Assembly (NCBI GenBank): GCA_951406725.2
Contig: OX597817.1
Span: 105,710,001 to 105,774,000, forward strand
Length of the DNA: 64,000 nucleotides
DNA from: Octopus vulgaris
Lineage: Eukaryota
Direction of reading: 5' to 3'
The notes under the pieces are model-generated. The model made no database searches. It had not been told where the DNA came from and was given only the letters and a program-made list of their open reading frames with translations. Shown piece by piece: positions 1-64,000 of this stretch. The stretch's first letter is position 1, and every line of letters starts with the position of its first letter. Both the position numbers and the translations under genes were made by a program.

Positions 1-859
1 GAGGGTATCAGGACAGTAATTCATCCTTAGACCAGGGAATTGGTTCCAATATTTGTGATGGAACATCTAAGTTGGTGGTTTTAAATCCACCACCTAAATA
101 CAGTCTTTCTTCTGAGCTTTCACACAGCTTCATCCATAAGACATGGGTTGACCCTAAGCCACTGTACACTTAATAGTAGGAGCTTTTTTCCTTTCCCTAT
201 TCTTCTGTCTTGTAAAATACCTGGTAACCTTACTAATGCCAGTGGCATGTAAAAATTATCCAGCACACACTGTAAAGTGGTTGGCGTGAGGAAGGGCATT
301 CAGCCATAGAAATCATACTATAGCTTACACTGGAGCTCAACGTAGCTTTGCAGCTTGCTGGAGCTTGTCAAACTGTCCAACCCATGCCAGGATAGAAAAA
401 TAGACGTAAAATTTTAATGTTGAGTTTGAATTTTTGTAATGAAAATATAGACGGAGATGGTGTGTTGTGCCAAGTATTTAGAATAGGGTTAGTGAAGAAA
501 GGCAAGGTGGGTCCTAATGGTGTGTAAAGAATTGATATTCGTCATGTTAGTGTTGTGCACTGCAACAGAATGGTCAGATGGGAGCGTCTGATCTTGTGTG
601 AGAATCTCTCATCTGTCACACCAAGTATCAACTTCTTTGTGTCATGAGCAAATTTTCAGTACTTAAGGTTTGATGTTGCAAGGCCAAAGAAAATAATCTG
701 TCTAAGAATTAGAGCAAGGTTTTAATCTGGATAATGAGTTCCCTTAAGGCTCTGATGTGTTGATAATATTACAGAATATTAGTTTCTGTTGAGAAGTTAC
801 TTTACAGAAGGACTTTATCAAGAAGTTCTTGTTTATCAGAGTGTGGTTTTCTTGAGCAA

Positions 860-2141
860 TAATTCCTCATCTTTATCTTCAGTCTCTATTGTCATCAACA
901 ACTGTTAACGCTTGGTTTCCAGGGTCTTCTGTTTCTTCGAGCCAGCATCCGATGTCATCTTCTTTGTGATATCTGCTTTTTCTGCTCTCTAAAGTCTGTG
1001 ATGAAAAATCACTTGCCTTGAATCTTTCAAAATCGTTTTATCCCAACACTGCACAGCATTGGCTAATGTGGTAGTCTCCAGTGCTTCTCATGAAGCAGCG
1101 AAATTGAACATTGCTGACTTTAGTTTATAGTTCTTGATGTTATTGAGAGTTCTTCGTTTTCATGCATCTTCCCTTATACTGTACTCTTCTATCACTCTGA
1201 GAACATCCAAGTATTTTTGTTGATATCGTTTACAGACGACAATTGTACCTTGATTTATTGGTTGGACTGTAGAGGTATCATTGGGAGGCAAGAACTTGCA
1301 CCTTATTTTACCCTCATTACTGACAAGCAGGTGATCACTTGGGCGAGTAGGTATATTGTCCAAAACTACTAATGCCTTTATCTCATCGGCAGAAAATTTG
1401 ATGACATTTTCATATTTCCACACTTCAGGAATAAAATGTGATAAAAATCAGTTGTTAAGAATATGCATATTAAACCATACTTTCTTGCTACGGTGATCGT
1501 TTGATGGTAGCTGGTAACATTATGCTTTTCAAATCTCACCACTAACTTTAAAAGACACCTCCCATCTATTTTCATGTAACATAGGGTTCGTTAGACATGG
1601 TATGAAGGTTTTTATTCTTAAACGTTTGGTTGTTCTAAAGTAACGGCTGCCAATACAGTCCAGTTAAATATCATAATACACTTCGAAAATTAGGAAATTT
1701 TCATCTAACCTATTCTATAATGGTTCGATCTTTGGTAATATGCTGCCTGCTTCAGAATGGTTAATTTTATTACCCATTCCATGATGATTTACAAATTGCC
1801 ATGCCCATCTGTCACTAACTTTGAAATTATTGATGCCCATTTGCCTAGCTGACTTGGCAGGAACATTTTGAATTTCTACATCAAAAGTTGTTACTACATG
1901 GTTATTGATGAATAAACCACTTCATCATTGGTCCTCAAAACTTGTATCTTTTGCAGCTTTCATATGCTTCGTTGCACCAACATAACTTAGCATTTGCATC
2001 AGCATTATACTTCAATGAAAGTGCTGTGAGTTTGTTCTTAACCTGACTTGAAATTGTGTGCTTTTTAACACCTTTTGCCGCAAAAACACCTGCTTCTAAC
2101 TTCCATATGCATTCCAATTTTTTATTCACAGATGGCATCAT
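860..2141 (-). pseudogene. Decayed pogo/Tigger-family transposase
   Basis: ORF 1160-1423 has KALVVLDN...KFLPPNDTSTVQPINQGTI, matching the DDE_1 motifs LDN and FLPPNTTS-QP-DQG. ORF 1935-2141 resembles the N-terminal HTH. Many stops and frameshifts. Confidence 0.8.
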
Positions 2142-2440
2142 CTGCTTCTAGTTTAGATTATTATTATTATTTTCCTTTGAAACCATAATATAAAATATAA
2201 GTCTGAAAACACCCAGTCACTGAAATATTTGTAAAGGTTGTGGTAGGCGGCACACAAATTGCACTGTGTTGTGTTTGGTGTGTTTTTTCCCCACTGTGCA
2301 TTGTGCAACTCTGTTGAACCTTCGAGTTTAATATGATATAACTAAAAAAAAGAAGAATCCAAACTTTATTGTTAGTTCGATCTAACTTAATCCTGTCTTT
2401 AGAATGTGTTATTTGATTTGCAAAAAAAAAAAAAAAAAAA

Positions 2441-3048
2441 AGAGTTGACAGAAACGTAAGCGCGTCGGATGAAATGCTTAGCGGTATTTCGTCTGCCGTT
2501 ACATTCTGAGTTCAAATTCCGCCGAGGTCGACTTTGCCTTTCATCCTTTCGGGGTCGACTTTGCCTTTCATCCTTTCGGGGTCGATAAATTAAGTATCAC
2601 TTACGCACTGAGGTCGATATAATCGACTTAATCCGTTTGTCTGTCCTTGTTTATCCTCCCTGTGTTTAGCCCCTTGTGTGTAGTAAAGAAATAGGTATTT
2701 CGTCTGCCGTTACGTTCTGAGTTCAAATTCCGCCGAGGTCGACTTTGCCTTTCATCCTTTCGGGGTCGATTAAATAAGTACCAGTTACGCACTGGGGTCG
2801 ATATAATCGACTTAATCCGTTTGTGTGTCCTTGTTTGTCCTCTCTGTGTTTAGCCCCTTGTGGGTAGTAAAGAAATAGGTATTTCATCAGGTTTCACGTT
2901 CTTAGATCAAATGTTGCCGAGGTTGACTTTACCTTTCATCCTTTCGGGGTCAATAAAATAAGATCAGTGAAGGAAGTACTGGAGTCGATGTAATCGACTT
3001 TCTCCCTGCTCCCAAAATTTCAGGCCTTGTGCCTTCTGTAGAAAGAAT
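2441..3048 (+). mobile_element. SINE family A multimer (tRNA head with Meta-like core)
   Basis: B-box GAGTTCAAATTCC and core GTCGACTTTGCCTTTCATCCTTTCGGGGTCGATAAA repeated in three units, with an internal ~27-bp duplication near 2526-2585. Confidence 0.85.
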
Positions 3049-3313
3049 TATTTGATTTGAAAACAAGTTAGATTACATCGTAAAAATTATGAAGAAAATC
3101 TGTTTCGGTGAATAAATTCCCAGTAGAGTTTATTTGATGGGGGTAGACATGAAAGAGTAAATCATAGATTTGTGAGAGGCAGAATATGGACAGAGAAAAT
3201 TAGTGAAAAGAAGGGTTAATGTATTCATAGAACAGAGAATTAGAAAGAAAGGATTTTGGTGTCGGTTGGTGTGACAGCAAATTATAAATATGATGACGTA
3301 CTGATAAAATATC

Positions 3314-3547
3314 TATTTCTTTACTGCCCACAAGGGGCTAAACACAGAGAGGACAAACAAGGACAAACAAACGGATTAAGTCGATTATATCGACCCTAGT
3401 GCGTAACTGGTACTTATTTAATCGACCCCGAAAGGATGAAAGGTAAAGTCGACCTCGGCGGAATTTGAACTCAGAACGTAACGGCAGACGAAATACCGCT
3501 AAGCATTTCGCCCGACGTGCTAACGATTCTGCCAGCTCACAAGCCTT
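3314..3547 (-). mobile_element. SINE family A, full length with TSD
   Basis: Reverse complement of the family A consensus; 18-bp TSD ACGTACTGATAAAATATC at 3296-3313 and 3548-3565. Confidence 0.9.
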
Positions 3548-3909
3548 ACGTACTGATAAAATATCATTCACCTTCAGTCCTTGCTTTTGTCACTCTTCTA
3601 TTACCCTCCATCTGTTCACTCCCACATTATGATACAATTGGCTGTGAGGTGTTTAGGGTAATCTCAGAACAATTCATAGCAGGAAAAGAAAATTAGTTTT
3701 TCATTACGATCTTGGATTATATCATGAACTGGTCTTAACATTCTCGATAGATTTACCATCTTTGGAGGATACGAAGTACTAAAATAGCGCAGTTAATCAA
3801 GGATGATGGTATAAGTCAAAACTAACAGTATTTTCTTAACTGAGACCTGTTCGGTTTAACAGGGTTCCTTTGAATAAGGGTAACTGTACATATGCATTCA
3901 GACAAGCGC

Positions 3910-3970
<61 letters not shown>

Positions 3971-3972
<2 letters not shown>

Positions 3973-4196
3973 TATGAGTAGTATAGTTTGCTTGAAGCTT
4001 TGTCAGGTATAGATATTTTTTATTTTATACACATACTAAAAGAGAAAAGTGAGCTCATAACACCATCTCTCCGAGAATTTCCTGAAGAAGGGATCCTGAT
4101 CCCGAAATATTTAAACAGAGGGTAAAAGTACAGACCATCAACTTGTATTATTTCTTATAACTACCATTGTTTTGGCTTTGAAACAAAAAAATCTAA
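3971..4196 (+). mobile_element. Probable Penelope-like terminal-repeat remnant in (CA)n, with degenerate hammerhead
   Basis: (CA)n on both sides; CTGAAGA-A-GGGAT-cctg-ATCCC-GAAA-TATTTA at 4082-4113. Confidence 0.45.
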
Positions 4197-4617
4197 GCAC
4201 ACACACACACACACACACTTACGCACGCGCGCACACACAAGTACGTACGTACGTACGTATCTGTATGTATGTAGAAAAGCAGAGAAACAAACAGACTGAT
4301 GAATGTGTGTGTGTTGTACGAGTATGTTTATCATATGATGATGCATTGTGAGTTTACTGCATTAGTCAAAACTGCAGTGGAATTCGAGTATGACTCATTT
4401 CATAGCTGAGTGCTTACTCGTGGAAATACATCGTAAGATATCCTGCTGAGTAAATTATATACTCCACTTCATATGTTAATGTCAACGTTTACACAAACTT
4501 CAACTGATAGTGTATGTTCTATATATTTTTTGGAATAAGTAAGCAACTAATTGTATGCTTATTGCGTGTGTTTGTGTTTGTGCATTTATTTAAAAATATG
4601 CATATGCGTGCATGTCC

Positions 4618-4761
<144 letters not shown>

Positions 4762-4909
4762 GTCTGTCCGTCTGCATATGTGTGTGTACTTATGGGTATA
4801 TATATTCTTTTACTTGTTTCAGTCATTTGACTGCGGCCATGTTGGAGCACCGCCTTTAGTTGAGCAAATCGCCCCCAGGACTGATTATTTACCACACCTA
4901 TATATATAT

Positions 4910-5247
4910 AGGTGTGGTAAACAATTTGCTTCCAGCCTCATGGTTCAGGTTTCAGTCCCATTGAAGTGTCTGGCCCGACCAAAGCCCTGTGAGTGGATTT
5001 GGTAGACAAAAACTGAAAGCTCGTAGTATATGTGTTTGTGTGCGTGTATGTCTGTGTTGTGTGGATGTATCTGCGTTTGTCCGCCACCACAGCTTGACAA
5101 CCGGTGTTGGTGTGTTTATGTTTCTGCAACTTAGTGGTTCGGCATAAGACACCTATAGAATAAGTAGCAGGTTTAAAAAATAAATACTGGGAGCGATTCG
5201 TTCCACTAGAGTTCCTCAAGGTGGTGGCTCAGGTTAGCCGCAGTCTG
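4910..5247 (+). mobile_element. SINE family B (tRNA/CORE-like), diverged
   Basis: GGTTCAGTCCCA box, GTGAGTGGATTTGGTAGAC motif, internal TG tract, family tail. Confidence 0.75.
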
Positions 5248-5749
5248 ATAATATAGGAGGAGAAGCACACTCTAAGATGTAGAACAATTAATATTATGTT
5301 TGGGGACTGAAGATACAGCGTGAGGACAACTCAGCTCCCAAACTAAGACAATTCTGTATGGAGCGTCCGAGCACGCAAGGTCATATTAAGGACACGGTCT
5401 CTAACTTAAGTAGTTGTGTCCATAAATTAGTAGGTTAATGTACATGCGATATTTCGGTTTGTATGGGTTTCGTCTTAGCTTAGAAGGAATACTTTTTATA
5501 CCGAAGCTAAAAGAAAACATCTGAATAGTTGCTCAGGATTTAACATATATTAGCATGTTTTTTTTAAAAATAAATACAGTGCATTCGAAACGGCTTTTAT
5601 TCCAACAAATTGCTACCTATGATACTACGGAAACAGGCTATTATTGCTACCACTTAGACAACGCAGTTTGAAGTCTACATAGGTTCATCCATTTAATACT
5701 ACCTACTTATAATCATTTCAGTAGCTGTTTTCTCCAGTTTGAACAGAAG

Positions 5750-5970
5750 CAATGCGTGGACCATGCGGGCAGTCGTACGTACCTCAGAAAAGGAGGTTTT
5801 CTGTCCCAACGGGTTCCATTACTCACTATGTGAAAAATTTTAAGTCTAAAACCATCACTGGAACGTAAGTAATGTATGTTCCCAGTTTGGAGAAAAATCA
5901 GTTGCGAACTTCAGAAGTTATGCAGGTTTACACATTTACATACACACACATCTTCAGTTATATATATATA
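5750..5970 (+). mobile_element. Possible Helitron/Helentron-like non-autonomous 3' fragment
   Basis: ...CCAGTTTGGAGAAAAATCAGTTG...CATACACACACATCTTCAGTTATATATAT resembles this type of terminus; resemblance only. Confidence 0.35.
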
Positions 5971-5979
5971 TGTATATAT

Positions 5980-6243
5980 TCATCGGACATGAAACGTCTC
6001 GGGTGACGAACGGTGTCTCGAGTAACGAACACGCAATCCGCAACAACGGTTGGCGACAAGCTGGGAATATCAACGGGAGGGCGTCAGTTGCTGTCCAGCT
6101 TTCTCTCGGAGCACATCCCCGTTCGAATTCGCCCTGCTTTCTCTTGAATTTCCTATGGCAAAAAGAGTTTTACTTTATGAACATTTCAGGTGACGAACGG
6201 CCTTCAGGAACGAATCAGATTCGTAAACTGAAATTCCACTGTA
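5980..6243. mobile_element. Tigger/pogo-like MITE, right end
   Basis: Ends CGTAAACTGAAATTCCACTG-TA (reverse complement TA-CAGTGGAATTTC); repeated GTGACGAAC subterminal motifs. Confidence 0.5.
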
Positions 6244-6499
6244 TTTGTACGTGTATGTACTGTAGGTATATATATAGAGAGATGGATAAATAATTAGATA
6301 GGTGTGTATGTGTTGTTGCTTAGCCCTAGGATAGTCCTGATCGAGAACATCATGTTTATCCTCGCTTTTATTGGGAGTGTGTATATGAGACTATATTATC
6401 CAATATATTCTTTCGCTTTTTAGTAATAGGATGCGCTTTGAGTGAGAAATGGCTGTTATTTTTAACATGTCGAGTTTCCACGGACAGGCTTGTATATAT

Positions 6500-6858
6500 A
6501 CTCTCTGGATTAACGTTACTCGACAGTTTGCACAGCTCGGAGGTCAGGGTGCCTCTCCAGGTTGAGCTACAACTTCTCCGCATTGAGACGTCATAGCTCC
6601 AATACTACAGACGTGATTGAAAAGTCACTGGAAAGAATCGCAAGATGGGTTCTTCAAGCCAAGTCAATTGGCAGGAGACCTAGGAGTAGACCAAGAACCA
6701 GATGATTTGATAATATCCATAATCTCAGCTGGTTACGCTTGGAAGTCCAACCGGAAAATATAAGAAACGTTTGTCTCTGATAGGACCATATGGAGGAGGT
6801 GCCTGAAGACTACACCTACGATCCTTCAAGGAACAGTGGTTGGAAAAGATGAATGAAT
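6500..6858 (+). mobile_element. RTE-clade LINE 3' end
   Basis: Translates as ERIARWVLQAKSIGRRPRSRPRTR*FDNI (GxRPRGRPRTRW motif), followed by a GATGAATGAATG tail. Confidence 0.7.
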
Positions 6859-7099
6859 GTTGCTGTTGTTACTGTTTAGTTTTACGTTGTACATAGTCGA
6901 GTAGACCTCCCCCACCTCAAGAAAAGAAGTGCACCCTTCTAAATAATGTTATTACGCCCTTTTCTCCTGGAATTGTATTCCCTTCTGACCTTGTGCCCTT
7001 CCTTCGAAAAACTCCTGAGACCGCGTTTGACTCTTTCCTGTCTATGTATCAAGAATGTCATTTGCCTATTCAAGGACCTCTTTCTCAAATTTTGTGGAA

Positions 7100-8330
7100 G
7101 CTTGAGTCATTACACTTTAGCTTGGCCTTGTTCAAGGCAAAATCTTAACAGCAAATGTTTTGATTTTCAAGTTCCATTTTGTCATTAAACTGACAAAAGT
7201 TGATCTTCATCCGTGCTTGTTTCTTAGTTTAGTTAATATTAAAACATTCTTTTAGCCACAATTTTGGATAATGGGACACTGTAAACAGTCAATGTGTATT
7301 CTGAGAAAGTTGGCAATCTTAAGTTCAACAACTACATTTCTAAGTATTGCTTCTTTACACCAAAATTCTAACTTGATATTCGGAATTTCATCTGAAAATA
7401 TTTTGTCCCAGTGGATTGATAACAGTGAGCACTGCAGATTTTCCAATACTCCAATCTTAGATGGATCAGCTAAAGCTAAAATGAGAGTTGGAAAAGAAGA
7501 GCGAGTTTCAAATAAATATCGAGGTAAAGCTTTTAATCTTTTGAAGGGTTTCATTATTTCTTAGCACATTCTCCAAGGGTTCTTTCTACGCTCATCTACA
7601 AAGCTTATGACATCGTTTTATTTCTTCGTTCGTATTGTTCTTGTAACTTTTGTTTTGGTGAAATTTTACAGGTCAAAAGATTAGAGAGTTCGTGTCCCAA
7701 GTCAACTATTTTGACGTGAGAAGTATTCATTCAATGTTTAAACATGCTTTAAGACTCACATATTGAGGATTAAAATTTCTTATAAGCATAGACGGCTAAG
7801 TTAATCTAATATACATCCATTTCTTGTTGCTATGGCAATGAATTTTCTTAAATACACTCAACAAACAGGTCTCATAAATGTTAAAGCTCATTAGTTGCAT
7901 CTGATTTCACAGCATGTAATTCCCTTATATAATATTTGTCGCGACTAGAAGATGTGATTTGTAAATGTAATTTTAATGTATACCACTGGCTACGAATTCT
8001 TTTTACACAGTTGTTTCTCATTAACTATCTTGTAGCTGAAAGAAGATCGTTCTCAATGATTCCTCACCATTGCTGATTAATTTATATATTTGGTTGTAGG
8101 AATCTTTTGGCAGCGTTGATTTGTGGAACTGGTTGTTAAGTTTTCTGTTAACAGATAGTGAAAGTTAGAAGGTAATTCTTCAGCAGTATAAGAATATGCC
8201 AGAGGGAGAGAATGGCAAATGCATTTTATGAGAACCAAGTCTGAGATTATCTAATTTCATTAGCGTGTACAAAGAATTGCTAATCACAAAAGTTTGAAGC
8301 ACCGTCTGTTGCAACAGTAAAACAGGTTTT
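7100..8330 (-). pseudogene. Decayed hAT transposase
   Basis: Minus strand gives LVLIKCICHS (CxxH motif, ~8210-8240), AEELPSNF, SQWYTLKLH, and a C-terminal EFW...TKTK region. Confidence 0.6.
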
Positions 8331-8359
8331 AAGAATTTATTCTTACAGCAGCAATCCGG

Positions 8360-8692
8360 GGAAAATGCTTAGCAGCATTTCGTCCGTCTTTACGTTCTGA
8401 GTTCAAACTCCACCGAGGTCGAATTTGCCTTTCATCCTTTCGGAGATCCATAAAATAAGTACGAGTCAAGCTGTGGGGTCGATGTAATCGACTTACCCTC
8501 TTCCCTAAAATTTCAGGCTTTGTGCCTATACTAGAAAGGAATACTAATTTTTACATAAGGCGGCGAACCGGCAGAATCGTTAGTCGTTAGCACGCTAGGT
8601 AAAATTTTTAGCAACATTTCGTCTGCATTCACGTTCTGAGTTCAAATACCACCTCTCCAAAGCAGCTGGCCTTGACCAAAATTTGAAACCAA
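8360..8692 (+). mobile_element. Two adjacent SINE family A copies
   Basis: Head GGCGGCGAACCGGCAGAATCGTTAG at ~8559; core and GGCTTTGTGCC-type tails. Confidence 0.8.
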
Positions 8693-9311
8693 TATTAATT
8701 CTTACACCACTCAAGAACTTTTCCTCGATTTGATGCAACACTTAGTATATTCTTTCTACGGCTTGTTCTTATCTAAAAACATCTGGGGTTGTCTTATAGA
8801 GGCTTGGACATCGGCTGCACAAATCCGAACATATCTCTTTTAAGTTAATTTTCTTCAGTTACGCTATAACCCTTTCATAATTTAGTCCATGAATTTGGTG
8901 CCTCTAGTTGTCTTTTTCCAGAGTATCCTCTTTGCCTTTGTAAAGACATCAATACACAGAGTATGACAACTTACTGATTGAATATGTGAGTTACTGGTGT
9001 GCGTCCTATTTCGCTGGGTATATTAGTATCTTAGTATCTTAGCAATTATCTCTGATAGTACAACACTTCCCCGGCCTTCAGATCGGAAATTGCATTGTAA
9101 ATTTCAATAACTAATCTCTATCGTTTGTTCAGCATCAGCAATGGTGAGTGTGTCACTATCGCTACTATTGTTCCGTACATACTTTTTTCTAACGATATTT
9201 TGATCCGCACTGACACATTGCTTTGCAATCGGAAACGCCAAATACCTGTGACCCTCTTGTCTCACAACATTTGCAAACCCTTTTCTTTCAGCTTCTCTCT
9301 ATGCTATATAT

Positions 9312-9543
9312 ATTTCTTTACTACCCACAAGGAGCTAAACACAGAGGGGACAAACAAGGACAGACAAACGGATTAAGTCGATTATATCGACCCAGTGCGT
9401 AACTGGTACTTATTTTAATCGACTCTGAGAGGATGAAAGGCAAAGTCGACCTCGGCGGAATTTGAACTCAGAACGTAACGGCAGACGAAATACGGCTACG
9501 CATTTCACCCGGCGTGCTAACGTTTCTGCCAGCTCGCCGCCTT
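9312..9543 (-). mobile_element. SINE family A, full length
   Basis: Consensus match; flanking TCTATGCTATAT duplication. Confidence 0.9.
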
Positions 9544-10127
9544 ATCTATGCTATATATTCGACGTCTATCCTCCCTTCTGGTTACATGATAATGTCTCGC
9601 CTTTCTTCCAATTTCACCCCGCCTGCATATTGGCTTTCATATCTTTATTTGCTTTGCTAGTTCACCATGTCACATTCTGTGCGACTCTATCCATAGATCT
9701 GCTCTGTGGATAGCAATAAGCTATCGCAGAGACTCATAATTGTTCTCTCTTATGAACCTCTATTTTCTCCCCTTCAATCCAGATGATCTTCCATTTTGTT
9801 GAAACTGTTATCAATCCTACATCTTGAAAACAACGCACACGTCTTAACCCCTGCTCTAATATCTCTACAATTTCTCCAGACCTATCTTTTGTTGTGCTAA
9901 TTGTTATGGTGATGACCCTGTAATTTTACTCCTGATTGAAATAGGAAAGTTTCCAGTCAGGGCCAGTCGGATAGCTGATGTTCGTTTTCTACATCTGAAA
10001 GTAGAAGATTTGGCACCATCCTTTCATGGTGCCTAGATGTTCTCGCCTGATCGCACCATTATGAGTGTATGTCCTGAATACACAATTAAGCTTTTCGTTA
10101 TTGTATCTGTGACTGTCACAACACGCT

Positions 10128-10167
<40 letters not shown>

Positions 10168-10319
10168 CAGGGAGAGAGAGAAAGGGGAGAGGAAATGAAT
10201 TTTTTCTACGAATGAAGTATAAAGAAAATAAAAAAAGGTGAGAATGCAATTAAGAAAATTTACCCTATGAAAATAGGTAAACTTAACCAGTTTCAGAATT
10301 TGTTTTACCTGGAGTTTTC

Positions 10320-11087
10320 GCTTCATGTCAGCTGTAAGAGTCTAGCTTTCACATCTATACAGAAGGATCGAAGTCACCAGGGACTTGTATACTCTGAGTC
10401 TCGTTGGAAGACTAACGAAATTGCTTTTCCATGATACTCTGCTTCGTCATGGCAGTGGAAGCTAAACTCAATCGTTATTTTATTTTTTTGTTCTTAGGTC
10501 TGTCCCCCTTGGTCAAAGTGGATCCTAAGTATTTGAAGGCGTCCACTTCGTCAAGTCTTTCTCTAATTGTGTTTTGGTTGTTACTATTAACCAAGATCTT
10601 ACTTTTTTCTGGGCAGATCTCCATCTTGTGTGCTCGAGCTCCTGTATTTCTTCTGCTCCAATGCTTCCCAACAGGTCAATATCATCAGCAAAACGTAGAT
10701 TGGAAATGGGTCATCCTGCAATGGAAACAGAGGGGTAGAAGTCTTGAAGTGTTTCCTTTATGGTGTTCTCCTGGAAGATAATGAAAAGCACTGGAGACAT
10801 CTTTGTCGAACACCACTGAAGTCCTGAAGAATTCTCCGATGTTGCTATTCGGGAGAACTGCACTGCTTGAATTGTCAGACAATGCTTGTATTATTTCGAT
10901 GAGGTTGTTGTCGAAGCTGTAATTCTTCAACACCTACCCCAACACATCATGCCAAACACGGGCAAAAGCCTTTTTTAAGTCGATGAAGTTGTGATAGAGG
11001 CCAGACTGTGTCGCAGATGTTTCTCAGCGAGTAGTCTAATGTTGAATATCTGCTCCGTAGTTCTTTTTTCGGGCCTAAATCCTGCAT
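10320..11087 (-). mobile_element. RTE-clade LINE reverse-transcriptase fragment (decayed)
   Basis: AGFRP..RTTEQIFNIRLL..DLKKAFARVWH..GEFFRTSV..NLRFADDIDL..RLRVYKSLVTSILLYRCES, read across frameshifts. Confidence 0.85.
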
Positions 11088-11096
11088 GCACGTCTA

Positions 11097-11097
<1 letters not shown>

Positions 11098-11172
<75 letters not shown>

Positions 11173-11259
11173 TGTCTGTCTGTCTGTCTGTCTATCTGTA
11201 TGTATGTATGTATGTATGTATGTATGTATGCATGTATGTATGTATGTATGTATGTATGT
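11098..11259. repeat. Compound (TG)n(TCTG)n(TATG)n microsatellite
   Basis: Direct reading. Confidence 0.95.
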
Positions 11260-12327
11260 CGGTGGCCTCTTAATAGACTTCTTTTTATTCCTTCCTTCAG
11301 TTGTTCTACAGAAAATTTACTTTGAAATGAGCAAAGAAACCATCATGAGGAATTTTTTAAAAATTTGCAAATCCTAAACGTTACAACACTGAGAAGAAAA
11401 TAACAGTCTTGATATAAATGTTTGAAAACAAGGATAAACTTAAAGTTTTCAACAAGTTACTGGCTATGAAGTAAAATTTTAAATTTTTCAGTGTAATGAC
11501 TGCACTTCGACTTCAATTTCGCCTTAAGAACACAGTGGTATAAAACAGAAGCAAAAAAAAAAAAAAAAAAAAACACAACTCACACATTTCACATGACAGT
11601 TTATTCTGCATGAAGAAAGAAAAAATAATGCTTCTGACTGACGATGTACCTGTTTAACCTTCGAAGTCCCACATGCATTCACATCCACATACACATGCGC
11701 GCGTGTGCGCGACCTGGTGTATATGGTTGCGTGTAATAGAAGAAAGTGTGTTTGGTATCCTTATGAAAATACATTAATTTAATGATTCCAGGCAGCCATG
11801 TAATTGCGGTGAGTATTCGTAGAATGATCTCGCCGTTAGCAAGAAGTCAGTAAGATAACTGAAACTGACAGATATGGCTTGGGATGTTAATGTATATTAA
11901 TGAAGTGGATCACAACGAACCATATTTACTTTCAACACTATTTCTGAAATATCTAGACGGATGATGATGATGATGATGATGATGATGGTGATGGTGATGG
12001 TGATGGTGGTGGTGGTGGTGGTGGTGCGATGATAGTGATGTTCATAATCAAGATGATTATGATGATGATGATGAACATTTATAATATGAAGCCTCTGCTT
12101 GCCAGTCTAAGGAGTGTTTTCAGAGTACTATCACACTATGTATGTTATGTCAAGTTTAGAAAATTATATTCTGAGTTGCTAAAAAGATGGATCATCATTC
12201 TACTTTCCTTTTGAAGATAAATTGTTCGGCATTTTTATTTATTTGTTTCTTTGTTGCTATTATTAGGTTTGTCTTTGTGATTATAACTAAATCTTTACCT
12301 TTGTGCTTTTGTTTCTTCTTACCAACT

Positions 12328-12403
<76 letters not shown>

Positions 12404-12444
12404 TATATATATATAAGAAAATGAGATGACAAAGGTTTAAACAC

Positions 12445-12800
12445 TTTTACTCTTTTACCTGTTTCAGTCATTTGACTGCGGCCATGCTGGAACACCCGCC
12501 TATCGTCGAACAAATCGACCCCGGGACTTATTCTTTGTAAGCCTAGTACTTATTCTATCGGTCTCTTTTGCCGAACCGCTAAGTTACGGGTACGTAAACA
12601 CACCAACATCGGTCGTCAAACGATGGTGGGGTGACAAACGCAGACACACACACATATATATATGACAGGCTTCTTTCAGTTTCCGTCTACCAAATCCACT
12701 CACGAGGCTATAGTAAAAGACACTTGCCCAAGATACCACGCAGTGGGACTGAACCCGGAACCATGTGGTTAGGAAGCATGCTATTTACCACACAGCCACT
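12445..12800 (-). mobile_element. SINE family B
   Basis: Reverse complement has GGCTGTGTGGTAA...GGTTCCGGGTTCAGTCCCACTGCGTGGTATCTTGGGCAAGTGTC (CORE-like) and tail CAGCATGGCCGCAGTCAAATGACTGAAAC. Confidence 0.85.
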
Positions 12801-14804
12801 CCCATCTTATCAACATCATTAGCTTACAGCTGTTTCTGCAATAAGATGCCGTGGATTCATAGTAACTCAGGCACTCAACTAATGAGTCTACTGCATCTTA
12901 TAACAGAAACATAATCGTTTTTTTCCTTTGTCATCTCGTTTTCTTATTACCGCTCTGTATCGGACTAACGCTTCGTTGTGAATTATATGTATATTGAATT
13001 CTACCCTAGGTTATTAGTCTCACAATGCCCAAGCGAAATATGTGTATGTGTGCATGCGCACACGCACGTAAATAGCATTTGAAATAAAATATCTTTTAAA
13101 AAATCTTTAAAAATAGATTGACATAAACCCTATGGAAGGAAACTGTCGTTTTGCGCAAGCGCTTTTCGCAGATTTTGGCTTTTCAAACACAGGTGTTAAA
13201 GGTATTTCGTATAGAGATAACTGTTTTAGTAGCGGTGTTTGACTTTCTCCGGTTTTGTTTCGGATTTAGAACTCTTATAAAGTATTCTTCTTTTGCTTTC
13301 TGCGGTTGATGATTTTCTTCCTTTATAATGTAAAAAGAAAATATTTAAAATTGTCCTTTTGCACAGATGTCTAGCTGTTCTCTGCATGGAACATTTCTAT
13401 GAGATGAATCTTTGATTTGTTGCTTATGTACCCTAACCCGCTGTATTAATTTTGATCCTTTTTGACTAAAACAATTCTCATTTCATTGTGAGTATGTAAT
13501 GCAGTAAATGAGTTTTTGTTTTGTAATTCATAATTACATTAACCGTTAATTCCCTTCCATTCTTCATTTTTTAAATTTTTGTTTTTCTCTATTTAGTTTT
13601 TCCCACGTCCTACAACAAAAGTCTCCACCTTTTGTGATCCGCATTATTTGTGATGAGAATTTCGCCTTCATTAAGAGACTTTTAAGACTTAGCGGTTGTT
13701 TTCGGCAGTAAATCATTTGTGATTTTTAAAATCATTTTTCTAAGATTTGAGGATTGGCATTGAATTACAAGGTATCGTTTGACAGATTGTAAGGTGTGGT
13801 TTCTAGTCACAGTAATCTGGAAGCTAAGTCTGTTTTAACTTTTGCGTATTATAAACAAACGTAAGCTAAACTCTTTAATACTGAATTCATAGTCAAGAAT
13901 ACATAGATAAGAATTTTGGGCTCAATAACAATCGATTATATCGATCCAAATACTTATCTGGTACTTTATTTTATTATCTCCAGGAGAATGAAAAGCAAAA
14001 TTGACCTTAGTAGGGATTGATCTCGAAACATAGAGAACCGGAATAAACACCACAAAGCATTTTGTCACACCTACTTACGATTCTGCCAACTTCACTCATT
14101 ATAAACTCTAAAGCAGTTTTTTTTTTATCACGGTAAACAAAGCATCAGTGTTCTTACCTAGATGCTTCTAAATAATTTATATTATTCACTATTTTAAAAT
14201 AAAGCAGTATTTATAACTGAGTTTTATGTCTGACAAGTTTTTAGTTTTATGTAGACTTAAGAGAATTGGAGGGTTGGAGAAGGGTGTGTAACTGTATGAG
14301 AACACTGAAAATCATCTCCATTGACGACTGTGACATACTACGTGCTTTCCTAGGTAAAACATTCACACCAGTCTCGATAGATTTTTTTTCTCCTTTGGAG
14401 CATTTGGAAAACGTTCAAAATTTCAATATAATCTAGTTGTAGATTATTGAAATCGATTACTGCAGAATGTACCGAGTTATGTTTACTTCTGTGAACTTAA
14501 ACGTGACTAAATAGTGAGTTTCACTAAGAAGTGTTAAGGTCTACTTTTGTGTCGATTTATTCTGAATAAGTCTGACTTGTTCTACTCAGTGTCAAAACTC
14601 TATCCGTCTTCAGATTTTATAAAACCGATAAATGAGTGAAATAGGATAAACACAAGAAATACCTACAAAATTGTAATTCCGAGTAGATGTCTCACCATTG
14701 AATCAGAAACAACAACGAAGGAACCTCTACATGGTCGCTCGACCTACTCGAAATATCAGTCAAGTGTCTTCAAATCATATCCGAATGTGTTTTAAAAAAT
14801 TGAA

Positions 14805-15062
14805 TAACGATCCTGCCAGCTCGCCGCCCCATCAAAATAGGTAATATTCCTTTCTATTATAGACACAAAGCCTGAAATTTCAGAGGATGGAGTAAATCGA
14901 TTACATCGACCCGCAGTCCACTGCTGGTACTTAATTTATCGATCCCGAAAGGATGAAATGTTAAGTTTATCTTGGCTGCATTTGAACCCAAAACGTAAAA
15001 ACTAACAAAATGCTGTTAGCATTTTTCCCGGCGTGCTAACGATTCTGCCAGCGCGCCGCCTT
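14805..15062 (-). mobile_element. SINE family A
   Basis: Reverse complement of head and core. Confidence 0.8.
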
Positions 15063-15911
15063 GAAAATAAGTAATATTGAAGAGACGATCAAAACCGGAA
15101 TAAAAATCACAAAAACTATACAAAAAGAATAAAAATGATCAATAAGCGTATGAAGTCATTGTAATAATGTTGCAGAGGAATGGATAGAAGAAAAGAAAAT
15201 AGAAATAAAAATGGGATCACCCACAATGCCTGGAAACAAACTGATATGGTTTGGTTGATTGAAAAGTTAAGGGCTGTCAGATTTATAAAAGTAAAAACAT
15301 TATAATTTGATCATAGAACATTTCCATTAGGACTAAGATCATCTCAAGTAACCAGCCAGTGTGTAATTACTCAGAGTTTTCAAGTGCTAGAGGAAAAATC
15401 GTCATATGTCTGGAATTTAAAAAAGATATGCAGACAAAAATAGGAAAATGCAATATACAAAAGTAGAGAAAGAAAAACCATTCCCAAGTACAAGTCTCAC
15501 TTCCAGTATATAATGTCACATCTGGCTGACAGACATCACACCCGTTTCCTGTTATAGGAGTGCCAAAAGTTAATCTTGCCTAGGGCGCTAAAAGCTGTAG
15601 ATCGGATATATTTCTTACAGTTACAGTTTAATGATTTAGTACAAGGCGGAAAAATGTGCAAGGGTAAGGGTACAATTATTTGAGTTAACTCATTGTGTAA
15701 CAATGGTACTTAGCTTATCAACGCTGGAGAGATGAAAAGCAAAACGAGCTCAGCAGGATAAATTTTTTTACTTGTTAGGATTTTGATATTCTGTTTTGTG
15801 AACAATAGAGTCATTGGTTACATACTTCCAACATGAAAATTATTGGTTGACTGCATTTAAGACGGTGGGAATGTCAGGAATTATCGGAGGAACCCGAGCG
15901 TAATAAATGTC

Positions 15912-16113
15912 GGTTTCAAATTTTTGTACATGGCCAACTATTTCGGGAGAGGGGTGAGTCAATTACATCAACTCCAGTGCTCATCTGATACTTATTTATC
16001 GACCCTGAAAGAATGAAAGGCAAAGTCGATACTGGCAGCATTTGAATTTAGAACGTAAAGACGCTATCTTTTTCGCCCGGCTCGCTATCAACGATTCTCC
16101 CAGCCTGCTGCCT
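15912..16113 (-). mobile_element. SINE family A, diverged
   Basis: Reverse complement of core and TTTGAAACC tail. Confidence 0.7.
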
Positions 16114-16677
16114 TATACAAGTTTCAACTAAGATTTTAGCGAAACGAAGTCTGTACATGGTCATTCGACCAGCTCGAAATGTCAACCAAATTTCCCTCAA
16201 ATCACATTACACTCTTCTATTTTAGAAAGGACACGTTGTATTGTATAGTTTTTCAACACACTCAGCCTGAAATTAAAATAGGATGACCAAGTCCTACCTG
16301 AGGCTAAGCCCACAACAAAGCAACTAGTAAAGGGGTATTGGTTGTGTCCTTGCTCTTCATCTGTCTTTTGTATTCATGAATGAACCAATTGCGTACCTGG
16401 GTGATAATAACTATCTAATCTATCTATGCTCGTAATGTCCTCCCAATCTTTAGGCTTCCCTCAAACCATTCTCTGCGGGAAGTGTATTCCTGTGAAGCAA
16501 GATAGCCATTGTCTACTGTATGAAAATAAATGCCTCGCTTTGCAACCACGTGGGTTCGGGTTCAGTCCTACTGCGCAGCACCTTGAGCATGCTTGTTTTC
16601 TACTATAGTTCCGAACAAACCAATGCCTTTTGAGTGAATTTGGTAAGTGAAAATTGTGTGGAGGCCCGTTGTATGTA

Positions 16678-18365
16678 CAGTAATACCCCACTTTACGATG
16701 ACCCACTTTACGAGAGCCCGGGTTTACGAGTTTTATTTTATAACTATAAAAAGGTTAAACTGCCATTTTGTATGTGTAGTAACGTCGCAACACGCGGCAA
16801 CACCGGTTCTGACGCGTCTACTCAGCTGCATATAACGACGGAGTAAAATGTCGGCATAAAATTTCAATGTCTCAGTTTGCGCGTGCGCTTTTGTGTAGAG
16901 AGATTATTACAAGCTAGTTCTTTGTGCCACATATTTTATATTGTATACGTGTGTTTACGAAGGGGTACTCTAAAGAAACCGGAATTTTGCAATGTTATTT
17001 TATTCACTTAATTTTACATGTTTACACTTTTATCGCCTTCAAAGTATTCTCCATTTGAAGCAATGCATCGATCTAGACGCGTTTCCCACTGTTCGAAGCA
17101 GTGCTGAAATTCTTGCAATGTGATACCTTTTAACGCCTCCGTCGTTATTATCTTCACCTCTTCCACATCTGCAAATTCTGTAATGCCCAGCTTTCATCAC
17201 CGGTGATGAGCTTCAAGAAAAAAAGTCCAGATCAACTTCCAACTCTTCTTCTAGTTCACGACACGCATTCAGTGAATCTTCCGCGTTTGATCTTCCGTGA
17301 ACAAACGAAGCACAAATTTTGCTGCAACTATCTTCATTCGCAATTCCTCGCTCAAAATTCGTTGGCAGGAGCTCCAGGACATACCAACCAATTATATCAA
17401 CAAGTTCGTTAATTGATCAGTGGCGGCCCTTCAGGAATTTTTATGATGTTTCCATTTGTTCGGGAGGTCGACGGTCGCCCTGAACGAGGTTGGTCTTCAA
17501 ATGACAAGTGACCTTTCCTAAAGTGTGAACACTACTCGTAAACTTGTGTTTTGTTCATGGCAGCGTCCTTGTAAGCTGTTTGAAGTATTACAACTGTTTC
17601 AGCCGCCATTTTTCCCAGCAGAAAGCAGAATTTCACGGATGCACGCTGTTCCTTCGTTTCAGCCATCGCAAAAATCGACGAACAGTGGAGAATCTCTGCA
17701 AAACAAAGACGCACCACGTGACAGTACGACCTCACTCGACGACGCCTGTGGGTTGCATCAAATCACTTCTAGTGGCGGAAGCCCGAACTTCAACGAGATT
17801 GTTCCACAGAGAACGTTTCCGGTTACTTTTGGGTATCCCCTCGTATACTATTATTTTCGGCATTTTTTAAACCTATCTAATATGTCTAAACGAAAGCGTA
17901 CAACGGATACCGATGGGAACAAAAAGAAACGAAAAGCCATCACTTTCGAAACTAAGTATAAAATGCTTTTTCTAAACAAACAACACCAGACTTGTTTTTT
18001 TAAAAAGAAATCTGCAAGTCCGTCTACGAGTACTTGTGAATCAGCGATCGTGTCTACAAGTAATTGTGTGCGCGAGTTTAGTGCGAGGAAAAGTGATTCA
18101 GAAAACGATTACAATAATAATTTTTAAAAAATCATAAATGATCTTGACATTCTTTTTACTTTACATAAAATATTCTTTACATTCTACTGTTGTTTTATTG
18201 CCATTTGTTTACGAGTATAATAAATTTTATAGGTAAAATATTTTTCTGGGAATGAATTACGTTTTATAACATTGCTACTATGGGAAATTATTACTCTTCT
18301 TTAAGAGTTTTCACTTTACGATCGGTCTTCTGGAACAAATTAACTCGTATATTGAGGCATTACTG
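16678..18365 (+). mobile_element. Non-autonomous Tigger/pogo element
   Basis: TIRs CAGTAATACCCCACTTTACGA and TCGTATATTGAGGCATTACTG with TA TSDs; N-terminal remnant MSKRKRTTDTDGNKKKRKAITFETKYK at ~17882. Confidence 0.8.
16958..17843 (-). mobile_element. Internally deleted mariner element
   Basis: TIRs CGAAGGGGTACTC and GGGTATCCCCTCG with TA flanks. MAETKEQRASVKFCFLLGK..AETV..LQTAYKD..KTQVYE; ITGDESW joined to C-terminal FQHCFEQWETRLDRCIASNGEYFEGD. Confidence 0.9.
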
Positions 18366-18467
18366 TATATGTGTGCGCGCGTGCGTACATGTGTGTATAT
18401 GTGCGTGTGTACGTGTGTGTAATGCACGCGCGTGCATGTGTGCATGTGAGTGTGTGTGTGAGAGTGC

Positions 18468-18510
<43 letters not shown>

Positions 18511-19309
18511 CGTATGCGTATGTCTATGTTTCTGTCTGTCCTCCTCTACAACTTGACAACAAGTGTTGGTTTGTTTACGTCCCCCGAAACAATAGTTCGA
18601 TAAAAAAAGTGGCTGATACAATAAGTACCAGACTTTAGGAAAATTAATTCTTCGGTCGATTTGTTTGTCTAAACCCTGAAGACAGTACTCCAGTATGGAC
18701 TCAGTCTAATGACGGGAACAACACACACACACTCACATGCACACATGCACGCGCGTGCATTACACACACGTACACACGCACATATACACACATGTACGCA
18801 CGCGCGCACACATATACAGTAATGCCTCAATATACGAGTTATATAACCTTTTGCGCTTATTCTTTTACTTTTTTCATCTTTGTGAATTTAGAACGATTAT
18901 AATAGGGGTCCAGAGTCTTGAAGGGCATTTGATACTCATAAAAACAACCCTTCTCAAATACGCAACATTCCATTTGCAGCAATCTCATTGCGCTCTCTTC
19001 CGAAATAAAATTACATACCACATCCAGAAGCAACATAAAAACTAACAATTTGATCTACGTTAATCTCCTTTTTTCCATCTCATGTAAATTAAATTTAGAC
19101 CTTTCCAATTTGCTGTGAAATGCATTCAGACGCTGGGATGTCTCATGAATGATATTTGCTTGCCAGTATTTTACAGCAAAATTACGATCATTTAGCTCTT
19201 AAGCCAAAGAGCAGTGCATTGAATTAAGTTTTAAATCTTACGCTAAAATATATATTTATTCCTATTTTAATCTTTAATCCTTAATATTTTACTTTAATCC
19301 TTAATATTT

Positions 19310-19752
19310 TACTATTTTCAGTCATTAGACTGTGGCTATGCTGGGACACAGTCCGGAAGAATTTTCAGTTGAATAAGTCGACCCGAGTACTTATTGTTTG
19401 TTAAGCCAGGTACTTATTCTATAGGCATTTTTTGCCGAACCTCTGTGTTATGAAAACGTAAACACACCAATACCGGTTGTCAAGCGGTACTGGGTGACGG
19501 ACACAGACACAAACAGAAGCAAACACAGACACACACTCACACACACACACACACACACTCACACACACACACACACACACACACACTTCTTATCAGTTTC
19601 CGTCTATCAAATCCACTCATAATGCTTTGGTCGGCCCGAGGCTATAGTAATGCTTTGGTCGGCCCGAGGCTATAGTAGAAGACGCTTACTCAAGGTGCTA
19701 CGAAGTGGGACTGAACCCAGAGTCATGCGGTTGGGAAGCAAACTTCTTATCA
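19310..19752 (-). mobile_element. SINE family B
   Basis: Family consensus; internal 28-bp tandem duplication at ~19621-19676. Confidence 0.8.
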
Positions 19753-21235
19753 GTTTAATCAAAGATCTTAACAGTGCCATTTTCCTACTCTAGCATTTTT
19801 TCTAAGTCTCTCCTATAATAAATAAAATGGGTTTAGTGTTGTAATATATTTATTGAACAGCTGCATCAGCAAAGTTGTGGTTTAAAAGATTTAGTTACGT
19901 TTATTAATGTTTTAAGTTCCAAGCCCCGCTGAGATAAGCTTTGCCTTTCGTCCCATTGGGGAAGTCGGAGTTAGTAAAAGCGTTGGATTAGAAGCCTGGC
20001 GATATTCGTTCTGGCTGTCATGCGCTCTAAGTTTAAATTCTGCTAAAGCCGATTTTGTCTTGTTTTTCACAGTCAGAGTCGATAAATAAACAACCAGTAA
20101 TATAACAAAGCCATTTCTCTCCGTCTTTGTCTCTGTCTGTCTGTCTGTCTGTCTGTCTGAGGGGGCTGATAAAAAATATATAGCAGTAATATAATTGATT
20201 TCATCGATTATACTCCACTGCTTATGAGTTTCTGGATTTGTGCCAATGAAAAATATTAAGAGAATGGGACGTTATTCATGTGGGAAAAAAAGTTAAGTTG
20301 ATGTTAAAATATTTAAATATTTAACAATATTTAAGTTCATGTTAATCAATTTAGAATGAAAGAGCTGAACAAGACAAAAAAAAAGCGATGTTAGTCATTG
20401 ATTAGTCGATAGACACTACTCTTAGCCGTCACTCGCAGACAAGTATGACCTGGTATATTGTACCATGCTTTTGATAGTTGTTTTAGGTGCATATATAATC
20501 AAAAACTGACATAGACATCATCTCGGTCCTTTCCTGTTTGACACAGAGGAATATGATGCGACGGTTGGATAGCGAAAGCTCTGCACCAGAAGTTGGTTGG
20601 TACTTATTTTCAGCGGACAAGAACTAACTCGTCTTGGCCGATCTCTAAGCAGCATCCAACCACTATGTTTCAAAACCAACGTCCATAAGCTGCCAACGCG
20701 GAAAAACATACATCCACCAGATCAAATAAACACAATTGTGATTGCATATTTTAACGAGACAGTCCCACTTTGTGCAGTGTTTCAGCACAGATTAACATGA
20801 ATAAATATAGAAACACTGGTCCAAGCAAGACAAAGAAATACAGTTATTCTCTGAACTAAACATACAAGGCCAATGAAGACACACCATTTAGGTATTTTGT
20901 GCCTTTTTCGCAAGCATTTAATGAGCGTACTTAAATGCACTAATATTCAGAACACAATATTCAGAACACAAACTAAATAAGTTTCCCATACATGTATCGA
21001 AATTGCAGACTTACACATTTTTCTTATCCCCCACCTCACACCGCATGGATCAGAAACTGAGCCTGGGGCCATGAACATATGCAGAACAGCTGGAAAAAAA
21101 GTTGGAAATTTTCTGTAAGGAATCTAATTTGCTACAGCAGGGATTCCTAACCGCCGGGTCGCACAGAAAGAATAAATTTTAAAACTTTATTTCGCAGTCT
21201 GCAGAGTGCACTTGCATTATATACATATTATGAGA

Positions 21236-21920
21236 CTTTTTCTGTTGATGTCACAAGTTTTAGTTCTTTTAATTTTGTCCCAATTGTTTTCAAATTTGGT
21301 ATACTGATATAGTTTTGTATGCTAATTATGGAAATGAAATTCATTTTTGCAATAGATAAATAAATAAAATGTTAATAGCTTTTAAAGTTTGCAAATTTTA
21401 GGTAATTTTAGCCAATAGAAAGCCAAAGACATATTGGTGCCTGTTTCCATGGTAACAACCCAAGATATAGTCTCCCTGAAAACACAACCATGTGTATTGT
21501 CTTTACCTTATATATATATATATATATTGACAAGTTTATGTGGCGCAGAAAGTACAAAAATTGTAATTTGTTTGAGGAAAAACTCCGAGAATGTATCTCA
21601 ATTTATTTTTTTAATTTTTCACACAAAAAAAAAGTTATTGAGGATTCTGATGTCGTAATGTTTTGCTTTCATTAAAAGTTTGTCGTAATACTGTTGTGAT
21701 TGACAGTTATCACGCACGAAATGCCAGCTTTCAAATCCTATTTTCTGATTGGGTAAAAATTATCAAATTTTAAACCTCTGTAAACATTTTTTATCAGTTT
21801 TTTTTCTTGAACAAGTGAATAACAAAATCAGAGTCAGCGTGAAAAATTACATCAGTATACCAAATTTGAAAATTTTTACTTACCTTCAAAATTTCAAAAA
21901 TTGTGACAGTAACAGAAAAG
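21236..21920. mobile_element. Non-autonomous DNA element with long imperfect inverted arms
   Basis: TTTTCTGTTGATGTCACAA pairs with TTGTGACAGTAACAGAAAA, and TTTCAAATTTGGTATACTGAT pairs with ATCAGTATACCAAATTTGAAA. Confidence 0.65.
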
Positions 21921-21934
21921 ATTCACATTCAAGA

Positions 21935-22325
21935 TGCCAGGCGAAATGCCTAGCGGTATTTCGTCTGCCGTTACGTTCTGAGTTCAAATTCCGTCGAGGT
22001 CGACTTTGCTTTTCATCCTTTCGGGGTCGATTAAATAAGTACTAGTTACGCACTGAGGGCGATGTAATCGACTTAATCCGTTTGTCTGTCCTTGTTTGTC
22101 TCCTCTGTGTTTAGCGCCTTGTGGGTAGTAAAGAAATAGGTATTTCGTCTGCTGTAACGTTCAGAGTTCAAATTCCGCTGAGGTCGACATTGCCTTTCAT
22201 CCTTTCGGGGTCGATTAAATAAGTACCAGTTACGCACTGGGGTCAATATAATCGACTTAATCTATTTGTCTGTCTTTGTTTGTCCCTCTGTGTGTATCCC
22301 CTTGTGGACAGGAAAGAAATAAGAA
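21935..22325 (+). mobile_element. SINE family A dimer
   Basis: Second unit restarts at GGTATTTCGTC (~22139). Confidence 0.85.
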
Positions 22326-22394
22326 AAGATTCACATACATACATACATACATACATACATACATACATACATACATACATACATACATAAAGAA

Positions 22395-22712
22395 GCACTC
22401 CGTCGGTTACGACGACGAGGGTCCCAGGTGATACAATCAACGGAACAGCCTTTTCGTGAAATTAACGTGGAAGTGATTGAGCATTCCACAGACTCATGTA
22501 CTCTTAACGCAGTTCTTAGGGAGACTCAGCGTGACACAGGGTGTGACAAGGCTGACCCTTTGAAATACAGGTACAACTCATTTTTGCCAGCCGAGTGGAC
22601 TGGAGCAACGTGAAATTAAAGTGCCTTGCTCAAGGACACAACGCGTCGCCGGGAATTGAACTCACGACCTTACGACCGTGAGCCGAATATCCCAACCATT
22701 AAGCCACGCGCC
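22395..22712 (-). mobile_element. SINE family C (tRNA head GGCGCGTGG..AATGGTT, CORE-like)
   Basis: Homologous to 49203-49503; flanked by (TACA)n on both sides. Confidence 0.8.
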
Positions 22713-22717
22713 TTTAC

Positions 22718-23010
22718 ATGCATACATACATACATACATACATACATACATACATACATACATACATGCATACCTTCATACATACATACATGCATACATA
22801 CATACATACATACATACATACATACATACATACATACATACATACATACATACATACATACATACATACATACATACATGCATACATACATACATACATA
22901 CATATATACATACATACATACATACATACATGCATACATACATACATACATACATACATACATACATACATACATACATACATACATACATACATACATA
23001 CATACACACA
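22718..23010. repeat. (TACA)n microsatellite
   Basis: ~290-bp near-perfect run. Confidence 0.97.
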
Positions 23011-23331
23011 CGTGTGTTTGTGTGTGTATGTGTGTGTGTTGAAAAGTTATTTCAAACGAGACTGCATTACCGTAGACCTTTACTTACAATTCCATGGAAT
23101 TCCATATATGTCCAACTTCCAATTAGATATCAAATAGTTTGTTCTTTGATTTTTCTTCGGTGTTATATATAGTAGAATAGATTACAATGTTTACAGAGTG
23201 TTTATTCAAGATCGGAATAAAACTTGAGGTTCGGTAGTAACTATTTTTATATCATTACATCATACATTTATGATATAATTTTTGAAAAAAATTGTTACAA
23301 CTGAATCTTCAATTTTATTCTGATCTTGGCT

Positions 23332-23390
<59 letters not shown>

Positions 23391-23589
23391 CATATATGTA
23401 TGTGCATTTTTGCGTTTGCGTGTGATTATGTGTCATTGAATGTGTGTGCGTATATGTGTAACTGTGTGTGCGTGTATGTGAATGTGTGCGTGCGCTGTGT
23501 GTGTGTTTGTGTGTGTTTTTGTGTGTATGTTTGACTGTGAACGTGTACGAAGAAGATATTTTTCCTTTTTTTATACTGATCACAATTTT

Positions 23590-24565
23590 TATTACTTTTT
23601 CCTTTATTAAGTGATAACATTTGAATAGAAAGAAACAGAAGAAAGTGAAAAAGTTAAAATAAACGAAAAGAAGGTGGGGGGATACCTACAGAAGGTAGAG
23701 AGGGTGGGACAATGACCATACATCCCCAAAACAAATGGTGTGCTCCACTGCGCCCCACGGAAGTGACCACGATGGCTGCGAAGAACGGGCAGCTGCGGAG
23801 AATAGCCAGCGACATTCGCTGCTGCAGCATCGCCAGTCTCATTTCTCCACGTCGTAGGGCTCATTTCTCAGACGAGCTGCCGTTGTCCCGATTCTGCAGA
23901 GGAAATCGGTAGCTCGGGGTTCGAGAACATCTGACGTCTCGACAGCGACCGGCACTAATTCATAACGGCCGGTGAGGCCACTGTATTTATTGATTTTTCT
24001 CTCTTCTGCATTACGGATGGCGACACCCGGGTTTGCAGCCGATGCACCAAGGATGAAGCTGGAGAACGTGTCACTGTACGGTTGCGTCTCAGATTAGGGA
24101 TCTGCCTCTCTAGAATAGGAAAAGGATAAGGCGGCGAGGTGGCAGAAACGTTAGCACGCCGGACGAAATGCTCACCGGTATTTCGTCTGCCGTTACGTTC
24201 TGAGTTCAAATTCCGCCGAGGTCGACTTTGCCTTTCATCCTTTCGGGGTCGATAAATTAAGTATCAGTTACGCATCAGTGCGTAACTGGTACTTAATTTA
24301 TCGGGTCGATAATTAAGTACCAGTTACGCACTGGGGTCGATGTAATCGACTTAATTCCTTTGTCTGTACTTGTTTGTCCCCCATATGTTTAGCCCTTGTG
24401 GGCAATAAAGAAATAAGAATAGGAAAAGGGTTATTCCGTCGGGGTGCTTACCGTCCCTGTGGTGGAGACCTACTGGCTCCAGTTGAGACGGGAAGCCAGC
24501 CGCGTCTAGATCCCTTGTAACTATAATCGGCTCGAACTAAGGCTATAGGATAATGAATGCAGACC
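23590..24565 (-). mobile_element. CRE-clade non-LTR retrotransposon 3' end (restriction-like endonuclease)
   Basis: LDAAGFPSQLEPVGLHHRDGKHPDGITL..RGRSLI*DAT..AEERKINKYSGLTGRYELVPVAVETS..LQQRMSLAILRS, followed by a 3' UTR with AATAAA. Interrupted by a SINE. Confidence 0.8.
24126..24415 (+). mobile_element. SINE family A inserted in the CRE element
   Basis: 14-bp TSD AGAATAGGAAAAGG at 24112-24125 and 24416-24429. Confidence 0.9.
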
Positions 24566-25641
24566 GAATTCATCGACCTCCCGCTCAACAACGATTATGT
24601 TTCGTCCCAGTAGTAACTTTTTAATCGAAGCAATTATTTTTCCTTCAATTCTTTTTTACCTTCTTATATTATTTAAAATTATATTATATCTAAAACAATA
24701 AATCTACCAGCTCCATCGGCGTTCCAAAGCTCTTCTACCCGGTCTTATTTTCTGGATGGAATTATATTAATGACAGTTATTATTGCCTTCTTCATTATTG
24801 CAAGAATCGTGGGAACGCTGTTGTTTTCGTTTCTTCTTTGTTATTACCGGAATTAAAAACTTTCTGACTGTTAGTATCATGTTTCTTTCACCACCCGGAA
24901 ATGGTTTGGTCGAAGTGTCTGGTATTAGTTTATTACTGGGGTGCATTGTCTGTTGGTGTGTGTATGTGTGTGTGTGTGTGTGTGTGTTTTGCGTGTGTGC
25001 AAGAGTGTATGGGTTTTTGGTTTTATGTACATGTCTATAAGTGCATGCATGGTTCTGTGTGTTTTTCTGTGTATATGTATGTGTGCATGTGTGTGTGTGT
25101 GGGGGGGAAGTGTTTGTATGTGTGTGTTTATAGGCGTGTGTGTGTGTTTCTGTGTGTTTATAGGTGTGTGTGCGTGTGACTGCGTGCGCGTATGTATATA
25201 CATGTGTGTGTGTTTGTGTGCATTGGCGTATATGTCTGTGTGCGTGTATGTGCGTGTGTGTGTGTTTGTGTCTTTGAATGTGTGTGAGTGTCTGTGTGCG
25301 CGTGCGTATATATGTTTGTGTGAGTATACGTGTGTATGTGTTTGCGTGTGTTTGTGTGTGTATGTGTGTCTGTTTTAATGTACTCTGCGTTTTACTATCA
25401 ATAATTATTTGGGTATTCCAACATAAAATAATTTTATTATTGAAGAGTTATTTTTCTTTCTTGCTTTTGTTTTTTTGTTTGTTTTATTTCGTGTTATGTG
25501 ATATGATGTGTTTCAATAGTTGCTTCTATTCATACGTACCAACACATTAATAAATACTTATACATGCACACAGAACTAGAGACACCAACCGTCCCAATAG
25601 ATAAAAAAAATTTCAGTTATAAAATTCTTGCCTAGAATATG

Positions 25642-25681
<40 letters not shown>

Positions 25682-25715
25682 AGATGTCGAACACGAGTGG
25701 TGATATATAAAAAGG

Positions 25716-25885
25716 AAATGAAGAAAATGCTGACAAATAATTGAAGTAATTTAAGTAATTTAATTAGGTGAAAGTTCTTTTTACCGGTTGCGCATAAGCA
25801 TAACAAATGCGCAACCGGTAAAAGAACTTTCACCTAATTAAATTACTTAAATTACTTCAATTATTTGTCAGCATTTTCTTCATTT
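25716..25885. repeat. Near-perfect 80-bp-arm inverted repeat between (AT)n tracts
   Basis: Arms 25716-25795 and 25807-25885, 11-nt loop, one 1-nt indel. Confidence 0.95.
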
Positions 25886-26276
25886 ATTTATATATATATA
25901 TATATATATACATGAAAAGAAAAAATAAAACCTTTGGGTTTTACTTCATAAAACCAGCAGTTATCTAAAAAATTAATTGGATAGGAACAAATGCTATTTA
26001 GTGACATTCAGATAATTTAGTAGTTCACTGTGTTTGTACGCTGAAGACAAACAATTATAATGCAGCGAGAAATGTAATGCAATTAACATCACGGATACAA
26101 TAGAAATCAAATGAAACGCATGAACTTTATTAGTTGCAAGCATATTTAATGATTAAAACAATAATCAGCTAATGTAACTTTAATGTTTTTATATTTTATC
26201 TTTTATCTTTAATCTTTTACTTGTCTCAGTTATTAGACTGCGGCCATGCTAGGTCACCGCCTTGAAGGGTTTAGTC

Positions 26277-26603
26277 CAGTGGTACTCACTCAATCAGGGT
26301 CCATATGAGATTTTTCGGGGTCCACACAATAAATTAGAAAATTGGTGACCCACAGTAGTATTATAAGGGCCCTTGAAAAAAATTTTGCTTTAAATGTATG
26401 TATTTATATATATATATTGCAAGAAACAGCTCGGTTTCTTTCTGATGTTTTACATAAGGGAGTGTGTGAAAAAACAAAATAGGAATTTTAAAAGAAGTTT
26501 CTATAAATCTAGCTTTTAAGCATTGTTTGACTGTGGGGGTCCGCCAAGATAAAATAGTAACCAAAGGGATCCACAGATAAAAAAAAATGGTTGAGAACCC
26601 CTG
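26277..26603. mobile_element. hAT (Charlie-like) MITE inside a family B SINE
   Basis: Ends CAGTGGTACTC and GGTTGAGAACCCCTG; 8-bp TSD GTTTAGTC/GTTTAATC. Confidence 0.75.
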
Positions 26604-26736
26604 GTTTAATCTGGTACTACTAATTATATTGGTCTCTACCTATTCCACCAGTTGACAAGAGGTAGTAGATGAGGACAAGCATTGTACAAACACACAATCA
26701 CACACGCATACACACACACACGCATGCACGCGCACA

Positions 26737-26775
<39 letters not shown>

Positions 26776-27657
26776 CCTCTTTCTACCAACGTATACCAAC
26801 ATATACTAAATATGTTATACAACGGAGAATTTTGTGAAGAAATTCTAATCCGATCTTGTTTTGAGTTAAAAGGTTTATGTCAATAATCCCTTTATTTTTC
26901 AATAAATTTCTTTTTATTACTTTCCACTATGTGAAGCAGCAACAATGATATTTTTTTAAACCTTTTCATCAGTGCTAAGCTTTCCGTATGTTTCCCAGAG
27001 ATCGAATACACTTTCTTCTTCTGATTAACTCTTATTATCCCAAGGGTAGAAGGAATGTATCAAAACCTGCGAAATTAGGCGCTCAAATCTGTTTTTATGA
27101 AACTTAGATATTGGTGAAATTTGAACTTCATTTAATTAAAGGATCCCTATTTTCTCGAAAGTTTTACATTTCTAGACATTGGGACGATGCGGAGTCAAAA
27201 ATGGAAGAATTACAATTATGTATGTGTTGTAACCTTGATCAAATCTATTGATTTTACTCCACCACATAACAAAAATAAATGTTTATAAAAATAGTTTTGC
27301 AACAAAAGGATAATACTTTTAGTGTTTTCGTGATTTTTATTTTTTTCAAGTTTGCAACCAAACAAGAAAATATTCAAATGACTACAATAGTCTGATTTTC
27401 TGCCAAAAATGATTCGAATAGCTCTTTGTAAGTGTGTATCACACAATTTAAGCCTGTTGGTTGACAATAATCTGATCTGTGGTAAATAATATGCAAGGCT
27501 TATAGTCGTAGACATTGGGATAAAATGGGTTAAAAAGACTGATTCGTATTTCGTGAAAGTAGCGGGCAACAAAAGATGCTGTCTTCTTAAGAGAACAAAC
27601 AAGCCATGAGCGCTTAAATTTTTCTCCACCTCCGTCTTCCCAATATTCATTTATACC

Positions 27658-27760
27658 AGGGGTCACCAAAGGGGGTTCGAGCGACTCCTTAGGGGTCGAC
27701 GAGGAATTACAGGGGGTCGATGATAGCCAAGAGGTCGAATGGAGGTTGGCATGCGAAAGA
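27658..27760 (+). mobile_element. hAT-like 5' end
   Basis: CAGGGGTCACCAAAGGGGG with repeated GGGGTCGA subterminal motifs; no partner end found. Confidence 0.45.
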
Positions 27761-28017
27761 CAAGGTCACTCAGATGAACTGCTTGAAATACTTAGTCAGC
27801 GCCATGCTCATTCCTCACATTGATGTTATCAGTTTCAATAAAAGATATTCCAGCAATATGATGCGTTTTTCACATTTTTTAACCATGAAAACAATTTCAT
27901 AAAAATTGCAAGTTTAACACTACGCCATATGCTCGTGATGACAAACATCTGTCAAATATAAATAATATAAATAATGCATTGTGACCATTTTTTTCCGCGA
28001 GGCATTTTATAGCACAT

Positions 28018-28773
28018 TGTAACGGTTGGTATTATGATATAGGTTGGAGTTGGCAGTTAGCGATTGTAACGGTGGTTGCTGTTGCAGATTTGTAAGATGG
28101 GCGAAGAACAGTGTTCGAAGTTATAAAGAAATATTTATTTACCGTTACTTGATATAATACCATGCCTCAACAGGCAGGAGTGTGATATAATATAAGTGGA
28201 AGGGCATGCGAGATAAAGGAAGTTAACTTCTTGTATAGTTGGTGTTTTCGTCATTGTGTAGTAGTAACCTACAGATAGAGATGGAGTAAAGTTCTAGAGA
28301 AAAGAAAGTGAGCTAGTGAGAGTGAGAGAGTCGAGGGAAGTTGTCTGAAGTCGCTGATTGTAACCTTCTTTCTCCTTCTGCCCGATTGTCTTTAGTCACT
28401 GCCTGATTGTGGCCATGACTCTAGTTGTGCTCTGTTCACTAACTGATGGTCGCTCTCTCTAATTGATTTTGCCGTACCAAATTCTAGTATTTATAACTAT
28501 CCAAAACCAGCTAGAAGGATAGACATATTGTCGAGAACAATAGATTTCGTTGGTGTACCTATTATCTCAATTCTAACGTTTGGTGGCTTAGAAGAGGTTA
28601 GAAGGGTCAAGTGGCAAAGACATTATTTTGCTGATCGAAGGCATCTGGCAAATGTAACTGCTGTCACTCACAGAAAAACTATTGTTTTACCGTGAGAAAA
28701 GCGCTGTTGAACAGTTAAGCGAAATTTGTCGATCGCGGATTGAGTCCACGCTAGGCCTGCATAAACCACTACA
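28018..28773 (-). mobile_element. Solo LTR (Gypsy-like)
   Basis: TG...CA ends, 4-bp TSD ACAT on both sides, homologous to 52695-53442. Confidence 0.85.
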
Positions 28774-28884
28774 ACATCCACAGCTTGGTATAGGGTAAGT
28801 TATGCTATCTAGAATTGATATTAGGGTTTGTGTATGGTGATATGTTTATGCTATATGTATATATTGATTATGTATAAATGATAT

Positions 28885-28918
<34 letters not shown>

Positions 28919-29184
28919 TAGCAGAGATATCCAGCGTTGCTAGAGATAAAAATGGCATAGTTTTTTATTATTTTAATTGTTTCAGTCATGTGACTGCAGC
29001 CATGCTGGGGCACCACCTTTAGTCGAACAAATCGACACCAGAATTTATTCTTGTAAGCAATTATATAACTGACAAACTAAAAATTACATAACTAAATTAT
29101 ATATCATGACAAACTAAAGTTATATAATTTTAGTTTGTCATGTCTTTATATAGGATGTAAATAACAAAATAAGTTCATATAATC

Positions 29185-29291
29185 TGGACCTGAAGATTGG
29201 CAATATAATCGTTTTAATATGGTATTGTACTTCGAGACCTTCTATTTCAGCAATATTGAGGAATTTGTTGTCATGAAACGCGCGTAGTCTA
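29185..29291 (+). ncRNA. Type I minimal hammerhead ribozyme (PLE-type)
   Basis: Stem I TGGAC/GTCTA; core CTGAAGA; stem II TGGCAATA/TGTTGTCA; GAAA; palindromic CGCGCG stem III; GUA cleavage triplet. Confidence 0.75.
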
Positions 29292-29353
29292 TATAATGTA
29301 AAGTACATGATTTAGAATAAGAATTGAAGGTATTAATTTTGATAATTTTAATA

Positions 29354-29433
<80 letters not shown>

Positions 29434-29559
29434 GGATGAATGAATTATCCTTTGTTTACCGTTAAGATGGAAAATTCAATAATTCAATAAACAGTTACCA
29501 GGGTAGCAAAATTCACGCAGTAACACGGATGAAGTGACCTCTTCATAATAATGATAGCA

Positions 29560-30395
29560 ATAAAACCATGGTTTTGGTCTCTGAGGACAACCCCAACAGA
29601 ATTAAATTTATGTCTAATAATTCTAAAATCAAGAATTCTATATACCAGTGTAAAGTTTCTTGCGGTAACGATGTCTACTTCTACATAGGTGCATCCTCTT
29701 CCCAGTTATCTAAGAGAATTTCAATCATTATACATCATTTAGGGATAGCAGTAAACGCCATAGCACAGGGCTAAGTAAATTGGTTTGGCATCTTAAAGAC
29801 AACAATAAAGATTTTAAGTTAGATTGGTTCATCCTGTCCATATCTTTTCCTTGCGATAAGGGTAAGGGATTTTGTAACATTTGCAACTCTGAACTCTTCC
29901 ATATTCTCTTTTCTAAGAATCACCTTGTTAACACACTTATAGAGCGATCTTACAAATGTAAACACTGGCAGAAACATACCTTTAGCTCATATAAGTGATT
30001 TTGCCAGCCTTTATAGTTTTAACAGTTAGTTTAACTTGCACTTTACTTCAATGGAGAATTCTACTTCTAAGCCTTTGCACATTTGTTCAACCAACGTATC
30101 CCTCTTTATTTGTTCTCTACTTATTATTTCTTTAACCCTTCTCTTTCTAGTATCTCCCTTTGACGTTGAATCTACTAACGTTTTTTTTAAATACTTAATA
30201 ACGTTCTGTTTATCATTTAGGCAGTTATCGTAATTGTTATAATGTCTTGTTGAGATAGGCTCACTTTCTTTCCTGATGAGAAGATTGCATTTTACACCGT
30301 TTATTCCTTTGGAATATAACCAATGTTGTCTTTGAAACATATGTCGAAAGTAAAAGAATTTTAATAACATCTTCGTTCAACTCCATTTATTTACT
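29560..30395 (+). mobile_element. Penelope-like element 3' part: GIY-YIG endonuclease (one frameshift) plus terminal repeat
   Basis: NSIYQCKV..FYIGASSSQLSKRI/NHYTSFRD..TGLSKLVWHLKD..CNICNSE..KCKH, then a hammerhead, ending in (AT)n. Confidence 0.85.
30268..30350 (+). ncRNA. Type I minimal hammerhead ribozyme
   Basis: Stem I CTTTC/GAAAG; CTGATGA; stem II GAAGATTGCATT/AATGTTGTCTTT; GAAA-CATATG-TC (palindromic stem III, GUC triplet). Confidence 0.85.
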
Positions 30396-30415
30396 TATAT
30401 ATATATATATATATA

Positions 30416-31147
30416 TGAGCCCGGAATCTACGCGCCCTCCTGGTCCATAGCACCCTCTCTCCTTCCCCCTCAGCCCCACACGGATCATTCCCGTGCTCTA
30501 GATCCCGCTGCAACACCTGCCCCTTCATCACCAACACCACTGCTGTCACCGGCTCCAACCAGCGAACTGTACGTATCAGACATTCTTTTACGTGCACTTC
30601 GTCTGGCCTCATATACTGTATTAAATGCAACCTCTGCGGAATGCTGTATATAGGACAGACAGGACGCCGTTTGTCAGACTGATTCGCCGAACATCTGAGG
30701 GACGTTCGCCTACGGTCTTTTTCTCCCGTCGCACGTCACTTCCGCTCGGCCAGCCATTCCCCCGATGACATCTCAGTGTTTGGTCTCGCCCCACACAACA
30801 GTCGTCCACTATCTAGGCTCCACTTGGAGCAACGCTACATCTTCACCCTACAAACCACTACCTCACACGGACTCAACACAGTCCCCTCCTCTTAGTGTTT
30901 TTTTTCCGGAAACACACACACGCATACCCACGTATCCACGAACACCCCCACATACCTACTTCCAACACACCTACCTCCAACACACCACACACACACAACC
31001 TACTTGTACGCACACATACTTCCACACCTATACACCCCCCCCCCCACACACATACATACATACGTATACACACATACATACATTCACACATTTAATCACA
31101 CATACATACATACACACACAAACAAACAAACATGCACATACATACAC

Positions 31148-31178
<31 letters not shown>

Positions 31179-31703
31179 TACATACATACACACACATATA
31201 CACACATACACACATACATACATACATACATACATACATACATACACACACACACATACGTACATACGCACATACCTACACATATACACACACACACACA
31301 TACGTACATACATACTTTACATACATACATACACACACATGCACACATACACGCATGCACACACACATACATACATACATACCTACAGACGCACACGTTT
31401 ACACGAATGCACGCACACATACATATATTTGCATCCAGGCGCACCCCCTTTCTTTTGGGTTGAGGGGTTGATGGATCTCGGTTCTTGTGGTGTGGGTGTT
31501 CGGGGGTCCGCGCGCGAGCGCGCTTTGGCACGATCCTGGGGGTGGGGTCGGCCCCATATGCGTGCGTTGTGTTGTTTGTGTGTTGTGTGTGTGGGCGTGC
31601 GTCGTGTGTGTGTGTATACATACATATACACACACATGCATGCATGCACGCGCGCACACCTACATACCTACATACATACACGCACACACACTTACACACA
31701 TAC

Positions 31704-31734
<31 letters not shown>

Positions 31735-31808
31735 TACACACATACACATACATACATACGCAAGACATACATACACACAGACATACACCCATACACTCAC
31801 ACACACAT

Positions 31809-31842
<34 letters not shown>

Positions 31843-33627
31843 GCATACATACACACATACATTACATACGTACACACACATACTTACATACACACGCACA
31901 CGCATACATACACACACACACGCATACATACATACATACATTACATACGTACACACACATACTTACATACATTCATACCTTCACTCATACATACATACAT
32001 ACATACATACATACATACATACACACACACAAACATACACAGACACACACCCATACATACATACACACATACATACACACATACACTTATACACACACGC
32101 CTACACACATACATACACACACATACACACACATATACGCACATACACATATACGCACATACACACATGCACACACACACACATACATACGCACATGCAT
32201 GCATACATGCATACATACACACACATACACGCATGCACACATACATACATACACACACACGCATGCACACATACATACATACACACACATACATACATAC
32301 ATACATACACACACTTCGACACATACATACATACACACACACATACACACACACATACATACATACATACATACACACATACACATACACATATACACAA
32401 ACATACTTACATACACTCATACGGACACACATACACACACACATACCCACACACACACTCGCATGCACGCGCACACACTTGCATGCGCGCGCACACGCAC
32501 ATATACATACATGCATGCACGTACGCCTGTGGGTTCTGGCTATATCCCGGGTTCGTGTCTGGGCCGGCGCGTTGTGCCTGGGGTTTCTCTTACGCCTGTC
32601 ACCGCAGGAGTATTTTCCATCATTCCCTCAGTTGCGAAGTGTTTCCTTGCATGCATATATATACACACACATAAACATATAAGCACACATATAATACCCC
32701 TACATTTTGTACACACACGCACATACATACATACATCCACTCCCACGCACTCACACACACGCATTTACATATATATATACAATACACGCACACACACTTA
32801 CACACGTACAAACACACACGAATTCACATACACACCGACACATACATACACACAACATATACCTCCATGCGCACGCACACATACACATACGTACACACAT
32901 ATAAGCACAGACACACACATACATACGCACACCAAAACATGCGCACACATACGCACGCACACATACGCACGCACGCATACATACATGCACACAATTATAC
33001 ATATACGCACATATAAGCACACACATACACCCACACATACACTTAGTTAAGCACAGTTACTCGCCATACACACAAAAAAACGCACACGTGCACACACATA
33101 CTACAACTAAACACACACACGAGACATATTACACGCACACACATATTCCTTCTTGTTTCTGACCTGTGACTCGCTAGCCTTCGCCCACCATATACACACA
33201 TACACACACACGCACACACTCACACACACACCCTTGTCATCTCGCACACCGTTGCTACTGCTGTTTGCCCTAGCCTTCGCCCACCATATACACACATACA
33301 CATACACGCACACACTCACACACACACCCTTGTTATCTCGCACACTGTTGTTTACCTTCCTTCTCTTTCCGCTCTCTTGTCTTTGAAAACCTGCACCCTC
33401 TTGTTTACTACTTCCGCCTTTTCAGTATGTTGACCTCGTGAAGACCACTTGCATTTTTTTCCCTCTGTCCTCCCACCTCGGGATCTTTCTTTCTCCTATG
33501 TTTCCGACAAAGAGCTCTGCTCGAAACGTCATACCCTCCTTCTTCCCTTTTTTCCTGAGCGCCCAATAATACTTTAATTGTTCCACATCCTCGCATTGTT
33601 GTCTTTTTGTTTTCTTGTTTGGATTAA

Positions 33628-33630
<3 letters not shown>
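30416..33630 (+). mobile_element. Neptune-type Penelope-like element, 5'-truncated
   Basis: RNLRALLV..CSRSRCNTCP..FTCTSSGLIYCIKCNLCGMLYIGQTGRRLSD*FAEH..PVARHF..LEQRYIFTLQT..GLN (30416-30890), a CA-rich tract, a decayed hammerhead near 33504, and (AT)n on both sides. Confidence 0.85.
30910..33330. repeat. Complex (CA)/(TACA) low-complexity tract
   Basis: Source of the long H/T/Y ORFs; not coding. Confidence 0.9.
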
Positions 33631-33679
<49 letters not shown>

Positions 33680-33799
33680 CGCAGGAGTGGCTGTGTGGTA
33701 AGTAGCTTGCTTACCAACCACACATATATATATATTTATATGTGATTGCGTGATCAACAATTGATTTGAATTTTAGACATAACCCTTATTATCTTTTGA

Positions 33800-34950
33800 C
33801 AAATGTTAGGGAAATCTTTTCCCGTTTCCTTGTTTATGTTTATAAAAGCAATTTTTAAACCACTTCTCAGTGAAAGCAATGTGTTCTTTCGTTACTTGGT
33901 TGGATTTTAGCACAATATATTAAGACCCCCGGGTAGTAACTAGCGTTAAATGGGCAGTTGTTTGAGAACAGTATTTACAATTAGAAGTTGGAAAGATTTC
34001 TGGCAATAGAATAATCAAGAGAGGTTATAAATTACTTACAAGAGTAGCTGATCTTAAACAAATTTTCATCAAAATGTTTATAGTATCTATTATATAATGA
34101 AAATGATAAAAGATTAAATTTAAGACGTTTTGGCACTTCAAACTAAACACCGAATTATACAAGATAGTTCATGGTTTTTAAAGGGAAGAGGACCGGTGAT
34201 TTCTAAAGTTCTGTTATCAATTCTAGACAACTCTCACCTATATTTCCATTGTTGTTTTCGTTTAATTCCATATTGTAAATTTCGCTTAATTCCATACTGT
34301 AAATTTCGTTTGAGCTAGGAAGCATTTGTTTTATTTCCAAGCAAACAACGGACTTAACGAATGATACCGAATATATCCTGGAACTTTTTATTTCAACTAA
34401 GAAAACGTTTTCCGTCTAGACAAAAATATAACAAATCCTTCACATCAATAACGTTAAGATCAGTTATTTCTGAGTGGATACCATTCCTTCATAGATCACA
34501 CACCACAACTGAAAACATGCATTTTCGGCCACCACCTCAATAACCAATTTTTCCGCTCTGGGGATCTCTCTCCAAAACGGTGATATATAAAGCATCTATA
34601 ATACCTTCAGGCAACACTGAAAAGAAGTGTCCGATTCTCACAGATAATACGTTCAAAAGCCGATACTGCCAGCATCTACACTCATTTAGGTCACAGGATA
34701 AGGCAAACTGCACCTTGTTTCAATTCAATTGGAAACTCAGGGACTGTAGATCAGAATGTACTCCAACAGCATGAATCAGCGTCGACAAGGCCATTCACTA
34801 TTTCACTGGAGTAAGAAATTGCAGTCTATGCCTAATTGCAAAGATCCACATATTAAAACAACCAATAATATAATAACTCAACCAGTGACCAGAGATTTTG
34901 TCTAGTTGTGGCCACCGGAGGCTATTCATCTTGAAAAGCTTCCATACTCC
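33800..34950 (+). mobile_element. Older decayed Penelope-like element (RT C-terminus and GIY-YIG)
   Basis: PNISWNFLFQLRKRFP..NNVKISY; VIYKASI..NTFKSRYCQHLHSFR..WKLRD..CSLCL..SCGHRR. Confidence 0.7.
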
Positions 34951-35749
34951 TGAAAATTTACGCCTTAACGCTGCAGATAATTACTCCTTGATACTGCAAG
35001 CCTGGACGGAATGCTTCCTATTGCACCACAATTTTTTTAGCGAGCAACTGCAATAATATTCCTGCTTCACTAAATATTCGACCACCTAATCAGTCTTTAC
35101 CAATGAGAAATAATCTAGTAGTTGTTCTGTTTACCGAATATTGCTTAAATGATAACGTGACAAATGCACCTGCTGGTAGCTCTGAGCAGCTACAGAGTGA
35201 ATCATCAACTGATTTTAAATATACGTACGTATTACAAGCACGTGCACACAGACATACACAGCCGGAGAGACAGACACACGTGCACACACAAGCATATCTG
35301 TGTCTATCTATCTTTATATCTGTGGTTGTGTTTGGAGATACTTTATTCTGTAAACGTGTAATTAAATTTTATCATGCTCTAACGTTACTTAATAATTGTT
35401 CATATTTGAGTTATAAGGAGTTATTTTATTGTGAATTGTTTAGAATATTAATTCTTCTAAGTCTATTGTCACATTAAACATTACTTGTTCTTAATCCTAT
35501 CGCTATAATTTCCTTTGAGAATAATACACTCTTTTGAAAGTGAATTTCATTTAGATCTTATACTGTGATATATTATTAACTATTTCGCCCACATGAAGCA
35601 GAAAACAAGCACCGAAGTGTGCGAACTAATTGACAACTTATAATATTGATAACTTATTATTAAATTAATGAGGTGTACTGAATCATTGATAGCCTGACGG
35701 CAATGATTATGGCTGTTATTCAGTATTTTCTGTACGGTTTTTATTTCCC

Positions 35750-38075
35750 GAGCACCCTACAGTTATTCGTTAATTCGTAAGATTTTGTTTTCGAGCAAAT
35801 CATGAATACCTTATGTACTGCCGTATAGTGGTAAGAATTTACAATGTCTGATATTGGCCATAGAATATAAGAACAAAAGCAGTTTTGATAAATTCAGAGC
35901 GTATAATGGACTTTATTACGAGCCATGGACTGAATGCTATCACTTTTGTATTGTTGATGAAATAAGTTTTCAATATTGAGAATGTTTACCAAATGTTTCA
36001 TCGCTTCCAATGGTATCTATGCTTGTTCCTTCTCGAACCACGCCTGGCTCATAAGGGCCGGTTTCCCGGTTTCCTTGGTGTATAGGTTCCCCACCTGGAC
36101 GGGACGCCGGTCCGTCGCGGGTGAGCTGCAAGATGCGGGAGGAAACAGTGAGAGAAAGTTATGGCGAAAGAGTCAGCAGAAGTTCGCCATTACCTTCTGC
36201 CGGAGCCGCGTGGAGCTTCGGTATTTCGCTCATAAACACACACATCGCCCGGTCTGAGATTCGAATCCGCGATCTCTCGACCGCGAATCCGCTGCTCTAA
36301 CCACTAGGCCATGTGCTTCCAATGGTATCTATGCACATATGATATTCTAAGGTTTCACGTAAAGCAAGAACCAAGGTGATTAGGTTTTGACATAAAGTCA
36401 GTTTTACAAGAACACCATTCGACGTTAAGTTTACAGAAAATACAGTCAGCCAAAAGATAACTACATAATAAATTAGGAAAGATGCTTTCCTTATATGTTT
36501 TCTTATGTGGTTTTCTTACAATTACTTAACTACCGAAGAGGTATTTTGACTCTGATCGACAAGATAAAATGATGAAAAAAAGGGTTCATTTCTGCATCAA
36601 GTGATTTTTCTCCAAATACAGTGAAATATTACTTGAAAGATTCGACCCAACAGACGGTTTGGATGTCATCCTTGGTAAGCATTCTCCCTACGAGGAAAAT
36701 GCTAATATTCATAAATACGAAAACCCTCAGCTATAATTAAAAATCTAGTTAAATGCATCAGCAGAAGAATATTCAGTCTATCAGTGAACCGAGTGATCTT
36801 CAACAAGGCTACACCACATCATAAGGAGGCACTAATGAGGATTGTTTGTTCTGGTAAGATAGACGATATGTAAGACTGCTCATCCCAAACTTCAAAACAG
36901 TTTGAAAGTTAAGTTGGTTTAAGCCTCCATTCTATCTATATCTTTTCACTTACTTAGCTAGGAGCAACTTGTTGCTAATTAGATAGCATTTCTCAACTTA
37001 TTGGTATCGGAATTTTGAATCTCAATAACGTCAAGGTTAGCTATTCATACTTAGATGATGTTGTTTCCAACATTCTGCACTACAACAGAAACAAGCACTT
37101 ATCCACTATCTTCAAACTCAGGCTTCACCCTGTAACAAACTGCCTAAATCCTACCAACTCTCTACCGAGAGCATCCCGCTTTACAAAGGGTGTGATCTGT
37201 GGAGACACCCTCATATCTCCCGATGCTATTACTACACAGGCTTAACAGCTAATAATTTCGGGTGCTAGGACAGAGGAAACTTCACCCCCTTATCTCACTT
37301 CATCTGGATACATGGGAACCAAACAAACGATTTCCCCACCATTACATAGAACACCTTTGACTGAGTCTCTCCTTACTTAGCTGGAGTTCGTAATTGCTAA
37401 CTCTGCTTTAATGAGAAACTGTATGTGCTACAACCGCATACACTATCCATCAGCAAGAAGACCGATCTAATGCATTGTTGTTGCCAAAGATAGACCCTGT
37501 TTATGAACTTCATATCATTGACCACTTATAATCCAGAAAAATCAGTTCAGCACAATTGCAGGGTATGTAATCCCTCTTTGCCTATAACGATTATTTCTTC
37601 TCCTGTGTATAATCACTGTGGCCTGCTACTATCTGGTTATAAGTATACCACACATTCATGCCTGATGCACAAACTGATATGTAACTTGATATCACGAAAT
37701 CTACTACGCCACATGGTAACTGTCGTCCCTGGATTATTAAATACTAAAAACCGCTGACTACACGAAGACAATTTACCGTTTACATTACCACGTGGAGCAT
37801 AAAATGGAATGGATTGATGAAACTGCTTCGTCAAAGTATCTATGTGACCTAAAGTGACCAATGGGGACTACTGTAACCTTAAAATAATCTCATTTAGAAG
37901 GCATTTTAATTGTTTTGAAATTCTCTTCACTTCGACTCCGTATATCTGAGAATGTGGGTGTATTCTGTGCCAACAAAATTTTAAGTAATAGAAGCTAAGT
38001 CAACTTGTTATTAAATACTTACAACTCCTACTAAAAGTGATGAGTGCTCCTTTCTTTCGTTTGATCCCCTACTCG
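35750..38075 (+). mobile_element. Highly decayed Penelope-like element (RT remnant)
   Basis: AIIKNLVKCISRRIFSLS..IFNKATP..EAL; SWFKPPF (~36915); NNVKVSYS (~37025). Interrupted by a SINE; boundaries approximate. Confidence 0.55.
36023..36320 (-). mobile_element. tRNA-derived SINE (family C-related tail)
   Basis: Head TGGCCTAGTGGTTAG..GGATTCGAATCTC; GCTTCCAATGGTATCTATGC duplicated at 36003-36022 and 36315-36334. Confidence 0.85.
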
Positions 38076-38942
38076 TGTGTGTGCATGTGCATATATAATA
38101 TAATATAATATAATATAATATAATACAATATGATATAATGTAATGCATATATATATACACACACATACATACATACATACATACATACATACATACATAC
38201 ATACATACATACATACATACATACATACATACATACATACATACATACATACATACATGTAGCTGTGTAAATGCATCCACGCTCATTTATGTATGCATGT
38301 CAGTGATGTGTGTGGTGTCTATATGCATGTGTGTCTGCAATAAACGTGTGCATATGAAGTGTACATGCATGTATGATAATACGATCTGGTTAACATGTTC
38401 GTTCAATTAAAGCACGCTGGAAACTAATGTAATATTGTTCTCGTTGTATAAATTACGTACAGTTCTGTTCATGCAACGGATGTCAAAGCTTGGGAACTAT
38501 GAGAGTTGCAGCTGCAAAGGCTACAGGTTGTGAGTCTTTTCACTGTTGTAATGACTGTCACTGACTGTGTTATTGTGTAGCTGCAATGGATGGCGTATCA
38601 GTTTGCATCGACTACTGGAAATGTCTGTTGATCAGTCGACGACAGGAAATGACCTGTTATTGCCATTCTCGAGTCAGGTGTCGACTTCTCAAAATGGCCG
38701 CTAGTACTACTATCAGCATTACGATTATTGCTGATTGCTTGAAAAGAGTTCATTCAATTTAGCCGTAAATTAGATTTGGAGTTCCCACTTTTTTTCAAGA
38801 GAGATTAGTTACAAGCCTATTGACTGAGAAAAACGCCCTTTAAAGTTTTATATATCAACTAGTCTATGAGCTCATTAAACTCATTAATGTCTGATAATGT
38901 TTTAACGCTTTTTAAATATTAATAAATGCTAATATTAATAAA

Positions 38943-39150
38943 GGCGGCGAGCTAGCAGAATCGTTACCGCGCCGGACAAAATATATAGCGGCATTTCTTC
39001 CGACCTCGCGTTCTGAGTTCAAATATCACCAGAGTGGGCTTTGCCTTACATCCTTTCGTGATCGATAAAGTAAGTAACAGTTGAACGCTGGGGTCAACGT
39101 AATCGAGTTATCCCAGAAATTGTTGACCTTGTGCCAAAATTTGAAACCAA
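38943..39150 (+). mobile_element. SINE family A, diverged
   Basis: Head GGCGGCGAGCTAGCAGAATCGTTA; TTTGAAACC tail. Confidence 0.8.
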
Positions 39151-39469
39151 TATCAATGATAGCTTTGATTAAATTGTATTACAATTTCGAAGTACCAGAT
39201 CATATTCTTGATACTGTATCATTATTGCTTGTTAAATGAATCTGTTTGGCTAAGTTGATAGTAAAGTAGGCGCTAGTACACTTGATGGAGTCAACCAAGA
39301 AATTTTTATAAATAAAAATTGTACTCTTAGCTATGAGAACCACTTTCAACTAAATTACAGTTTCTGTTTCAAAAGAGACGCGAGAGACAACTTCCCGAAA
39401 TTTTATTCCAAATGTATCTAATATGGAATGCTGAGAGAAATGGGTCTGATCGTAATCAGTAGGTGACAA

Positions 39470-40200
39470 CTTTGGACATGTTTTAGTCTTGTAGATTTCA
39501 TCAGTGATGTATAGTCTAACTGTAGCTACAAGATCTTAGAATGAATACTGAGTGGTTAGATAACTTAAGAGAATACCCAGTGTTGCCTGTTGCATAAAGA
39601 CCTCATAATAATGTGGGTATTAGAATACTTGGCGTAACAATTCGAGAAAGTTTATCGAATTAAAGTTACCTCTTTACAGGAGAGAACAACTATTTTTTTA
39701 AAAATGACTAATTCTGGTTTTAAAAAACAGCAGTGAGAGATAACCTCGAAATTGTATTCAATGAAAATATATAGAAAGTAGTGCTGAGTGAGTTGTCAAG
39801 AGAAGTAACCCTGAAAATTTAAAAGACGTCCACAGTTGTCTTTAGACTGCTAAAGATCCGGTTTACTTCCCAATAATTCTATATTTAATTAATTTAATTA
39901 AAATCCTTAGGTTATCACCCTGGGCATGTTTGACAGAAGCAGCCACGTAGGTAATCATTGTTCTCACTATTAAGAGTTTTATTTTGAATTAATTAAAATA
40001 TTCTGGTTTGCTACCTCTTTGCTATTTAGTAATGTTTTCCTTTTCACACTCTGATAAAGCTTATTCGGGACCTCTATGTATATCGTGAGAATATGGAAGT
40101 GCACCCAAAGAGTTCTTCCCCAAGGTGCAGGCCTAAATAAAGTTTTGTTCTTGGAAGACCAATAGTCGTTCATAAATACAAATTTCTTCTCTACATCTTA
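39470..40200 (-). mobile_element. Possible decayed Penelope-like remnant
   Basis: Minus strand has CTGATGA..GACT-AAAA-CATGTC (hammerhead relic) downstream of a FCQTCPG Cys motif. Confidence 0.35.
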
Positions 40201-42185
40201 TTTATGACGTCAAGGGAGAAGGAAACGGCCGATACTGTTTAATATCAGCGTTATCGCTAGGCGTTTCTGTAAGGACAGAAAAGCATCAGAACTGATATTG
40301 CAAGACATCCCACCCAACGCTCTAACAATCTCACCAATCCACTGCTAATGACGACCACTTTATTAATTGACCCGAAAGGAAGAAAGACGAAGTTGGAATT
40401 TGAACTTAGAGCACATAGACTCGGAATAAAAATCTCGTGATATTTTATCCGACACTCTGAATAAAAAAGTGAAAATTAGAACAGAAGAAATCTTTAGCAT
40501 ACACTCCATGATTGTACAGGTGAACGTACTATGGATGATTAATATGCATGTAAAATAAGTTAACTAGTGGTGTGAAGGGTAGCAAATATGAAATGTGTTA
40601 GTAAAACATTAAAATTGTTTCCAGTATAAATATTGTTTCAAAATAGTTATTCTATATAGCACTGTGATGTTATCTGCTAATGTCTGCTTCCATAATCTTT
40701 TCCATCTAAAATTATCGAGACATCAAAAAATTATGTGCTATAGTTTTGTCACGTCTGTTTGTTTGATTGCCTGCTTCAATGTCTGTTTCGGCTTCTCAAA
40801 AACTATTGAAGTCCCAGTTTTTTTATATTATCAAAGATGATTAAATAATATAACGTTTAAATAGTTTCATAATTTTTTCATTTTTCACAAGTTATCCGGA
40901 TATATATTAGGTGACCTATAGGTTCTGTTATCATTTTATTGCTTCCAGTCAGTGAACAACGGTCATTCTGGAGCACCTCCTTCGATGGTTTAATCGGTCA
41001 TATTGATTCAAGTACTGAATTAAAAAAAAAACTTTTATTGATTATATTTGCCGAATAGATGCATAATGGGGCATAACAGTAAACAAAAATTCACTCGCAT
41101 ACACGAACACATACAGTGATCTTCCATACTGTTTCCGTTTACCTCAAATTTTAATTACAAGGCACGACCTGAAGCTATTGTAGATGGCACTTGTTCAATG
41201 TGTCATGCAGTATCACCGAACTCAAAATCTTGTAGTTGGGGAACGGACTTCTTAACCACACTTTTATTTCATCGGTCCTCTATGCAAGCGATAAAATAAA
41301 ATAGATAAACCAAACACAATAAACATACCTTCACAAATTTTCGTTCATTTATATTAATATGCCTAATGAGGTGTAAAATGCATTCTGAGAACGATCACAA
41401 AGTCGTTTATTTTCACTGTTTCTTTTGAGGGATGTGGTCATACTGAACCCTAACTGTCAAGTATTTTACTCGACTATATCAAACCTGGTGCTATGTTTGC
41501 TACTTATTTTATCAATATCTTTTTCTTAAATGGGTAAGTCCAAGAGACGAAAGTCGGACTACATCCGTATGGAAAGACTATTTTCTGAAGAAAGACATGA
41601 CGATTATTTATTACTAAATGTTTAGATAAAATATTTCTTAGATAATGTTAAGGAATGAAGTTTAGGTGAACATAAAAAGTAGCCTTGTTATTCTGTTTAG
41701 ATTTTTATGCTATTGTATGTACTGTTGGTACGGTTAAATGGCTACGAAGTTCAATTCATAATCACGAGGTCTCATATTCGATTTTATTGTGTGGGGTCTT
41801 GGATAAGTGAGTTTTACTGTAACCTCGAATTGATCCAAGTCTTATGTGTGAATTTAGATAGACAGAACCTGTGAAAACCTGTTGAGCAGACTGTATATGT
41901 ACACCAACCGACCAATATTGACGCGTTATTCCTGCTTGCAGATTACGTTAAGGGTACACGTGTATTTGAAATACTTAACCACTTACGCGCTAGTACCATG
42001 ACTAGTACCGCACTAGTACCATGACAGTTTCGTTGTCTAACAATTTTATTGAAGGGATAAGTCTAAGAGGCATAAATAAGGCTATATCTGCATGGAGAAA
42101 TTATTTTCCTTTGGTTTTCATTCTGTTACATAATCTGATGAAATATATGACCTAAACATTTACCAATATTTAGGTCAAATATAAG

Positions 42186-42400
42186 TCGGCGAGCTGGCAG
42201 AATTGTTAGCACGTTAGGCAAAATGCTTAGCGGTATTTCATCCGTCTTTACGCCCTGAGTTAAAATTCCGCCGAGGTCGACTTTGACTCTCACCCTTTCA
42301 AGGTCGATAAAATAAGTACCAACTGGACACTGGGGTCGTTGTAATTGACTTACACTCTACCATGAAATCGCTGGCCTTGTGCCAAAATTCGAAACCAATA
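42186..42400 (+). mobile_element. SINE family A
   Basis: Consensus head, core and tail. Confidence 0.8.
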
Positions 42401-42967
42401 TTTAAGTCAAATATCTCTTACGTTGTTAGATAGAAGAAAGTGTTTAACTTGCAAGGACAATGTTTACTCCTGGATGTCAAGATTAAAATCGAAAATTCCC
42501 AAATTCAAAATTACTTTTATTTTATTACATTAATAATTTGAAGTATGATCCACAGGTTAAAGTGTCTTGCTGAAAAATAACTTTAAAAGAATTTTTTTTA
42601 ATGGTAAATTTTGTACGTTAATTTTATTATTAGAGTTTAAATTCTGTCACGATCATATTTACTCTCCATCTTTTCGGAATTGATAAAATAAAAGTGCAAG
42701 TAAATTCTCGAGGTCGATTTATATTTCATAGATTCATTGAATGGAGTCACTCTAGATAATTTATCTCAATCCTCATAAATCCCCTTGTCATTCTGTTATT
42801 CTTAAGGATAGTTTAAATTGGAAGTGATTTCTGAACAGGAATAATCATTTAGGTCAAAGTCAGGAGCTAATTGTATTGTTTTATATTGTTCTCCGAGAAA
42901 AATATTAAGATATGTAAGAGTGGTTCTATACTATATACACTTGTCTGAAGAAGAAAAAAAAGATAAC

Positions 42968-43062
<95 letters not shown>

Positions 43063-43224
43063 GCAAGGTCATGTGCTGTTTATCTTGATATGATATCACC
43101 ATGTCGCGCACATATGGTTGTGATGCATGTGCCTGGTGTGCCCTTATCAGACGGGTAGTCATGATGGATATATTGGGCTTCGTATATTTTACCCCAGTGT
43201 CACTTTGATGGCTCTCTCACTCAA
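43063..43224 (+). mobile_element. Retroposon 3' end with (TAA)n tail
   Basis: Ends CTCTCTCACTC-AATAATAAT; inverted homologue at 43649-43821. Confidence 0.7.
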
Positions 43225-43257
43225 TAATAATAATAAGAATTATTATAATTATTATTA

Positions 43258-43569
43258 TATGAAAACTCTCAGCTTATTTTGCTGGGTATGATGGAGAATG
43301 TCAGCTGTCAACAGCCAGCAGACTAAGGTGACACTTGTTTATTGATCAAGCTTCAAGAACCCTGCTAAGAATTCTTGCAGTTTCAAGTAATGCTGATTTT
43401 TGTAGGTGTTCAATCTTTATAATTGTACCACTCTTTTTGAGCCATGTTGGTAGTTGAGTGCTGATACTTCCAAGCGCGCCATTTACCATTAGTATCACGT
43501 CCGCTCTCTTCATTGCCCACAATCTGTATTCTTCCCACTTCAAAAAAATTATCATCCTGGAGTCTTGCA

Positions 43570-43572
<3 letters not shown>
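43258..43572 (-). mobile_element. R4/Dong-clade LINE 3' end in (TAA)n
   Basis: EYRLWAMKRADVILMVNGALGSISTQLPTWL..HLQKSALLETARILSRVL*, flanked by TAA repeats on its sense strand. Confidence 0.8.
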
Positions 43573-43648
<76 letters not shown>

Positions 43649-43650
<2 letters not shown>

Positions 43651-44135
43651 TGAGTGAGAGAGCAGCGCATGCCATCAAAGTGACACTGGAGTACAAATAT
43701 ACGAAGCCCAATATACCCATCATGACTACCCGTTTCTTAAGGGTACGACAGGCATATGCATCATGACTATATGTGCGCGACAGGGTAACCTTATATCAAG
43801 ATAAACAGCGAATGTCCTTGCAGGTGGGGCCCCAGTTAGAATTTTCTTCAGGTCGAGGAGACCAATCCGCTCAAAAGGTCTCTGAATGAGGGTTGTTTAA
43901 GAATGTTGAACGAAACACCTATGTTTCCAGAGGTGAATTATTTAAACCCCAAAGAATTCTTCTCAACACATGGCTATGATGCTCTCCTACGACTCCTGCT
44001 CGTGATTAGAGATGCACATATCGTCATCCACTAACGGACATGCTCAACGGGTTAAGGTCTAACAACTGACAAGCAAATCTGTGGCATTGAGCAGAATATT
44101 TGCAGTAGCCCATCTTTTTATACAAAGACAAAACA
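43649..44135 (-). mobile_element. Longer copy of the (TAA)-tailed retroposon 3' end
   Basis: Homologous to 43063-43224 and extends further 5'. Confidence 0.65.
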
Positions 44136-44364
44136 AATCCCCACAAATCACATGACTCATAAGATCACAGTCTATATTCCTGTTTATAAATGTTTATATA
44201 TTCCATCCAAGGAAAACTATTATTATTATTATATTTACCTTACAATATATCAGTACAACTAGATGCAACCCCGAAAAACTGGCTCACTAGTCAACATCAT
44301 TAGACAGTGGCCGGCAGAATGGAATAGAAGCTTTATTTGCATATTCAAAACGTTTCCCATAAAC

Positions 44365-44405
<41 letters not shown>

Positions 44406-44437
44406 TTTTGGTTGAGAATCTTTGAAAGTATTGTCCC

Positions 44438-44500
<63 letters not shown>

Positions 44501-45730
44501 ATTTTTGGTTGAGAATCTTTGAAAGTATTGTCCTTGCATAGTCACAGTTCAATGGCTGAAATCAGTCAAAAGACAAAAGTTGTTATATCCTGTATTTGGG
44601 ACACATTATTTAAGAATGGTTCTTAAAGAATTGTTCTGGGAAACTTTTGATCCAACACATTTGTTTAAATGTTTTCTTTATGTCCTCCGAAATCTGAAAA
44701 CTGTTTTCTACAAATTTTGCTAATTCCCAGGAACTGTCCCTCTCATTAGTTCCGTCCCACCAACCACACTAATACTTAATCGATTAAAATAACAAATACA
44801 TTGTCTGCTAGTAATTTCAGCATATATTTTGAATCAGAATATTTTTGCTATTTTGACGATCATCAACAGCTACTGCTGAAAACCAATAAACTTTATTCTC
44901 AACCCACATGTTCATTACTCTGCTATAAGTATCAGAAACTATCAAAATATACTGCCAGAGGCTTCATTCCAACATCATATTACAGTTCATATTGGCAAGT
45001 ACTTATTACATAAGCGAACGAACTGCAAGAATTCACCTCCAAAATGAACTAAGCTGAAAACGAACTGTAATAAGTTAAGCATTATATCAAGATAGCATTT
45101 TTTTACGCAAGAGTACTTGTAATTAATCATAAATGTCAAAGAAATGAAAAAATATATTTGTGACACTTCAATGCTTTTATTTGGTACTTACTACTATTTC
45201 ATAGTCCTCTCCCAACGCCACAGTTTCTTAATTTCTTTCTTTCTCAAACCTCTCCGTCTGCTAAATCAATATCTTGTTTAGAGATACAATAAAACCAGTG
45301 CCTCTAGTTAGAAGAGCTGTAGCAAAAGTTCAACTACTCTTGAAGTAAATTAAAACTATCACGTGAAAAAGATTATATTTGTTGCTTTTTGTATGTTTAA
45401 TTTACTTCATCTTATGTAACTATATACTATTAGCATCGAGCAACTAAGAAAGTAATTATAACGGACTGCGACTTAGAGATTTACGTAGTTAGCAACGATG
45501 GCTCGTTGGTGTCCTTAATTTTCTTCTTATTTTTTTTTAAACATTTGATAGTGTTGATATTGTTGAGTAGCACTTAGAGAGTGAGGAAGCCTGCATGCCG
45601 CCAGATATACACATGTGTATGTGTATATGTGTCTGTGTATATGTGTGTGTGCATGTGTGTGTATGCAGGTATGTGTGTATGCATGTGCGTGTTTAAATGT
45701 GTATATATATATATGCGTATATATAATACA

Positions 45731-45766
<36 letters not shown>

Positions 45767-46486
45767 TGTATGTATGTATGTATGTATGTATGTATGTATA
45801 AATATACATACTGTCGTCCTATATGCATGGCATTGACAATGTAATACAAAACTGTTAATATAAATGTATAGCTGTTAGAACAAGAATCCTTTCCCCAATA
45901 CTTTACGCAACGATCCCACAAAGAAAGAGTTTATAGCACTTTCTGTTGCAAGAAGTTCAGACTTGTGCTAGTGAGGTGAGCCTCTACCTCGTCCCTAGAT
46001 CTAATAGAGATAACAACCAAATATTCCTCAGACAGCGCACACAGCTGTCTTTGAAACTAAAATACAATGAATAACGTAATCCAGAGTACATTAATTCTAC
46101 GAAAAAGACTGAAAGGTTTTTAATGCTTTTTATCACAAATCTCTTAGATAAGAATATCTTAGGGCTAACATTGTACAGAAGATCATTTATAAAGCACAAT
46201 CCCATCTGTTTAATAAAAGCGATGGAAAGTATAAGAAATATTCTACAAATAAGTCGTAAATTGCAGCATCTCTCAATATATCCTTACTTTTATCTTGTAT
46301 TATAGAAACATAAAAGTCAAGTCGTAAAATAAAGTATAAAAGCCAGGTTATATACCATCTTTTTGCACTAACAAACCTGAAAGTGCCTTGGCTATGTCCT
46401 ATGCACCAAATGTAGAATATTCATTTAAAAAGAAGTCATTTTAGGGATATTTAATTGTTGTTATATATGTATGTGAATACATACAT

Positions 46487-46527
<41 letters not shown>

Positions 46528-46528
46528 A

Positions 46529-46562
<34 letters not shown>

Positions 46563-46588
46563 CATACATACATACATACACACACATG

Positions 46589-46656
<68 letters not shown>

Positions 46657-46955
46657 AAACAATAAAGATTCAAGTTAATTTAAATGAATTTACTTGAATA
46701 TGGTACCTAACTTAGATGCACAAAAAAACTATACTGTTTTAACAATACAGTAATGTGGGGTGATTATAGAGAAAGAAGCACATATAAACGTGTCCCAATC
46801 ACACACACACACACTCTAGACATCCTAGTGGTTGAGGCTATACTCATGAAGGCTATACATTACTTCATGAGTATAGCCTATATGTCTATCACATGTATTT
46901 ATATATAGACACGTTTATATGCTGTATTTTGCAATAATATATATTGTATACTATC

Positions 46956-47024
<69 letters not shown>

Positions 47025-47046
47025 CATATACATATATATGTATATA

Positions 47047-47217
47047 GGCGCAGGCGTGGCTGTGTGGTAAGAAGCTTGCTTCCCAAACACGTGGTTCGGG
47101 ATCCAGTCCCACTGCATGGTACCTAGGGGGAGTGTCTTCTACTATAGCCTCGGGCCAATCAAAACCTTGTGAGTGGATTTGGTAGACGGAAACTGAACAA
47201 AATCCATCGTGCACATA

Positions 47218-47252
<35 letters not shown>

Positions 47253-47520
47253 GTGTGTGTGTGTATATATTTTTACGTGTGTGTATCTTTGTGTCTGTGT
47301 TTATCACCCCATCATCATCATCATCATCATCATTTGACAACCGATGCTGGTTGGTTTACGTCCCTGTAACTTAGCGGTTCGACAAAAGCGACGGATAGAA
47401 TAAGTACTAGGCTTAAAAAAAAACAAATAATAAATCCTAAGGTTGATTTCATCGACTAAAACTCTTTCAGGTGATGTTCTAGCATGGCCACAGTCAAATG
47501 ACCGAAACAAGAATAGAAGA
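47047..47520 (+). mobile_element. SINE family B, full length
   Basis: Head GGCGCAGGCGTGGCTGTGTGGTAAGAAGCTTGCTTCCC, internal microsatellites, family tail. Confidence 0.85.
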
Positions 47521-47732
47521 ATATATATATATATATATACACACACACATATATATGTCCACATATGGATAATTAAGCAATTAAAAATAAGATTGGAGAG
47601 TTTTTAAAAAATCCCAAACGGAGATAATGGAAAGTCAAATAGGGTTGCTGGAGATTACTAAGGGGTGTTCGGGATATGTACCGTGTGGTGATTTAGGTTG
47701 CTTTTAGATTTGTGGGAAAATTTGAAGGTATG

Positions 47733-47733
47733 A

Positions 47734-47817
<84 letters not shown>

Positions 47818-47850
47818 GTAATAATAATAGTAGTAATAATAATAATAATG
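47733..47850. repeat. (AAT)n microsatellite
   Basis: Direct reading; followed by a CTCRPGTICPL-encoding stretch resembling a PLE CxCR..CPL linker. Confidence 0.9.
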
Positions 47851-48229
47851 TTGATAACATAGACCAATTTACCCCCATCTCTAACCTCTCCTTAGACAGT
47901 ATTACCTCCTTCATTCCTGAGAGTAATCCCCACAATGCACTACCATGTACCTGCCGCCCTGGGACCATCTGCCCTCTACAAACCTGTGTATTTCTATTTA
48001 AGACGGTGAGTTGTAATGTGGCTAATATTTGGCTTCTATTTCTATCAAGTTAAGCAACTGCGTACATCATCCCTTGTTGACAGTTGATGAGATGTTCGTT
48101 GGAAGACACTCATTGAAATTATATTTTGCATTAGTAACGATCTCCATAGAGATAGCATATATTGAACATATGTACGTCATTTGTTTGTCGTAGCGTTATA
48201 CAGTAGTGGTCTTGTTCTGCTTTGATGAG

Positions 48230-48543
48230 CATGGTGCAGTGTCGGACTTACGATGATGAGGTAGTGAGTTCGATTCCCGGGCCGGGCTGTGTGTGTTGTG
48301 TTCTTGAGCAAGACACTTTATTTCACGCTGCTCCAGTTCACTCAGTCGTAGAAATGAGTTGCAATGCCACTGGTATCAAACTGTATCAGCTTTTGTCTTT
48401 CCCTTGGATAACATAAGTGGCATGGAGAGGAGAGGCTGGTATGCATGGATTCCTGCTGGCCTTCCATAAGCAACCTTGCCCGGACTTGTGCCTCAGAGGG
48501 TAACTTTCTAGGTGCTGTCCCATGGTCATTCATGACCGAAGAA
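48230..48543 (+). mobile_element. SINE family C variant with a different tail
   Basis: B-box GAGTTCGATTCCC and core TTGAGCAAGACACTTTATTTCACG. Confidence 0.75.
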
Positions 48544-48638
48544 TGATGATAAGTTCAGAAGTTGTGCTGAAATTTACTCACTAAACAAAACTACATCACA
48601 ACTGACTGACTGAATGACTAACAATAGACTTTCTTTAT

Positions 48639-48810
48639 CAGTCCTAATGTAGTTAGTGGAGTGGGGTGGCGTGGGGGCAGAGGGAGTGGTCTGCCTCAGG
48701 TGGCACCACTGTTGGGTCTGCTGTACGCAATATGTATTTTTCGTGGTGGTGGGGGGGAGTGACAAACTGAAGGGACGCCCCGGGCGGCACACACTCTAGC
48801 TACGCTACTA
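48639..48810. mobile_element. hAT/Tip100-like MITE
   Basis: GC-rich; ends GCCCCGGGCGGCAC..CTAGCTACGCTACTA; left end diverged. Confidence 0.5.
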
Positions 48811-49202
48811 TTGTTAAGTACAGGGAAACACCTTTCACATCTTTTTCATTTGCGTTATCTCACTTTTTCATTTCTTTTTCTTTTCATATCTTTAAATGTG
48901 TGAATGTATATATAAATAGTTCTGTGACTGAACATGTTGTACTGGTATAGTGTATTACATGTACAGGGTACTTGCTACTCATTTTTATTCTATAGTTCCG
49001 GTTAAATCTTTAACAATGAAACGCGTGACTACAGATGTTTCGGTCTTGAACATCTGTTTATTATGTATATCAGGGACACCACTATCCAATGTGTCTTTCT
49101 CTCTGGAGACAGTATGTTGCGACCTGAGGAATATTGGTGGTCATTGTACGCAATCAGATGAAGCCTGTCTGTTTTACGTAGTTATACGTATGTTACAGTG
49201 AA

Positions 49203-49503
49203 GGCGCGTGGCTTAGTGGTTAGGAATTTCGGCTCACGATCGCAGGGTCGTGAATTCAATTCTCGGTGACGCTTTGTGTCCTTAAGCAAGACACTTTATT
49301 TCACGTTGCTCCAGCCCAGTCCACTCAGCTGGCAAAAATGAGTAGTACCTGTATTTCAAAGGGCCAGCCTTGTCACACTGTGTCACGCTGAATCTCCCTA
49401 AGGGTACTCGTGTCTGTGGAGCGCTCAGCCACATGCACGTTCATTTCACGAGCAGGCTGTTTCGTTGATCGGATCAACTGGAACCCTTGTCGTGGAGTGC
49501 CAG
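49203..49503 (+). mobile_element. SINE family C
   Basis: Head GGCGCGTGGCTTAGTGGTTAGG and CORE-like body. Confidence 0.85.
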
Positions 49504-49584
49504 TTAGTTATCTATGTTATGCTCCATGTAAATGGTTACATATACCCACCGCTGCATATATGTAGTCATATTCATCTTTTATCT

Positions 49585-49910
49585 TTTCTTCGTTTCAGTC
49601 ATTTGACTGCGGTCATGCTGGAACACAGACTTCAAGGGTTTTAGACGAACAAATCGACCCCAGGACTTATCTTTTAAAGCTTAATACTTATTTCATTGGC
49701 CTCTTTTGCCGAACCGGGAACGTAAAGACACATGCGCACACACATACAACTAGCTTCTTTCAGTTTCCGTTTGCCAAATCCACCCACAAGGCTTTGGTCG
49801 ACCCGTGGCTGTAATAGAAGACACTTGCCCAAGGTGCTATGCAGTGGAAATGGATCTAGAACTATGTGGTTGGGAAGCAAGCTTCTTTCCACACAGCCAC
49901 GCCTGCGACT
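49585..49910 (-). mobile_element. SINE family B
   Basis: Reverse complement of consensus with an internal deletion. Confidence 0.8.
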
Positions 49911-50110
49911 CCACAGAGCCATGCCTGCACTTTTAGGGCATTAATATTCAAGTAATTGACACATATTCCAGCCTGTGTGTCATTTCACTTGTCATCGTAT
50001 GAGGATTCTGAGATCTACTGTATCACGGTTGCATGAGGATTTTAAGCTCTACTATAGCACGCTAGCCCATTGCATGTTGGTACAGAATGGTAGTCAGTTA
50101 CATCATTTAA

Positions 50111-50328
50111 CCATTTAGCATTCAGATTATTCAATGAAATGTGATGCTTATTTATTTACGTAGTTTTGAATTAACCACGCTTTATCTTGCAGTTTTGAGG
50201 TTTTGATGATGTAAATTTATTTTTATAATGACATTGTAGGGTTGGTGCAAGAGGCCAGATAGGCCTGGTTTGGGCGTAAAACAGGTAGAATACAAGGGCA
50301 GAATATGGCCTGTTTAAATACTAAAGGG
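50111..50328. mobile_element. piggyBac-like MITE
   Basis: TTAA flanks (50107-50110, 50329-50332); ends CCATTTAGCATT and AATACTAAAGGG. Confidence 0.7.
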
Positions 50329-50877
50329 TTAAATCGACCACTGAATTTGACTCGTACGTTATTTACCGATCCTGGAGGGATGAAAAACAATGTTGACCTC
50401 GGTAAGATTTGAACTCAGGACGTAAAAAACCGGAAGAAATCTCGCAAAGCATTCCGAGATTCTATCGATTTTGTTTACGTACAAGGAATCGCCCTGATAC
50501 AACGTGCGAGCGCGTACATGCATATATGTGTGCGTTTTTGTGTATATATATGTATATATGGCGAAGAACAAAAAACATAACAAGACGGAATAAGTTAGCA
50601 ATCAATAGTAAGAGCTCGAGTCTCAGAGAAATAGAAAGAATTGATTACTGTAACCTTTCCAATATAGTTTTTCTTCGAGTATAGGAAAAAAGGGAGATGA
50701 GAGAGAAGGATCCGGAAAAAAGAAAGAAGAAAAACGAAACGGTCATAAAGTCAAGTCAGGTGGTAAAAAGAACCTTGTGGAGTTGTGCTAGATGCCGACC
50801 TTTGACTGACCGGAAGTTTGGGGGTGGGCTAAATGTTTTAAAACACAAGAGCGAATGCAAGGAAAAACGTGTGTGTG

Positions 50878-50909
<32 letters not shown>

Positions 50910-52694
50910 TGATGTAGTGGTGTCCGTCTGTCATATAGTATTGAGAGTGTACATATATATGAGTGTGTGTGTGTATGTATGTATGTATGTATGTATGTAT
51001 GTATGTATGTATGTATATATATATATATATATATATATGTTATATACATATACAGGCGTACTGTGTGTATATGTGTGTATACATGCATGATTATATGCAT
51101 GTACGTGTGTCTTTACACACAACAAGCTTCTGCACAGTCTCTGATAATCAAATTTCACTCACAAGGCATTGGTCAAATTGAGGTTATTCTTAAATATAGT
51201 TGTCGAAGGTACCGTTCCGTGGAATCGAACCCAGAATATCTTTTTTAACTACAAAGCAGCCATGATGCAATTTCTCAATGAACACGTCAATAAATCAAGA
51301 TATATCGATTAACATACGTGGTGGAAACCGAGATAATGAAATACAATCGCATTCAGATTATTAGATTATTCGACAGCAATGAGAGGGATATGATGTTTAT
51401 GATCTCGAACCAACGCAGTTGCTAATAGAAAATTTATTTGGTACAAAGACTTTTAATATATTTATAACGTAGAACTTGTTTCTTCTCGGTTGCCTCCTTT
51501 ATCTTATTAATGGTTCAAAGTATCACAAACCATTGAAGGTTTTTGACTGTTTATAGTAATTATGTCTTTTTTATTATATATTTTATCGTTTTTGGATATG
51601 AAGCTTCTGTATCAAACAAACAGAATTCATTATTTAGCCCTCTTATACAAGGCAACGCCCTCGACAGGATACAAACTTAGCAGCCAGTTACGTTATCTAT
51701 TCAGCAATTGTGATTTGCTTGTAATAGGAATAACGATTTGCATCTGATTAAAATTGCCTCCAACTGCGATGATGATGTTTGCCATTCAGTTTCTACTGAC
51801 ATATGTTTAGTAGTTTGCCAGTTGTCTCCATTCTAAAATCATAACTGTAGTTTGTAGGCGACAGAGCCAGTGAGGTCGAAATGCTTCCATTTGGATTAGA
51901 ACTTTAATGTATACACACCAGATCCTCAAAGCTTCAACAACAAATGTTGGCACTTAAATTTTACTATTATGTTATTTTATCTCGTTTCTAATTCCCAGAT
52001 CAACTGCGGTACATTTAGTTATTGATGCTAACTTCCTCTAATTATGTTTTCAAATAATACTAGATAATAAAAAAATATCCGGACATAACGAAACAATATT
52101 ATTAATTCCTTAGTATAAAAATAAAAACAAGTATTGGAATGTCAACTATGGCTGAGGACAATAAAACTAGATAGATAGGCAAAGTGACGGCAGAACCAAT
52201 TTTGAGAAATTACATCCGGGCTTTTGAATGTCAAATTATTTGCTTCCAACTTGTAACTGACAGAAAAGTATTTCAGCAAATATATATTGTTTGCACTGCG
52301 TAAATTCTCTGTTGTTGCTATTTATTGAAGAGATACAGCTCTGATATTACTGAAAATTGTTTCATTGTGTAGCTTATTGGTAAACTGCCAGTAATTCTAC
52401 TGAAGGAAGTTTGATCATATTTGAACAGAATTAAAATTTGATCTCCTCTAATCTGCTCAAAGTTAACAGTGAAAGTAGCAGTTAAATGCAAGAAAGTTTC
52501 AATCCACCCACGAAGGCTTGCATTTTCGTATTCCGTCTCTGGTGAAGACACACGACAATAAATGGCCCTGGTTAACTATCAATAATTGTAAATAAATAAG
52601 TATTGGAAAGATGTATTTTTTTCTGTGTATAACTGAACAGCATTTCGTGTACTCTAAATCAAGAGTACTCTAATGAATATCTATAGTATATATA

Positions 52695-53442
52695 TGTAGT
52701 GGATCTTGCAGGCAATAAGTGGATTCGATCCACCGTGGCCAAATTAAAATTAACAGTTCAACAGAACTTTTCTCACGGTAAAACAATAGTTTTTCTGTGA
52801 CAGCAGTTTTACATTTACCGGCTTGCCTTAGCTAGGCCGAAATAATATCTTCACCACTTGACCTTACTAACCTCTTCTACATCACCAAAAGCTAGAATAG
52901 AATATCACAGTACCACCAGGGAAGCCCATTGTTCTCAACGATATGTCTATCCTTCTGAATAGTTATAAAAACAAAGAACTCCCAAGCAAAAATCAGTTAG
53001 TCACTTAGTAACGACTCAGTTAGTGAGAACGGAGACTGGGTGACCGGCTGAACAAAACGCCATCTCAGAAGAGAAGGGCAAAAAGAACAACTATGGTATC
53101 TCGCCAACGAAGCAGTTATTTCGTCCCGCATCCTCTCACTCTCACTAGCTTACAACATCACTCTATCTCTTTCTGTGGATTACTGCTAAGATAATGTGTA
53201 CACAAACTTTACAAGGAAAATCTACGACATCTATGTTTACTTCGCATGCTTTACGATTTCATTCACCTGCTCGTCGAGGCAATGTATATTCGATGTAACG
53301 GCAAATAAATATTTTCTTCATAACTTCAACCACTGTTCTTTCATCTTTACATAATGGCAATCAACAAAGAACCAATCCTTATAAACTGATTACGACTCCG
53401 ACATTTCATATTATTGTTTACTAATTAATACCTTCTGTTACA
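52695..53442 (+). mobile_element. Gypsy-like LTR followed by a PBS-like sequence
   Basis: TGTAGTGG...TGTTACA with internal TATAAAA and AATAAA, then ACT-TGGTGACTC; homologous to 28018-28773. Confidence 0.8.
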
Positions 53443-54189
53443 ACTTGGTGACTCAACCGATGCAAAATAAATCTTAATCATTACATATATATCAGCCAAA
53501 AGAAGGAAAAGAAATCGACTATAAGTTATGTTGTTGTTTTAAATCTGTTGACCGATTTAATACCATTGCTTGACAGATTGGTGGCGTCAGGCAATGATGC
53601 TAATGCTTGCAACATAGTGGAATCTGCTAAAGACCCCTTGTTGCCTTTAACGGAGTCCACTATGTTGCAAGCGTTCGGGCCTGGTTTCGGGTTAGAGGCT
53701 ACCTTCCTCCCTTCCTCCTACCGATCTCGGAGCTTCTTCCCGACTAAAGCATAAAAAATAATGGCAATTCAGCTATCATCAAACAGGCCTAGAATCAAAA
53801 CCATCCCGCTGTAATCATACCTTTTTTTTTTCAGAAAAAAACTGTATTCAGGACCACATTAGCCAGTATATCCTTTTCCCCTTTAAGAGGGTAAAATATG
53901 ACTTGAGGGCGATTTGACTACTGTTTCCAGCAAGTGCAGCGATCACGTAGAAGCTGCTACGTTGGCTCAACAACTAGTTATTCATTCCAATGGAACAATA
54001 AAACCCAATAAGACACTTTATCAGGGTTGTGTTTCAGAAATTATTCTTACAAAGAGCGAAGCTTAATCAATTTATGAGTTGGGCAATTGTCTACCACTTC
54101 ACAGATTTCCGATATATTATACTAAATCTTGTATGGAAAGGATGGTAAATTTGCCCGCTGAACCTTTAATTGACTTAGATTTCTAATAG

Positions 54190-55075
54190 CATCAAAACAA
54201 GATAGAACATCAACAACAGTGCTTCAAAAAACACGGACAGTACAAAATATCAAAATTGCAATCTGCCATCTATAATACTCATCTAACTATTCTTGAATTG
54301 TATTTGTTAGAGAAAAAGAATAATATTGATCTTTGGTCAGTTATAATTGGGAATTTTGGAACCGTTCGTAAGATAAATCACAAGTGCATTGTGGTTTCTA
54401 TTGTAGCAGCTGCTTCCTTTTCTATTATTGATTAATTTCGCTCAGTTGCAGAGAAGGATTTTGAATAAAGAAGCAATTGCTTTATCTTCTTGACTTAGAG
54501 TAGCTTCTTGTGCTTCGCCCGACACATTTATTTCAAGGATTATTATTGGATCATTTAAATCTGGGTCAGCTAAGGCATCTTTAATTAATTGGAACTCTGC
54601 CTCGTAAATTGTACCATGTTAATCTTACAATAATTGTGTTTATTCTGGCAAAGAATCTTTATAAACTGATCGTCTATTACGTTTGGCCATTTTAATTATC
54701 ACAAAGTACTTTAACAGATTTTTATGTGTGTATGTATCAGTATTCTTTTCTCTATGTTCTGTATGAATAGAACATTAGTTCTAGGAAAATTAGTTCTACC
54801 GCATCTTAAACTACTTTGCTCATTTATAAAAGAGCTGCATTTCATTAGATACAGTTTTTGCTTGATCACAAATAATAATGTTGTTGAATGAGTCAAAGTA
54901 CCAGGATGGTAACTCTTTAATAATAAGAACAGAGGTGATACCATCAAAAGACAAATGTCAAAACTCAGTTTACTATAAGTTCCAACAGAAGTCGAAGATG
55001 TATCTCTTTGTCTGGGTGATACTTGATGATAGGCACTATTCATATTTATTGTGCTACGTTTGGACTCTCGAGACT
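54190..55075 (-). pseudogene. Decayed Gypsy pol (RT and RNase H)
   Basis: NMNSAYHQV; EAEFQLIKDAL..ATLSQEDKAIA..SKSFSATERN*SIIEKEAAA..IITDQRS..RIVR*..FDILY. Confidence 0.8.
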
Positions 55076-55623
55076 TAAACATTTAATTTAGCGTATCTGT
55101 TAATATTTCAGTTTACTATTGACCATAAAGCACAGAATTCACTATGGACGTTTGGAATGTTCTGCTATACCCTTATCTAGTATATATATTTTTTATAGCT
55201 AAGTTTGGAAAAGAGGCAGTGCTCGTAATAGTTGGAGGGCCTGAAGGGTTCTAACGAGAACTTATACCCTAGGGTAAGGCTTCAATTATGCAAGGGTGGA
55301 GCAGGCATTTAACTTCGCAAGGCGTTATATACCAGCATACAAAAAGTATCTACCTAATACACTTTTGAATAAAGCATTTTTGCAATCAAACACCTTTGAA
55401 TTTCCGTAATGGATTTTCCCTCAAAGCTACGTCTGCGATGGGCCAACAGTTGTGAACTTTGCATAGTTTACCATTGTAATTATACGCTTATGAAATGGAT
55501 ATGGAATAAGGTTCTACTGCTTAAATTTAGACCACCTTTGACTGATCAATTGCTTTACAATCGAAGGTTCCTCACTCATGCACCGTAGCCATGAAGGTTC
55601 CTTAACATTTTGCATTATTTTAA

Positions 55624-56900
55624 GGCGGCGAGCTGGCAGAAACGTTAGCACGTCGGGCGAAATGCTTAACGGTATTTCGTCTGCTGTTACGTTCTGAGTT
55701 CAAATTCCGCCGAGGTCGACTTTGCCTTTCATCTTTCGGGGTCGATTAAATAAGTACCAGTTACACGCTGGGATCGATATAATCGACTTAATCCGTTTGT
55801 CTGTCCTTGTTCGGCCCCTCTGTGTTTAGCCCTTGTGGGTAGTAAAGAAATAGGTACTTAAAGGCGGCAAGCTGGCAGAAACGTTAGTACGCTGGACTAA
55901 ACGCTGAGCGGTATTTCGTCTGTCGCTACGTTCTGAGTTCAAATTCCGCCGAGGTCGACTTTGCCTTTCATCCTTTCGGGGTCGATTAAATAAGTACCAG
56001 TTATGCACTGGGGTTGATATAATCGACTTAATCCGTTTGTCTGTCCTTGTTTGTCCCCTCTGTTTACCCCCTTGTGGGTAGTAAGGAAATCGGTATTTCG
56101 TCTGCCGTTACGTTCTGAGTTCAAATTCCGCCGAGGTCGACTTTGCCTTTCATCTTTCGGGGTCGATTAAATAAGTACCAGTTACACACTGGGATCGATA
56201 TAATCGACTTAATCCGTTTGTCTGTCCTTGTTCGGCCCCTCTGTGTTTAGCCCCTTGTGGGTAGTAAAGAAATAGGTACTTAAAGGCGGCAAGCTGGCAG
56301 AAACGTTAGTACGCTGGACTAAACGCTGAGCGGTATTTCGTCTGTCGCTACGTTCTGAGTTCAAATTCCGCCGAGGTCGACTTTGCCTTTCATCCTTTCG
56401 GGGTCGATTAAATAAGTACCAGTTATGCACTGGGGTTGATATAATCGACTTAATCCGTTTGTCTGTCCTTGTTTGTCCCCTCTGTTTACCCCCTTGTGGG
56501 TAGTAAAGAAATCGGTATTTCGTCTGCCGTTACGTTCTGAGTTCAAATTCCGCCGAGGTCGACTTTGTCTTTCATCCTTTCGGGGTCGATACATTAAGTA
56601 CCAGTTACGAACTGGGGTCGATATAATCGACTCAATCCCTTTGTCTGTCCTTGTTTGTCCCCTCTATGTTTAGCCCCTTGTGGGTAATAAAGAAATAAGA
56701 AACGTTACTGGGCCGGGGAAAATGTTTAGCGGTATTTCTTCCGACTTAACGTTCTGGGTTCAAATGCCGCCAAGGTCGATTTTGCCTTCTATCCCTTTTG
56801 GGGGCCGATAAAATAAGTACTACTTGAGCACTGAGATAAATGTAATCGACTCACCTTCTATCTCGAAATTGTTGGCCTTGTGCCAAAATTTGAAACCAAT
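55624..56900 (+). repeat. Tandem array of six SINE family A units
   Basis: Units start near 55624, 55863, 56092, 56285, 56514 and 56699; includes a ~421-bp higher-order duplication. Confidence 0.92.
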
Positions 56901-58252
56901 ATTTCTAATTTTCAAGATTTGAGAATTAAAGCTTGCGAGGCGATACTCTGCAGTAGAGACACAACTCCTTTTTACCTGAGTGAACTGAAGCAATCGGAAA
57001 TGAAGTCCAAGCACATAACGCACATTCTAGTCCATGAATCGAACTCACGATTTCTGTTAAATTGATCAACACCACAGAAGTTGACATGATAATATAATTG
57101 CTGATTTGGCTGATGTACCTCATTTCTAAATGTTTCAATTTTAGCTTTAATCACTACGAGAAGGATTTATTTGATTAGCAGAGAAAATACAAATAACAAA
57201 AAAAAAACCCCCAAAAAACTCAAGTCTTCAGGTTTCCACATCATTATAAGAGACCCAAATGATAGATAAATTTCTTACAAAATTTTTACTGTCCCCAGCA
57301 TATCTACTGCTGTCACCAAAATGATGTAACTTTTGTAGTCAGACATTGAAGTCATAAACTGAATAAAATTATGAAGCATCATAATTTGTAAGCTTTTATT
57401 CAATATAAAGTGTTAACTTTGTTATCCTAAATAAAGTAGATTGCGGTGCAATCGGAAACGAAACTTTTGCAACGGAAAATAAAACATTAACATATTCAAC
57501 AGCATAATACTGGGATGAAATATTTCTACTAGATAAAATGTGCGACTACTGACATAATGGTGCAAGTATTTCTTAATCGCATTCTTAATCGAAAAATGGA
57601 ATAAGCCGTGTCTGTAATGCCTTCAGGTAAAACGGCAGCGAATTAAGTATAAAGTTGAAAGCTGTCTGTAGTGGAAGGACGTAGTGAGTGAAGAAATTTA
57701 AATTGTTTATAATTGAGAATCACAGTAAGTTCCTCCAATATTTTATTTACTCCTCACGTCACTACAGAAACGAAAGTGATAGCATTCAGAACTTTTAATA
57801 TATTTTTTAAGTAACCAACACAAGTATATCACTTCATTTTCCGCTTTAAATGTTTCTTGTCTATATCGTGTTGAGAAAACAATACTTTAAGTCAATAACA
57901 ATATGGTTGAGAAGAAAAAAAAAACATCAGTAAAGCGTTCAGAATACTAAATACAAATACGCTGGGGCCTCACATATGTAGTGGAAAAATATTGGTTAGC
58001 AACACAGGCAGTATCAATACCGAGGGGTGAATATTTACCCCCACTTAAACATGAATGTTCTGTTAGAACAAGTTATACTTTATTATTTAGTACAAAATGC
58101 ACTCTCGTTTATATGGTTTGCTGATAGATAAACTCTCGCCATCTCCAGTACTGAGACTCTGCTAGCGATATAAACAAGTGTGTATTTTTCATCAAAAAGT
58201 CAATATGATGGTTCCTCTCATGATAACTATAATAATAATAATAATCATAAAT

Positions 58253-58753
58253 GCGCCCTTTTAGAGCCTAGCCAGGATCATGGGCACGGTTTCCCGGTTT
58301 CTATGGCGTATGAGTTCCCCAGCTGGACGGGACGCCAGTCCATGGCAGCGTTACTCATTTTTGCCAGCTGAGTGGACTGGAGCAACGTGAAATGAAGTGT
58401 CTTGCTCAAGAACACAACGCGTCACCCGGTCCAGGAATCGAAACCACAATCTTACAATCGTGATGCTGACACCCTAACTACTAAGCCATGCACCTCCACA
58501 AATAAATACGCCCTTTTTTAAAGCCTAGCCAAGCTCATGGGCCCGGTTTCCCGGTTTCTATGGCGTATGTGTTCCCAGCTGGACGGGACGCCAGTCCATG
58601 GCAGCGTTAATCATTTTTGCCAGCTGAGTGGACTGGAGCAACGTGAAGTGAAGTGTCTTGCTCAAGAACACAACGCGTCATCCGGTCCAGGAATCGAAAC
58701 CACAATCTTACAATCATGATGCTGACACCCTAACCACTAAGCGACGCGCCTTC
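58253..58753 (-). mobile_element. Head-to-tail dimer of a family C SINE
   Basis: Two ~245-bp copies, an (AAT)n tail, and an imperfect CTCTCATGATAACTA/CTCTTACGATAACTA flanking repeat. Confidence 0.85.
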
Positions 58754-59155
58754 ACTCTTACGATAACTACTGCAATATAATTTGTTCTAATAGAAAATCC
58801 CTGTTTAAGTCGAGATAAATTTTACCTCTCGGTAATATAGCGGGTTTAGAAATTAAATCAAGTGAAATTATCAACAAAAGTAGAAGACCAAAGCTTCCTC
58901 TGTGGAAGGTGAAAATCTAAAACAACAATCAAGAGAGATAAATCCAATGAATTTAGGGAACTGAAATTTTTGAAAAATATAGACAGTACGGATGAGAATG
59001 AATCTGGTCTTTAAAGCCGACCGCTACTCGCGGTCAGCTTTAAAGATAACTTAACAAAAACTATATAGGATTACTTAATGCACAAGTTTCTATGTGCATG
59101 CCGGGAGTAGAACTAAACCTGGAACATTATTTTATCAATATTTTGCCTTTTCTAA

Positions 59156-59555
59156 GGCGGCGAGCTGGCAGAAACGTTAGCACGCCGGGCGAAATGCGTA
59201 GCCGTATTTCGTCTGCCGTTACGTTCTGAGCTCAAATTCCGCTGAGGTCGACTTTGCCTTTCATCCTTTCGGGGTCGATAAATTAAGTACCAGTTACGCA
59301 CTGGGGGGCTCGATGTAATCGACTTAATCTGTTTGTTTGTCCTTGTTTGTCCTCTCTGTGTTTAGCCCCTTGTGTGTAGTAAAGAAATAGGTATTTTGTC
59401 TGTCTTTACGTTCTGAGTTCAAATTCCACCGAGGTCGACTTTGCTTTTCGGGGTCGATAAATTAAGTACCAGTTGCGTCCTGGGGTCTATCAAATCGACT
59501 GCCCCCCAACCAAAAAAAATAATAATTTCGGGACTTGTACTTAGAGCAGAAAAGA
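59156..59555 (+). mobile_element. SINE family A dimer
   Basis: Full head; second unit restarts at GGTATTTTGTC (~59390). Confidence 0.9.
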
Positions 59556-60269
59556 ATATTTTGCTTGTCTGCCTTAGTGTATCCTTATATTTTCAAGGGT
59601 TTCTTTTTTTTTTTTAAATATAATAAAATCCACGCGTCAAAAAGAAAAAAGAAATGGAGGTAGAAAATGGTTAGAACGTTAGAGTGTAGGATAAAATAAC
59701 TTGTGCTGGCTGTCTGCTTGCTGTAAGTTCAAATCTTATAGAAGTCAAGTTTGCTTTTCATTTTTTCCTTCAAGATCAGTAAAACAAAGTACCCCTACAG
59801 GGCGGCGGATTGGCGGAATTGTTTAAACATCGGAAGATAAACCTCATGCTGTTTGTAGTGACCCTGTATTATGAGTTCTTGTTGGTTTTAGAATAGCTTT
59901 AATCCATCACCCCTTCTCTTGCAAGCATTCGGTCAAAGTGTCCGGTTTGAGATTACTCTTTCTCACACTAACCGTGTAAACTTTGTAAACTAACCTTGTA
60001 AACTTTGAAAACGTTTTCAGTGATGATTCCATTCGCTCCCTAAATGGTAAAATGCAAGTGAGAAGCTTTTTTATGTTTAAGTGAAATGAGTTCTAGCTAT
60101 AGCCGAGTAGTTAAGAAATTTTACGATCATGAACTCCCAGCTTCGATTCAACTAAATACCAACTTAGGCTAATGTATTTTATATAACCTCGAGTTGACCC
60201 ATGCCTTGAGAGTGAAACTGGGTAGACGGAAACTAATGTGAAAGACCGTTAAGTAGACTGCACTTCAAA

Positions 60270-60660
60270 TTGTTTCAAATTTTGGTACACAGCCGACAAT
60301 ATTTTAGGGGAAGGGAGTTACATCGACTCCATTACTTGATGGATACTTTATTTTATCAACTTCGGAAGGATGGAAGGTAAAGTTGACCTCGGCGGTATTT
60401 GAACTCAGAACGTAAAGAACTAAAAGAAATGCTTAATTCTTTATTACCCACAAGGGGCCAAACACAAAGGAGACAAACAAGGACAGACAAACGGATTAAG
60501 TCGATTACATCGACCCCAGTGCTTAACTGGTACTTAATTTATCGACCCCGAAAGAATGAAAGGCTAAGTCGACCTCGGCGGAATTTGAGCTCAGAACGTA
60601 ACGACAGACGAAATGCCGCTAAGCATTTTGTCCGGCGTGCTGACGTTTCTGCCAACTCGA
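60270..60660 (-). mobile_element. Two SINE family A copies
   Basis: Reverse complement of consensus. Confidence 0.8.
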
Positions 60661-61439
60661 CTGTTATCAAAGCGTTCAGCCATGTCACATATCACGCAGA
60701 CTCATAATTACGTTAAGAATAAGCATGCCTGTAGAATACACAACCACTAAAGCATAAAATTTAACGCATGGGTAGTTCGAACTTCTAAATACTCATCGCC
60801 GATAAATTTTATATTTATGTACAAAAGTATCTTTCTTTTTAATTCTTTTTCATTTCACTTGCATTCCTCCTATAAAGAAATAACGGGTTTCTAAAACAAA
60901 TAATGCTCCATCGCTGGAACGTAGATAACAAAAGCGATGAGTTGTTACATGTTCAAGTTTAGATTTTTTACTGTTATGCTTACAGATTATATTTACAAAG
61001 TGCGTGCTCGCTAGTTAGTTTCTTTTCCTGCAAACGCTAGTATTGAAGCGTAAACGAGAAAACCAGATCTATTGATATATATATGGCAGTATCTTCCTCC
61101 CTCTCTTTGTCTCTCAGTCTGTCTGTCTATCTCTGTCTCTCTGTCTCTCTCTCGCTTTTACGCTCGCTCTGTCCATTCCCCTAAAAAAGGTAAGAGCTCT
61201 GATATTATTGATTCTTCCCTTGATTACTATTTCCAACCAGAGTGTTGTTGTTACCCGTCATATGTTACATAATACTGAGAACACTTATCACTGTTGTTAG
61301 CATCAGTTAATGTTTCTTTTGTAATTGTTTAATATAACATTTCTGTTCTTGATAACATGTATTTATTGAAAATATACAAATGAGAAATTTGTTTAATTTA
61401 ATTCAATTTTAATGTAATAAATATCTTCTAAACTCTATT

Positions 61440-61872
61440 TGCTTCAGTCATTAGACTGCAGCCATGCTGGGGCACCACTCTGAATAATCTTCAGTCGAAT
61501 GAATCGACCCCTGTACTTAATTTTGTTAAGTCTCATACTTATTCTGTCGTTCTATTTTGACGAGCCGTTACGTTACAAGAACGTAAACACACCAACATCG
61601 GTTGTCAAGCGGTGGTGGGGGACAGAAGCTGACACAAACAAACATAACACACACACGTGCACACACGCACGCACGCACGCACACGCACGCACGCACGCAC
61701 ACGCACGCACGCACACATATACGACGGGCTTCTTTCAGTTTCCGTCTGCCAAATCCACTCACAAGGCTATGGTCAGCCGGACGCTATAGCAGAAGACACT
61801 CGTCCAAGGTGTCACGCAGTGGGGCTGAACCCGGAACCATGTTGTTGGAAAACAAACTTCTTACCACACAGC
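61440..61872 (-). mobile_element. SINE family B
   Basis: Reverse complement of consensus with an internal (GCAC)n tract. Confidence 0.8.
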
Positions 61873-63339
61873 GTCTGAAAATATATATCCACTTCATTAG
61901 TATTCATTCACCCTAAAATTTGAGAAAAATTAAATTATAATCTTAGAACTATTGCATTTCTAAATCTCTCAGAGAGACTTATGCAGTAGCAGCACGTAAA
62001 GTGATGGTTTGTTGCCAACTTAACGTGGCAGTCCCAGGAAAGGGAAGAATGCTACTGCTATTTAACCCTAGGAAACATCGTTTCCAGTTGGCTACGTGAC
62101 ACAAGCGTTCTGTGTCCTTAAGTTTTTAAACAGAGGAGATATATTATAATCATTATACATATAATCCTTATACGTGCGTAGCATTATCTGATATTACCCA
62201 CAATGGCAAAAGTATATTCCCAATAGTATCCGACATATGACACGTGTACACTCTTGATATAATCTTTATTCAGATAAAGAGATATTAAATTCTGAAGAAA
62301 AGGTAATGATAGTTGCTTGAATTCGGGAACTTTACAGTTGCCCTGTTTGCCGGTGTATAAGATTCGCTCTAACAGAAGACAAGCCCTTACATTTCTGTGG
62401 AAAAAAAAAAAAGTATATATAGCGGCAAAAAACTAATTTAGTACGTTTCATAATACACTCTTACGCGCATACACTCAGTATCTCATCCATAATACGGTCG
62501 CATTAGACGTATAGCAAGGTTTTGTTACATTTAAGAATGCACATCTTATACACCAGCATATATTGCATGTGAACTCGAACAAATGAGAATGTGAAAACAG
62601 AACATGAAACAACAATGACTCTAGGAACAAATGGTCGCTTCTGAATGGCATGGTGGAATGATTTTACTTTTTTTCATATAAGTGAGAATATTTAGTTGTG
62701 TGTGTGTGTGGGGGGGGGAGCAAAGTAAATTCAAGTGGGGTTGAGAATAAATTAGAGTTTGACACTTTGGTGACATTATATTCAAAGAGGGATTCCATTA
62801 ACGCTTTATTCAAAACACAAGATGGATTTTTTTCTGAAGCCAGCCGCAATTTCAGTGACAGGCTTGACATTAATGGTTCCTGTGATTTTAGGAATGTCTC
62901 TGAAATGTTATGTAATATATTCATTCTTTACCAACACATAATACTACAAATTTACGTATTATTATGTATGTATTCATATGTATGCCTTTTGTATGTATAG
63001 TTGTATTTATTTATGTGTGTATGCATACTTGTATGCGTGTAGCCATTTATGTACGTACATATCTCTATATATTTATGAATGTGTGTGTATACGTGTGTGT
63101 TTGTGTGTACATACATACATATATACATACATACATACATATATACATGTATGTATATGAGTAGGTAGGTATGTACTAGAAGTTCTCCCAAACTTAGGAG
63201 GTTTATCTTCATCAGGAGGGGTGTGGTGCACGCCCAGTCCGTCCTGAGTCTTGCTAAACTTCGGTTTCTAGTCGATCCACATATCTCAAATCCACCGTCG
63301 CTGCCCTTATGGACATACATACGTCCCAGTGAAAACCTC

Positions 63340-63635
63340 AATAAAGGTCATAGAGGTCAGCTGTCCTGCTGATGTGAATATCTCTTTAAAAATCAAAGAG
63401 AAAGAAGATAACTTTGGCCAACTGCTTCGAAAACCCCAGCTTCTATATCCGGATTGCAAATTTACATTTATACCAATAATAATGGAGCACTTGGTTTTGT
63501 AAGTAAATGCCTAACTATCAGTCTGGATAAACTTCGATTTTTCAGAAGAAATCAACCAAGTGACTCGCACATTACAAATACAATCTAAGCGGTACAGTCA
63601 AACTACGCAAGACTTTTCTCAGGTTTAAAATATGA
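63340..63635 (+). mobile_element. R4-like LINE restriction-like endonuclease C-terminal fragment
   Basis: KVIEVSCPADVNISLKIKEKEDNFGQLLR..LYPDCKFTFIPII/GALG..SGTVKLRKTFLRFKI*. Confidence 0.75.
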
Positions 63636-63770
63636 CATCGTTTTCGTTATCTACATTCGGACGATGAAGCTTTGTACATTTGTTAGAAACCAGCTACTTC
63701 TTCAAAGGAAGATTTTAAATGATTATAAACAAAAAAGAACACACATAATATATATGTTTATATATATATA

Positions 63771-63896
63771 TATTTTATAGAAGGAGCTTCTACAGGACTA
63801 GAACTGTTTCATTCAAATGAAATCATCATCTAGCTTCCTGATGATTTCATTTGAATGAAACAGTTCTAGTCCTGTAGAAGCTCCTTCTATAAAATA
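63771..63896. repeat. Perfect 58-bp-arm inverted repeat overlapping the hammerhead
   Basis: Arms 63771-63828 and 63839-63896, loop TCTAGCTTCC; (AT)n on both sides. Confidence 0.97.
63832..63882 (+). ncRNA. Type I hammerhead ribozyme in a short PLE-like element
   Basis: Stem I AGCTTC/GAAGCT; CTGATGA; short stem II TTC/GAA; GAAA; stem III CAG/CTG with 8-nt loop; GUA triplet. Confidence 0.85.
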
Positions 63897-64000
63897 AATT
63901 AATTTACTCTGCTATGTATTGAGTACCTTATTTACTGTGGTTAACCCCGACTCAACCCGGGACCTACATATATATATATATATAAACTGAAGGATTACGA

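What the first reader, a model, noticed from the sequence alone, without database searches (positions are those of the whole stretch)
63771..63983. Hammerhead ribozyme covered by its own perfect antisense arm
Seen: a complete type I hammerhead (63832-63882) in a ~200-bp element between (AT)n tracts. A perfect 58-bp inverted copy lies just upstream and is complementary to everything from the second base of the core onward. Known: PLE insertions carry hammerheads in their pLTRs and often have an inverted 5' partial repeat. Inference: a read-through transcript would form a 58-bp duplex that blocks cleavage and offers ADAR or Dicer a substrate, whereas RNA starting in the loop could cleave. The identical arms imply a very young insertion.
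Basis: partly seen in the sequence, partly recalled or inferred. Interest (0 to 1): 0.72.

Follow-up and report, generated by a model that had tools for sequence, protein, structure and literature searches.

The report
Cap-marked twin Penelope insertion stub
This hairpin is real but is one of well over a thousand back-to-back stubs of the front end of a Penelope-type jumping gene, so the "antisense cover" on its predicted ribozyme is likely a by-product of insertion; the stubs' inner ends pile up at one base and often carry an extra G, which likely records two DNA copies each run off the capped start of the same RNA.

Summary
The element is a head-to-head stub of the 5' leader of a Hydra-clade Penelope-like retrotransposon (parent ORF 714 aa). 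The genome holds 2,056 exact 3'-end junctions. Of 90 sampled, 65 carry an inverted arm and none of those arms has the ~70-nt tail; 645 loci are loop-less palindromes. So the antisense arm is the family's usual insertion layout, which is published for PLEs. Identical arms occur in 21 of 45 pairs and do not show unusual youth. The motif lacks the G10.1-C11.1 pair, and its active stem II is about 2% populated in the armless fold. The useful part is mechanistic. Both arms end at the first base of stem I, 29 nt below a TATA box, often with a non-genomic G (47 of 82 joins to AT-only flanks). The longer arm is tail-less in 16 and tailed in 13 of 32 loci, and arms share subfamily variants (38 of 38). 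This points to twin priming on one capped, uncleaved sense RNA rather than fold-back. The scan's own unchecked notes reached similar readings on other DNA.

The parts
63747..63770 (.). Left (TA)n target flank; a TSD cannot be read inside the repeat
   Evidence: (TA)n flanks throughout the family
63771..63828 (-). Tail-less inverted arm: element positions +59 to +2 (C3 of the core = +1), inferred cDNA primed at the inner start site B
   Evidence: outer ends at +60 to +70 in 64 of 65 sampled inverted arms (BLAST ends, inflated by TA matches)
63829..63831 (.). Junction bases TCT: continue the TCA repeat of the left arm and match the parent at -7/-6; no extra G in this copy; junction unique in the genome
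63832..63832 (+). First base of hammerhead stem I (position -5) = inferred capped transcription start of the parent RNA
63832..63882 (+). Type I hammerhead-like motif, predicted cut after 63876; atypical weak stem II (U.U at 10.1/11.1)
63830..63971 (+). Tailed forward arm: matches read-through parent copy L154 from -7 to +134 with one difference (loop II, a common subfamily variant present in both arms)
63897..63971 (+). One-sided 'tail' of about 70 nt between the two fixed ends (site B near +59/+62, site A near +131/+134); part of the parent's 5' leader, ATG at +178
63968..63984 (.). Right (TA)n target flank; first ATAT shared with the element end

Best explanation
This is a short head-to-head insertion of the 5' leader of a Hydra-clade Penelope-like retrotransposon, likely made when both nicked strands of a (TA)n target each primed a cDNA on the same capped, uncleaved sense RNA, and the two short cDNAs ran off the RNA's 5' end and were joined to each other. 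Shown: family, parent ORF, two fixed outer ends about 70 nt apart, one tail per insertion, inner ends piled at -5, an extra non-genomic G there, variant concordance between arms. Inferred: -5 is the transcription start, the G is the copied cap, one primer starts at site A (+131/+134) and the other at site B (about +60), each through a few TA bases, and the cDNA ends anneal by microhomology (most often the AGCT palindrome). The antisense cover of the hammerhead follows from this geometry and needs no function. Longer copies would come from the same two sites in the 3' pLTR of a read-through RNA.
For: Parent: loci L005 and L019 run from the same leader into an ORF; L159 holds a 714-aa frame with RT, CxCx5C linker and C-terminal GIY-YIG-type motifs. 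Layout: 65 of 90 tail-anchored copies have an inverted arm, 0 of 65 tailed, 52 are mini hairpins; 645 loop-less palindromes centred on AGCT. RNA 5' end: forward starts at -5 in 21 of 90 and at -5..+1 in 40 of 90; inverted inner ends at -5 in 20 of 65; TATAAAT lies 29 nt upstream in 60 of 61 motif pairs, not de-duplicated, across subfamilies with different spacers. Extra G: 805 matches of G before AGCTTCC, while none of the 61 TATA-bearing copies has G there; 47 of 82 joins to AT-only flanks have G (hand count), against 3 of about 36 for starts at -3..+3 (hand count of listed rows; Fisher p about 2e-7). Two cDNAs: 88 loci have the extra base on both arms with 0-10 nt between, some with a 1-nt spacer; the arm that reaches G/-5 is tail-less with a tailed partner in 16 and tailed with a tail-less partner in 13 of 32 loci, 3 other (two script labels corrected by eye). 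One donor: 0 of 38 discordant at +12 against about 19 expected; 1 of 50 listed palindromes discordant at N7. Uncleaved template: 0 of 90 forward starts at +38..+42. Fits PMC11167929 (two internal RT start sites bounding the tail, both strands cut and extended, predicted dimer, uncleaved RNA used).
Against: No RNA data: the start site and cap are inferred from DNA junctions only. The window copy itself has no extra G and its forward arm may start at -7; its TCA slippage junction could equally come from a fold-back. Many G junctions are ambiguous because the partner arm supplies GG (about half of the 100 rows), and most double-G spacers are templated. Extra G also occurs at -4 starts (4 of 11) and a few -2 starts, so terminal addition by RT or start heterogeneity contributes. 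Arm concordance could come from subfamilies active at different times or from gene conversion. Asymmetric deletion at palindrome centres after insertion could mimic either arm being longer. A minority of copies do start near the cut site: about 11 solo joins at +38..+40 against 4-5 at the other TA site, and 7 short palindromes at the second AGCT (hand count of the 100 listed rows of 113). The sample of 90 is the first 90 exact matches on one contig and favours young copies.
Confidence: 0.72

Rival explanations
1. Fold-back: one cDNA primed at the tail end runs off the RNA, folds on itself (AGCT or the added C) and copies itself back to site B, where the endonuclease or TA microhomology joins it to the target. 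A published variant has self-priming on an antisense template (PMC3846280).
For: Explains perfect arm concordance and the 645 AGCT-centred palindromes; the window's own junction fits it; PMC3846280 passages argue for self-priming.
Against: It predicts that the tailed arm is never the shorter one at the centre, but the tail-less arm is the one reaching -5 in 16 of 32 loci and reaches far upstream of the tailed arm in L006, L087, L117 and L121. Zero-loop and 1-nt-spacer centres are hard to self-prime. Solo tail-less copies with the extra G exist (L199).
Confidence: 0.15
2. One reading: the arm is a functional antisense lock on an active ribozyme and a dsRNA source for ADAR or Dicer at this locus.
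For: The full hairpin is predicted at -94.5 kcal/mol and abolishes the hammerhead fold; PLE copies yield antisense small RNAs in a rotifer (PMC3846280 passages).
Against: The layout is the family default; the junction is unique, so this stub has not spread as a unit; the armless motif is predicted mostly misfolded and lacks G10.1-C11.1; metazoan PLE hammerheads cleave poorly in vitro (PMC4209133); no host gene or transcript was shown.
Confidence: 0.05
3. The inner ends mark a 3' splice site (YAG before CTTCC) or RT stalling at the hammerhead, not a capped start.
For: TAG or CAG precedes -3 in most copies; in D. virilis the intron end maps to the 5' end of helix I (PMC4209133); blunt joining at -3 gives the same perfect palindrome.
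Against: Non-palindromic junctions keep the AG and add G; no constant upstream exon is seen; starts at -3 joined to (TA)n are rare (1 of about 62 listed loci). RT meets the 3' strand of stem I first, so a structural stall would pile ends near +45.
Confidence: 0.06
4. Fold-back chimera of the assembly at this locus.
For: The exact apex was not seen bridged in four public runs held as contigs.
Against: The arm's outer end sits at the family's fixed site B and the same layout recurs at hundreds of loci; similar apices occur in contigs of two studies.
Confidence: 0.02

Closest known systems
Hydra clade of C-terminal EN+ Penelope-like elements (Craig et al. 2021, PMC8557442; section 11, passages and supplement hits read)
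   Same: Single ORF with RW(R), DKT, CxCx5C linker, CxxC and CxH near the C-terminus, (TA)n targets, hammerhead in the pLTR, inverted 5'-truncated copy with a one-sided tail.
   Different: A different family from Hydra-1_Obim by eye on the printed protein; its hammerhead strings were not found in that supplement. Tail about 70 nt against the published 30-40. Stem II lacks G10.1-C11.1. Most sampled copies are ORF-less leader stubs.
PAc/Poseidon of Anolis carolinensis in vitro (Frangieh et al. 2024, PMC11167929; parts 1-2 of 4 read)
   Same: Two internal RT start sites bound the tail, both strands are cut and extended, AT-rich targets, uncleaved RNA is the template.
   Different: In the parts read, the paper does not tie the two sites to the two arms of an inverted insertion or describe run-off at a capped end. 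Its start sites are not homologous to the target; here both ends sit in short TA-rich motifs, and the ORF starts at +178, downstream of both sites.
Adineta vaga Penelope inverted pLTRs (Arkhipova et al. 2013, PMC3846280; passages read)
   Same: Head-to-head inverted pLTRs, palindromes at the junction, optional tail at one end.
   Different: That paper proposes self-priming on an antisense template; the junctions here point to two cDNAs from sense RNA.
L1 twin priming and cap-derived untemplated G (review PMC4859970; passages read)
   Same: Two target-primed cDNAs joined by microhomology; extra G at full-length 5' ends read as the copied cap.
   Different: From my own knowledge, L1 twin priming gives inverted and direct pieces that barely overlap and have variable second start points; here both start sites are fixed and the pieces overlap almost fully.
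Minimal hammerheads of metazoan PLEs and non-LTR retrozymes (PMC4209133, parts 1-2 of 4; bioRxiv 10.64898/2026.07.22.740005, part 1 of 5)
   Same: Type I motif in the pLTR; dual motifs on opposite strands 100-700 bp apart were already noted in Schistosoma.
   Different: Longer stem III (4 bp, 8-nt loop), short stem II without the G-C closing pair; the stub is not a tandem retrozyme.

Membership tests
EN+ Penelope-like element | Single ORF with RT and C-terminal GIY-YIG endonuclease in the parent | tested here: met
   714-aa frame in L159 with LDIEDYY, YRDDG, YIGMT; 1,221 homologues among 7,999 scored, some listed ones carrying PF00078 or PF01541. A direct Pfam scan gave no RT or GIY-YIG hit.
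EN+ Penelope-like element | pLTR / partial tandem with inverted 5' copy and one-sided tail | tested here: met
   0 of 65 inverted arms tailed
EN+ Penelope-like element | Target-site duplication | tested here: inconclusive
   Not readable in (TA)n; PMC8557442 notes the same limit for microsatellite targets
Hydra clade | RWK, DKT, CxCx5C linker, CxxC and CxH motifs | tested here: met
   RWR at 39 (R for K), DKT at 117, CNCPDKTTC at 568, CDLC at 668, CMH at 696 against the description
Hydra clade | (TA)n insertion preference | tested here: met
   (search patterns for required TA at one end; the other end was free)
Hydra clade | Placement in the clade on an RT tree | not tested
   Only visual comparison with the printed alignment
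Type I hammerhead ribozyme | CUGANGA, GAAA and NUH with stems I and III | tested here: met
   recurrent variants fall at N7, loop II and loop III (core boxes were fixed by the pattern)
Type I hammerhead ribozyme | Stem II closed by G10.1-C11.1 | tested here: not met
   U.U at +8/+19 in 190-191 of 191 motif matches; active stem II 0-18% among sense variants folded
Type I hammerhead ribozyme | Self-cleavage | not testable with these tools
   Only an indirect, small excess of ends near +40; none in 90
Non-LTR retrozyme / self-copying MITE-like hairpin | Copies of one unit with a shared junction or tandem monomers | tested here: not met
   Window junction occurs once; junctions vary between loci

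The most novel reading that the evidence does not exclude
These stubs are double 'strong-stop' products: a PLE dimer primes from both target strands at two fixed sites of one capped sense RNA, whose first base is the first base of hammerhead stem I. The inverted pLTR and one-sided tail of all EN+ PLEs would then come from twin priming, not antisense self-priming, and the span from the start site to the ribozyme cut would be a terminal repeat akin to the retroviral R region, with the 5' ribozyme kept uncut on productive templates.
Probability: 0.55. Interest if true: 0.72.

Novelty: new member of a known kind. Interest (0 to 1): 0.42.

Why it matters
The locus itself is ordinary. The family is useful because how PLEs make inverted pLTRs and the tail, and what their hammerheads do, are stated open questions (PMC8557442, PMC11167929). 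Here thousands of independent junctions give base-precise predictions: start site at -5, two priming sites about 70 nt apart, a cap-derived G on either arm, one donor RNA per insertion and uncleaved templates. These can be tested with 5' RACE and the existing in vitro TPRT assay, and they disagree with the published antisense self-priming proposal. More than a thousand 60-bp perfect hairpins are also a possible genome-wide dsRNA source, untested here.

Tried and rejected
Rfam: only miRNA and snoRNA look-alikes below gathering score, no hammerhead. Pfam on parent ORF pieces and on the 714-aa frame: no RT or GIY-YIG hit, only weak unrelated ones. Sequencing runs: no RNA holder listed on record; all runs were contigs, so start sites, editing and small RNAs could not be read, and the exact apex was not seen bridged (tables were cut). 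Lunse et al. 2017 on PLE hammerhead variants is not held, so whether a U.U at 10.1/11.1 is a described active variant is open. Paper search 'Penelope' + 'twin priming' gave 3 papers, seen as listings only, none about PLE mechanism by title or abstract start; searches showed no listing on cap-marked PLE stubs; this is no proof of absence from print. Rejected: young age from arm identity; self-copying hairpin family; splice-site origin of the inner end; structural stall. No tree was built. No host gene was identified among 27 frames of 120 aa or more in the window. Search of scan notes by sequence found nothing.

Full report
Numbering: C3 of the core (63838) is +1 and 0 is counted, so the first base of stem I (63832) is -5 and the predicted cut follows +39 (63876).

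Observation. The arms 63771-63828 and 63839-63896 are perfectly complementary over 58 bp around a 10-nt loop. The hammerhead boxes are present. Stem II is weak: three pairs, a 4-nt loop and U.U in place of the G10.1-C11.1 pair that PMC4209133 calls highly conserved. In the armless 51-mer an alternative hairpin that sequesters G12-A13-A14 has pair probabilities of 0.57-0.72 and the active stem II 0.01-0.02; with the downstream tail even stem I falls to about 0.07; with the arm every hammerhead pair is 0.00. Folding models are weak predictors of ribozyme activity, and the Anolis PLE ribozyme needs protein. Recurrent variants sit at N7, loop II and loop III, as expected for a constrained motif.

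Family and parent. The genome (2.8 Gb, 227 contigs; an octopus-like animal is my guess from size and from scan notes) gave 711 candidates, 40 scored, all 99-100% identical. The exact tail end joined to TA occurs 2,056 times and one exact form of the inner end 190 times; reversed controls gave 0. L005 and L019 continue past the tail into an ORF. L159 holds a 714-aa frame with ATG at +178 and RT, CxCx5C, GIY-YIG-type, CxxC and CxH motifs, matching the description of the Hydra clade and, by eye, its printed alignment. Pfam did not recognise it directly; homologues do carry RT or GIY-YIG domains in a few rows.

Layout. I fetched the first 90 of the 2,056 tail junctions, all on contig C1, chosen only on the tail. 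65 have an inverted piece within 880 nt upstream, none with a tail; 64 of the 65 end at +60 to +70; 52 are mini hairpins; in 36 of 41 with a forward start at or above -3 the arm covers +3..+45. Genome-wide, 645 loci are loop-less palindromes centred on AGCT. The antisense cover is thus the default. Inverted 5' copies with a one-sided tail are described for PLEs. The window's junction is unique, so it was made at insertion, not copied as a unit.

Age. Among 45 pairs with at least 40 shared sites, 37 of 2,364 sites differ and 21 pairs are identical; 58 identical sites have probability 0.40. The family is young; this copy is not shown to be younger than its sisters.

Inner ends. Forward arms start at -5 in 21 of 90 and at -5..+1 in 40; inverted arms end at -5 in 20 of 65; no forward arm starts at +38..+42. 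TATAAAT lies 29 nt upstream of -5 in 60 of 61 motif pairs (not de-duplicated). The parent base before -5 is T, C or A, yet G stands there in 805 matches. About half of the listed ones are ambiguous because the partner arm supplies GG. The clean test is joins to AT-only flanks: G 47, T 17, C 11, A 7 of 82 (hand count), against 3 of about 36 for starts at -3..+3 and 4 of 11 at -4 (hand count). Untemplated G at full-length 5' ends is read as the copied cap for L1 and SVA. I infer a capped start at -5.

One cDNA or two. 88 loci carry the extra base on both arms; most spacers are templated, some are a single base. Of all 32 contig-C2 loci listed, the arm reaching G/-5 is tail-less with a tailed partner in 16, tailed with a tail-less partner in 13, and 3 are other (L177 and L197 were mislabelled by the script and corrected by eye). 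A fold-back from the tail-primed cDNA cannot make the tail-less arm the longer one, though later deletion at the centre could. Arms agree at subfamily sites: 0 of 38 discordant at +12, about 19 expected if drawn at random, and 1 of 50 at N7. This suggests one donor RNA, with sequential subfamilies or conversion as alternatives. The picture joins the two in vitro start sites, two-strand extension and predicted dimer of PMC11167929 to the inverted layout, and disagrees with antisense self-priming.

Ribozyme use. Stubs include sequence on both sides of the cut, so their templates were uncut. A small excess of ends near +40 exists (about 11 solo joins against 4-5 at another TA site, plus 7 short palindromes at the second AGCT; hand count of 100 of 113 rows); TA and AGCT microhomology could explain it.

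This copy. It is a slightly atypical member: no extra G, forward arm from -7 or -5, inverted arm ending at +2, with a TCA slip at the join. On its own it cannot separate twin priming from fold-back. Its reality in independent reads is not shown, although similar apices occur in contigs of two studies.

Prior work. The layout, the hammerhead and the clade are published. My searches did not list a paper tying twin priming or a copied cap to PLE inversions. The scan's own unchecked notes report the twin-primed reading in many genomes, including a capped-start reading; I formed mine before reading them and count them as no support. Papers seen: PMC11167929 parts 1-2 of 4; PMC4209133 parts 1-2 of 4; bioRxiv 2026.07.22.740005 part 1 of 5; PMC8557442 passages, section 11 and supplement hits; passages of PMC3846280, PMC6765202, PMC2377424, PMC4859970, PMC13282606. 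The bioRxiv supplement was closed and Lunse et al. 2017 was not held; either may bear on the stem II variant.

Verdict. Observation confirmed; regulatory reading not supported; new member of a known kind with a testable mechanistic record. Interest 0.42.

Noticed in passing
window 63985-64000, continuing as L033:985-1499 (G000 C4:105773985-105774499): A single-copy host sequence is duplicated as a roughly 515-bp palindrome (arms about 257 bp, 99% identical in the unique part, TA repeat at the centre) whose left end abuts the element's right (TA)n flank; only these two matches exist in the genome. It may be a template-switch duplication at a (TA)n site, made before or with the insertion.
   Followed up: partly
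63756-63773 and 63970-63987: The outer flanks form an 18-bp inverted pair (four bases beyond the TA run on each side), which suggests the empty site was itself a short palindrome at the edge of the neighbouring duplication.
   Followed up: no
63170-63740: Decayed high-copy repeat directly upstream (high contig depth), with broken frames; looks like the end of a LINE (recalled resemblance, not tested).
   Followed up: partly
G000, many places: A second PLE family, 46% identical to this parent's protein, has dozens of near-identical copies with 727-aa open frames and looks currently active, whereas only one near-full frame (L159) was seen among the 12 fetched copies of this family.
   Followed up: no
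L031:2400-4030 and L032:4450-6300: The parent's 3' UTR consists of 1.5-2 kb of TA/TG microsatellite-like sequence that is carried along between copies as part of the element.
   Followed up: no
window 2471-3509, 8387-9493, 55687-56684, 59217-60603 and others: Many copies of one SINE-like repeat in both orientations, some in tandem.
   Followed up: no
window 17522-18127 (+): 201-aa stop-to-stop frame ending in a basic stretch that resembles the N-terminus of a Tigger/pogo-type transposase (label recalled, not tested).
   Followed up: no
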